Positions 1 through 32,000 of a DNA stretch of 32,000 nucleotides are shown piece by piece. This stretch comes from Ktedonobacterales bacterium. GTDB lineage: Bacteria; Chloroflexota; Ktedonobacteria; Ktedonobacterales; JADMIN01. A program made the translations under genes and the position numbers. The notes beneath the pieces were generated by a model that did no database searches, had not been told where the DNA came from, and saw only the letters and a list, made by a program, of their open reading frames with translations. Location of the stretch: assembly GCA_030167145.1 (NCBI GenBank), contig CP126532.1, positions 2,370,001 to 2,402,000 on the forward strand. Reading direction: 5' to 3'. Positions within the stretch are counted from its first letter, which is position 1; the number at the start of each line of letters is the position of its first letter.

Positions 1-307
1 GGTTCGGCGGTTAGATGTGGCATCCCATGCCCGCTTTCCTTCTCCATAGGGGTCAACCTTGTAGATGGCTGCTGGTGGCGCTGTGCGATGGAAGATTGTG
101 GCGTGTCTCTTCTGTGCAACCCCCATGCCAACAAGCGCGGCAGTATGTGTCAATTCGCCACGAATAGACATAATGGGCATCTCATCCAAACCCCGACCTC
201 CGACTGTACGTATTCTATTCCGCAACGGAGTACCGTTCTCCCGTTGCGCGACCGGCCAGGACAGGCTGCGAGCAACGCGAGCAACCAGAACACGAGGGCA
301 CACCCCC

Positions 308-2230
308 ATGACCGTATCCGCTTCCATCCTGCGTGAGCGCGAGGCACAGATCCTTGCCGACGAGCGCCGCCTGGCCGAAGAACTGGGCGACTGTCTCCGC
401 GCGTTCCAGTCGTCCAGCGAGGACGCCGAAACGCTACGCCGGGTGATCCAATCGCTGCACGAACCGTTCTTGCTTGTCGTGGCGGGCGAGTTCAATGCGG
501 GCAAGAGCGCCTTCATCAATGCGCTGGTCGGCGAGCGGGTGCTGGCCGAGGGTGTGACGCCGACGACAGCGCACGTGACGCTGCTGCGCTACGGCGAAAC
601 GGGCAGTTCGCGGCTGCGCGCCGATGGCATCGAGGAGATCTTCTCGCCAGCGGCCTTCCTGCGCGACATTGCCATCGTGGATACGCCGGGAACCAACGCA
701 GTGCTGCGGCATCACGAGCAATTGACCAATGAGTTTATTCCGCGTAGCGACTTCATCCTCTTCGTCACCTCCGCCGACCGGCCCTTCACCGAGAGTGAGC
801 GCGCCTTTCTGGATCGCATTCGCGCATGGGGCAAGAAGGTGGTGCTGGTGCTCAATAAAGTGGACCTGCTGCGCACCGCCGACGACGCCGCCGAGGTGGT
901 GGGCTTCGTTCGCCAGCACAGCACGGCGCTGCTGGGCGCGTCGCCGGATGTGTTTCCGCTTTCGGCGCGACTCGCGCAGGAAGCCCGACAGGCCAGCGCG
1001 GGAGATGAGGGCGTGCGTCTATGGGAACAGAGCCGCATGGGCGCGCTGCGCGATCATCTGCTGCGAACGCTGGATGACGAGGGCCGCGCCCGCCTGAAGC
1101 TGCTGAGTCCGCTGGGGGTGATGCAGCGGCTGGCCGTCACGTACCAGGGCGAGGCGGCCAAACGCGCGGCGCTGCTGGATGAGGACGCGCGCACCGTCAC
1201 CAATATCGAGGCGCAGATCAGCGCCGCCGCCGAGGATATGCGCCAGGCGTTCGAGCAGCGGCTGCGGGCGGCCCGCGCGATTCTGCTGGAATTGCGTACA
1301 CGCGGCGACACATTCTTTGACGATACGGTGCGGCTGCCCAGGGTGATTGACCTGGCGCGCGGCCAGCGCATCCGCGATGAGTTCGAGCGCGAGGTGATCG
1401 CCGATACGCCCGCGCGGATCGAGGCAGCAGCCAACGACCTGATTGATTGGATGGTGGAGCAGGAGCACCGGCTGTGGCAGAACGTGAACGATTATCTCAC
1501 GCGCCGCCGCCAGACCTCGGCTTCAGCTATCGCCACGTCTGACGCGGGCAGCGATGAGCACGTGATCGGCGGCGTGGGCGCAACCTTCGACTTCACGCGC
1601 CGCGCGGTGCTGCAACGGGTCGCCACCGCCGTAGACCGCGCCGTGCAGACGTATGACCGCGACGAAGAGGCGCAACTGCTCTCGGCGTCGCTGCAATCCA
1701 CGGTGGCTACCGCTGCGCTGGTGGAGGTGGGTGCAGTGGGGCTGGGCGTGGGACTGGTGGTGCTGGTGGGGACGGCTGCCGCCGATGTGACGGGCATCCT
1801 GGCGGCGGTGGCGCTGGGCAGCCTGGGGCTGGGCATCCTGCCGTTGAAGAAGCGTCGCGCTAAGGCGCAGTTTGCTGAGCGCGTTCGCCAGCTTGACGAG
1901 AAGCTGACGGCCACGCTGCGCGAGCAATTCGAGCGGGAGCTTGAGGCGGGCGCGCAACGGCTGCGCGAAGCGCTGGCCCCGTACACACGCTTCGTGCGCA
2001 TCGAGCGCGAGCGGGTCGGCGCGACACTGGCGACGCTGGAACGGCTGCACGCCGACACCGAGGCGCTACGGCTGCGAATCGAGAGCAAGGCGCCGCTTAC
2101 CGCTTCCGCTACTATATCCATTAGGCCGACCGACACAGTCGCTGATACGCCCGCCGCGACGCTGCCGCTGTTAGAGGATGGCAAGGGCGATGGGGGCGTG
2201 ACGATTGAGCCAGTCGGGACGACGCCGTGA
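308..2230 (+). CDS. Bacterial dynamin-like GTPase (BDLP family)
   Basis: ORF 65..2230. GTPase motifs occur in order: G1 GEFNAGKSAFINAL, G3 DTPG, G4 NKVD. A long Ala/Arg/Glu-rich helical stalk follows, with a hydrophobic paddle VGAVGLGVGLVVLVGTAAADVTGILAAVALGSLGLGIL near the C-terminus. Start placed at ATG 308 (MTVSASILRE...) because the 81 upstream codons look non-coding; start uncertain. Confidence 0.8.
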   Translation: MTVSASILREREAQILADERRLAEELGDCLRAFQSSSEDAETLRRVIQSLHEPFLLVVAGEFNAGKSAFINALVGERVLAEGVTPTTAHVTLLRYGETGSSRLRADGIEEIFSPAAFLRDIAIVDTPGTNAVLRHHEQLTNEFIPRSDFILFVTSADRPFTESERAFLDRIRAWGKKVVLVLNKVDLLRTADDAAEVVGFVRQHSTALLGASPDVFPLSARLAQEARQASAGDEGVRLWEQSRMGALRDHLLRTLDDEGRARLKLLSPLGVMQRLAVTYQGEAAKRAALLDEDARTVTNIEAQISAAAEDMRQAFEQRLRAARAILLELRTRGDTFFDDTVRLPRVIDLARGQRIRDEFEREVIADTPARIEAAANDLIDWMVEQEHRLWQNVNDYLTRRRQTSASAIATSDAGSDEHVIGGVGATFDFTRRAVLQRVATAVDRAVQTYDRDEEAQLLSASLQSTVATAALVEVGAVGLGVGLVVLVGTAAADVTGILAAVALGSLGLGILPLKKRRAKAQFAERVRQLDEKLTATLREQFERELEAGAQRLREALAPYTRFVRIERERVGATLATLERLHADTEALRLRIESKAPLTASATISIRPTDTVADTPAATLPLLEDGKGDGGVTIEPVGTTP

Positions 2231-2254
2231 TCAAGATAGGTGTAATAGGAAATG

Positions 2255-2295
2255 CCAGGGCTGGATGGGAGACCGTCCAGCCCTGGTATTGTTTC
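2255..2295. terminator. Bidirectional intrinsic terminator between the convergent dynamin-like and acnA genes
   Basis: Perfect 11-bp stem ccagggctgga (2255-2265) / tccagccctgg (2276-2286) with a 10-nt loop. T-rich tail tattgtttc on the + strand and catttcctatt on the - strand. Lies in the 75-nt gap between two stop codons. Confidence 0.6.
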
Positions 2296-2305
2296 GCGGA
2301 TGGGA

Positions 2306-5300
2306 TTACGCCTGCTGCTCGCGCACCAGACGCCGCAGGACGGCTTGCAGAATGCCGCCGTTGCGGTAGTAGTTGATGTCAATCGGGCTGTCGAGGCGGG
2401 CGATGGCGGTGAACTCGAAGGTTGAGCCATCTTCGCGGTGGACGCGGACGGTCATCTCCTGGCGCGGCTTTAGCTCGCCGGTGATGCCCACAATGTCGTA
2501 GGTCTCGCGGCCCGTCAGGCCCAAGCTTTCGCGGCTGGCGCCCGGCTGGAACTGAAGCGGCAGGATGCCCATGCCGACGAGATTGCTGCGGTGGATACGC
2601 TCGTAGCTTTCGGCCAGCGTGGCGCGGATGCCCAGCAGCAGCGGGCCTTTCGCTGCCCAGTCGCGCGAGCTGCCCGATCCATATTCTTTGCCAGCGATGA
2701 CCAGCAGCGGTGTGCCCGCCGCCTGATACTTCATCGAGGCGTCGTAGATGGTCATCTCGTCGCCATCTGGCAGATAGGCGGTGTAGTAGCCCTCTTTATT
2801 CGGTACGAGCATGTTGCGCAGGCGGATGTTGGCAAAGGTGCCGCGCACCATCACCTCGTGGTTGCCACGCCGCGCGCCGTAGCTGTTGAAGTCGCGGGCG
2901 GTGACGCCGTGGTCAATCAGATACTTGCCGGCAGGGCTGGTGGTGGGGATGGAGCCAGCGGGCGAGATGTGGTCGGTGGTGATCGAGTCGCCGACCGAGA
3001 CCAGCACCCGCGCGCCGGTGATGTCGCTGAGCGGCGCAGGCTCCGGGGCAAGACCGTCGAAGAACGGCGGCTTGCGAACGTAGGTGGAGTCGGCATCCCA
3101 CGAGAAGAGGCCGCTCCCCGCCTCTGGCAGCGGCAGCGCGCGCCAGTGTTCGTCGCCGTCGAAGACGTGTCCGTACTCCTCGGTGAAGATTTCGGGCTTG
3201 ACGACGCGGCTCAACGTCTCCTGCACCTCTTGCGGGGTGGGCCAGATGTCCTTCAGGTAGACTGGCTGGCCGTTGGGGTCTTCGCCAAGCGGATCGTGGG
3301 TCAGATCTGTATCCACTGAGCCAGCCAGCGCGTAGGCGACGACGAGCGGCGGCGAGGCGAGATAGCTGGCGCGCACCTGCGGATGGATGCGCCCCTCGAA
3401 GTTGCGGTTGCCGCTGAGCACCGCCGCGACGACGAGGTCGTTGTCCTTCACGGCGTCGGCCACCGGCTCTGGCAAGGGGCCGCTATTGCCGATGCAGTTA
3501 TGCACGGCGACAGTGCCCGCCACGAAGGCATGCGGGCCGTCCACCGCCAGATCGTAGACCGCGCGCTTTCCAGCTTCGCGGCGCTCCATCACCTGAAGCC
3601 CGAAGGTTGGCAGTTCGAGCGCGTCTTTGGCGACGCAGTAGCGTTTGGCGGGGTCTGTCTCGTCTCGTGAGCGCAGGGGCGCGAACCACTCGCGCACGCC
3701 AAGCTGGGTGAAGAGTTCGGCGGGCGAGGGAAAGCCGCAACTCTCGCGGTGCAGCGGCTGGAACTTGCGCGCGGTGGCCTGCGGGAGCCGTGAGAAGCGG
3801 TCGCTGCCTTCCAGTAGCGCATAGTGTGGCGAGACGACTGGCTCGCGCTCCATCAGTTCCACTGCCGCTTGCTGGCGTGCTTTGGCAAAGGACAATTCGC
3901 GGTTCTCCTGGTGCAATTCGTCCAGGCGGGCTGACATCCACAGGCGCTGCTGATGGATGCGGTCTATCGTGCGCCAGTAGACCGCCGCCGCGCTGGCGCG
4001 CAGCGCTTTGTCCACACAGTAGCGGAAGCCGACGCGCTCGACGAAGGAGAGGCCGTCGGGCAATTCCAGGCGCACCTCAATGCGCTCAATACCATCCTGT
4101 GCGGCGGGATACGAGGAGAGCGCGCGGCGGGTGGGATACTCATAGATGTTCGCCTTCTCGGTTTCCACACCACAGCGAGCTAGCAGACGGAGCAGATCAT
4201 TCATGACACGCTTGAGACTGTCCACGTGTTCGGGGAGGGCGCTCTGCGAATAGGCGGGTGGTTCGAGCGTCGCGTCGTCTTCGCCTTCACCCCAGCGATG
4301 TAGTACGGGGGTGTGGCCGTCTGCGCCGAAGAGGCCGCCGAGGAACTCGCGCACGACCGCAACGGGACAGGTATCATCCAGCACGAATGCGGGAAGCGTG
4401 GGAGCTTGTTGAATGCGCCGCCCGACTCGCACACCAGGCAGCGTGCGGATGGCATCGGTCAACGTCTTGGGCAGCACGATGGTCCACTTGCGCTCGTCGT
4501 AGCGCGTCGCGGCGGGGCGGCTGCCGGTAATCAATTCAATGTCGTTGAGCGCCATCTCGCGGTCTACAGCCTGGCCAACATGCACGCGGCCCTGGCCGGC
4601 GAGACTGATCGAGCCGTCGCTGAGCAAATGGCCGAGCAGGCGCGCAAATGCGAGCGTTCGCAGGCGTTCGTAGGGGGTATCCATCGTGAAGAGCAGGTCG
4701 CCAACGGGCAGCGCCCAGCCTGTTTCGTCGTCGCCTGGCTCATCCAGCGGCGCTTCGAGGCCGACGACCACACGATCTTCGCCCAGCGCCAGTTCATCGG
4801 CGCGCACCCAGCGTCCATCGGTAGTGAGGATCTGGTGATCGGGGGTGCAGTCCAGCGTGCGGCCGTCTTGCAAGACGAGCGAGATGCAGTCGCGCACGCC
4901 CTGGGCCATCGCTTCGGCTTGCCGCGCGATGCTCAGCGTGCCGTCGCCGGAGGGGGCGAACAGCGTGGCCCCACCCATGGCGGGCATCGCTTCGATGGGG
5001 CGCGTCGTGCCGTTGGCGAGCAGGACCGGAGTACCCTCGGCGATGCAGGTGGTACAGCCGTAGCCGACGGTATGGAAACGCAGCGCCTCTAAGAATGGGG
5101 TGAGGCCAGCGTTGTCGAGATAGTCGGTGACGGCGCGGGAACCGGGGGCGAGGCTGGTTTTGACGGCGGGGGAGACACGCAGGCCGCGCTCGACGGCGTG
5201 CTTGGCCAGCAGGCCAGCCGCGAGCATAACAGATGGATTGGAGGTGTTGGTGCAACTGGTGATGGCGGCGATGGCGACCGCGCCGTGGTTTAGGGGCACC

Positions 5301-6607
5301 TCTTCGCCATCCATCGCGACGATGGTCGTGCCGTTGGTCTTGACGTGCGCGCCCTCTTCCACGTCGTCGCTGATCTTGGCATCGAAGCGGTCGGCATAGG
5401 CGGTGCGGAAGTTCTGCTTGACGCCGCCCAGCGCCACGCGGTCCTGTGGGCGGCGCGGACCGGCGAGGCTCGGCTCGATGGTGGCGAGGTCGAGTTGCAG
5501 CAGTTCGTTGAAGGTGGGCACGGGGGTGTCATCGGTGCGGAAGAGGCCCTGCTCTTTGGTGTAGCGCTCGACGAGATCCACCAGATCGGCTGGGCGGCCA
5601 GTGAGGCGCAGGTAGCGCAGGGTCTCGGCGTCCACGGGGAAGAGGGTGGCGGTCGCGCCGAACTCTGGCGACATGTTGGAGATGGTGGCGCGGTCGGCGA
5701 GGCTGAGCGAGCTGAGTCCCACGCCCGCGAATTCGACGAAGCGCCCGACGACGCCATGCCTGCGGAGCATCTGGGTGACGGCGAGCACGAGGTCAGTGGC
5801 GGTCGCGCCTTCGGGCAGCGCGCCGGAGAGCTGGATGCCGACGACTTCGGGGGTGAGCAGGTAGAGCGGCTGGCCGAGCAGCACGGCTTCGGCTTCGATG
5901 CCACCGACGCCCCAGCCCAGGATGCCCAGGCCGTTGATCATGGTGGTGTGGGAGTCGGTGCCGACGAGGGTGTCGGGGAAGGCGTAGCCGTCGCGCGATT
6001 GGATGACTTTGCCCAGATATTCAAGGTTGACCTGATGCACGATGCCGGTGCCGGGGGGGACGACACTGAAATCCTTAAACGCTTGCTGCGCCCAGCGCAG
6101 CAGCGCATAGCGTTCGCCGTTGCGCTCGTACTCGCGCTGGACGTTGGCGCCGAAGGCGAGCGTGGAGCCGAACATGTCCACCTGCACCGAGTGGTCAATG
6201 ACGAGGTCGGCGGGGACCAGTGGATTGACGCGGGTGGGGTCGCCGCCCATTGCCTTGACGGCGTCGCGCATGGCGGCGAGGTCTACGACGGCGGGGACGC
6301 CGGTGAAGTCCTGCAGGATGACGCGGGCGGGCATGAAGGGCAGTTCTTCGGGGTCGCCGGGGGCGGGCTGGACACCGGGACGCCAGCGCGCGAGGGCGAG
6401 CACGTCAGCCTGACTGACGAGGCCCGGTTCGAGGTCGCTGTTGCGCAGCGCGTTCTCGACGAGCACGCGCAGGGTGAAGGGCAGTTGCGCCAGCGGCGTG
6501 ACGTTGGCGCTGGTGAGGGCATCCAGCCGGTAATACGTGAGGGGTCCGGCGCTCGTGGAGAGCGTCGCCCGCGCGCCAAAGGCGTTTGCGGTGTTCTGTG
6601 AAGCCAT
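2306..6607 (-). CDS. acnA: Aconitate hydratase A, intein-containing precursor (1433 aa; about 916 aa after predicted splicing)
   Basis: ATG at 6605-6607. Aconitase signatures: VILQDFTGVPAVVDLAAMR, VGTDSHTTMINGLG, ITSCTNTSNP (first Fe-S Cys), GYGCTT...CIGNSGPL (second and third Cys), and the swivel domain GKEYGSGSSRDWAAKG. The exteins are 5048..6607 (N) and 2309..3496 (C). Confidence 0.92.
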   Translation of the reverse strand: MASQNTANAFGARATLSTSAGPLTYYRLDALTSANVTPLAQLPFTLRVLVENALRNSDLEPGLVSQADVLALARWRPGVQPAPGDPEELPFMPARVILQDFTGVPAVVDLAAMRDAVKAMGGDPTRVNPLVPADLVIDHSVQVDMFGSTLAFGANVQREYERNGERYALLRWAQQAFKDFSVVPPGTGIVHQVNLEYLGKVIQSRDGYAFPDTLVGTDSHTTMINGLGILGWGVGGIEAEAVLLGQPLYLLTPEVVGIQLSGALPEGATATDLVLAVTQMLRRHGVVGRFVEFAGVGLSSLSLADRATISNMSPEFGATATLFPVDAETLRYLRLTGRPADLVDLVERYTKEQGLFRTDDTPVPTFNELLQLDLATIEPSLAGPRRPQDRVALGGVKQNFRTAYADRFDAKISDDVEEGAHVKTNGTTIVAMDGEEVPLNHGAVAIAAITSCTNTSNPSVMLAAGLLAKHAVERGLRVSPAVKTSLAPGSRAVTDYLDNAGLTPFLEALRFHTVGYGCTTCIAEGTPVLLANGTTRPIEAMPAMGGATLFAPSGDGTLSIARQAEAMAQGVRDCISLVLQDGRTLDCTPDHQILTTDGRWVRADELALGEDRVVVGLEAPLDEPGDDETGWALPVGDLLFTMDTPYERLRTLAFARLLGHLLSDGSISLAGQGRVHVGQAVDREMALNDIELITGSRPAATRYDERKWTIVLPKTLTDAIRTLPGVRVGRRIQQAPTLPAFVLDDTCPVAVVREFLGGLFGADGHTPVLHRWGEGEDDATLEPPAYSQSALPEHVDSLKRVMNDLLRLLARCGVETEKANIYEYPTRRALSSYPAAQDGIERIEVRLELPDGLSFVERVGFRYCVDKALRASAAAVYWRTIDRIHQQRLWMSARLDELHQENRELSFAKARQQAAVELMEREPVVSPHYALLEGSDRFSRLPQATARKFQPLHRESCGFPSPAELFTQLGVREWFAPLRSRDETDPAKRYCVAKDALELPTFGLQVMERREAGKRAVYDLAVDGPHAFVAGTVAVHNCIGNSGPLPEPVADAVKDNDLVVAAVLSGNRNFEGRIHPQVRASYLASPPLVVAYALAGSVDTDLTHDPLGEDPNGQPVYLKDIWPTPQEVQETLSRVVKPEIFTEEYGHVFDGDEHWRALPLPEAGSGLFSWDADSTYVRKPPFFDGLAPEPAPLSDITGARVLVSVGDSITTDHISPAGSIPTTSPAGKYLIDHGVTARDFNSYGARRGNHEVMVRGTFANIRLRNMLVPNKEGYYTAYLPDGDEMTIYDASMKYQAAGTPLLVIAGKEYGSGSSRDWAAKGPLLLGIRATLAESYERIHRSNLVGMGILPLQFQPGASRESLGLTGRETYDIVGITGELKPRQEMTVRVHREDGSTFEFTAIARLDSPIDINYYRNGGILQAVLRRLVREQQA
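3497..5047 (-). mobile_element. Class-1 intein with LAGLIDADG homing-endonuclease domain (517 aa, residues 521-1037 of the acnA ORF)
   Basis: Cys1 is in CIAEGTPVLLANG (codon 5045-5047). Block B is CTPDHQILT. LAGLIDADG motifs: LLGHLLSDGS (about 4607-4639) and FLGGLFGADG (about 4313-4345). The C-terminal block is VYDLAVDGPHAFVAGTVAVHN (Asn codon 3497-3499), followed by +1 Cys (3494-3496). Deleting it recreates the conserved GCTTCIGNSGPL. Confidence 0.88.
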
Positions 6608-6987
6608 GCGATGGCGCCCCTTTGCTGAGGAATGCGTGAGGGGGCCGCTCCGTGCGGTGCGGACGTTCCGTGCGTCGCGGACGGAAGGCGGTCATCCTCG
6701 CTGACAACCAAAATACATCTAGGACTGCTGGCAGTATAGTACACGGAGGCGGGCGGTTGCCCTGGTCCGGTGGCTGCGTGACCGTCAGCCGTACCTTCCT
6801 GGAGTATAGCAGCTTGCTTATCCGATAACACGATGTGCCGTATCGGATTTTCCGATAGTGCGGGCGCTGATGCCGCCGTTTTTCTGATTGGCGCGTATGC
6901 AGGCAGGCAGAAATGTCCGCTCTAGCAGAGTTGCCAACCCCCTGCCGGTTCTAGGATTGGCGCGCCGGTAGCGAGAAGTGTGTGCGA

Positions 6988-7569
6988 CTACGGCGCGGCG
7001 GCGGAGGTATCGTCGTCACGGGCATCGCTGCGGGCATCGTCACGGGTGGGAGCGGCATCGCGGGCGAGCAGACGCCAGCCAGGGCGGCGCGCGGTGGTGT
7101 TGTCCTGCTCCGCGTCGTCAGGCTGGGTCGCGACGTGCGCCGCCGCATCGTCAGGCTGAGTTGTGGCGCTGGCTGTGGCGTCGCGGGGGCTGGAACGGGG
7201 CGGCGCGAGATAATAGCTGGCGATAAGCGCAACGCCGACGGCCAGGGGAATCAGGCCGGGGAGCAGCCAGGGTCCGAAGCGGCCGGGCACGGCGCTGAAA
7301 GGCGGTGGTAGCAGATAACCAAGCGTATAGAGGCCGATGGTGATGGCGAAGCCAACCATCGCGGTGATGAGGCCGCCGCGCAAGAGCGCCACACCACGCG
7401 GATACCGGGGAAGGTTGGGAGCATGCCCGTCAGATGCGGATTCGAGCAGGCCACGCTCGATCATGCTCATGCGCTCGCGGTGGTCGAGATAGCGCACCAG
7501 GAGGATGAAGCCGAGAAAGAGGGCAAGCGCGCCGATCCATTCGAGGCCGACGATGGTCAGCTCATTCAC
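6988..7569 (-). CDS. Hypothetical membrane protein with a low-complexity Pro/Asp/Ala-rich tail
   Basis: ORF with an N-terminal TM helix (WIGALALFLGFILLV) and two to three further hydrophobic segments. The C-terminal tail contains an internal repeat (TQPDDAAAHVATQPDDAEQD). No family recognised by eye. Confidence 0.5.
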   Translation of the reverse strand: MNELTIVGLEWIGALALFLGFILLVRYLDHRERMSMIERGLLESASDGHAPNLPRYPRGVALLRGGLITAMVGFAITIGLYTLGYLLPPPFSAVPGRFGPWLLPGLIPLAVGVALIASYYLAPPRSSPRDATASATTQPDDAAAHVATQPDDAEQDNTTARRPGWRLLARDAAPTRDDARSDARDDDTSAAAP

Positions 7570-7714
7570 GCGTGGCTCCTTGGGCAGAACGAGTACGTTG
7601 GCGCTGAGTCTTGTGTGTTTCTGTATTTCGCATCATACTGTATCGAGAGGCGATTTGCCCGGCGAATGTTTCAGTGCGTAGGCCGCGTATCGAGAACGCG
7701 GGAGGGAGAGCGGC

Positions 7715-8542
7715 GTGGATCCGCGAAACTTTTCACTGCCGAATCCACTCCCATCAGATATGTTTGAAGAATGGCCATTTCCGAACGGTTCGCGGCTGAA
7801 CGGCGCGGAGAGCGTGGCGCTGCCCACGCCAGAGGGCGCTGTCGCGCGCACGGGCGTGCCCGCGCCTGCCGCCGCCGAAGAGCTGGCGTGTGTCGCACGG
7901 GCACGCGCGGGCGATCAGGATGCGTTTGGCGTGCTGGTGCGGCTGTATCAGCGGCAGGTCTATCAGTTGGCGCTGCGGATGCTGCGCAACACAGAGGACG
8001 CGACGGAAGCGACGCAGGAGATCTTTCTGGCGGCGTGGCAGGGATTGTCGGGCTTTCGGGGGGACGCGCGCTTTTCGACATGGCTGTATCGCATCGCCTA
8101 TAACCACTGCCTGAAACTGGTGGAGCGGCAGAAGCGCGACGCCGCCGCGCGGGCCGAGTTGCTGGCCAACGCGGCACGGCAGCAGACGCCAGCAGGGGCG
8201 CTGAGCGCGAGCATGGCACACGACGCCGAGCGCGCGATGCGCGAGACGGTGCGCGACGAGATCGCCAATCTGCCGCCGAAGTATCGCGCGGTGCTGGTGC
8301 TGCGCCATTTGCAGGATCTAACCTACGAGGAGATGGCGGACGTGATGCGCGTGCCGATTGGCACAGTGAAGACACAGCTCTTCCGCGCCCGGGCGATGCT
8401 GAAGGAACGGTTGGAGCCGCTGGGGCGGATGCGCGAGGAGGGGGTGTCGCGGGTAGGCGAACTGCGGGCCGGGCTGGAGGCTGGGCTGCGCGGGATACTG
8501 GAGCGCGGGCGGCATACGCCGGAAGGAGGGAGCGAGTCATGA
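7715..8542 (+). CDS. ECF-type RNA polymerase sigma-70 family factor
   Basis: Region 2 is DAFGVLVRLYQRQVYQLALRML...EATQEIFLAAWQGLSGFRGDARFSTWLYRIAYNHCL. Region 4 is YRAVLVLRHLQDLTYEEMADVMRVPIGTVKTQLFRARAML. GTG start at 7715 is preceded by gggagggag. The stop overlaps the next gene's start (ATGA at 8539-8542). Confidence 0.85.
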   Translation: MDPRNFSLPNPLPSDMFEEWPFPNGSRLNGAESVALPTPEGAVARTGVPAPAAAEELACVARARAGDQDAFGVLVRLYQRQVYQLALRMLRNTEDATEATQEIFLAAWQGLSGFRGDARFSTWLYRIAYNHCLKLVERQKRDAAARAELLANAARQQTPAGALSASMAHDAERAMRETVRDEIANLPPKYRAVLVLRHLQDLTYEEMADVMRVPIGTVKTQLFRARAMLKERLEPLGRMREEGVSRVGELRAGLEAGLRGILERGRHTPEGGSES

Positions 8543-9126
8543 GTACCGATTGCCGGCGTACACGCACCGCGCTGCAACTGTATCTCGATGGGCGGCTCGA
8601 TCCCCGGCGGCTGGCTGGGCTAGAGACGCATCTGCGGGGCTGCGCCGCATGTCGCGAAGAACTGTTCGCGCTGGAAACATTGAGCGACTCGCTGGCCGAC
8701 CTGCGGATGATCGAGGAGCCAGCAAATCTGACGGCGCTGATCTTGACGCGAGTGGCGTCGTATGAGGTGAGCAAGCGCGCGAAGGCCGAGGCGGTGGAGC
8801 TGGCACGCGCGCAACGCCAGTTCGGGCCGCGCTGGGGCGATGCGGTGCTGGCGGCGGTGCTGGCGACAATGAGCACCGTGCTGTTCGTGTTGCTGGATCC
8901 GCAACTGCGCGAGGCCGCACCGATGGCCGCCGCGCGGGCATTCCCGAATGTGGTGGCGCTGCTGAGCATGCGCGGGCCTGGCTCCATCGCCTGGGTGGCG
9001 TGGGTGGTGTGGATCGCGACGGGGCTGTTGCTGACGCTGTGGCTGGCGGGCGCGGAGGTGCGCGCGTCGTGGCGGCGTTCGCTCTCGGAGCGGCTGGCGC
9101 AGTTGCCGCTGCCGCGTGGGGCGTAA
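8539..9126 (+). CDS. Membrane anti-sigma factor, zf-HC2 type
   Basis: N-terminal CRRTRTALQLYLDG...HLRGCAACREEL (H-x3-C-x2-C). Two or more TM segments (AVLAAVLATMSTVLFVLL; IAWVAWVVWIATGLLLTLWLAG). Translationally coupled to the upstream ECF sigma gene. Confidence 0.75.
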   Translation: MSTDCRRTRTALQLYLDGRLDPRRLAGLETHLRGCAACREELFALETLSDSLADLRMIEEPANLTALILTRVASYEVSKRAKAEAVELARAQRQFGPRWGDAVLAAVLATMSTVLFVLLDPQLREAAPMAAARAFPNVVALLSMRGPGSIAWVAWVVWIATGLLLTLWLAGAEVRASWRRSLSERLAQLPLPRGA

Positions 9127-9144
9127 GACAGACAGACCAGGGGT

Positions 9145-9164
9145 GGGCGCGGCGGGCCGCGCCC
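9145..9164. terminator. GC-rich hairpin between convergent anti-sigma genes (terminator-like, no clear U-tract)
   Basis: gggcgcggc gg gccgcgccc lies in the 79-nt gap between stops at 9126 (+) and 9206 (-). There is no strong T-run on either side. Confidence 0.3.
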
Positions 9165-9205
9165 CCTACAGTGAAAATGGTAGCGTGACTGGCGGGCGAA
9201 CCGTG

Positions 9206-10777
9206 CTAGCTGCCGTAGATGCTCCAGACGCCGTTCTGCAGGTGCAGGATGACAGTGTCGGCGGGGTAGGGTCCGATAATCCAGGCAATGGCCCATGCTT
9301 CATCGGGCGTGGCCTGGGCGACATCGGTGATGTAGAGGTTGGACGGGAAGCTGACGCGCTGCCATACGCCGTTCTGGTAGGCAAGGACGAAGGATCTAGT
9401 GGGTGGGGAGGCGGCTCCGCCAAAGAACGCGCCCTCGAATGCCCATGCGCCGCCCGATAACGTCGTTTCGATACGCATGTACATATCGCCAAACCCCTCA
9501 TACGCCTGAGCATTGGGTGGAAGCTCGGTGGGTGTCCATGAACTGCCATCATAGTGCAGCGCGTACACATGCGGCGAATTTCTGCTCACTCCCGAAATCC
9601 AGCCATCAGCCGGAGAGAGCATATTGACGAATACGATGTCAGTGAGATGTACAGACCTGCCCGCGATGCTCCACTGGCCCGACTGATAGTGGAGGATGTA
9701 GCCGCTGCCCACAGCCCAGCCTTCATCCGGCGAGACCATTGCGAGGTCAGCAAGGAATGGATGCCAGTACAACCAGAACTCTTGGGGGAAGGATGTGGGG
9801 AACACGATCTCAGACCAGACGCCGTTCTGGTAGTGAAGGATGTATGACGGGCCAGGGTTCACCTGTCCGCCGCCGACGCCGCCACCAGAGCAGTATTGCG
9901 CGCTGGCGGGGCAGGTGCTATTCGGCGCGGGCGCCGGTTGTGTGACGGCCCAACCGTCATCCGCCGAGAGCATCTGCACCTTGTGAATCTCGCCGTAGGC
10001 TGGCATGTCCACCTCAATCCACTGGCCGCCGGTGTAGTGGAAGAATACGCCATAGAAGTTCTTGTGTCCGCTGGCCCAGCCATCGGTGGGGGAATCCATC
10101 GAGATGCTATCCAGACGGATGCCCGGATGCACCTGGCCAACCATGTGCCACTGGCCGTTGTAGTAATGGACGAAGACTGCGCCATACACGCCAGAGCCTT
10201 TGCCCACAGGGTTGATCGTATTGCCAATAGCCCAACCTTCGATAGGCGAAACCAGGGCGATACGCTCCAGCATGGTGCCCTTGGGCAGCACGAGTTTGTT
10301 GGGGGGCAGGCGTGTTGGTGTGGGCTGCGCGCTGGCCGTCTCGGTGGCGGTGCGAGTGGTGCTGGTGGTGTGGCGGCTCAAGTGCGCGAAGCTGTTGAAG
10401 AGCAGCGCCGAAAGGCCGACCAGCAGCAGCGCGGCGGCGGTGACGTACCAGCCGTCAAGGCGACGCGGCGTTGGGCGCCGCGCGGGCATGGGCGCAAGTG
10501 GGGTGGGCTGCGCAGGTGTATCATCCGCTGGCGGTGGGGCGCTCCCGGCCATCAATGGCGGGGGCACGGCAGCGGCGAGGCGAGATGGGATCGGATGAAG
10601 GTCAATCGTGCTCATTAGCGGTATCAGCGCGCGGTAGTCGTCGAGGCGCTGGCGGCAGGCGGGGCAGGCGGCGATGCGCTCGTCCAGGCGGCGCGTGTCT
10701 TCGGTTGAGAGAAGACCGAGTGCGCCTTGCTCGACGAGGTCGTCGGTATGCGCGCAGGGTGGCGTTGGCTTGGTCAT
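9206..10777 (-). CDS. Single-pass anti-sigma factor with a seven-repeat beta-propeller-like ectodomain
   Basis: ATG 10775-10777 with RBS gaggaa. The N-terminus has a Cys-rich anti-sigma-like motif (CAH...ERIAACPACRQRL), followed by a Pro-rich linker and a TM helix (YVTAAALLLVGLSALLF). Seven repeats of [DE]GWA.G ... LHYxxGxW follow. It lies 67 nt downstream of an ECF sigma gene on the same strand. Confidence 0.7.
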   Translation of the reverse strand: MTKPTPPCAHTDDLVEQGALGLLSTEDTRRLDERIAACPACRQRLDDYRALIPLMSTIDLHPIPSRLAAAVPPPLMAGSAPPPADDTPAQPTPLAPMPARRPTPRRLDGWYVTAAALLLVGLSALLFNSFAHLSRHTTSTTRTATETASAQPTPTRLPPNKLVLPKGTMLERIALVSPIEGWAIGNTINPVGKGSGVYGAVFVHYYNGQWHMVGQVHPGIRLDSISMDSPTDGWASGHKNFYGVFFHYTGGQWIEVDMPAYGEIHKVQMLSADDGWAVTQPAPAPNSTCPASAQYCSGGGVGGGQVNPGPSYILHYQNGVWSEIVFPTSFPQEFWLYWHPFLADLAMVSPDEGWAVGSGYILHYQSGQWSIAGRSVHLTDIVFVNMLSPADGWISGVSRNSPHVYALHYDGSSWTPTELPPNAQAYEGFGDMYMRIETTLSGGAWAFEGAFFGGAASPPTRSFVLAYQNGVWQRVSFPSNLYITDVAQATPDEAWAIAWIIGPYPADTVILHLQNGVWSIYGS

Positions 10778-10844
10778 ATGGTTCCTCTACGTTCCTCATC
10801 GTCTGCGGGTGAGGATGGAAGCTGCGATGCGGAAAGGGTAAGGA

Positions 10845-11540
10845 TCAGGCGTTTTCGCGGGCGTAGGCGTCGCGCAGCATGGCAAGGCCCCGGCTGAGCC
10901 GCGAGCGCACGGCGGCATGCGATACGCCAAGCTGCTCGGCGATCTCCGCGACGCTGAAGCCATGGGTGAGATAGAGCAGCAGGCTGGTGCGATAGCTGAC
11001 CGGAACCGCCCGCAACGCCCGGTTGAGCATCTCGGTGCGGGCGATGCGCTCCTCGAAGCCGCTCTCGCGCGAGCGCAGCGCGGCCTGCTCTGGCGCGGTT
11101 GCTTCGGCATCTGGTGTGGAGAGAAGTGGCGCGCTATGCAGGCGGTCGAGCGAGACCCAGCGTACTGCGCGCCGTCGTCGCAGCGCAGAATGCGCCTGAT
11201 TTGTGGCGATGCGGTAGACCCACGCGCGAAAGTATTCGGGCTGGCGCAGTTCATGGAGCTTGCGCCACGCCCGCGCGAAGACCTCTTGCGCGAGGTCGCG
11301 GGCGTGTTCGTCGTCATCCAACAGACGGGCGAGGTACGCGCGGATTGGCGGCTGAAAGCGTTCCACGAGCGTCGCGAACGCGGCTTGCGAGCCGCCGCGC
11401 GCCTGCTCGACTAGCGCCGCCACATCATCCACCGCCGTATCCTCTCCGCTGCCACGCATTGCCGCCACTGCCATCCGCACGCCGCTACCGCCGGATGCGG
11501 CAAGGTCGCCGGGGGCGTCGGGTCCGGCTGTGCTGGTCAT
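10845..11540 (-). CDS. ECF-type RNA polymerase sigma-70 family factor
   Basis: ATG 11538-11540 with RBS aaggag. Region 2 is AAFATLVERFQPPIRAYLARLL...LAQEVFARAWRKLHELRQPEYFRAWVYRIATNQA. Region 4 is YRTSLLLYLTHGFSVAEIAEQLGVSHAAVRSRLSRGLAML. Confidence 0.85.
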   Translation of the reverse strand: MTSTAGPDAPGDLAASGGSGVRMAVAAMRGSGEDTAVDDVAALVEQARGGSQAAFATLVERFQPPIRAYLARLLDDDEHARDLAQEVFARAWRKLHELRQPEYFRAWVYRIATNQAHSALRRRRAVRWVSLDRLHSAPLLSTPDAEATAPEQAALRSRESGFEERIARTEMLNRALRAVPVSYRTSLLLYLTHGFSVAEIAEQLGVSHAAVRSRLSRGLAMLRDAYARENA

Positions 11541-11763
11541 ACGCTACTCCTTGGTGAGCCGTCGCCGTGGGCGCGCTTCGCACGGCGGGGCCGGGGTGGT
11601 GGAACATTCAGGAACACATGTGCGTCCAGCCATTGAGACGCATGGGGAGCGGGAAGTGTGGCACGAGTTTTTCGCACGAGCGCATGCGCTGTTGTCGATG
11701 GGGTCGCGCGTTCTTGCTCTGTGGGCTAGTATGCGGTATACGTGGCGCGGGTGAGGAGGGAAG

Positions 11764-12360
11764 GTGATGGCGAAAGGGGGCACGATGCGGCGCGGTGGCA
11801 GGGTATCGGCGCTGGTGTGGGTGATGGCGCTGGCGTCGCTGGCGGGGTGCGCGCAAATGACACAGCAGACTCAGCAGCCTACGCTCAATACCCCAAAAGT
11901 GGTATACATTGCGGCAAGCTGGGCGCAGAGCTATCGAGATGTGAAGAGCCTCAAGCGCGACGCGGATATCGCGGTGGCGGGAACGATTGCCAGCATGGCG
12001 GGAACTAGCGGCGACGCGGTGGGCGTCGTCGCCACGGACTTTGTGTTCAGCATCAGCCGGGCGATCTACAATCCACACGGGCAGACACTTGGCGCGACCA
12101 TCACGCTGCACCAGACCGGCGACACCATCAGCAACACGCCCTATCCCTATGAGATGGAGGACGACCCACTCTTCCAGCCCGGCGAGCAACTGGTGCTCTT
12201 CCTGCATGAGTACAGCGCTGGCCACTACTACGTCATCGGCGGGCCGACGGGGCGGTTCGAGGTGCGCAGCGGCGTGGTGCTGCCAGCTACCGGCGCGGGC
12301 GTTCAACTCGCCCCATCCACATCGCTGGACGCATTCGTGACGATGATTCAGCAGGCATAG
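11764..12360 (+). CDS. Hypothetical lipoprotein
   Basis: Signal peptide with a lipobox: RVSALVWVMALASLAGC. GTG/ATG starts at 11764, 11767 or 11785 are ambiguous. No family recognised. Confidence 0.5.
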   Translation: MMAKGGTMRRGGRVSALVWVMALASLAGCAQMTQQTQQPTLNTPKVVYIAASWAQSYRDVKSLKRDADIAVAGTIASMAGTSGDAVGVVATDFVFSISRAIYNPHGQTLGATITLHQTGDTISNTPYPYEMEDDPLFQPGEQLVLFLHEYSAGHYYVIGGPTGRFEVRSGVVLPATGAGVQLAPSTSLDAFVTMIQQA

Positions 12361-12668
12361 CCCACATACGCATAGGCTGATACCAACATCTGGTACATCA
12401 CTGGCATACCCACAATAGCCAGCGTCTCACGGTCTCATGCCCTCGCGCCAATGAAGAAAAGCGCCTCAGCCTCGTAGCATACCGACATCTCTGCCGCCAA
12501 GCGTTTGACACTGAGCGAGTGATCCAGCCAGCCCATTTCTGTAACGCCCGCGTAACGTTCACGGGACGCTACCCAGATACACTCATGGCTGAGGCGCTCC
12601 CACTGCTCATTCAGCCGGGCGCTTTCAGTTGTTTCACATGGTTCAGATGCCCAAATCGGGAGGAATTG

Positions 12669-13148
12669 ATGAAGCTCTCGCTTTTCCGCGCTCTTGCGCT
12701 GATAGCGGCAGTGGGCCTGCTGCTCGGTGCGTGTGGTGTCTCCAGTGCGCATGCTCCGACGCCAACTACCACAACTATTGTGTTGCAGACGCCGACTGGC
12801 GCTCCGACCGCCTCGGGCACGCCAGCCTCGCTTGATCTGAGTGGGACGTGGGCCGGGACGTGGCAGGACACATCCCCGGATACAGCTACGGGGGGTTTCA
12901 CGTTGACCTGGACGCAGGCCGGCAGCTCTCTGTCTGGCTCGATCACCATCACGGGTTCGCGATGTATTTCCACGGCGACCGTCAGCGGCTCCGTCGCAGG
13001 GAACGTCATCACCTTCGGCGCGGTCAAGGGCCAGGTGACAGTTACCTACGATGGCACGGTCGGCCCGGGAAATACCACCATCAAGGGGAACTACCATGCC
13101 GGGCCAACCTGTGGCAACGCAACCGGCGCCTGGACGGCCACGAGATAG
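12669..13148 (+). CDS. Hypothetical lipoprotein (Thr/Gly-rich)
   Basis: ATG 12669 is preceded by gggaggaa. Signal and lipobox: MKLSLFRALALIAAVGLLLGAC. The listed ORF start at 12519 has no RBS and no signal peptide. Confidence 0.6.
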   Translation: MKLSLFRALALIAAVGLLLGACGVSSAHAPTPTTTTIVLQTPTGAPTASGTPASLDLSGTWAGTWQDTSPDTATGGFTLTWTQAGSSLSGSITITGSRCISTATVSGSVAGNVITFGAVKGQVTVTYDGTVGPGNTTIKGNYHAGPTCGNATGAWTATR

Positions 13149-13164
13149 TAGGCGCCGGTCGCCT

Positions 13165-14799
13165 TTAGACAGCGGGCTGCGCCTCCTCGGATTCGGGGGC
13201 CGCTTCGGGTAGCTCGTGCTTGGTGAAGAGCACGCTGCCCGGCGCGACCCGCGTGCCCGGCTGCGCGCCGCCCCAGGTGGTTGCCGTGTACCAGTCAGCG
13301 CCCGTATCCAGCGGGATGCCAATCTGGCGCCCAATCTCTTCGGCGGCAACGGGGATGAACGGCGCGCAGTAGACCGAGGCCAGGCGCAGCGCTTCGATCA
13401 GGTGGTAGAGCACGGTGGCCAGCCGTGCCGCCGCTGGTCCTTCTGGCTCGGCTTTGCGCTGCTTCGCCAGCGACCACGGCGCGTTATCCTCGACGTACTT
13501 GTTAGCCGCATCCACCAGTTCCCAGATGGCGGCAAGCGCCTCGTGCGGGGCGAAACGCTGCATCGCCGCATCCACGCGCGCCGCCAGCCCGTTCGCGGTG
13601 GCGATCAGCGCGCCGTCGGCCTCTTCGACGAGACCAGGCGCAGGGACCGCGCCGCCGAAGTAGCGCCCAACCATGCTGACGGTGCGGTTGAGCAGATTGC
13701 CCAGCCGGTCGGCGAGATCGGCGTTGCAGGTCTGGATGAAGCGTTCGAGCGTGAAGTCGCCGTCCTCGGTGGAGGGGATGGCGCGCAGCAGGAAGTAGCG
13801 CAGCGCGTCAGCGCCGTAGCGTTCGGCGAGGTCTACGGGGTCTATCACATTGCCGAGCGTCTTGCTCATCTTGCCGCCGCCAACCAGCACGTAGCCATGC
13901 ACAAAGACCGTGGTGGGCAGCGGCACGCCCGCCGAGAGCAGCATCGCCGGCCAATAGATGGTATGGAAGCGGATGATGCCCTTGCCGACGACGTGGGTGC
14001 GGTTGGGGTTGTGCTGCCAGTAATGCTGATAGAGTTCGCCCTCGTTGGTGTAATCCAGAGCAGTGATGTAGTTGCTCAGCGCGTCGAACCAGACGTACAT
14101 GACCTGCTTCGGGTCGCCAGGGACGGGAATGCCCCAGTCGCGGGCGCGGGCGCGCGAGCGCGAGATGCTGAAGTCTTGCAGGCCGCTGCGAATGAAGCTC
14201 AGCACTTCGTTGCGGCGCGTATCGGGGATGATGCGCAACTGGCCGGAGGTGATGAGTTCTTCGAGTTGCGCGCCGTAGCGCGAGAGACGGAAGAAGTAGT
14301 TCTCTTCTTCCACGACCTCAGGTTTGGTCAGGTGCTCCGGGCAGAGGCCATCTATCAGTTCGTCTTCGGTGTAGAACTGCTCGCAGCCGACGCAGTATAG
14401 CCCGCGATAGGGCTGGGTGTAGATGTCGCCATTCTTGGCGCAGGCCTCCCAGAGCTTGGCGACGCCGGTGAGGTGGCGCTCATCCACGCTGGTGCGGATG
14501 AAGTCGTCGTTGGTGAGGTTCAAGGTGCCGCGCAAGCCCTGAAAGAAGGCGGCGTTGCGATTCACCAACTCACTGGTGGGGATGCCCTCCTTCTCGGCGG
14601 CGCGGGCGTTCTTCAGGCTGTTGTCGTCGGTGCCAGTGAGAAACCACACGTCTTCGCCGCGCAGCCGGTGATAGCGCGCCAGCGCGTCGGTAAGGATGAT
14701 TTCGAGCGCGAAGCCGATGTGCGGGCGCGCGTTGACGTAGGGAATCGCGGTGGTCACATACCAGGGCGGGCGCTGGTCGTTGGTCTTCTTCTTCGCCAT
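13165..14799 (-). CDS. metG: Methionine--tRNA ligase (short form, no C-terminal tRNA-binding domain)
   Basis: Class I signatures: AIPYVNARPHIGFALE (HIGH-type) and KMSKTLGN (KMSKS). One zinc knuckle: CVGCEQFYTEDELIDGLCPEH. Start at ATG 14797-14799 (MAKKKTNDQRPPWYVTT) with RBS gagagga. The 49 codons upstream in the listed ORF cross a terminator hairpin. Confidence 0.9.
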   Translation of the reverse strand: MAKKKTNDQRPPWYVTTAIPYVNARPHIGFALEIILTDALARYHRLRGEDVWFLTGTDDNSLKNARAAEKEGIPTSELVNRNAAFFQGLRGTLNLTNDDFIRTSVDERHLTGVAKLWEACAKNGDIYTQPYRGLYCVGCEQFYTEDELIDGLCPEHLTKPEVVEEENYFFRLSRYGAQLEELITSGQLRIIPDTRRNEVLSFIRSGLQDFSISRSRARARDWGIPVPGDPKQVMYVWFDALSNYITALDYTNEGELYQHYWQHNPNRTHVVGKGIIRFHTIYWPAMLLSAGVPLPTTVFVHGYVLVGGGKMSKTLGNVIDPVDLAERYGADALRYFLLRAIPSTEDGDFTLERFIQTCNADLADRLGNLLNRTVSMVGRYFGGAVPAPGLVEEADGALIATANGLAARVDAAMQRFAPHEALAAIWELVDAANKYVEDNAPWSLAKQRKAEPEGPAAARLATVLYHLIEALRLASVYCAPFIPVAAEEIGRQIGIPLDTGADWYTATTWGGAQPGTRVAPGSVLFTKHELPEAAPESEEAQPAV

Positions 14800-14895
14800 A
14801 GTGCAAATCCTCTCGTAGCGTTCCGGTTGGCGTTCCAATGATGCCGTTGTATCAGATATTCTGGCCTTGTCGCGTGACCCACTTCGCAGGCAACC

Positions 14896-14924
14896 AAAAA
14901 GGCCGCCCCATGCCGGGCGGCCTT
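14896..14924 (-). terminator. Intrinsic terminator in the metG 5' leader (candidate attenuator)
   Basis: The minus strand reads aaggccgccc ggcatg gggcggcctt ttt: a 10-bp GC-rich stem, 6-nt loop and T5 run. It sits 97 nt upstream of the metG ATG. No other minus-strand gene upstream could use it. Confidence 0.6.
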
Positions 14925-14946
14925 CGATGTGCGGGAACGCGAGCAA

Positions 14947-15039
14947 CTATCGGGCAGCGGACAGCAGGGGGGACTGGCAGCGCGGGAGACCGCGCTTCCG
15001 CATGCCCATCATGCTGTGCGAAGAAATCTTGTACTTCAT
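14947..15039 (-). promoter_or_regulatory. Candidate 30-codon leader ORF with a Met cluster (MKYKISSHSMMGMRKRGLPRCQSPLLSAAR)
   Basis: ATG 15037-15039 is preceded by ggggaa. Met codons are at 15010-15012, 15007-15009 and 15001-15003. A 7-bp hairpin agcgcgg-tctc-ccgcgct (14979-14996) starts 4 nt after the last Met codon. The stop at 14947-14949 is about 20 nt before the terminator. Coding status is unproven. Confidence 0.25.
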
Positions 15040-15131
15040 CGCCGTTCCCCATCTATCTGCTCGCCAGCGGGTGTGCCGGGCGTCCACCGGACGCCCCAAC
15101 GGTGGCCCGCCGGGTGGTCGTGTGATGTTAC

Positions 15132-16445
15132 GCTTCATCGAATGCGGCGCGGAAACCCCGGCCTTCAGGGCTGGGGAGGAAGCGCCGCACTACTTTCGTC
15201 CTAGTATACCACACCTTCACACGCTGTATGCTAGGCTGCAAACATGAAGCAGAAACGCGCCTACCGCTATCGCTGCTACCCTACCCGCGCCCAAGCCGCG
15301 GTGCTAGCGCGGACGTTTGGCTGCGCGCGCTTCGTCTACAACTGGGCCCTGCGGCTGCGCATCGCTGCCTACGCTCAGCGGGGCGAACGCGTCAGCTATG
15401 CCGACACCTCGGCGGCGCTCACGCTGTTGAAACAACAGCCGGAGACTGTGTGGCTGAATGAAGTGTCCAGCGTGCCGACACAACAGACGTTGCGCCACCT
15501 CGACCGCGCGTTCCGCAACTTCTACGAAGGCCGCACCCAGTACCCTAGCTTCCACACAAAACACGGTCCGCAGGCGGCGGAATACACGACGTCCGCGTTC
15601 CGCTGTGATGCGCGGGCGCGCACCCTGACGCTGGCCAAGATGGACTCCCCGCTGCATATCCACTGGTCGCGCCCCTTGCCCGACGGCACGACCCCCACCA
15701 CCGTCACCCTCAGCCGCGACACTGCCGGACGCTACTTCGTGAGTATCCTGCTGGAAGCGGAGATTGCCCCGCTGCCGCAGGTTGCCGCGCAAGTGGGCAT
15801 AGACCTGGGCTTGCATGACCTGGTGGTACTGAATAGTGGTGAGAAGGTGGGCAATCCGCGTTTCTTCCAGCAGGATGAACAGCGGTTGGCCAAAGCGCAG
15901 CGGCGTCACGCCAAGAAGCAACGCGACTCGAAGAACCGTGAGAAAGCGCGCGTGAAGGTGGCGCGCATCCCTGCCCGCATTGCCGACCGCCGTCGCGATT
16001 TCCTGCATCAGCTCTCGACTCACATTATCCGTGAGAACCAAACGATCTGTGTCGAGAGCTTGCGCGTGAAGCAGATGGCGCAGCATCCCACCCTGGCCAA
16101 AGCCATCTCCGATGTGGGCTGGGGTGAGTTGGTGCGTCAGGTAGAGTACAAAGCCGCCTGGTATGGGCGGACCCTGGTCCGCATAGACCAGTGGTATCCT
16201 AGCAGCAAGCGGTGTCATGCGTGCGGGCATGTGCTAGATGACCTTTCGCTGGCTACGCGTCAGTGGACCTGCCCCGAATGCGGGACGGTCCATGACCGCG
16301 ACGTGAACGCCGCACAGAATATTTTGGCCGTGGGACTCACGGTGGCAGCCTGTGGAGAGACGGTAAGACCAGCAAAGGCTTCGGCCCGCGTTGGCGCGGC
16401 TCAGCGAAGCAGGAATCCCCTGGCTTGAGCCATGGGGAGGGTCAA
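15132..16445 (+). mobile_element. IS200/IS605-family element carrying only tnpB (IS1341-like, no tnpA)
   Basis: Same-strand subterminal imperfect hairpins have similar sequence. LE is ggaaaCCCCGGCCttcaGGGCTGGGGagg (15156-15176). RE is ggaatCCCCTGGCttgaGCCATGGGGagg (16417-16437), about 22/32 identical to LE. TTAC (15128-15131) flanks the proposed left end and TCAA (16442-16445) ends the right end, as in IS608-type elements. Exact boundaries are inferred. Confidence 0.6.
15244..16428 (+). CDS. tnpB: TnpB (IS605 OrfB family RNA-guided RuvC nuclease)
   Basis: Typical N-terminus: RAYRYRCYPTRAQAAVLARTFGCARFVYNWAL. RuvC-I is VGIDLGL and RuvC-II is ICVESL. Zinc finger: CHACGH...CPECG. RuvC-III is DRDVNAAQNIL. 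The characteristic C-terminus is ACGETVRP...SRNP. All catalytic acidic residues are present. Confidence 0.9.
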   Translation: MKQKRAYRYRCYPTRAQAAVLARTFGCARFVYNWALRLRIAAYAQRGERVSYADTSAALTLLKQQPETVWLNEVSSVPTQQTLRHLDRAFRNFYEGRTQYPSFHTKHGPQAAEYTTSAFRCDARARTLTLAKMDSPLHIHWSRPLPDGTTPTTVTLSRDTAGRYFVSILLEAEIAPLPQVAAQVGIDLGLHDLVVLNSGEKVGNPRFFQQDEQRLAKAQRRHAKKQRDSKNREKARVKVARIPARIADRRRDFLHQLSTHIIRENQTICVESLRVKQMAQHPTLAKAISDVGWGELVRQVEYKAAWYGRTLVRIDQWYPSSKRCHACGHVLDDLSLATRQWTCPECGTVHDRDVNAAQNILAVGLTVAACGETVRPAKASARVGAAQRSRNPLA

Positions 16446-16461
16446 CGGCGCAAATGCGCGA
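16300..16461 (+). ncRNA. Predicted TnpB omega-RNA (reRNA): scaffold in the tnpB 3' end and RE, guide from flanking DNA
   Basis: Inferred from the established architecture of TnpB loci. The RE hairpin (16417-16437) overlaps the tnpB stop. The guide would start after TCAA at 16446 (cggcgcaaatgcgcga...). The 5' limit is a guess and there is no expression evidence. Confidence 0.3.
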
Positions 16462-16497
16462 AAGTGACCAGCAGGCAATCGAAGGCGGGAGGGTGAC

Positions 16498-17103
16498 ATG
16501 GCGGATGAGCGGGCGCAACGGACGGCGGATGAACCGCGCCGCTGCGAGTGGGCGACGAGCGCGCTGGGGATTCGCTATCACGATGAGGAATGGGGTGTGC
16601 CGCTGCATGATGACCGGCGGCTCTTCGAGTTCATCGTGTTGGAGGGGGCGCAGGCGGGTCTAAGCTGGGAGACGATTCTACGGAAGCGGGAGCACTACCG
16701 CGCGGTGTTCGATGACTTCGATGTGGCGGCGGTGGCGGCGTATGACGAACGGAAAGTGGCGGCGCTGCTGGCGGATGCGGGGATCGTTCGCAATCGCGCC
16801 AAGATCGCGGCGGCGATCCACAATGCGCGGGCGGTGCAGGCGATTCAGAGCGAGTTCGGCAGCTTCGATGCGTATCTCTGGCGCTTCGTGGGTGGGCAGC
16901 CGCACGTCAACGCCTGGCGGACGCTAGCCGAGATTCCGGCCAGCACAGCGGAATCCGACGCGATGAGCCGCGACCTGAAGCGGCGTGGATTTTCGTTCGT
17001 CGGCTCGACGATCTGCTACGCTTTGATGCAGGCGACGGGGATGGTGAACGATCATGTGGTGGCGTGCTTCCGCTATGCGGGGGCAGCACGGAAAGACAAT
17101 TGA
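16498..17103 (+). CDS. tag: DNA-3-methyladenine glycosylase I
   Basis: RBS gggaggg precedes ATG 16498. Tag signatures: RCEW...YHDEEWGVP, FEFIVLEGAQAGLSWETIL, IVRNRAKI, FVGSTICYALMQATGMVNDHVVACFRY. Confidence 0.9.
   Translation: MADERAQRTADEPRRCEWATSALGIRYHDEEWGVPLHDDRRLFEFIVLEGAQAGLSWETILRKREHYRAVFDDFDVAAVAAYDERKVAALLADAGIVRNRAKIAAAIHNARAVQAIQSEFGSFDAYLWRFVGGQPHVNAWRTLAEIPASTAESDAMSRDLKRRGFSFVGSTICYALMQATGMVNDHVVACFRYAGAARKDN
17029..17077 (+). repeat. Direct repeat copy 1 (49 bp, inside the 3' end of tag)
   Basis: caggcgacggggatggtgaacgatcatgtggtggcgtgcttccgctatg is identical to 18231-18279. The next about 12 nt are still about 8/12 similar between the two copies. Confidence 0.95.
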
Positions 17104-17109
17104 CGTGCG

Positions 17110-18129
17110 CTATTCGATTCCCGCGAGCAGCTTCGCGATTTGCTCAGGGGATGGCAATTCGCCTTGCAGCGCGGCGGGCGGCGAGGTGACGATATGGTAT
17201 GTTGCTACCCCGATGGGTTTGTTCGATTCCTTTAGAGCGTATTCTACAATGGTCTTGTCCTTATCTTTGCAGAGAATGATGCCGATAGATGGACTCTCTC
17301 CGGCAATCCGGGCTTTGTCATCTAGCAGCGCCAGATAGAACTGCATCTTGCCAACATACTCTGGTAGGAACTCGCCGATCTTGAGTTCCAGCGCGACCAG
17401 GCATTTCAGACGCCGGTGAAATAGCAGCAGGTCAATAAAATATTCCTTGTCGCCGACTTCGAGGCGATACTGGCTGCCGACCAGGGTAAACGCGCCACCC
17501 ATTTCACGCAGGAAGCTCTCGACATTTGCCAGCAACGCCTGCTCCAATTGTCGCTCGGTATGCTCGTCGGCCAGTTCCAGAAAGTCGAAGGTGTATTCAT
17601 CTTTCACCGTGAGCTTCGCTTGCTGGTGGATGTGATCAGGCAATGTTTGCTCGAAATTGGTCTGGTTGAGTAATGTTTTTTGATAGGTTTGGTTTTCGAT
17701 TTGAAGGATTAGTATGCTTTTAGTCCAGCCGAATTTTCGCGCCATGCGAAGATAAAACTCGCGTTCCAGCATGTCGCGGCACCGCTCCATGACGACGACG
17801 TTGTGGCTCCAACTAACTTCTCGCACCAGTAGCGCGAGTTGTTCCTGCTGGGTGTAAAGCTCATAAAATCGCTTCATACGCCACAGGTTGGTAGCCGAGA
17901 AGCCTGATATGCCAACCAGGTCAGCTTGCAAATCTCTTGCCAATGTTTCAACAATGGAGCCACCCCATGTACCTACAGCCAACCGCTCCACAATCATTCT
18001 GCCAATGTCCCAATAGAGCGAGATAAGCTCTCTGTTCACAGCTTTCAGTGCCGCATATTGAGCAGAGCGTATGCGCTCTTTAATTGCTTGGAGAAGCATA
18101 GGATAGTCGCTGTGTGCTGGTTCACTCAT
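17110..18129 (-). CDS. PD-(D/E)XK nuclease family protein (DUF1016 / YhcG-like)
   Basis: MSEPAHSDYPMLLQAIKERIRSAQYAALKAVNRELISLYWDIGRMIV resembles YhcG-family N-termini. The nuclease core is YFIDLLLFHRRLKCLVALELKIGEF (D...E-x-K), followed by GKMQFYLALLDD. Start at ATG 18127-18129. The listed ORF start at 18441 runs through the repeat and ridA. GC is visibly lower than in the flanks. Confidence 0.75.
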   Translation of the reverse strand: MSEPAHSDYPMLLQAIKERIRSAQYAALKAVNRELISLYWDIGRMIVERLAVGTWGGSIVETLARDLQADLVGISGFSATNLWRMKRFYELYTQQEQLALLVREVSWSHNVVVMERCRDMLEREFYLRMARKFGWTKSILILQIENQTYQKTLLNQTNFEQTLPDHIHQQAKLTVKDEYTFDFLELADEHTERQLEQALLANVESFLREMGGAFTLVGSQYRLEVGDKEYFIDLLLFHRRLKCLVALELKIGEFLPEYVGKMQFYLALLDDKARIAGESPSIGIILCKDKDKTIVEYALKESNKPIGVATYHIVTSPPAALQGELPSPEQIAKLLAGIE

Positions 18130-18230
18130 GGAGCGGCACCACTTCTTTGGATTCCCCCACCATTGGCGGGGGAAATAGAACGCGGGCATCTGTTGCTTGG
18201 CTATTTCAGTATATCTCCATATCTTCTTTT

Positions 18231-18279
18231 CAGGCGACGGGGATGGTGAACGATCATGTGGTGGCGTGCTTCCGCTATG
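18231..18279 (+). repeat. Direct repeat copy 2 (49 bp)
   Basis: Identical to 17029-17077 and flanks the far side of the DUF1016 gene. Confidence 0.95.
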
Positions 18280-18299
18280 TGGAGGTAGCAGAGCGATGA
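18231..18299 (+). pseudogene. Orphan 3' fragment of tag (encodes ...QATGMVNDHVVACFRYVEVAER*)
   Basis: It reads in the tag frame and ends at TGA 18297-18299, 15 nt before the convergent ridA stop. There is no upstream tag body. This is probably the original tag terminus displaced by the insertion. Confidence 0.6.
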
Positions 18300-18313
18300 A
18301 AGGCGACCATGTA

Positions 18314-18706
18314 TCAGCGGTCACTTGTGGCCAGGGCGATGAGGTCCATAACAATGAGCGCCCCAGGTTTGGCGAGATTGGAGACTTCAACCGTGGTGCG
18401 GGCCGGTTTATGCGTGCCGAAGATCTCTTCGTAGATTGCATTCATCGGCGCAAAGTCTTCCATATGTTTGAGATAGACGCAGACCTGGACGACCTGCGAC
18501 AGATCGCTGCCCGCCGCATTGAGAACTTCTCGCAGGTTACGCAAGACCTGCCGTGTTTGCTGTTCCACGCCCTCAACGAGAGTATCAGTAGCGGGATCAA
18601 CCCCCGCATGGCCGGAACAGAAGACGAAGCCATTGGCGCGTATGGCCTGTGAGTACGGGCCAAAGGGTTGTTGCGCCGCACTTGTGGAGATCGGTTGTAG
18701 CACCAT
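18314..18706 (-). CDS. ridA: RidA/YjgF/TdcF family reactive-intermediate deaminase
   Basis: Family pattern: PFGPYSQAIRANGFVFCSGHAGVDPAT...QTRQVLRNLREVLNAAGSDLSQVVQVCVYLKHMEDFAPMNAIYEEIF...PARTTVEVSNL. ATG 18704-18706 lies 8 nt after AGGAGG. The listed TTG at 18712 is less likely. Confidence 0.85.
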   Translation of the reverse strand: MVLQPISTSAAQQPFGPYSQAIRANGFVFCSGHAGVDPATDTLVEGVEQQTRQVLRNLREVLNAAGSDLSQVVQVCVYLKHMEDFAPMNAIYEEIFGTHKPARTTVEVSNLAKPGALIVMDLIALATSDR

Positions 18707-18869
18707 TTTCAAGGCCTCCTATACTCATCATCGGTCGTCGTCCACTCAAGAATCTGGTGTTTGGTTTCCCTGGCGAGGTAGCGCGCGGGCAGGCAATATG
18801 ATGCAGGCAATGTGATGGCCTGATAGAGCATATGACACTCCACCAGGCCAAAGACTATGCGCAATGTGG

Positions 18870-20801
18870 TTATGGTTCGACGATGTTGAACATCAGATTG
18901 AAGGTTTCGAGCAGGCCCAGGAGTTGGGTGAACCGGCTCTTGTCGCCGTCAATGGTGATGCGCCCATCGGCAATCGCTTTGTCGAAGGTGGTCTGCTCCA
19001 GCGAGATAGCGTCGAGGGTCGCTTTGGTCAGGGTGATCGTCGCGACGGCCTTGGGGTCGTGTACATTCTTGCGGTAGGTTAGGGCGCCATTGCGCAGGGT
19101 GAGAGCGTAGGTCTCGTTGAGGTCGGTGAAGTTCCAGTTGAGCACGAAGTCGCCGAGCAGCGCGGCTTTCTCGCCGTTCATCCGGATGCCCATGTAGTCG
19201 AAATACAGGTTAATGGGCATAGCTGTGATGGTGTCGGGGGTGACCGTCGTCACCACGCTTGGGCCGGTGTAGAGGCCGTTGCGCAGCTCGAAGGCGGCGG
19301 TGAGATAGAGGCCGCGCCACGTGCCATTCTCGGACTGATAGCCAAGCTGCTCGTGCGCATCGGCAAGTAGCTCGCGTGCGGTCTGATTCTTGGGGTTGGC
19401 AAAGACCAGATGGTTGAGCAGTTGCGCCACCCAGCGATACTCGCCGCGCTGGAACGCCTCGCGCGCCTGGGCAAGCACCTGATCAGCCCCGCCCATCGCC
19501 GCGACGTAGTGTTTGCCAGCCTCGACCGGCGGCAGCGGATTCAAATTGGCGGGATTGCCATCGTAGAAACCGAGATAGCGTTGGTAGACGGCGCGCACGT
19601 TGTGGCTGATCGAACCGTAGTAGCCGCGGCAGTACCAGCGCCGCTCCAGATTGGGCGGCAGCGTGGTGAGTGTTTCGGCAATCTCCATTGGGGTGTAGCC
19701 GTGGTTGATCAGACGCAGGGTCTGGTCGTGGAGGTACTGATACATGTCGCGCTGATCAGAAAGGAAGGTCGTGACGTTCTCCGTGCCCCAGGTGGGCCAG
19801 TGGTGCGAGGCGAACAGCACGTCAGTACGGCTGGCGAAAAGTTCGATGGCCTCGGTCAGATAGCCCGCCCAGACCTTAGGGTCGCGCACCTCGGCGCCAC
19901 GCAGGGTGAGCAGGTTGTGCAGGTTATGCGTCGCATTCTCGGCGGCGCAGAGGGCGCGGAACTGTGGGAAGTAGAAGTTCATCTCAGCGGGGGCTTCGGT
20001 GCCCGGCGTGAGCTGAAATTCGATCTCGACGCCGTCAATGGTGCGTGTAGTATGCGACTCGGTGATCACGTCGGTCGGGGCAATCAAGGTGATGGTGCCG
20101 GTCGAAGTTGCTTTGCCCAGCCCAAGGTCCACTTGCCCGCGCTCGCCCGTGGGCAGGAAGACTCCGTACTGATATTGGGCGCGGCGGGCCATCGCGTTGC
20201 CCGCGAAGACATTCTCCGATATCACATGTTCCATGAAGCCCACAGGCGCGTAGATCTTGACCTTGCCAGCCTTGGCGTCATCCTCGGAGATCACACCTTT
20301 CACGCCACCATAGTGGTCGCCGTGGCTGTGCGTATGGATGACGGCGACGACCGGCTTACGACCTCGGTGCTGGACGTAGAGATCCATGCCAGCGGCGGCG
20401 CACTCAGTGGAGATCAGCGGGTCAATGACGATCAGGCCAGTGTCGCCTTCGATGATCGTCATGTTGGAGATGTCGAAGCCACGAAGCTGGTAGATGCGGT
20501 CCGTTACCTGGAACAGGCCAGCGATGCGATTGATCTGCGCCTGCCGCCACAGGCTGGGGTGGACAGTAGCGGCAGCCGTCTCAGCAGCCTCGAAGGCGTA
20601 AGCCGCGAAGTCAAAGACGGCTCTGCCGTCCGCGTTAGTAATAGCGTCGGTGGCTGGCCCAGCGATCAGGCCGCGCCGCGCATCATCGAAGTCGCGCGTA
20701 TCCTGAAACGGCAGATTCCGCAGGGCAGTAGCGTTCGCGGTCCGTGTCACTTCGGTTGCGTCTTTCGACGCGGCGGCGCGGGCCTGGCTCTTCGTCGTCA
20801 C
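18870..20801 (-). CDS. MBL-fold alkyl/aryl-sulfatase (SdsA1/YjcS-like) with a C-terminal SCP2-like domain
   Basis: Metallo-beta-lactamase motif: VIHTHSHGDHYGG. The length (643 aa), the middle dimerisation region and the C-terminal lipid-binding-like region fit the alkyl-sulfatase family. GTG start at 20801 has ggaagg 8 nt upstream. Confidence 0.8.
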   Translation of the reverse strand: MTTKSQARAAASKDATEVTRTANATALRNLPFQDTRDFDDARRGLIAGPATDAITNADGRAVFDFAAYAFEAAETAAATVHPSLWRQAQINRIAGLFQVTDRIYQLRGFDISNMTIIEGDTGLIVIDPLISTECAAAGMDLYVQHRGRKPVVAVIHTHSHGDHYGGVKGVISEDDAKAGKVKIYAPVGFMEHVISENVFAGNAMARRAQYQYGVFLPTGERGQVDLGLGKATSTGTITLIAPTDVITESHTTRTIDGVEIEFQLTPGTEAPAEMNFYFPQFRALCAAENATHNLHNLLTLRGAEVRDPKVWAGYLTEAIELFASRTDVLFASHHWPTWGTENVTTFLSDQRDMYQYLHDQTLRLINHGYTPMEIAETLTTLPPNLERRWYCRGYYGSISHNVRAVYQRYLGFYDGNPANLNPLPPVEAGKHYVAAMGGADQVLAQAREAFQRGEYRWVAQLLNHLVFANPKNQTARELLADAHEQLGYQSENGTWRGLYLTAAFELRNGLYTGPSVVTTVTPDTITAMPINLYFDYMGIRMNGEKAALLGDFVLNWNFTDLNETYALTLRNGALTYRKNVHDPKAVATITLTKATLDAISLEQTTFDKAIADGRITIDGDKSRFTQLLGLLETFNLMFNIVEP

Positions 20802-21033
20802 TGGTTGTACCTTCCATTGTTGGTCGCGTGACGCATAGCGTCACGCGCTCGTGCCTGGGCATGGCAGCCGCAACCCTGCGTCATCTTCGCGCGAGCGGCA
20901 AGCGGCATTAGTCCAGGTGGGTATGCCTGGGAGATACGGTGTGTGCAAGATATGTTCCTCAGCAGCGGGCACAAGCGCAGACCGACGCCACAAGGGGATG
21001 CGGCTAGATTGCAGTGAGGATAGGGACTCTACG

Positions 21034-21609
21034 CTATGAGCCAGCGCATGCACGCCAGTCGAGGTCGTCGGGATTGAGTTCGTAGCGCCAGATGGGAATC
21101 TCGCGCCACTGCCACGGGGCGCGCACGATGTCGTCGAGCGAGGCGTCGCCACACCAGTATTCGAGCGCCCAGCGGGTGGCACGATGGCCGATGACGCAGA
21201 CCGTTTGGCCGTCGTAGTCGCGCAGGACATCACGCAGAAACGCTTCGACCCGCTGCGCGACCATGAGCAGGCTTTCACCATTGGGGAACGGCTCGGCGAT
21301 GCGGCGCGCGAACTCCGCTTCGACCTGCGCTACGGGATATTGCGTCATCGCGCCGTAGTCGTACTCGCGCAACCGGGCATCGCACACGAGCGGGATGCCA
21401 CGCGCCGAGAATGCGATCTCGCTGGTTGCGGTGGCACGCTGGAGGTCGGAGCAGAAGACAGCGGCGAGCGGGATGGATGCGTACTGCTCGCCAAGCTCGC
21501 GCGCCTGCTGCTGGCCGGATGCGGCGAGCGGCACATCGGCGTGGCCGGAGGCGCGGCCTGCCTCGTTATCCACGCTGGCCATATGCGGCGAATAGTAGAT
21601 GGTGAGCAT
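21034..21609 (-). CDS. Histidine phosphatase (phosphoglycerate mutase-like) family protein, atypical N-terminal motif
   Basis: SDLQRATATSEIA and VIGHRATRWALEY match family blocks. The N-terminal catalytic block reads YYSPHMASVDNE instead of the canonical RHGE(T/S)xxN. Confidence 0.65.
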   Translation of the reverse strand: MLTIYYSPHMASVDNEAGRASGHADVPLAASGQQQARELGEQYASIPLAAVFCSDLQRATATSEIAFSARGIPLVCDARLREYDYGAMTQYPVAQVEAEFARRIAEPFPNGESLLMVAQRVEAFLRDVLRDYDGQTVCVIGHRATRWALEYWCGDASLDDIVRAPWQWREIPIWRYELNPDDLDWRACAGS

Positions 21610-21844
21610 ATGTTTTCCAGTATAGCGGGCTGACGGTTGAAATCGCGCATCGGGCGTCCGGCGGACGCTCCTACGGACGTGAAACCCGCTGTCGCGGGGT
21701 GGAAGTAAACAGATGATAGCAGGAAAAGCCTGCGAAAGTTGTGCTGAAATCTGCCGCCCTGTGCTGGCTACCGTATGATATGCTGTCCGTCGCGTGTTTG
21801 CTCAGGGTTGGAGCGCGGAGCATCGCCAGGGGAAAGTAGGGAGC

Positions 21845-23140
21845 ATGGCCACGAAACTCGCGGGCAGCGTGCGGTTTACGCGGGCGCTGCGCCACCGTCC
21901 GTTCGCGTTGCTGTGGATTGGGCAGACGATCTCGGCGGTGGGCGATGGCGCGTTTCTCATCGCGCTGCCGTGGACGGTGCTGATACTGACGCATTCGGCA
22001 ACGGCGATGGGGCTGGTGTCCATTGCCGGGATGCTGCCGCGTGTGGCATTTCTGCTGGTGGGCGGCGTCGCGGCTGACCGTTTCTCGCGGCGGCGCATCC
22101 TGCTCTACTCGGATGCCGGGCGCGCGATGGCGGTGCTGGGGGTGGCAGCGCTGGCGCTGATGCACACGCTACGTTTGTGGCATCTCGTCGGGCTGGGGCT
22201 GCTATTCGGCATCGCCGATGGCTTCTTCATGCCGGCGTACAATGCAATTCCGCCGCTGCTGGTGCCGGCGGACGATTTGCCCTCGGCTAATGCGCTCTCA
22301 AGCCTGGGACGGCAGATGAGCTTCCTCGTTGGCCCGGCGCTAGGCGCGTTCTTCATCGCCGTGACGAATGTGCAGGGGGCGTTTCTTTTCGATGCGGCGA
22401 CCTTCGTGCTTTCGGCGCTCTGCCTGGTCGCGCTGCGGATGCCCAAGCCGGGGGAGGCCGCCGCGTCTCCCTCTATGGTGGCGAGTGAGGGCGAGAGTGA
22501 GCGAGCACGTAAAAGAGGTATCGCAGGGGCGCTGGCAGACATCCGCGAGGGGCTGGGCTATGTGACGCGCTCGACCTGGCTCTGGCTGACGATTGCCATC
22601 GCGGCGTTCGGCAACGCCTGCTGGTCGGGGTCGCTGTTCGTTTCCGCGCCGAAACTGATCGCGGATACCTTTCACGGTGGCGTGTGGCTGCTGGGGCTGC
22701 TGCAAACGTTGATGGCGGTCGGCTCGATTGTAGCGACGCTGGCGGTGGGGAATATGCGCAAATTGCGGCATCGTGGCATCCTGGCCTATGGCGGCCTGTG
22801 CATCTCGTGTGTGTCGTTGATTGCGCTGGGTCTGCCTATTCCCGCTGCCGCCGCGCCGGTGCTGCTGGGGGTCGCGGGCGCGGGCATCGGTATCGGTCTG
22901 GGCATTTTCGATCCCATCTGGAGCACGACGCTGCAAGAGCTAGTGCCTACCGACAAGCTGGGCCGCGTGAGCAGCATAGACTGGCTTGGCTCGCTGGTGA
23001 TGACGCCGGTGGGGCTGGCGCTGGGTGGTGTGCTGACGGACCATATCGGGCCGTCGCTGGTCTTCATCGGCGCGGGGCTGATCAATCTGGCGCTGGCGCT
23101 CGGCGCGCTCACGGCGCGGGGCATCCGCGAACTGGATTGA
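21845..23140 (+). CDS. MFS transporter (EntS/MFS_3-like)
   Basis: About 12 hydrophobic segments. The N-terminus RFTRALRHRPFALLWIGQTISAVGDG and the loop motif VGGVAADRFSRRRIL are typical of this MFS subgroup. ATG 21845 follows gggag. The listed start at 21794 is less likely. Confidence 0.8.
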   Translation: MATKLAGSVRFTRALRHRPFALLWIGQTISAVGDGAFLIALPWTVLILTHSATAMGLVSIAGMLPRVAFLLVGGVAADRFSRRRILLYSDAGRAMAVLGVAALALMHTLRLWHLVGLGLLFGIADGFFMPAYNAIPPLLVPADDLPSANALSSLGRQMSFLVGPALGAFFIAVTNVQGAFLFDAATFVLSALCLVALRMPKPGEAAASPSMVASEGESERARKRGIAGALADIREGLGYVTRSTWLWLTIAIAAFGNACWSGSLFVSAPKLIADTFHGGVWLLGLLQTLMAVGSIVATLAVGNMRKLRHRGILAYGGLCISCVSLIALGLPIPAAAAPVLLGVAGAGIGIGLGIFDPIWSTTLQELVPTDKLGRVSSIDWLGSLVMTPVGLALGGVLTDHIGPSLVFIGAGLINLALALGALTARGIRELD

Positions 23141-23251
23141 TAGAGGCGCTCTGATGTGCTAGGCTAAATCGGACCAAAGCGAATATGTGAGATGGAGACA
23201 TGGTTCATCTTGAACCTGCCCGCGATACGGTTGAATGGGTGGAACTGAGCT

Positions 23252-23767
23252 ACGCACGTCATCACGCGCAAACGGCTTAATGAGTTCGCCGCTCAGCATC
23301 CATATGCATCGCCCGCGCTCAAGCATTGGTACATACAGATGAAGTCCGCATCTTTCGATACTTTCGCCGAGTTGCGCATGGTCCTTCCGAGTGCGGATCA
23401 GGTGGGAAGGTTAACGGTCTTCAACCTTGGCGGCAACACCACACGTCTCGTCGCCGCAATTCACTACAACCGGCAAAAGGTCTACATACGAGCTATTTTA
23501 ACGCATGAAGAATACGACAAAGGGAATGGAAGGGGTAAACCAATGCCTACAAGTGAACTCGAACGTATCGAGCAGGTATGGCCTGACCTAGCTAATTTGC
23601 TATTTGTCCCGCATACAGACAGTGACTATCAACAGCTTGTCGCGCTCCTCGATTCATTGATTGATCGCGTTGGTGAAGATGAGACAAACCCGCTCGCCTC
23701 GCTGATGGAAGTCCTTGGCGCGCTCATCGAGCGATACGAGGACGAGCATGTCCCCGAACTCACATAG
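23252..23767 (+). pseudogene. higB: Decayed higB-higA toxin-antitoxin module (HigB with ACG in place of ATG, fused in frame to a HigA N-terminal fragment lacking the HTH domain)
   Basis: The frame reads (T)HVITRKRLNEFAAQHP...WYIQMKSASFDTFAELR...VFNLGGNTTRLVAAIHYNRQKVYIRAILTHEEYDK. This matches HigB (E. coli MHLITQKAL...VFNVGGNELRVVAMV...CYIREVMTHKEYD). The codon aligned to Met1 is ACG (23252-23254), right after an in-frame TGA. From ATG 23543 the HigA-like N-domain (DYQQLVALLDSLID...NPLASLMEVLGALIERYE) ends at TAG 23765-23767 with no helix-turn-helix downstream. Confidence 0.6.
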
Positions 23768-23907
23768 CGCGGGCGCCTCTCGCCTGAGCGCATGACGCTG
23801 CCCGCATCGGAGATGGCGCCTGGTCCCTGGTATTCGATATCTCCCTGTGATCCCCACATCTGTTCGAGGGTTCACTTCTCGTAACCGCGCCTCATCCTGT
23901 GCGCGCC

Positions 23908-24561
23908 TCATCCTGTGCGCAGCATTGAGTAGACGCGCGGGCCACCACCACGCGCGGCGCTTTCGGCGACGACACGGAAGCCGTGGCGCTGATAGAAGGG
24001 AACGTTGGCCGGGTTCTCGGTTTCAAGGTAGCAGGGCAGCCCGGCGGCGTCTATGCGCGCCGACATCGGCGCAAGCAGCCGCGAGCCGATGCCCTGGCGC
24101 TGGCGGGAGGGTTCGACGCCGATCTGCGAGAGATACCAGTGCGGGCCGGGGGCGCAGCGTTCATGCAGTGACGCCGTGTGCGCGCCCACACGCGCCAGCC
24201 GCCGCAGCGCGGGCCACGGCATCTTCAGGGGTGCGGCGAACATGCCCGCGTGTGCCATACGCCAGGGCGTCATCGCCGTTCGCCCCGGCGGCAGCCAGAC
24301 GGCGACACCCTCAAATCCCTGTGTGGCGTAGACTTCACCGTAGAGCATAGCATAGCGGACGTTGAGGCTGATGAGATAGGGCAGGAGGCGTTGCCGCTGC
24401 TCGGCATTGGGGATGACGTAGCACATCAGCGGGTCGTACTGAAACGCGCGGGCGAGCAACGCCGCGACACGACTGGCGGCATCGGGCGCGCTGATACGCA
24501 GGAGATCGGGCGAATCGTGCATAGTGGCTCTCTCGCTGGGTGTGCTCAGGGTGTGGGGCAT
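23908..24561 (-). CDS. GNAT family N-acetyltransferase
   Basis: Acetyl-CoA binding block: IGVEPSRQRQGIGSRLLAPM...YLETENPANVPFYQRHGFRVV. The start could be ATG 24561 or ATG 24522 (the latter follows gagagag). Confidence 0.8.
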   Translation of the reverse strand: MPHTLSTPSERATMHDSPDLLRISAPDAASRVAALLARAFQYDPLMCYVIPNAEQRQRLLPYLISLNVRYAMLYGEVYATQGFEGVAVWLPPGRTAMTPWRMAHAGMFAAPLKMPWPALRRLARVGAHTASLHERCAPGPHWYLSQIGVEPSRQRQGIGSRLLAPMSARIDAAGLPCYLETENPANVPFYQRHGFRVVAESAARGGGPRVYSMLRTG

Positions 24562-24775
24562 TCAGCGCATTGTTCTCTGATATCGTATCCTATGACGGAA
24601 ATAGAGGAGTCATCGCGCGGCGATGTGATGTACGCTCATCCTGGTGGCTGGGGCAGATGTGTGCGGCGATAAAGAGGCGCTGGCGGCATGAGCGCACCAG
24701 CGCCATCGTCCTTGGAGGGCGACCATATCTGGGTCAGGCATCACACATGACCAGATATGGCCGTAGAATCTCGCG

Positions 24776-26383
24776 CTACACGCCGACCATCTCGGCGACC
24801 TCGCGTCGGGGCATGGTCTTGCCTTTGATGAAGTCGGCGGCTTTCTCGGCGATCATGATCGTCGGGGCGTTGGTGTTGCCGCCGATGATCTCCGGCATGA
24901 TCGAGGCGTCGGCTACGCGCAACCCTTCGATGCCGCGCACGCGCAGCCGCGAATCCACCACGGCCAGCGCGTCGTTGCCCATCTTGCACGTGCCCACGGG
25001 ATGATAGAGCGTCTCGGAGCGGCGGCGAATGTAGGCGGCGATATCGCCATCGCTGCGCGCGCCAGACCCCGGCCACACCTCGACGCCACGGTAGGCATCG
25101 AAGACGGAGGTGTTGGCGAGCATACGCGACATTTCAATGCCAGCCATCAGCGTGCGCAGATCCGCCTCGTCGGCGAGATAGTTGGCACGGATGGCGGGCT
25201 GCTCGAAGGGATTGGCGGAGCGCAGGGTGATGCTGCCTCGGCTGCGCGGGCGCAGCAACGTCGGCCCGAAGGTGAAGCCGTGGCCGGGCGGGTTGGCGAA
25301 GCCGTGCTCCATGTAATAGGTCGGGGCAAAGTGGAATTGGAGGTCGGGCGCGTCTACTCCCGGCGCGATGCGTACAAACGCGCCCGCTTCGGCGACGTTC
25401 GAGGTAAGCGGGCCGCGCTTGAAGACAAGATAGTTGACGAGGTTGGGAGCGCTTTCGGCGCTGGCGAGGCTCACGGGCTGTGTGCTGGCGTAGTTCACAG
25501 TGACGGCGGGGTGGTCCTGGAGATTCTGCCCGACACCCGGCAGATCTAAGACGATGGGAATGTTCAGCCTGCGGAGTGTGTCGGCGGGGCCGATGCCGGA
25601 GAGCAGCAGCAGTTGTGGCGAATTGACCGCGCCGCCACAGAGGATCACTTCGCGCTCGGCGTGCGCGCGTTCGAGCTGGTCGCCATGAGCGTAGATGACG
25701 CCGGTGACACGCATGCCTTCGGTCAGCAGGCTGCACACCTGGGCCTGCGGGATGACGGTCAGGTTCGGGCGCTTCATCGCGGGCTTCAAGTAAGCGTCGG
25801 CGGCGCTCCAGCGCTGCCCCTGCTTTTGCGTCACCTGGTAATAGCCCGCGCCATCCTGCTCGTAGCCGTTGAAATCGTCGGTGCGGCGCATCGTGCCGTT
25901 GGCGGTGGCGGCCTCGACGAAGGCCCGCGAGAGCGGACTGAGGTAGCGCAGATCGGCGACGTTCAGCGGCCCGCCGACACCGTGATAGGCGGACGGACCG
26001 CGCTCCTGGTTCTCGGACTTCTTGAAGTAGGGCAGGACATCCTCATAGCCCCAGCCGTCGTTGCCGAGCGAACGCCAGCGGTCATAGTCGCGCCGGTTGC
26101 CGCGCATGTAGATCATCGCGTTGAGCGAACTGCTGCCGCCGTAGACTTTGCCGCGCGGCCAGTACATGCGGCGGTTGGCGGCGTGTGGCTCTTCTTCGGT
26201 GTAGAACGCCCAATCGTAGGGGGTCTTGAAGAGCTTGGAAAATGCGGCAGGGACGTGGAGTTCTTGCTTCTGGTCTGGTCCGCCCGCTTCGAGCAGCAGC
26301 ACATGGGTGTCATGGTCCTCGGTAAGGCGGTTGGCCAGCACACAGCCCGCCGACCCGGCGCCAACGAGGATATAGTCGTACAT
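24776..26383 (-). CDS. GMC family FAD-dependent oxidoreductase (choline dehydrogenase-like)
   Basis: MYDYILVGAGSAGCVLANRLTED (Rossmann GxGxxG), GGSSSLNAMIYMRG, and a C-terminal HPVGTCKMG...VVDSRLRVRGIEGLRVADASIMP. ATG 26381-26383 follows aaggag. The rest of the 845-aa listed ORF upstream is read-through of non-coding and antisense sequence. Confidence 0.9.
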   Translation of the reverse strand: MYDYILVGAGSAGCVLANRLTEDHDTHVLLLEAGGPDQKQELHVPAAFSKLFKTPYDWAFYTEEEPHAANRRMYWPRGKVYGGSSSLNAMIYMRGNRRDYDRWRSLGNDGWGYEDVLPYFKKSENQERGPSAYHGVGGPLNVADLRYLSPLSRAFVEAATANGTMRRTDDFNGYEQDGAGYYQVTQKQGQRWSAADAYLKPAMKRPNLTVIPQAQVCSLLTEGMRVTGVIYAHGDQLERAHAEREVILCGGAVNSPQLLLLSGIGPADTLRRLNIPIVLDLPGVGQNLQDHPAVTVNYASTQPVSLASAESAPNLVNYLVFKRGPLTSNVAEAGAFVRIAPGVDAPDLQFHFAPTYYMEHGFANPPGHGFTFGPTLLRPRSRGSITLRSANPFEQPAIRANYLADEADLRTLMAGIEMSRMLANTSVFDAYRGVEVWPGSGARSDGDIAAYIRRRSETLYHPVGTCKMGNDALAVVDSRLRVRGIEGLRVADASIMPEIIGGNTNAPTIMIAEKAADFIKGKTMPRREVAEMVGV

Positions 26384-26563
26384 GCCAGTCTCCTTGCAGA
26401 TACAGTGGGTGCGCCCACGGCCATCACTGGCCAGCGCACGGACGATAGGGCATGAATGCCCCTCCATAAGCCAATACTTCAGTCCGGCGGGGGTATTGGG
26501 AACGTTCCCAGGCAGTATGGTCAAATCGAGACATCTCTTGCCATCGCTCCCGTTTTCCCTGCC

Positions 26564-26592
26564 TTGACGTATGCCTGCCAGGCGCCTATACT
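26564..26592 (+). promoter_or_regulatory. Near-consensus sigma-70-type promoter with no downstream + strand gene
   Basis: TTGACG (26564-26569), an exact 17-nt spacer, then TATACT (26587-26592). It lies in a 418-nt gene-free gap. It could be a chance match in 32 kb, so confidence is moderate to low. Confidence 0.35.
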
Positions 26593-26801
26593 GGTCGCTG
26601 TGAGTCCAAGCCGCCTCTGCGGAGACGAAGCACCCGAGGACTCCGAACGTAGTCCCGAAGGCCGCAAGGCGACAGGATAGAGGCCGTTGTAGTTCGGCCT
26701 GCGTGACGGTTTCGGCCGGTTCATGCGGACCACAAGCACAGGCAGTGATGTCTATGCTGGCGGATACTATGCCGCAAGTATCCGGCCACGGGCTGAGGGG
26801 G

Positions 26802-27554
26802 TCAGGCGTCGCGCAGGAGGAGGCTGAAATCGCCGAAGGTATGTTTGCGCGCGCCGGGGTCGAAGGGGAACGGCGCAGAGGTGGAGCGCCCGGCGAGTGC
26901 GTCATCCAACGCGGTGAGCAGACGCCGGGCGAGCGCGGGCTGCTGGCGCGGCTCCTCGTGGCCGCCGCAGAGCGCGGTCGCACCGCTGGCGGCGAGCCGT
27001 TGGAGCGATGTGCGCCAGTGGTCAAGGTTGGCGTCGTCGGTCTGCATCCAGAGGGTGCCCGCGTAGCAAGTGTCGCCGCAGAAGAGGTAGCCGGTCTGGG
27101 AGTCGAGGAAGCTGGTGTGGCCGGGGGAGTGGCCGGGGGTATGCCAGATGGTGAGCGTGCGCCCGCCGAGGTCGAGCACGTCGCCTTCGTTGAGCGCGCC
27201 GGTGGGTGGGGCGCGGCGAATCGTGCCGATGCCCTCCACGTCGTAGGCTTCGGTGAGCCGGGGCGCTTCGATGGGGTGGATGAGGCGTTCGGTGAAGAGG
27301 TGCGCGCCGCCAACGTGGTCCCAATGGCTGTGTGAGCAGAGGGTGAGCAGTGGCTTGCTGGTGAGGGTGCGGCAGGCGGCCATCACGTCGCCGAGGCCCA
27401 TGCCGGAGTCAATCAACGCGGCGCGGTCGTGTCCATCAACGAGATAGAGGTTGACGACGCCGACATCGTAATCGGGGACGACGCGCCCGATGGGGTCTTG
27501 CAGCGCCCATACGCCCGGCGCAAGCTGCTGGATGGCGAACCAATCGGTATGCAT
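26802..27554 (-). CDS. MBL-fold metallo-hydrolase
   Basis: Motifs LCSHSHWDHVGG (HxHxDH), HTPGHSPGH and CGDT. ATG 27552-27554 lies 6 nt after aaggggg. The listed TTG start at 27575 is less likely. Confidence 0.8.
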   Translation of the reverse strand: MHTDWFAIQQLAPGVWALQDPIGRVVPDYDVGVVNLYLVDGHDRAALIDSGMGLGDVMAACRTLTSKPLLTLCSHSHWDHVGGAHLFTERLIHPIEAPRLTEAYDVEGIGTIRRAPPTGALNEGDVLDLGGRTLTIWHTPGHSPGHTSFLDSQTGYLFCGDTCYAGTLWMQTDDANLDHWRTSLQRLAASGATALCGGHEEPRQQPALARRLLTALDDALAGRSTSAPFPFDPGARKHTFGDFSLLLRDA

Positions 27555-27628
27555 GTGCGCCCCCTTAGCTGGCAAGATTCATGGGCATCTTCAGTTGTAC
27601 GCATTGTGCGTACAACTCACTGATTCTA

Positions 27629-28057
27629 TCACTGGATGCGAGTGAATTTCGTTGGAGTGATGCGGATCGCCTGGGTGTAGCTTTTGGCCATGTGCGCGGC
27701 GGTCCAGCCCATGTTGGCGAGGCGTTCGGCATATTTGGCGGCGTATGCGGGCAGTTCTGCTGTGACCACGCCATCGGGCAGCAATTCGGCCACGCCCTCG
27801 ATGGTGACGACGTCGTCGCCGATGTTGGTGCCATCAAGCCCCAGCGAGACGGCGGGCTGTGCGCGCAGGTTGCGCACCTTCTGGTTGGGCTTGCTAAAAA
27901 TCAGGATAGTCTCGCCCTCCCAGAGAAACCAGACGGCTACCTGATGCGGACGGCCATCGGGGCGAGCGGTGGCGAACCATACGATCAGGTCGCTCTGAAG
28001 CCGTTCGGCGATATGCTGGTGGTCGGGGTTGGTGGGATCCAGGCGTGCGGGTTCCAT
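27629..28057 (-). CDS. Pyridoxamine 5'-phosphate oxidase family protein (possibly F420-dependent PPOX class)
   Basis: LIVWFATARPDGRPHQVAVWFLWEGETILIFSKPNQKVRNLRAQPAVSL fits the split-barrel PPOX pattern. ATG 28055-28057 follows gaggagga. Confidence 0.65.
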   Translation of the reverse strand: MEPARLDPTNPDHQHIAERLQSDLIVWFATARPDGRPHQVAVWFLWEGETILIFSKPNQKVRNLRAQPAVSLGLDGTNIGDDVVTIEGVAELLPDGVVTAELPAYAAKYAERLANMGWTAAHMAKSYTQAIRITPTKFTRIQ

Positions 28058-28233
28058 CGTTCCTCCTCTTCGGCATGCGGCGCTGCTCCGCTCCACGCTA
28101 TCTGAACGGAAGTGTAGCACATGGGTGTATGCCTGGCTCGCCACGGTATGCAAAGCGCCCACTAACTTCTATTATGATGTATAGTAGGCGACAGGTTCTG
28201 GCACGTGAGCAGACTCATAGAATGGAAGGCGCA

Positions 28234-28866
28234 ATGGCAGACAGCACACCACGCCCACGAATTGCCCACCTCAGCCATCTAGTCGTGCGCGCCGCCGCAT
28301 TCGTCCTGCTGCTGGCCTTGGGGGCATGTGGCAGCACAGGGCAGGCTTCCCAGTCAGCCACGACATTCACGCCAACGCTTGCGACATCCACCAGCCCAAC
28401 GCCGCTGCCAGTGGATTGCCCTGACGCTGGCCAGCCTGCAATCGGACCGGATGCGCACCTGCGGCTGAATCCAACGAGCGGACCAGTGGGAACAGCGGTA
28501 ACGGTCGAAGCCAGCGGCTTACAGGCGGGGTGCCATCTGCTGCTCGGTCTTGTGGTTGGTCCGTCGCTGGCGGAGACAGGTGGCACGCCTATAGCCGCGC
28601 CGAGGCAGGCAGACGAGGCTATCCAGTGGATCGCGGTCGCAAGCGATGGCACGGTTCACACCACCTTCTGCGTCTGCGCGGCGCTGCCAACCTATACTGT
28701 TGGCGACGTTGGCGACTCGTCGTATACCAGTGTCACTCCGGTGGCTGGGCAATCCAATGTAGGCGCATATGGCCCGCGCCCTGGCGACTATTTCTTTATC
28801 ACCGTGGCTGGGGCTGGCATCCCCAATCCGCCGCCGCTCTACAGCAAATTCACGGTTATGCCGTAA
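28234..28866 (+). CDS. Hypothetical lipoprotein
   Basis: Signal and lipobox: RAAAFVLLLALGAC. ATG 28234 follows ggaagg. ATG 28222 is an alternative start. No family recognised. Confidence 0.5.
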   Translation: MADSTPRPRIAHLSHLVVRAAAFVLLLALGACGSTGQASQSATTFTPTLATSTSPTPLPVDCPDAGQPAIGPDAHLRLNPTSGPVGTAVTVEASGLQAGCHLLLGLVVGPSLAETGGTPIAAPRQADEAIQWIAVASDGTVHTTFCVCAALPTYTVGDVGDSSYTSVTPVAGQSNVGAYGPRPGDYFFITVAGAGIPNPPPLYSKFTVMP

Positions 28867-28968
28867 CGGGAAAGCGGACGACTACGGCTGATCGCTCAGT
28901 CTGGCTGTGTGTGGATACTCTGTGGGGGCACCGTGCAACATCACCCCACCCTCCCGCGTACAACGGGC

Positions 28969-31185
28969 ATGAGCACCACCGAACATGACGTCAAGACGTC
29001 TACGATATTGCAACTGACCGTCGTCGAAGGGCTGACCGTGCCGCGCGGCGCGGCCTGCGTCGGGCTGGCGGCGATGGCCGCGCTGGAATGCGTGCCCGGC
29101 GACGTGATCGAGATTACCGGAGTTCGCACCACAGTCGCTCAGGTCAACCTGTGGTCCGCCGTGGAGGGGCAACCCGGCGCGAGCGCAGGAACAAACAGCG
29201 CGAATGGCGCACAGACCATCGCCATGGATGGGCTGGTGCGCCAGAACGCGGGCGCGGCGCTGGGCGCGGCGGTCGGTGTGCGGCGGGTTGTCGCGGCACC
29301 GGCGATCAGTGCGGCGCTGGTGCCAGTGGCGGGCGCGGGCAACCTGAACGAGGTGGAGCTACGCCATGTGGCGCGCTCGCTGAAGGCGCTGCCGGTGGTG
29401 GCGGGCGATCTGGTGCGTGTGCCGGGGCTAGGTCTCTCAGCGCGTGAGTTTCAGGTGCTCGCGACCAATCCCGCCAGCGCCGTCGTGCTAGACATCGGGA
29501 CCAGCCTGCGCATCCAGCAGCGCGGCGCGGCTGTTGCCCCGCGTGCCAGCGTCATCACCTATGAGGATGTCGGCGGCCTGGGGCACGAACTGCACCGTAT
29601 CCGCGAGTTGATCGAGCTGCCGCTGAAGCATCCCGAACTCTTCGACCGGCTGGGCATAGAAGCGCCCAAGGGAGTGCTGCTCTACGGGCCGCCGGGGACC
29701 GGAAAGACGCTGATCGCCCGCGCCGTCGCTGCCGAGAGCAGCGCGCGCTTCTTCAGCGTCAGCGGCCCCGAAATCATAGACAAGTTCTACGGCGAGAGCG
29801 AAGCGCACCTGCGCCGCGTCTTCAACGACGCGCAGAAGAACGCACCGAGCGTGATCTTCCTGGATGAGATTGACGCCATCGCGCCGAAACGCTCTGAGGT
29901 CTGGGGCGACGTGGAGAAGCGCGTCGTCGGGCAGCTATTGACGCTGATGGATGGACTCAACGCGCGTGGGCAGGTGATCGTCGTCGGCGCGACAAACCGC
30001 CCCGATGCGCTGGATCCCGCGTTGCGCCGCCCCGGACGCTTCGACCGCGAGATTAGCCTGCACGCGCCCGACCAGCAGGGGCGGGTCGAGATTCTGCGTA
30101 TCCACAGCCGCGATATGCCGCTGGCGCATGATGTGGAGCTTGCCGAAATCGCGCGCATCACGCCAGGGTTCGTCGGCGCGGACCTCGCCGCGCTCTGCCG
30201 CGAAGGCGCGATGGCCGCACTGCGCCGCACCTTCCCGGAGGCGGTGCTGACCAGCGCCAGCATCCCCACCGAAGACCTGCTGGCGCTGACGGTGACCAGC
30301 GACGATTTTCAGGACGCGCTCAAGGGTATCGAGCCGTCTGCCGCGCGTGAGGTAGCGGTGGATGTGGGCCGCATTGCGTGGGATGAGGTCGGCGGGCTGG
30401 AAGACGCGAAACGCACGCTGATCGAGCTGATCGAATGGCCGCTGCGCTACCCCGACATCTACGACCAGATGGGCCTCGATCCGGTGCGTGGCGTGCTGCT
30501 CGCTGGGCCGCCGGGGACCGGCAAGACGCTGATCGCCCGCGCGCTGGCTACGGCCTGCCAGGCAAACTTCATCAGCGTGAAGGGGCCGGAACTGCTCTCG
30601 AAGTGGGTCGGCGAATCCGAGCGCGGCGTGCGCGAGACGTTCCAGCGGGCGAAGCAGGTTGCACCATGCGTGCTGTTCCTCGATGAGATGGATGCGCTTG
30701 CGCCGCAACGCGGCCACGCCTTCGACACGGTCTCGGACCGCATCATCGGGCAATTGCTCACCGAGTTAGACGGCATCGAAGGGCGGCGCGGCGTGATCGT
30801 GGTCGGTGCGACCAACCGCCCGGAACTGATAGACCCTGCCGTGCTGCGCTCTGGGCGCTTCGACCTGACCCTTGAACTGCCACTGCCGGATCGAGACGCA
30901 CGTAAGGCAATCTTCGCCATACACACCAAGCGCCGCCGTCTCGCGCCCAACGCCTCGCTCGATACGCTGGCCCGCCGCACCAACGGCTTCAGCGGCGCGG
31001 ACATCGAGGCCACCTGCCGCCGCGCCGCCAATCTCGCCCTCTCCGAATGGCTGCGCGCGCGTATGACGGGACGCGCTGGCCCGCCCACAGTGGAGACGTT
31101 GTCTGCGACGCCCAACGCCGGCCCGCAGATCGAGATGCGCCACTTCGACGCCGCCATCGGCGAGGCGAAACAGCGCGAAGTGTAA
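28969..31185 (+). CDS. Cdc48/p97/VCP-like double AAA+ ATPase (N-domain plus D1 plus D2)
   Basis: N-domain: LQLTVVEGLTVPRGAACVGLAAMAALECVPGDVIEITG. D1 Walker A is GVLLYGPPGTGKTLIARAVA, Walker B is VIFLDEIDA, and it contains GATNRPDALDPALRRPGRFDREI. D2 Walker A is GVLLAGPPGTGKTLIARALA, Walker B is VLFLDEMDA, and it contains GATNRPELIDPAVLRSGRFD. Start at ATG 28969. Confidence 0.9.
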   Translation: MSTTEHDVKTSTILQLTVVEGLTVPRGAACVGLAAMAALECVPGDVIEITGVRTTVAQVNLWSAVEGQPGASAGTNSANGAQTIAMDGLVRQNAGAALGAAVGVRRVVAAPAISAALVPVAGAGNLNEVELRHVARSLKALPVVAGDLVRVPGLGLSAREFQVLATNPASAVVLDIGTSLRIQQRGAAVAPRASVITYEDVGGLGHELHRIRELIELPLKHPELFDRLGIEAPKGVLLYGPPGTGKTLIARAVAAESSARFFSVSGPEIIDKFYGESEAHLRRVFNDAQKNAPSVIFLDEIDAIAPKRSEVWGDVEKRVVGQLLTLMDGLNARGQVIVVGATNRPDALDPALRRPGRFDREISLHAPDQQGRVEILRIHSRDMPLAHDVELAEIARITPGFVGADLAALCREGAMAALRRTFPEAVLTSASIPTEDLLALTVTSDDFQDALKGIEPSAAREVAVDVGRIAWDEVGGLEDAKRTLIELIEWPLRYPDIYDQMGLDPVRGVLLAGPPGTGKTLIARALATACQANFISVKGPELLSKWVGESERGVRETFQRAKQVAPCVLFLDEMDALAPQRGHAFDTVSDRIIGQLLTELDGIEGRRGVIVVGATNRPELIDPAVLRSGRFDLTLELPLPDRDARKAIFAIHTKRRRLAPNASLDTLARRTNGFSGADIEATCRRAANLALSEWLRARMTGRAGPPTVETLSATPNAGPQIEMRHFDAAIGEAKQREV

Positions 31186-31266
31186 CGCCCCATACGAGAA
31201 TCCGAGCGCCCCACCGCACCCAGCCACGGCGACCGCCGGATGTCCCTGCGTGCTGCAAATGGCGCG

Positions 31267-31275
31267 TGGTAGAAT
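31267..31275 (+). promoter_or_regulatory. Extended -10 promoter-like box upstream of the lyase gene
   Basis: TGgTAGAAT lies about 124 nt upstream of ATG 31399. No good -35 element. Pattern match only. Confidence 0.3.
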
Positions 31276-31398
31276 ACAGGTTGGCCGCGCGAGCGTCGCG
31301 GGCGTCCGGCAGATGCCCCTACATATGCCCATAGACGATGGTTCGCGCGGCGCATTCTGGCATCCGGCAAGCAATGTGGCTTCAGGAGAGATAGTTCG

Positions 31399-32000
31399 AT
31401 GACGACTTCAGATGGCGAGCAACGGGCCGTGCGGATGGAGCACGATTCGCTGGGCGATGTGGCCGTGCCCGCGAGCGCGCTCTATGGCGCGCAGACGCAG
31501 CGCGCGGTGAATAATTTCCCGATCAGTGGCATGCGCGCGCATCCAGCGATGATCCAGGCAACGGTGCTGGTGAAGAAAGCCGCCGCGCTGGCGAATATGG
31601 AGACGGGACGGCTTGACGAGCGCATCGCCCGCGCTATCGCGCAGGCGGCGGACGAGATTCTCGCTGGGCAGTGGCACGAACATTTCGTGGTGGACGTGTA
31701 TCAGGCGGGCGCGGGCACCTCGCACAATATGAACGCGAATGAGGTGCTGGCCAATCGCGCCATCGAGCTGCTTGGCGGCCAGCGCGGCGACAGCGCGATG
31801 GTCCATGCGAACGACCACGTGAACATGGCGCAGTCCACCAACGACACCTTCCCCACGGCGATGCGCGTGGCGGCGCTGCTGATGATCCGCGAGACACTTC
31901 CCGCGATGGAGCGGCTGGCGGAGGCGTTCGAGGAGAAGGGGCGTGAGTTCGACGGCATCGTCAAATCGGGGCGCACGCACCTGCAAGACGCGACGCCGAT
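31399..32000 (+). CDS. Aspartate ammonia-lyase / class II fumarate hydratase family lyase (5' part, runs off the window)
   Basis: aggagag RBS precedes ATG 31399. The translation is MTTSDGEQRAVRMEHDSLGDVAVPASALYGAQTQRAVNNFPISG...VDVYQAGAGTSHNMNANEVLANRA...QSTNDTFPTA...KSGRTHLQDATP. The GAGTS.NMN and QSTND blocks lean towards aspartase, while GRTHLQDATP leans towards FumC. This ORF is not in the supplied track because it has no stop in the window. Confidence 0.85.
   Translation, partial: MTTSDGEQRAVRMEHDSLGDVAVPASALYGAQTQRAVNNFPISGMRAHPAMIQATVLVKKAAALANMETGRLDERIARAIAQAADEILAGQWHEHFVVDVYQAGAGTSHNMNANEVLANRAIELLGGQRGDSAMVHANDHVNMAQSTNDTFPTAMRVAALLMIRETLPAMERLAEAFEEKGREFDGIVKSGRTHLQDATP

Follow-up and report, generated by a model that had tools for sequence, protein, structure and literature searches.

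Inteins turn up in surveys overwhelmingly in proteins of replication, repair and nucleotide metabolism; in bacteria, about 83% of intein-containing proteins fall into COG categories L and F by the figures given in PMC4760082. The structurally solved inteins PI-SceI, TliVMA/PhoVMA, PI-PfuI and PI-TkoII share one layout, a Hint splicing domain split by a LAGLIDADG nuclease, and the Mtu RecA intein (PI-MtuI) carries Cys1, a TPDH block B, a terminal His-Asn and Cys+1. In some inteins splicing is governed by a disulfide at the junction: a Cys-3/Cys1 bond does so naturally in Pab MoaA and by engineering in Ssp DnaE, and a Cys1/Cys+1 bond in Pab PolII (PMC3922620). Here we describe an insert with this layout and this residue set in the acnA gene of a soil Ktedonobacterales bacterium, found in a stretch of 32,000 nucleotides that we refer to as the window. 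As an intein the insert is of a common type; what is unusual is the protein that hosts it. Our searches for aconitase, aconitate hydratase, AcnA, TCA-cycle and metagenomic intein surveys found no paper on an aconitase intein, in agreement with an earlier sequence-only reading of the window that knew of no characterised example, and the string "aconit" is absent from the main text of Novikova et al. 2016.

The features of the locus are collected in the table below. We consider it very probable that the minus-strand segment at 3497-5047 is a class-1 intein with a LAGLIDADG homing endonuclease, lodged directly after Thr520 and before the third [4Fe-4S] ligand cysteine, which both splices and homes. 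Rfam, promoter and terminator scans around the acnA gene gave no useful signal.

Features of the acnA locus, in window positions
Feature	Positions	Strand	Details
acnA precursor ORF	2306..6607	-	1433 aa, 155.6 kDa
N-extein, residues 1-520	5048..6607	-	C-terminal end FHTVGYGCTT
Intein, 517 aa, 57.1 kDa, precursor residues 521-1037	3497..5047	-	class 1 with embedded LAGLIDADG homing endonuclease (very probable)
N-terminal Hint segment, intein residues 1-100	4748..5047	-	Cys1 5045-5047; block B TPDH 4835-4846
LAGLIDADG domain, intein residues ~101-344	4016..4747	-	LLGHLLSDGS 4610-4639; FLGGLFGADG 4316-4345
Helical accessory region, intein residues 345-478	3614..4015	-	conserved, basic, pI 8.7
C-terminal Hint segment, intein residues 479-517	3497..3613	-	terminal His516-Asn517
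C-extein, residues 1038-1433 and stop codon	2306..3496	-	starts CIGNSGPL; Cys+1 at 3494-3496

The host protein is recognised as AcnA on both sides of the insert. The Pfam Aconitase model matches in two stretches that flank it (E=1e-159), and the NCBIfam AcnA models NF006757 and TIGR01341 score 1336 bits against a cutoff of 686 and 1277 against 945, respectively. In the precursor translation GCTTC runs from residue 517 and VHNC from residue 1035; the intein starts with CIAEGTPVLLANG and ends with FVAGTVAVHN, after which the ORF continues with CIGNSGPLPEP. The sequence-only reading had proposed a 517-aa in-frame insert in a 1433-aa ORF, with coordinates that proved exact to the base, and had held that removing residues 521-1037 recreates the Fe-S ligand motif. 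Removing these residues in silico leaves a predicted AcnA of 916 aa and 98.6 kDa, in which GCTT and CIGNSGPL join as GCTTCIGNSGPL. This segment aligns without gaps to GCMTCIGNSGPL of human IRP1, and intein-free AcnA relatives at 83% identity align gap-free across the restored junction as well, so the proposal stands. The predicted spliced protein holds exactly three cysteines, C452 (5252-5254), C518 (5054-5056; Cys(-3) of the intein) and C1038, which in the human IRP1 alignment fall on chain positions 436, 502 and 505 of 2b3x. We take these to be the ligands C437, C503 and C506 of the standard numbering, assuming an offset of one. As C1038 aligns to the third cluster ligand, the +1 nucleophile of the intein is therefore the third Fe-S ligand, and Cys(-3) the second.

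Profile and structure searches identified the splicing domain. The insert alone scores 36.6 bits with Pfam Intein_splicing (PF14890; gathering score 35.8), TIGR01443 intein_Cterm scores 20.6 bits against a cutoff of 15.6, and a PDB sequence search matched the N-terminal 95 residues of the intein to the Mtu RecA intein (E=5e-8). In Foldseek the AlphaFold (AF2) model of the intein (pLDDT 81, pTM 0.84) matched the RecA, DnaB and DnaE mini-inteins with an rmsd of ~1.8 A. The class-1 catalytic set is complete, comprising C1, T68-P-D-H71, H516-N517 and C+1, and all of these hallmarks lie where they had been placed from the sequence. C1, T68, H71 and N517 are invariant in 77 of 77 homologues, while residue 516 is His in 74 and Ser in three. 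By its anatomy and modelled fold, the insert is confirmed as a canonical class-1 intein.

The pathway that we infer for this intein, the standard class-1 route, would start from the full-length precursor, in which the aconitase active site cannot form. Cys1, aided by Thr68 and His71 of block B, would form a thioester at Thr(-1), and attack on this thioester by Cys+1 would yield a branched intermediate. Cyclisation of Asn517, with His516 assisting, and a subsequent S-to-N shift would then give the 98.6-kDa AcnA with an uninterrupted GCTTCIGNSG motif and would release the intein as a 57-kDa protein. Once free, the intein would cleave acnA alleles that lack it, within the DNA that codes for GYGCTT/CIGNSG (putative site GGCTACGGCTGCACCACC/TGCATCGGCAACAGCGGC), and recombinational repair would copy the intein into the cut allele. 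The near-invariance of its Fe-S target across phyla and even domains would account for the spread of such an element over soil Bacteria and Thaumarchaeota-labelled Archaea.

The predicted endonuclease retains both LAGLIDADG motifs with their acidic residues, as the first description of the insert had it: D144 (LLGHLLSD144GS) and D243 (FLGGLFGAD243G) are invariant in 77 of 77 homologues. The duplicated alpha-beta-beta repeats are visible in the secondary structure of the AF2 model, Foldseek matched I-Tsp061I (TMt 0.61) and I-DmoI (TMt 0.55-0.60), and Pfam LAGLIDADG_3 scored 19.3 bits (E=0.0014), below its gathering score of 22.5. About 240 residues upstream of the C-terminal splicing block had been described as free of recognisable motifs. 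Roughly 100 of them turned out to be the second LAGLIDADG half, and the other ~125 (intein 345-478) make up a conserved accessory region, mostly helical in the AF2 model, that has no Pfam match and, when searched as a separate model (residues 330-485, pLDDT 82), no significant PDB fold (best Foldseek E=3.7). PI-PfuI carries an extra (Stirrup) domain between its nuclease and C-terminal Hint segment, the place that this region takes here. Among the 77 homologues dN/dS is 0.11-0.13 in the nuclease region, 0.12 in the accessory region and ~0.11 across all intein regions, values that are only approximate because dS is ~1, near saturation.

The intein is not private to the window. Hundreds of public sequences carry an aconitase intein at the same site; they come from no fewer than 134 species representatives in GTDB, each of them a MAG. 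The suggestion that this may be a new insertion site or allele thus keeps its footing in the literature, where we found no paper, and loses it as regards rarity. Among the best 80 loci, 78 have the intein intact, in frame and at precisely this site; an automated pattern recognised 76 of these, and inspection by eye added L018 and L056. Of the other two, one runs off the end of its contig and the other has a frameshift close to the C-terminal junction. The hosts include Chloroflexota, Acidobacteriota, Planctomycetota, Gammaproteobacteria and archaea labelled Thaumarchaeota, the archaeal assignment being taken from record titles only, one of them on a 1.17-Mb contig. At one such locus, L043, the flanking genes were uninformative as to archaeal identity (Pfam: KdpC and HAD only). 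Identity within the aconitase allele is 60-79%; the best relative of the window's intein among the species-representative loci reaches 78%, and none above 80% was found. In the cultured Ktedonobacteria Thermogemmatispora, Thermosporothrix and Dictyobacter acnA is intein-free. One relative bears the JGI label "aconitase A/intein/homing endonuclease".

Many public gene calls of homologues begin or break inside the insert. A split intein with a very short N-fragment was rejected as the cause in relatives, the reading frame being continuous over both junctions in the genome loci. The truncated call P0045 lies in locus L080, where the frame is open for 591 codons upstream, and is an annotation error; other split calls (P0013, P0015, P0036) correspond to contig edges or to apparent frameshifts on very long contigs. 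These calls, together with the MAG origin of the window, are what could be said for regarding the insert as a lineage-specific aconitase domain or as an assembly or annotation artefact. We give this explanation almost no weight, since the insert pushes apart two Fe-S ligands whose spacing has to be three residues, is predicted to fold into Hint and LAGLIDADG domains with every catalytic residue in place, and recurs in frame in 78 of the best 80 independent assemblies; the fold matches, these loci and the open frame of P0045 in L080 effectively refute it. The annotation errors have a practical side, as an aconitase gene that is split or truncated in many records can seem absent or defective when metabolism is reconstructed from MAGs.

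Returning to the intein, its distribution among close relatives is patchy. Of 118 scorable closest AcnA exteins 30 are intein-positive, and on the extein tree this pattern takes at least 23 gain or loss events, against a mean of 27 for shuffled labels; the tree was built rapidly by NJ from MAG-derived representatives of 90% clusters, and mis-binning or chimeric contigs could inflate both patchiness and host range. Intein presence is thus nearly random among the closest AcnA relatives, and intein-free alleles are up to 83% identical to the window's extein. The inteins are on average more alike than the exteins (mean pairwise identity 65% and 62%, with the intein value the higher one in 1402 of 1891 pairs), although the two measures are not strictly comparable, and between the window and a Pyrinomonadaceae locus the inteins are 72% and the exteins 53% identical. 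Patchy presence and the incongruence of intein and extein together argue for repeated horizontal transfer. The sequence-only reading had taken a host-like GC content as a sign of long residence; GC3 of the intein (0.77) does resemble that of neighbouring genes and yet lies below that of the extein (0.86), so the composition is mixed evidence and the inference of long residence from it is unsupported. The number and range of hosts, the constant site, patchiness, identity excess and dN/dS indicate that the family is engaged in active homing rather than in long vertical residence. The aconitase intein is apparently still mobile; in the window's own lineage, for whose intein no relative above 80% identity was found, it may or may not have moved recently.

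The lack of a near-identical relative, and the sub-threshold Pfam LAGLIDADG score, would also fit a splicing-competent but immobile relic, in which the nuclease is inactive and the intein is kept since imprecise loss would ruin an essential active site. Inteins that pass through the homing cycle usually end in this state. We nevertheless regard a relic as improbable: both catalytic Asp residues are universally kept, the nuclease and accessory regions show the same dN/dS as the splicing blocks, and the 118 relatives, with their minimum of 23 gains or losses, cannot be explained unless the intein moves. Moreover, the lengths of the 120 closest AcnA proteins are bimodal, at ~900-960 or ~1373-1475 aa, and no mini-intein was seen among them.

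Aconitase is a classic sensor of oxidative stress and iron, with a [4Fe-4S] cluster that is labile to oxidation, and the intein could have been domesticated so that redox- or Fe/Zn-gated splicing controls AcnA maturation, a role that would be compatible with selfish mobility. A Cys-3/Cys1 or Cys1/Cys+1 disulfide, or binding of Fe or Zn, would stall splicing, and reduction would free active AcnA. The residues for such a switch are present: Cys(-3)-Thr-Thr-Cys1 forms a CxxC motif, in which Cys(-3), being the second Fe-S ligand, is conserved without exception across the loci, and the Hint domain has further cysteines, Cys54 (invariant in the homologue alignment) and Cys67 (in at least 90%). Disulfides of both kinds operate at the junctions of the Ssp DnaE, Pab MoaA and Pab PolII inteins (PMC3922620). 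However, it is the host enzyme that demands Cys(-3) and Cys+1; the CxxC thus follows from position alone and does not testify to selection for regulation. The distribution is patchy and selfish-like, with intein-free closest relatives and intein-free cultured Ktedonobacteria, and the nuclease is wholly conserved rather than decayed. We therefore hold regulation to be unlikely. Were it true, maturation of AcnA would act as a post-translational redox, iron or zinc sensor for entry into the TCA cycle in soil bacteria and archaea.

A widespread and apparently active intein in an Fe-S enzyme of central metabolism extends the known host range of inteins. That its +1 nucleophile coincides with a cluster ligand supports the idea that inteins aim for the best-conserved codons of an active site, irrespective of pathway. 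The natural Cys-3/Cys1/Cys+1 arrangement offers a system in which to study redox- or metal-conditional splicing, and the predicted LAGLIDADG nuclease, with its nearly universal coding target, may be of use to those who engineer meganucleases and could mark horizontal transfer within soil communities.

The closest relatives outside aconitase are RPB2 and PolB inteins, at 30-40% identity compared with the 60-79% inside the aconitase allele, and they reside in information-processing enzymes from viruses, archaea or eukaryotes. One of them, the RPB2 intein of Cedratvirus lena (WIL04223.1), is homologous from end to end (517 residues; 36% identity, E=4e-96), and the likeness takes in both LAGLIDADG motifs as well as the helical accessory region, which the two inteins have in common. 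As a side reading, this kinship with giant-virus inteins may mark consortia of amoebae, viruses and bacteria as an arena of cross-domain intein exchange. The Mtu RecA mini-intein is 39-40% identical with an rmsd of 1.7-1.8 A over ~101 columns, a likeness measured for the splicing domain only, in which the TPDH of one intein aligns with that of the other, and the RecA intein occupies another host and another site than the aconitase Fe-S motif. PI-SceI, TliVMA/PhoVMA, PI-PfuI and PI-TkoII are the top Foldseek matches (E=1e-12 to 2e-7) at only 12-16% sequence identity, and no solved full-length LAGLIDADG intein gave a structural match to the accessory region searched alone.

With respect to junction chemistry, the redox trap of the Pab MoaA and Ssp DnaE inteins places a Cys at -3 to form CxxC with Cys1, as in the aconitase intein. 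MoaA is a radical-SAM Fe-S enzyme and SufB is part of the Fe-S assembly machinery, so the hosts of the redox-controlled Pab MoaA and Mtb SufB inteins are likewise tied to Fe-S chemistry. We found no described intein whose flanking cysteines are cluster ligands of the mature enzyme; in the aconitase intein they are.

Translation of the minus-strand ORF 2306-6607 gives an acnA product of 1433 aa, in which the strings GCTTC and VHNC start at residues 517 and 1035, respectively. The insert starts with CIAEGTPVLLANG and ends with FVAGTVAVHN, followed by CIGNSGPLPEP, and its in-silico removal leaves a 916-aa protein in which GCTTCIGNSGPL is restored. The ORF translation and string positions confirmed every coordinate, junction and motif of the sequence-only reading, including its claim that excision recreates the conserved aconitase motif. 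The Pfam Aconitase match (E=1e-159) is broken into two parts flanking the insert, with Aconitase_C thereafter, and the NCBIfam AcnA models scored 1336 and 1277 bits against respective cutoffs of 686 and 945.

Aligned with human IRP1 (2b3x), the spliced AcnA is gap-free around the insertion site, and C452, C518 and C1038 (precursor numbering) correspond to chain positions 436, 502 and 505. In standard IRP1 numbering we equate these with C437, C503 and C506, assuming a one-residue offset because the 2b3x chain has 888 aa; these three cysteines are the established [4Fe-4S] ligands. Consistent with this assignment, the IRE-complex construct 3sn2 carries Ser at the first two of the three ligand positions. 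The correspondence of the three cysteines to the IRP1 ligand positions places the intein between Thr(-1) and the third cluster ligand. That ligand is predicted to serve also as the +1 splicing nucleophile, with the second ligand at -3. The spliced AcnA has exactly three cysteines, the three ligands, and the intein has eight.

Intein profile HMMs and the model fold bear out the earlier reading of the insert, from its motifs, as an intein that carries a LAGLIDADG nuclease. On the insert alone, Pfam Intein_splicing passed its gathering score (36.6 vs 35.8 bits) and LAGLIDADG_3 fell slightly under threshold (19.3 vs 22.5 bits). The NCBIfam scan placed intein_Cterm above cutoff and matched residues 126-404 to the nuclease portion of 'intein-containing RtcB family protein' (E=1e-10). 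Among PDB sequences, the Mtu RecA intein matched residues 1-95 (E=5e-8). An AlphaFold2 model built from 11 family members (pLDDT 81, pTM 0.84) retrieved as its top PDB matches the full-length LAGLIDADG inteins TliVMA, PhoVMA, PI-SceI, PI-PfuI and PI-TkoII (E=1e-12 to 2e-7); its splicing (Hint) domain, 39-40% identical to that of the RecA mini-intein, overlays it to within 1.7-1.8 A, and I-Tsp061I and I-DmoI match the nuclease core (TMt about 0.6).

About 240 residues had been described as lacking any motif. The model assigns residues 244 to about 340 to the LAGLIDADG domain as its second alpha-beta-beta half, and the description stands for residues 345-478, which had no match in Pfam or, modelled separately (pLDDT 82), among PDB folds (best E=3.7). 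This accessory region is largely helical (long helices 345-381 and 387-401), is the sole basic part of the intein (pI 8.7) and has a dN/dS of 0.12, a constraint equal to that of the remainder. The Stirrup domain of PI-PfuI occupies the same position, from which we assign the region, with low confidence, a putative DNA-binding accessory role. It is not aconitase-specific, as it can be aligned to the Cedratvirus RPB2 intein.

Used as a protein query, the intein retrieved 283 matches, the best 120 of which are 51-79% identical and come from MAGs of many phyla; all of these 120 with recorded Pfam domains have aconitase domains. Relatives are encoded in at least 134 species among the GTDB species representatives, the best 80 all being MAGs. 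In 76 of these 80 loci the intein, 513-544 aa long, is intact and free of stops at the identical position, and the exteins flanking it are open. The automated junction pattern (GC[T/M][T/V/S], then C...[H/S]N, then CIGN) missed loci L018 and L056, where inspection found the intein intact at the same site; in L019 the intein is cut off at the contig end and L079 has a frameshift close to the C-terminal junction. By record title, bacterial hosts include Ktedonobacteria, Chloroflexia, Herpetosiphonaceae, Limnocylindria, Blastocatellia, Pyrinomonadaceae, Gemmatales, Steroidobacteraceae and other Gammaproteobacteria, Alcaligenaceae, Omnitrophota, Eiseniibacteriota and Abditibacterium; archaeal MAGs account for four more hosts (Nitrososphaerales, Nitrosopumilales, Thaumarchaeota), one locus being on a 1.17-Mb contig. 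The window's AcnA precursor has an exact public match, protein P0121, 'MAG: Aconitate hydratase [Ktedonobacterales bacterium]', encoded by a 5.07-Mb contig.

The family includes variant alleles (proteins P0030 and P0022, loci L030, L036 and L045): the N-extein of some members ends in GCTV or GCMT, and in several Ser-Asn replaces His-Asn at the intein C-terminus. The 409-aa intein of P0030 lacks residues about 27-135 of the N-terminal Hint segment, block B among them, and has probably lost splicing or reflects a chimeric assembly. Public annotations frequently truncate intein-bearing aconitase genes (P0045 in L080, JAFAKO010000240.1; P0014 in L037; P0041 in L066). P0045, an 872-aa 'hypothetical protein', starts at a Met inside the intein with 591 further open codons upstream, and in many JGI calls the C-terminal pieces carry the name '3-isopropylmalate dehydratase small subunit'. 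As a result of such calls, aconitase may seem missing or defective when metabolism is reconstructed from MAGs.

The splicing residues C1, T68, H71 and N517 and the LAGLIDADG residues D144 and D243 are invariant in 77/77 sequences; at residue 516, 74 have His and three have Ser. Median dN/dS, approximate because dS is close to saturation, is 0.10-0.13 in every part (N-terminal Hint, both nuclease halves, accessory region, C-terminal Hint). Mean pairwise identity is 65% for inteins and 62% for the flanking aconitase, the intein being the more similar in 1402 of 1891 pairs. Between the window and Pyrinomonadaceae the intein is 72% and the extein 53% identical; between archaeal and Chloroflexota members the values are 64-71% and 51-55%. 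Among the 120 closest AcnA proteins, 30 fit the strict intein pattern, 88 are intein-free and two (P0160, P0184) contain the intein on inspection. The intein-free proteins include alleles 83% identical to the window extein, and AcnA of cultured Thermogemmatispora, Thermosporothrix and Dictyobacter is intein-free. On an NJ tree of 118 of these exteins (P0160 and P0184 left out), the 30 intein-positive tips require a minimum of 23 gains or losses (mean with shuffled labels, 27). Lengths among the 120 fall into two groups, of about 900-960 and about 1373-1475 aa, with no mini-inteins. In the DNA flanking the insertion site, codon positions 1 and 2 are essentially invariant and variation is confined to wobble positions, which makes it a well-conserved homing target across phyla. 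Together, constraint, incongruence, patchiness, lengths and target site are evidence that the element is probably mobile rather than a passive passenger.

From the observed anatomy, fold, conservation and population pattern we infer splicing and DNA cleavage, which would most likely proceed by the standard class-1 pathway followed by homing. The main further hypothesis, that splicing is conditional and serves as a physiological sensor, is improbable: the precursor does contain Cys(-3)-Thr-Thr-Cys1, and a Cys-3/Cys1 disulfide acts as a trap in an engineered Ssp DnaE intein and as a natural control of the Pab MoaA intein, and a Cys1/Cys+1 disulfide blocks the Pab PolII intein (PMC3922620), but the host enzyme dictates the flanking cysteines here, and the intein is distributed as a selfish element would be.

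Host-like GC had been taken to indicate long residence; GC is indeed 65.7% in the intein and 66.7% in the extein, and intein GC3 (0.77; extein 0.85-0.86) lies within the range of neighbouring genes (0.75-0.83), but composition alone does not show long residence. Across 62 loci intein GC3 correlates with extein GC3 (r=0.76) and is lower in 55, a pattern that fits partial amelioration after transfer. In three of four loci labelled archaeal, by record titles only (L043, L055, L028), intein GC3 is 0.59-0.72 vs 0.82-0.91 for the extein, which suggests a recent arrival from a lower-GC donor.

Elsewhere in the window, the dynamin-like GTPase gene and acnA are convergent, their 3' ends about 75 bp apart. 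No TnpA was seen adjoining the TnpB-like gene, and no Rfam families were detected across the whole window. The YhcG-type nuclease gene, which adjoins the TnpB and Tag glycosylase genes, has a GC3 of 0.58 vs 0.75-0.83 in its neighbours and is probably a recent horizontal acquisition.

Features located in the window (window positions)
Feature	Position	Strand	Remarks
Bacterial dynamin-like GTPase, 721 aa	65-2230	+	Dynamin_N, E=1e-24
Intein	3497-5047	-	acnA residues 521-1037, 517 aa
ECF sigma factor	7715-8542	+	
zf-HC2 anti-sigma gene	8539-9126	+	start overlaps stop of the preceding ECF sigma gene
523-aa ORF	9206-10777	-	no Pfam match
Second ECF sigma factor	10845-11540	-	
TnpB-like protein, IS605 OrfB type, 394 aa	15244-16428	+	HTH_OrfB_IS605, OrfB_IS605, Cas12f1-like TNB domain
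Tag methyladenine glycosylase gene	16498-17103		
YhcG-type PDDEXK nuclease	17110-18441	-	DUF1016_N and YhcG_C

Published intein surveys emphasise replication, repair and nucleotide-metabolism hosts (PMC4760082). The suggestion that no aconitase intein had been characterised agrees with our literature searches, which found none; public databases, on the other hand, hold hundreds of instances, one with the JGI label 'aconitase A/intein/homing endonuclease'. We rate the element as canonical in kind, unusual in host and site, and a new insertion allele. HMMER, run exhaustively against 1.84 billion cluster representatives, yielded 1320 relatives at E<=1e-3, including 439 at E<=1e-30. The best non-aconitase matches are 30-40% identical across all 517 residues and reside in very long proteins, several of which hold more than one copy; a Pfam scan of seven such hosts identified RNA polymerase Rpb2 in five, family-B DNA polymerase in one and the intein domain only in P0264. 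Two to four separate same-clade inteins occur per protein in P0242, P0245-P0248, P0255, P0260, P0304 and P0338 (1.9-2.9 kaa), which are RPB2 or PolB where scanned. One of these long proteins, annotated 'intein containing DNA-directed RNA polymerase subunit RPB2 [Cedratvirus lena]', matches the window intein end-to-end (36% identity, E=4e-96), and these relationships hint that giant viruses or archaea may be a reservoir of inteins of this type.

What the first reader, a model, noticed from the sequence alone, without database searches (positions are those of the whole stretch)
17029..18299. Lower-GC 1.2 kb single-gene insertion (PD-(D/E)XK nuclease) flanked by a perfect 49-bp direct repeat that duplicates the 3' end of tag
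The 49-mer caggcgacggggatggtgaacgatcatgtggtggcgtgcttccgctatg occurs at 17029-17077, inside tag, and again at 18231-18279. Past the identical core both copies still encode similar but diverged Tag tails: CFRY-AGAARKDN* versus CFRY-VEVAER*, with about 8/12 nt identical. The second copy ends 15 nt from the convergent ridA stop, so it looks like the original tag terminus. The segment between the repeats carries only a DUF1016/YhcG-type PD-(D/E)XK nuclease gene. It is clearly more AT-rich than its flanks (stretches near 35% GC, roughly 45-50% overall by eye, versus about 65%). The attL/attR-like architecture, with an element-borne replacement for the target gene's 3' end, is typical of integrative elements. 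Yet no integrase or transposase is present. Either this is the remnant of a larger island, or the nuclease gene is a free-standing, homing-type mobile gene that targets tag. The second option has not, to my knowledge, been described for this family.
Basis: partly seen in the sequence, partly recalled or inferred. Interest (0 to 1): 0.75.

Follow-up and report, generated by a model that had tools for sequence, protein, structure and literature searches.

The report
One-gene nuclease cassette inserted beside tag
A single defence-type nuclease gene sits at the end of a DNA-repair gene, bracketed by a 49-bp duplication of that gene's end; this matches the transposase-free "insertion with long target duplication" already known for restriction genes, here seen in a nuclease family where it had not been reported.

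Summary
An exact 49-mer occurs at 17029-17077 and 18231-18279. Between the copies lies only an intact YhcG/DUF1016 PD-(D/E)XK nuclease gene (17110-18129, minus strand; PADLOC candidate PDC-S02). Its GC is 51% and its GC3 is 0.59, against 0.75-0.85 in host genes.

Relatives show a polymorphic site:
- an empty allele with ridA directly against tag (L172);
- an occupied allele (L082);
- an allele with a decayed nuclease remnant plus a DUF3995 gene (L174).

No integrase lies within 10 kb. The neighbouring TnpB IS is independent.

The same nuclease is 65-75% identical across many phyla. In six other genomes it is bracketed, alone, by direct repeats of unrelated sequence (26-168 nt). Several of these span a host gene's start or stop (polA, hsdM, a sugar transferase). 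Such repeats were found in 7 of 79 loci against 2 of 274 control intervals.

This matches "insertion with long target duplication" (Furuta et al. 2010) and does not fit an integrase island or tag-specific homing. The insertion is shared by lineages about 10-15% diverged, so it is not recent. The perfect 49-bp core therefore needs gene conversion or repeat-mediated re-integration.

Verdict: a new member of a known kind, of moderate interest.

The parts
16498..17103 (+). tag (DNA-3-methyladenine glycosylase I), intact. Its last 8 codons (AGAARKDN*) follow the left repeat copy.
   Evidence: Pfam Adenine_glyco, E 1e-81. The exact protein is on record on a 5.07-Mb Ktedonobacterales contig.
17029..17088 (+). 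Left copy of the direct repeat, inside tag. It is exact over 17029-17077 and has 3 mismatches over 17078-17088.
17104..17109 (.). 6-nt gap between the tag stop codon and the convergent nuclease stop codon.
   Evidence: Read directly from the sequence. The relative L082 has 17 nt in the same place.
17110..18129 (-). YhcG/DUF1016 PD-(D/E)XK nuclease gene of 339 aa, in the PADLOC candidate defence family PDC-S02. D233, E248 and K250 are intact.
   Evidence: Pfam PF17761 and PF06250. PADLOC PDC-S02, E 1e-140. Conservation of D233, E248 and K250. GC 0.509 and GC3 0.59.
18130..18230 (-). Non-coding leader upstream of the nuclease that travels with the gene. No sigma-70-like promoter was found. The gene lies downstream of ridA on the same strand.
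   Evidence: Homologous to the leader in allele L174 as far as about 18213. The promoter scan found 0 sites.
18231..18299 (+). Right copy of the repeat (exact over 18231-18279) plus the displaced, non-functional tag terminus VEVAER*.
   Evidence: It is collinear with the empty-site allele of relatives L171-L173.
18300..18313 (.). Remnant of the original tag-ridA intergenic spacer. It is 14 nt here and 30 nt in the empty allele.
   Evidence: Alignment A3.
18314..18712 (-). ridA, the native neighbour convergent with tag.
   Evidence: Pfam Ribonuc_L-PSP. Homologues at 91-94% identity occur in syntenic relatives.

Best explanation
A single-gene cassette was inserted at the convergent tag-ridA junction, at or just after the tag stop codon. 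The cassette comprises the nuclease ORF, about 100 nt of leader and a few nt of trailer. The event needed no dedicated transposase or integrase. It duplicated roughly the last 50-75 nt of tag. As a result tag keeps a complete 3' end, and a second, now useless copy of that end sits against ridA. This is the 'insertion with long target duplication' described for restriction and restriction-modification genes.

The cassette encodes an intact PD-(D/E)XK nuclease of a family that lives in defence islands. Its product is most likely a solitary restriction-like or defence nuclease, not a recombinase.

The insertion is old enough to be shared by several related lineages. The perfect 49-bp core in this genome was therefore most likely renewed later. 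Two routes are possible. One is gene conversion between the two copies. The other is excision and re-integration of the cassette through homologous (Campbell-type) recombination within the repeat. The diverged tails were left untouched.

Shown: the anatomy, the foreign composition, the empty and alternative alleles, and the recurrence of repeat-flanked single-gene insertions of the same family at other targets.

Inferred: the break-and-repair or template-switch chemistry, any role of the nuclease in its own insertion, and the conversion or re-integration step.
For: - The repeat is exact and non-random.
- The insert holds one gene only, with GC3 0.59 against 0.75-0.85 in host genes.
- No integrase or transposase lies in the segment or within 10 kb, apart from an unrelated TnpB.
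- Empty allele: L172 runs from ridA through the core into 19 further nt of tag.
- The occupied allele L082 and the decayed allele L174 are at the same site.
- The family is 65-75% identical across cyanobacteria, Chloroflexota, Gemmatimonadota, Planctomycetes, archaea and others. It sits in at least 34 different neighbourhoods among 80 species and occurs on 525 plasmid records.
- Seven of 79 nuclease loci have tight flanking direct repeats of unrelated sequence, against 2 of 274 displaced control intervals (p=5e-4).
- In each of the seven, one gene lies between the repeats. The repeats include the polA promoter plus 25 codons (L076, 130 nt at 97.7%), the hsdM 5' end (L052, 168 nt), a sugar-transferase 3' end (L066) and the tag 3' end here.
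- Furuta et al. report the same features: long variable repeats, no mobility gene, repeats spanning start or stop codons so that the target stays intact, and a solitary mcrA case (PMC2853133).
- Defence context: the PDC-S02 match, a position between cas3' and cas10d in 26-28 type I-D CRISPR loci, and a position next to hsdM in others.
Against: - A simple target duplication predicts uniform divergence of the two copies. Here the core is 49/49 but the next 18 nt are 11/18 (p=4e-5), so a second process has to be assumed.
- The right junction is seen only in this assembly. L082 ends before it, and L174 has a DUF3995 gene there instead. The repeat could therefore be younger than the nuclease insertion.
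- Most homologous loci (72 of 79) show no repeats.
- No empty site could be examined for the six other repeat-flanked loci.
- The mechanism of long target duplication is itself unknown.
- Defence activity is unproven. One PDC-S02 representative gave no protection against T4, T5 or T7.
Confidence: 0.55

Rival explanations
1. The repeat arose later than the nuclease insertion. The ancestor carried tag, nuclease, leader, another gene (such as DUF3995) and ridA, without a repeat. In this lineage, recombination with an empty allele from a close relative then replaced the segment between the leader and ridA with a second copy of the tag end. One crossover was homologous, in ridA. The other junction was illegitimate, at 18230/18231.
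For: - L174 has homologous nuclease and leader sequence but then DUF3995 and no second core.
- The core is perfect although the insertion is shared by lineages 10-15% diverged.
- The left tail resembles the functional tails of relatives more than the right tail does: 10, 9 and 7 of 18 against 7, 6 and 6 of 18.
Against: - It needs an ad hoc illegitimate junction exactly at the start of the core.
- It does not explain why six unrelated genomes also have the homologue alone between repeats that span gene ends.
- L171, from the same sample as the occupied L082, ends inside a ridA-proximal core copy. This fits a window-like repeat structure in that lineage too.
Confidence: 0.2
2. The segment is the remnant of a larger integrative island. 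The island integrated by a tyrosine or serine recombinase into the 3' end of tag (attL/attR), and later lost its integrase and cargo.
For: - The architecture is att-like, with an alternative tail for the target gene.
- Allele L174 shows that further cargo (DUF3995) can lie between the nuclease and ridA.
Against: - No integrase lies in the segment, within 10 kb, or in any related allele.
- Repeat-flanked homologues elsewhere are also single genes, with repeats of 26-168 nt and no shared core.
- There is no tRNA or other classical att target in the window.
Confidence: 0.1
3. The nuclease is a free-standing homing endonuclease. It cleaves the uninterrupted tag-ridA junction and is copied into it by double-strand-break repair.
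For: - The same site is occupied in at least three related lineages and empty in another.
- The catalytic D...ExK residues are intact.
- Sequence conservation across phyla is unusually high.
Against: - Homing by gene conversion leaves no target duplication.
- There is no tag association in 80 nuclease loci or 80 tag loci.
- Other copies sit at polA, hsdM, inside type I-D CRISPR operons, and elsewhere.
- The shared occupancy can be explained by common descent. The remnant in L174 shares the MSEP N-terminus that the other database homologues inspected lack.
Confidence: 0.08
4. The repeat is an assembly artefact. A chimeric join of occupied and empty alleles from a mixed population created it.
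For: - The source is a metagenome-derived 5.07-Mb contig.
- Both allele types exist in related populations.
Against: - There is no shared sequence at the 18230/18231 junction that could mislead an assembler.
- The left junction is independently assembled in L082, and the leader in L174.
- Analogous repeat structures occur in six independent assemblies.
Confidence: 0.04

Closest known systems
Insertion with long target duplication of restriction-modification and solitary restriction genes (Nobusato et al. 2000, as cited in Furuta, Abe and Kobayashi 2010, PMC2853133)
   Same: - A restriction-type nuclease gene is inserted with no linked mobility gene.
- It is flanked by a long direct repeat (more than 30 bp) of variable length.
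- The repeat corresponds to a single-copy sequence at an empty site in a relative.
- The repeat spans the stop or start codon, so the target gene stays intact.
- The composition is atypical.
- A solitary nuclease precedent exists (mcrA).
   Different: - The gene is a YhcG/DUF1016 (PDC-S02) nuclease with no methyltransferase and no proven restriction activity.
- The two copies show a perfect core next to strongly diverged tails.
- The site carries several alternative alleles in the clade.
- The host is a Ktedonobacterales (Chloroflexota) bacterium.
Integrative islands at the 3' ends of tRNA or protein genes (integrase-mediated attL/attR)
   Same: - A direct repeat duplicates the 3' end of the target gene, and the gene remains complete.
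- The far copy sits at the original position.
   Different: - There is no integrase.
- The insert is a single gene.
- Homologous cassettes elsewhere have repeats of different sequence and length, not one conserved att core.
Free-standing homing endonuclease genes (intron-less homing)
   Same: - A single nuclease gene behaves as a selfish insertion.
- Presence/absence polymorphism occurs at a fixed site among relatives.
- PD-(D/E)XK homing enzymes exist (stated from my own knowledge, e.g. I-Ssp6803I).
   Different: - Homing produces no target duplication.
- This family is not tied to one target.
- Cleavage specificity is unknown.
E. coli YhcG / Pfam DUF1016 family and PADLOC candidate PDC-S02
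   Same: - Both Pfam domains match above threshold.
- The PADLOC HMM matches over the full length.
- The family is known from plasmids, ICEs and phage WO (PMC4316617).
   Different: Nothing in the retrieved literature describes how the gene moves or reports flanking target duplications. Its function is still uncharacterised.

Membership tests
YhcG/DUF1016 PD-(D/E)XK nuclease (Pfam PF17761 + PF06250) | Both domains score above Pfam gathering thresholds | tested here: met
   DUF1016_N scores 140.1 bits (cut-off 32.8). YhcG_C scores 197.7 bits (cut-off 32.5).
YhcG/DUF1016 PD-(D/E)XK nuclease (Pfam PF17761 + PF06250) | Catalytic D...(D/E)xK residues present | tested here: met
   D233 and K250 are invariant, and E248 is at least 90% conserved, in alignments of 28 and 120 homologues.
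PADLOC candidate defence system PDC-S02 | Full-length match to the PDC-S02 HMMs | tested here: met
   PDLC04831, E 9.8e-141, residues 4-337.
PADLOC candidate defence system PDC-S02 | Protects against phage | not testable with these tools
   One representative gave no protection against T4, T5 or T7 in E. coli B (bioRxiv 10.1101/2024.09.26.614923). Defence-island context was seen here.
Insertion with long target duplication (Furuta et al. 2010) | The insert is flanked by direct repeats longer than 30 bp | tested here: met
   49 bp exact, 60 bp at 95%.
Insertion with long target duplication (Furuta et al. 2010) | The repeat aligns to a single-copy sequence at an empty site in a related genome | tested here: met
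   In L172, ridA, a 30-nt spacer, the tail, the core and tag are contiguous. Window 18722-18231 and 17080-17010 both map onto it. The evidence reaches only 19 nt beyond the core.
Insertion with long target duplication (Furuta et al. 2010) | No mobility gene (integrase, transposase, phage) in or beside the insert, and an insert under 20 kb | tested here: met
   The insert is 1.15 kb with one gene. The TnpB IS at 15139-16444 is separate: it is absent in L082, which does have the nuclease.
Insertion with long target duplication (Furuta et al. 2010) | The insert contains both R and M gene homologues (their screening criterion) | tested here: not met
   The insert is a solitary nuclease with no methyltransferase. 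The same paper accepts a solitary mcrA and orphan M genes as examples.
Integrase-mediated integrative element | A site-specific recombinase gene inside or adjacent to the element | tested here: not met
   None among the called genes within +/-10 kb, nor in alleles L082 and L171-L174.
Integrase-mediated integrative element | The same att core is reused at independent insertions of the element | tested here: not met
   Repeats at seven loci are unrelated in sequence and range from 26 to 168 nt.
Homing endonuclease gene | Insertion without target duplication, by gene conversion | tested here: not met
   A 49-60 bp duplication is present.
Homing endonuclease gene | The gene family is consistently linked to its cognate target gene | tested here: not met
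   0 of 80 nuclease loci have tag or ridA. 0 of 80 tag loci have the nuclease.
Homing endonuclease gene | The enzyme cleaves the empty site | not testable with these tools
   Requires biochemistry.
Cargo of the neighbouring IS200/IS605-type TnpB element | The gene lies within the IS ends, or the site matches the TnpB guide | tested here: not met
   The IS spans 15139-16444 by comparison with L082. The 20 nt flanking its right end have no second match in the window.

The most novel reading that the evidence does not exclude
The YhcG/PDC-S02 nuclease gene is an autonomous one-gene mobile element. [quoted passage not shown] The duplication then serves as a portable attachment site. The cassette can excise as a circle and re-integrate by homologous recombination into the same conserved gene end in related genomes. 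This would explain the perfect core next to diverged tails, the alternative alleles at tag-ridA, and the 65-75% identity of the gene across phyla.
Probability: 0.15. Interest if true: 0.8.

Novelty: new member of a known kind. Interest (0 to 1): 0.45.

Why it matters
How defence and restriction genes move without transposases is still mechanistically unexplained. "Long target duplication" has been known from genome comparison since 2000, but Furuta et al. (2010) reported no experimental evidence for the release and re-infection steps of their model.

This family offers compact, tractable examples: one 1-kb gene, sharp junctions, several independent insertions at identifiable gene ends, and, at this locus, empty, occupied and decayed alleles in related populations. 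That makes two questions testable. Does the nuclease drive its own insertion? Do the flanking repeats act as portable homology for re-integration?

It also adds mobility evidence for an uncharacterised, very widespread candidate defence gene (PDC-S02).

Tried and rejected
- An exact-protein look-up of the nuclease found nothing under the 339-aa start. The record holds a 359-aa over-extended call.
- The closest nuclease homologues (P0002, P0003, P0011; 71-75% identity) sit on short contigs without tag or ridA. They are not the L082 copy.
- The metagenome scan with Tag returned only relatives at 73% identity or less, with no ridA or nuclease synteny.
- The Ktedonobacterales Tag clade at 78-80% identity (L083) is not syntenic.
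- More distant RidA loci (L176, L177) were uninformative.
- Tag C-terminal tails vary too much across homologues for protein comparison alone to decide which tail is native.
- No tRNA and no Rfam family lies in or near the segment. No promoter-like site lies in the leader.
- TnpB involvement was rejected.
- The low GC of ridA was considered as a sign of co-acquisition and rejected, because a relative shares it.
- The AlphaFold model was poor for the nuclease domain (pLDDT below 50). Foldseek gave nothing with E below 0.4, only a weak Noc/ParB-like hint for the N-terminal domain. The PDB sequence search was empty.
- No common motif was seen by eye at the repeat boundaries of the seven loci.
- Permissive alignment of flanks beyond the repeats gave mostly spurious extensions.
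Full report
**Observation**

The 49-mer CAGGCGACGGGGATGGTGAACGATCATGTGGTGGCGTGCTTCCGCTATG occurs exactly twice, at 17029-17077 and 18231-18279. None was found in 100 shuffles. The repeat finder extends it to 60 nt at 95% identity.

The left copy lies inside tag (16498-17103; Adenine_glyco, E 1e-81). It is followed by the tail AGAARKDN*. The right copy is followed by VEVAER*, and its stop codon ends 14 nt before the stop of the convergent ridA (18314-18712).

Between the copies lies one gene on the minus strand, 17110-18129. It carries DUF1016_N and YhcG_C domains. All 120 retrieved homologues start at the same MS..P..Y..LL..IK.RIR.AQY motif. The start is therefore 18129, not the caller's 18189.

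The gene has GC 0.509 and GC3 0.59. Surrounding genes have GC3 0.75-0.85. ridA is also GC-poor (GC3 0.63), but it is equally so in a relative (L174, 0.62). That is a native trait.

**Source and relatives**

The window comes from a 5.07-Mb contig of a Ktedonobacterales bacterium. Four kinds of allele were recovered from related metagenomic contigs.

- L082 (Tag 89% aa identity). Its tag ends in AMVRQ*. After 17 nt comes the 3' end of a convergent nuclease gene (..GIE*), where the contig stops. This allele is occupied.
- L171, L172 and L173 (RidA 94%). Here ridA is followed by a 30-nt spacer, the tail AAVGR* and the core. L172 continues for 19 nt into tag sequence upstream of the core, identical to L082. 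It does not continue into the nuclease leader. Window 18722-18231 and 17080-17010 both map onto this one stretch. This allele is empty.
- L174 (RidA 91%). The order is tag (AAIGR*), then a heavily deleted nuclease remnant, then the homologous leader, then a DUF3995 gene, then ridA. There is no second core copy. The remnant shares the MSEP... N-terminus, which the other database homologues inspected lack, plus an internal piece.
- The window itself: an intact nuclease plus the direct repeat.

The site is therefore polymorphic in the clade. The right copy sits where the original tag terminus sat. The nuclease has been at this junction since before lineages diverged that now share 85-90% nt identity in tag and ridA with the window. 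Alternatively, it has been exchanged among them.

**What the gene is**

The protein matches the PADLOC candidate single-gene defence family PDC-S02 over its full length (E 1e-140). It keeps the PD-(D/E)XK residues D233, E248 and K250.

Its nearest database relatives are only 72-76% identical. Hundreds more lie at 65-73% in cyanobacteria, Gemmataceae, Cytophagia, Gemmatimonadota, Acidobacteriota, Deltaproteobacteria and Methanoperedens archaea. It also occurs on 525 plasmid records and in Wolbachia phage WO. Among 80 species genomes it occupies at least 34 unrelated neighbourhoods.

In 26-28 genomes, mostly Nostoc and its heterocystous relatives, it lies between cas3' and cas10d of type I-D CRISPR-Cas loci. 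In others it lies next to hsdM or to MntA/HepT toxin-antitoxin pairs.

Function is unproven. One PDC-S02 representative gave no protection against T4, T5 or T7 in a preprint. The PDB holds no sequence relative. The structure model was good only for the N-terminal helical domain, which weakly resembles Noc/ParB DNA-binding domains.

**The key comparative result**

I aligned the 500 nt upstream against the 500 nt downstream of the nuclease in 79 loci. Seven have significant, tightly placed direct repeats. Only 2 of 274 displaced control intervals do (Fisher p=5e-4).

In every case a single gene lies between the repeats, and the repeats are unrelated to one another:

| Locus | Organism | Repeat | What it covers |
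|---|---|---|---|
| L076 | Longimicrobiaceae | 130 nt, 97.7% | polA upstream region and first 25 codons |
| L052 | Gemmatimonadota | 168 nt, about 80% | from the end of a flavodoxin gene through the first 25 codons of hsdM |
| L066 | deltaproteobacterium | 88 nt | a sugar-transferase 3' end |
| L056 | cyanobacterium | 56 nt | not identified |
| L034 | Ca. Onstottus | 26 nt | a Ser/Thr-kinase G-loop |
| L072 | Omnitrophota | 26 nt | not identified |
| window | Ktedonobacterales | 49-60 nt | tag 3' end |

An intact copy of the target gene is kept at polA, hsdM and tag. None of these 80 loci contains tag or ridA, and none of 80 tag loci contains the nuclease.

**Interpretation**

The anatomy matches what Kobayashi's group called insertion with long target duplication. 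Its features are these. RM or solitary restriction genes, including a lone mcrA, are inserted without any mobility gene. They are flanked by long repeats of variable length. The repeats correspond to a single copy at the empty site. They often span a start or stop codon, so the target gene survives (PMC2853133).

The anatomy does not match an integrase island. There is no recombinase within 10 kb or in any allele, no shared att core, and no tRNA.

It does not match tag-specific homing either. Homing leaves no duplication, and the family is not tied to tag.

The adjacent TnpB-only IS (15139-16444) is independent. It is absent from L082, which nevertheless has the nuclease. The sequence flanking its right end has no second match in the window.

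**What is not explained by a simple one-step duplication**

Within the window the two copies are 49/49 identical, then 11/18, and then unalignable (p=4e-5). Both cores carry the same lineage-specific substitutions relative to L172, L174 and L082. The left tail is closer to the functional tails of relatives (10, 9 and 7 of 18) than the right tail is (7, 6 and 6 of 18).

Since the nuclease is shared with lineages 10-15% diverged, an unselected right copy should not be perfect. The most economical reading is an old duplication covering core plus tail. Its core was recently homogenised, either by gene conversion between the repeats or by excision and Campbell-type re-integration through the repeat.

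A serious rival is that the repeat was created later, by recombination between an occupied allele (like L174, with another gene to the right of the leader) and an empty allele. The data at hand cannot separate these, because no relative's contig crosses the right junction.

**Verdict**

The two proposed mechanisms, integrase remnant or tag-targeted homing, are not supported.

The finding is a new family-level example of a known but mechanistically unsolved mode of gene mobility. It has unusually informative alleles. Interest is moderate.

Noticed in passing
window 15139-16444: A TnpB-only IS200/IS605-type element (TnpB ORF 15244-16428) lies between metG and tag. It is absent from the relative L082, whose sequence joins ...GATGTTACGCT to 12 other nt and then to ACGGCGCAAA... 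This gives a clean empty site for the IS. No Rfam family covers its 3' end.
   Followed up: partly
window 18723-21031: The alkyl sulfatase gene and its flanks are missing in relatives L171-L173, where the His_Phos_1 gene lies 5 nt from the ridA region. This is a second insertion/deletion polymorphism right next to the nuclease site. No flanking repeats were looked for.
   Followed up: partly
L174 408-1210: This is an alternative allele of the same junction. It has an internally deleted remnant of the nuclease gene and its leader, followed by a DUF3995 membrane-protein gene. That gene's ORF runs 29 nt into the antisense of ridA. There is no second tag-end copy.
   Followed up: partly
L005, L008, L009, L012, L014, L040, L046 and about 20 more loci, nuclease at about 4001-5020: In 26-28 cyanobacterial genomes, mostly Nostoc and its heterocystous relatives, the nuclease homologue sits between cas3' and cas10d of type I-D CRISPR-Cas operons (TIGR03158 and TIGR03174 matches). 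Sometimes a MntA/HepT toxin-antitoxin pair is beside it.
   Followed up: partly
L004, L018, L020, L052: The homologue lies directly beside type I hsdM in a cyanobacterium, a Methanoperedens archaeon and a Gemmatimonadota bacterium. In L052 the hsdM 5' end is duplicated.
   Followed up: partly
window 2306-6607 (minus strand), insert at about 3490-5026: The aconitase ORF is 1433 aa long, with an extra segment of about 500 aa between the Aconitase domain halves. That segment gives a weak Intein_splicing match below the Pfam cut-off (32.5 against 35.8 bits). It may be an intein in a metabolic enzyme.
   Followed up: partly
window 23001-24000: This is a second GC dip (0.574). It coincides with a HigB-toxin gene called at about 23339-23767 in the source record.
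   Followed up: no
L045 and L079, about 2-2.7 kb upstream of the nuclease: These were the only two control intervals with strong flanking direct repeats (scores 129 and 75.5). L045 carries a cas6 gene, so a CRISPR array may be the cause. This was not examined.
   Followed up: no
L066 3300-4000: The sugar-transferase gene upstream of the nuclease contains two in-frame stop codons. The target gene copy there looks pseudogenised, or the MAG has errors.
   Followed up: no
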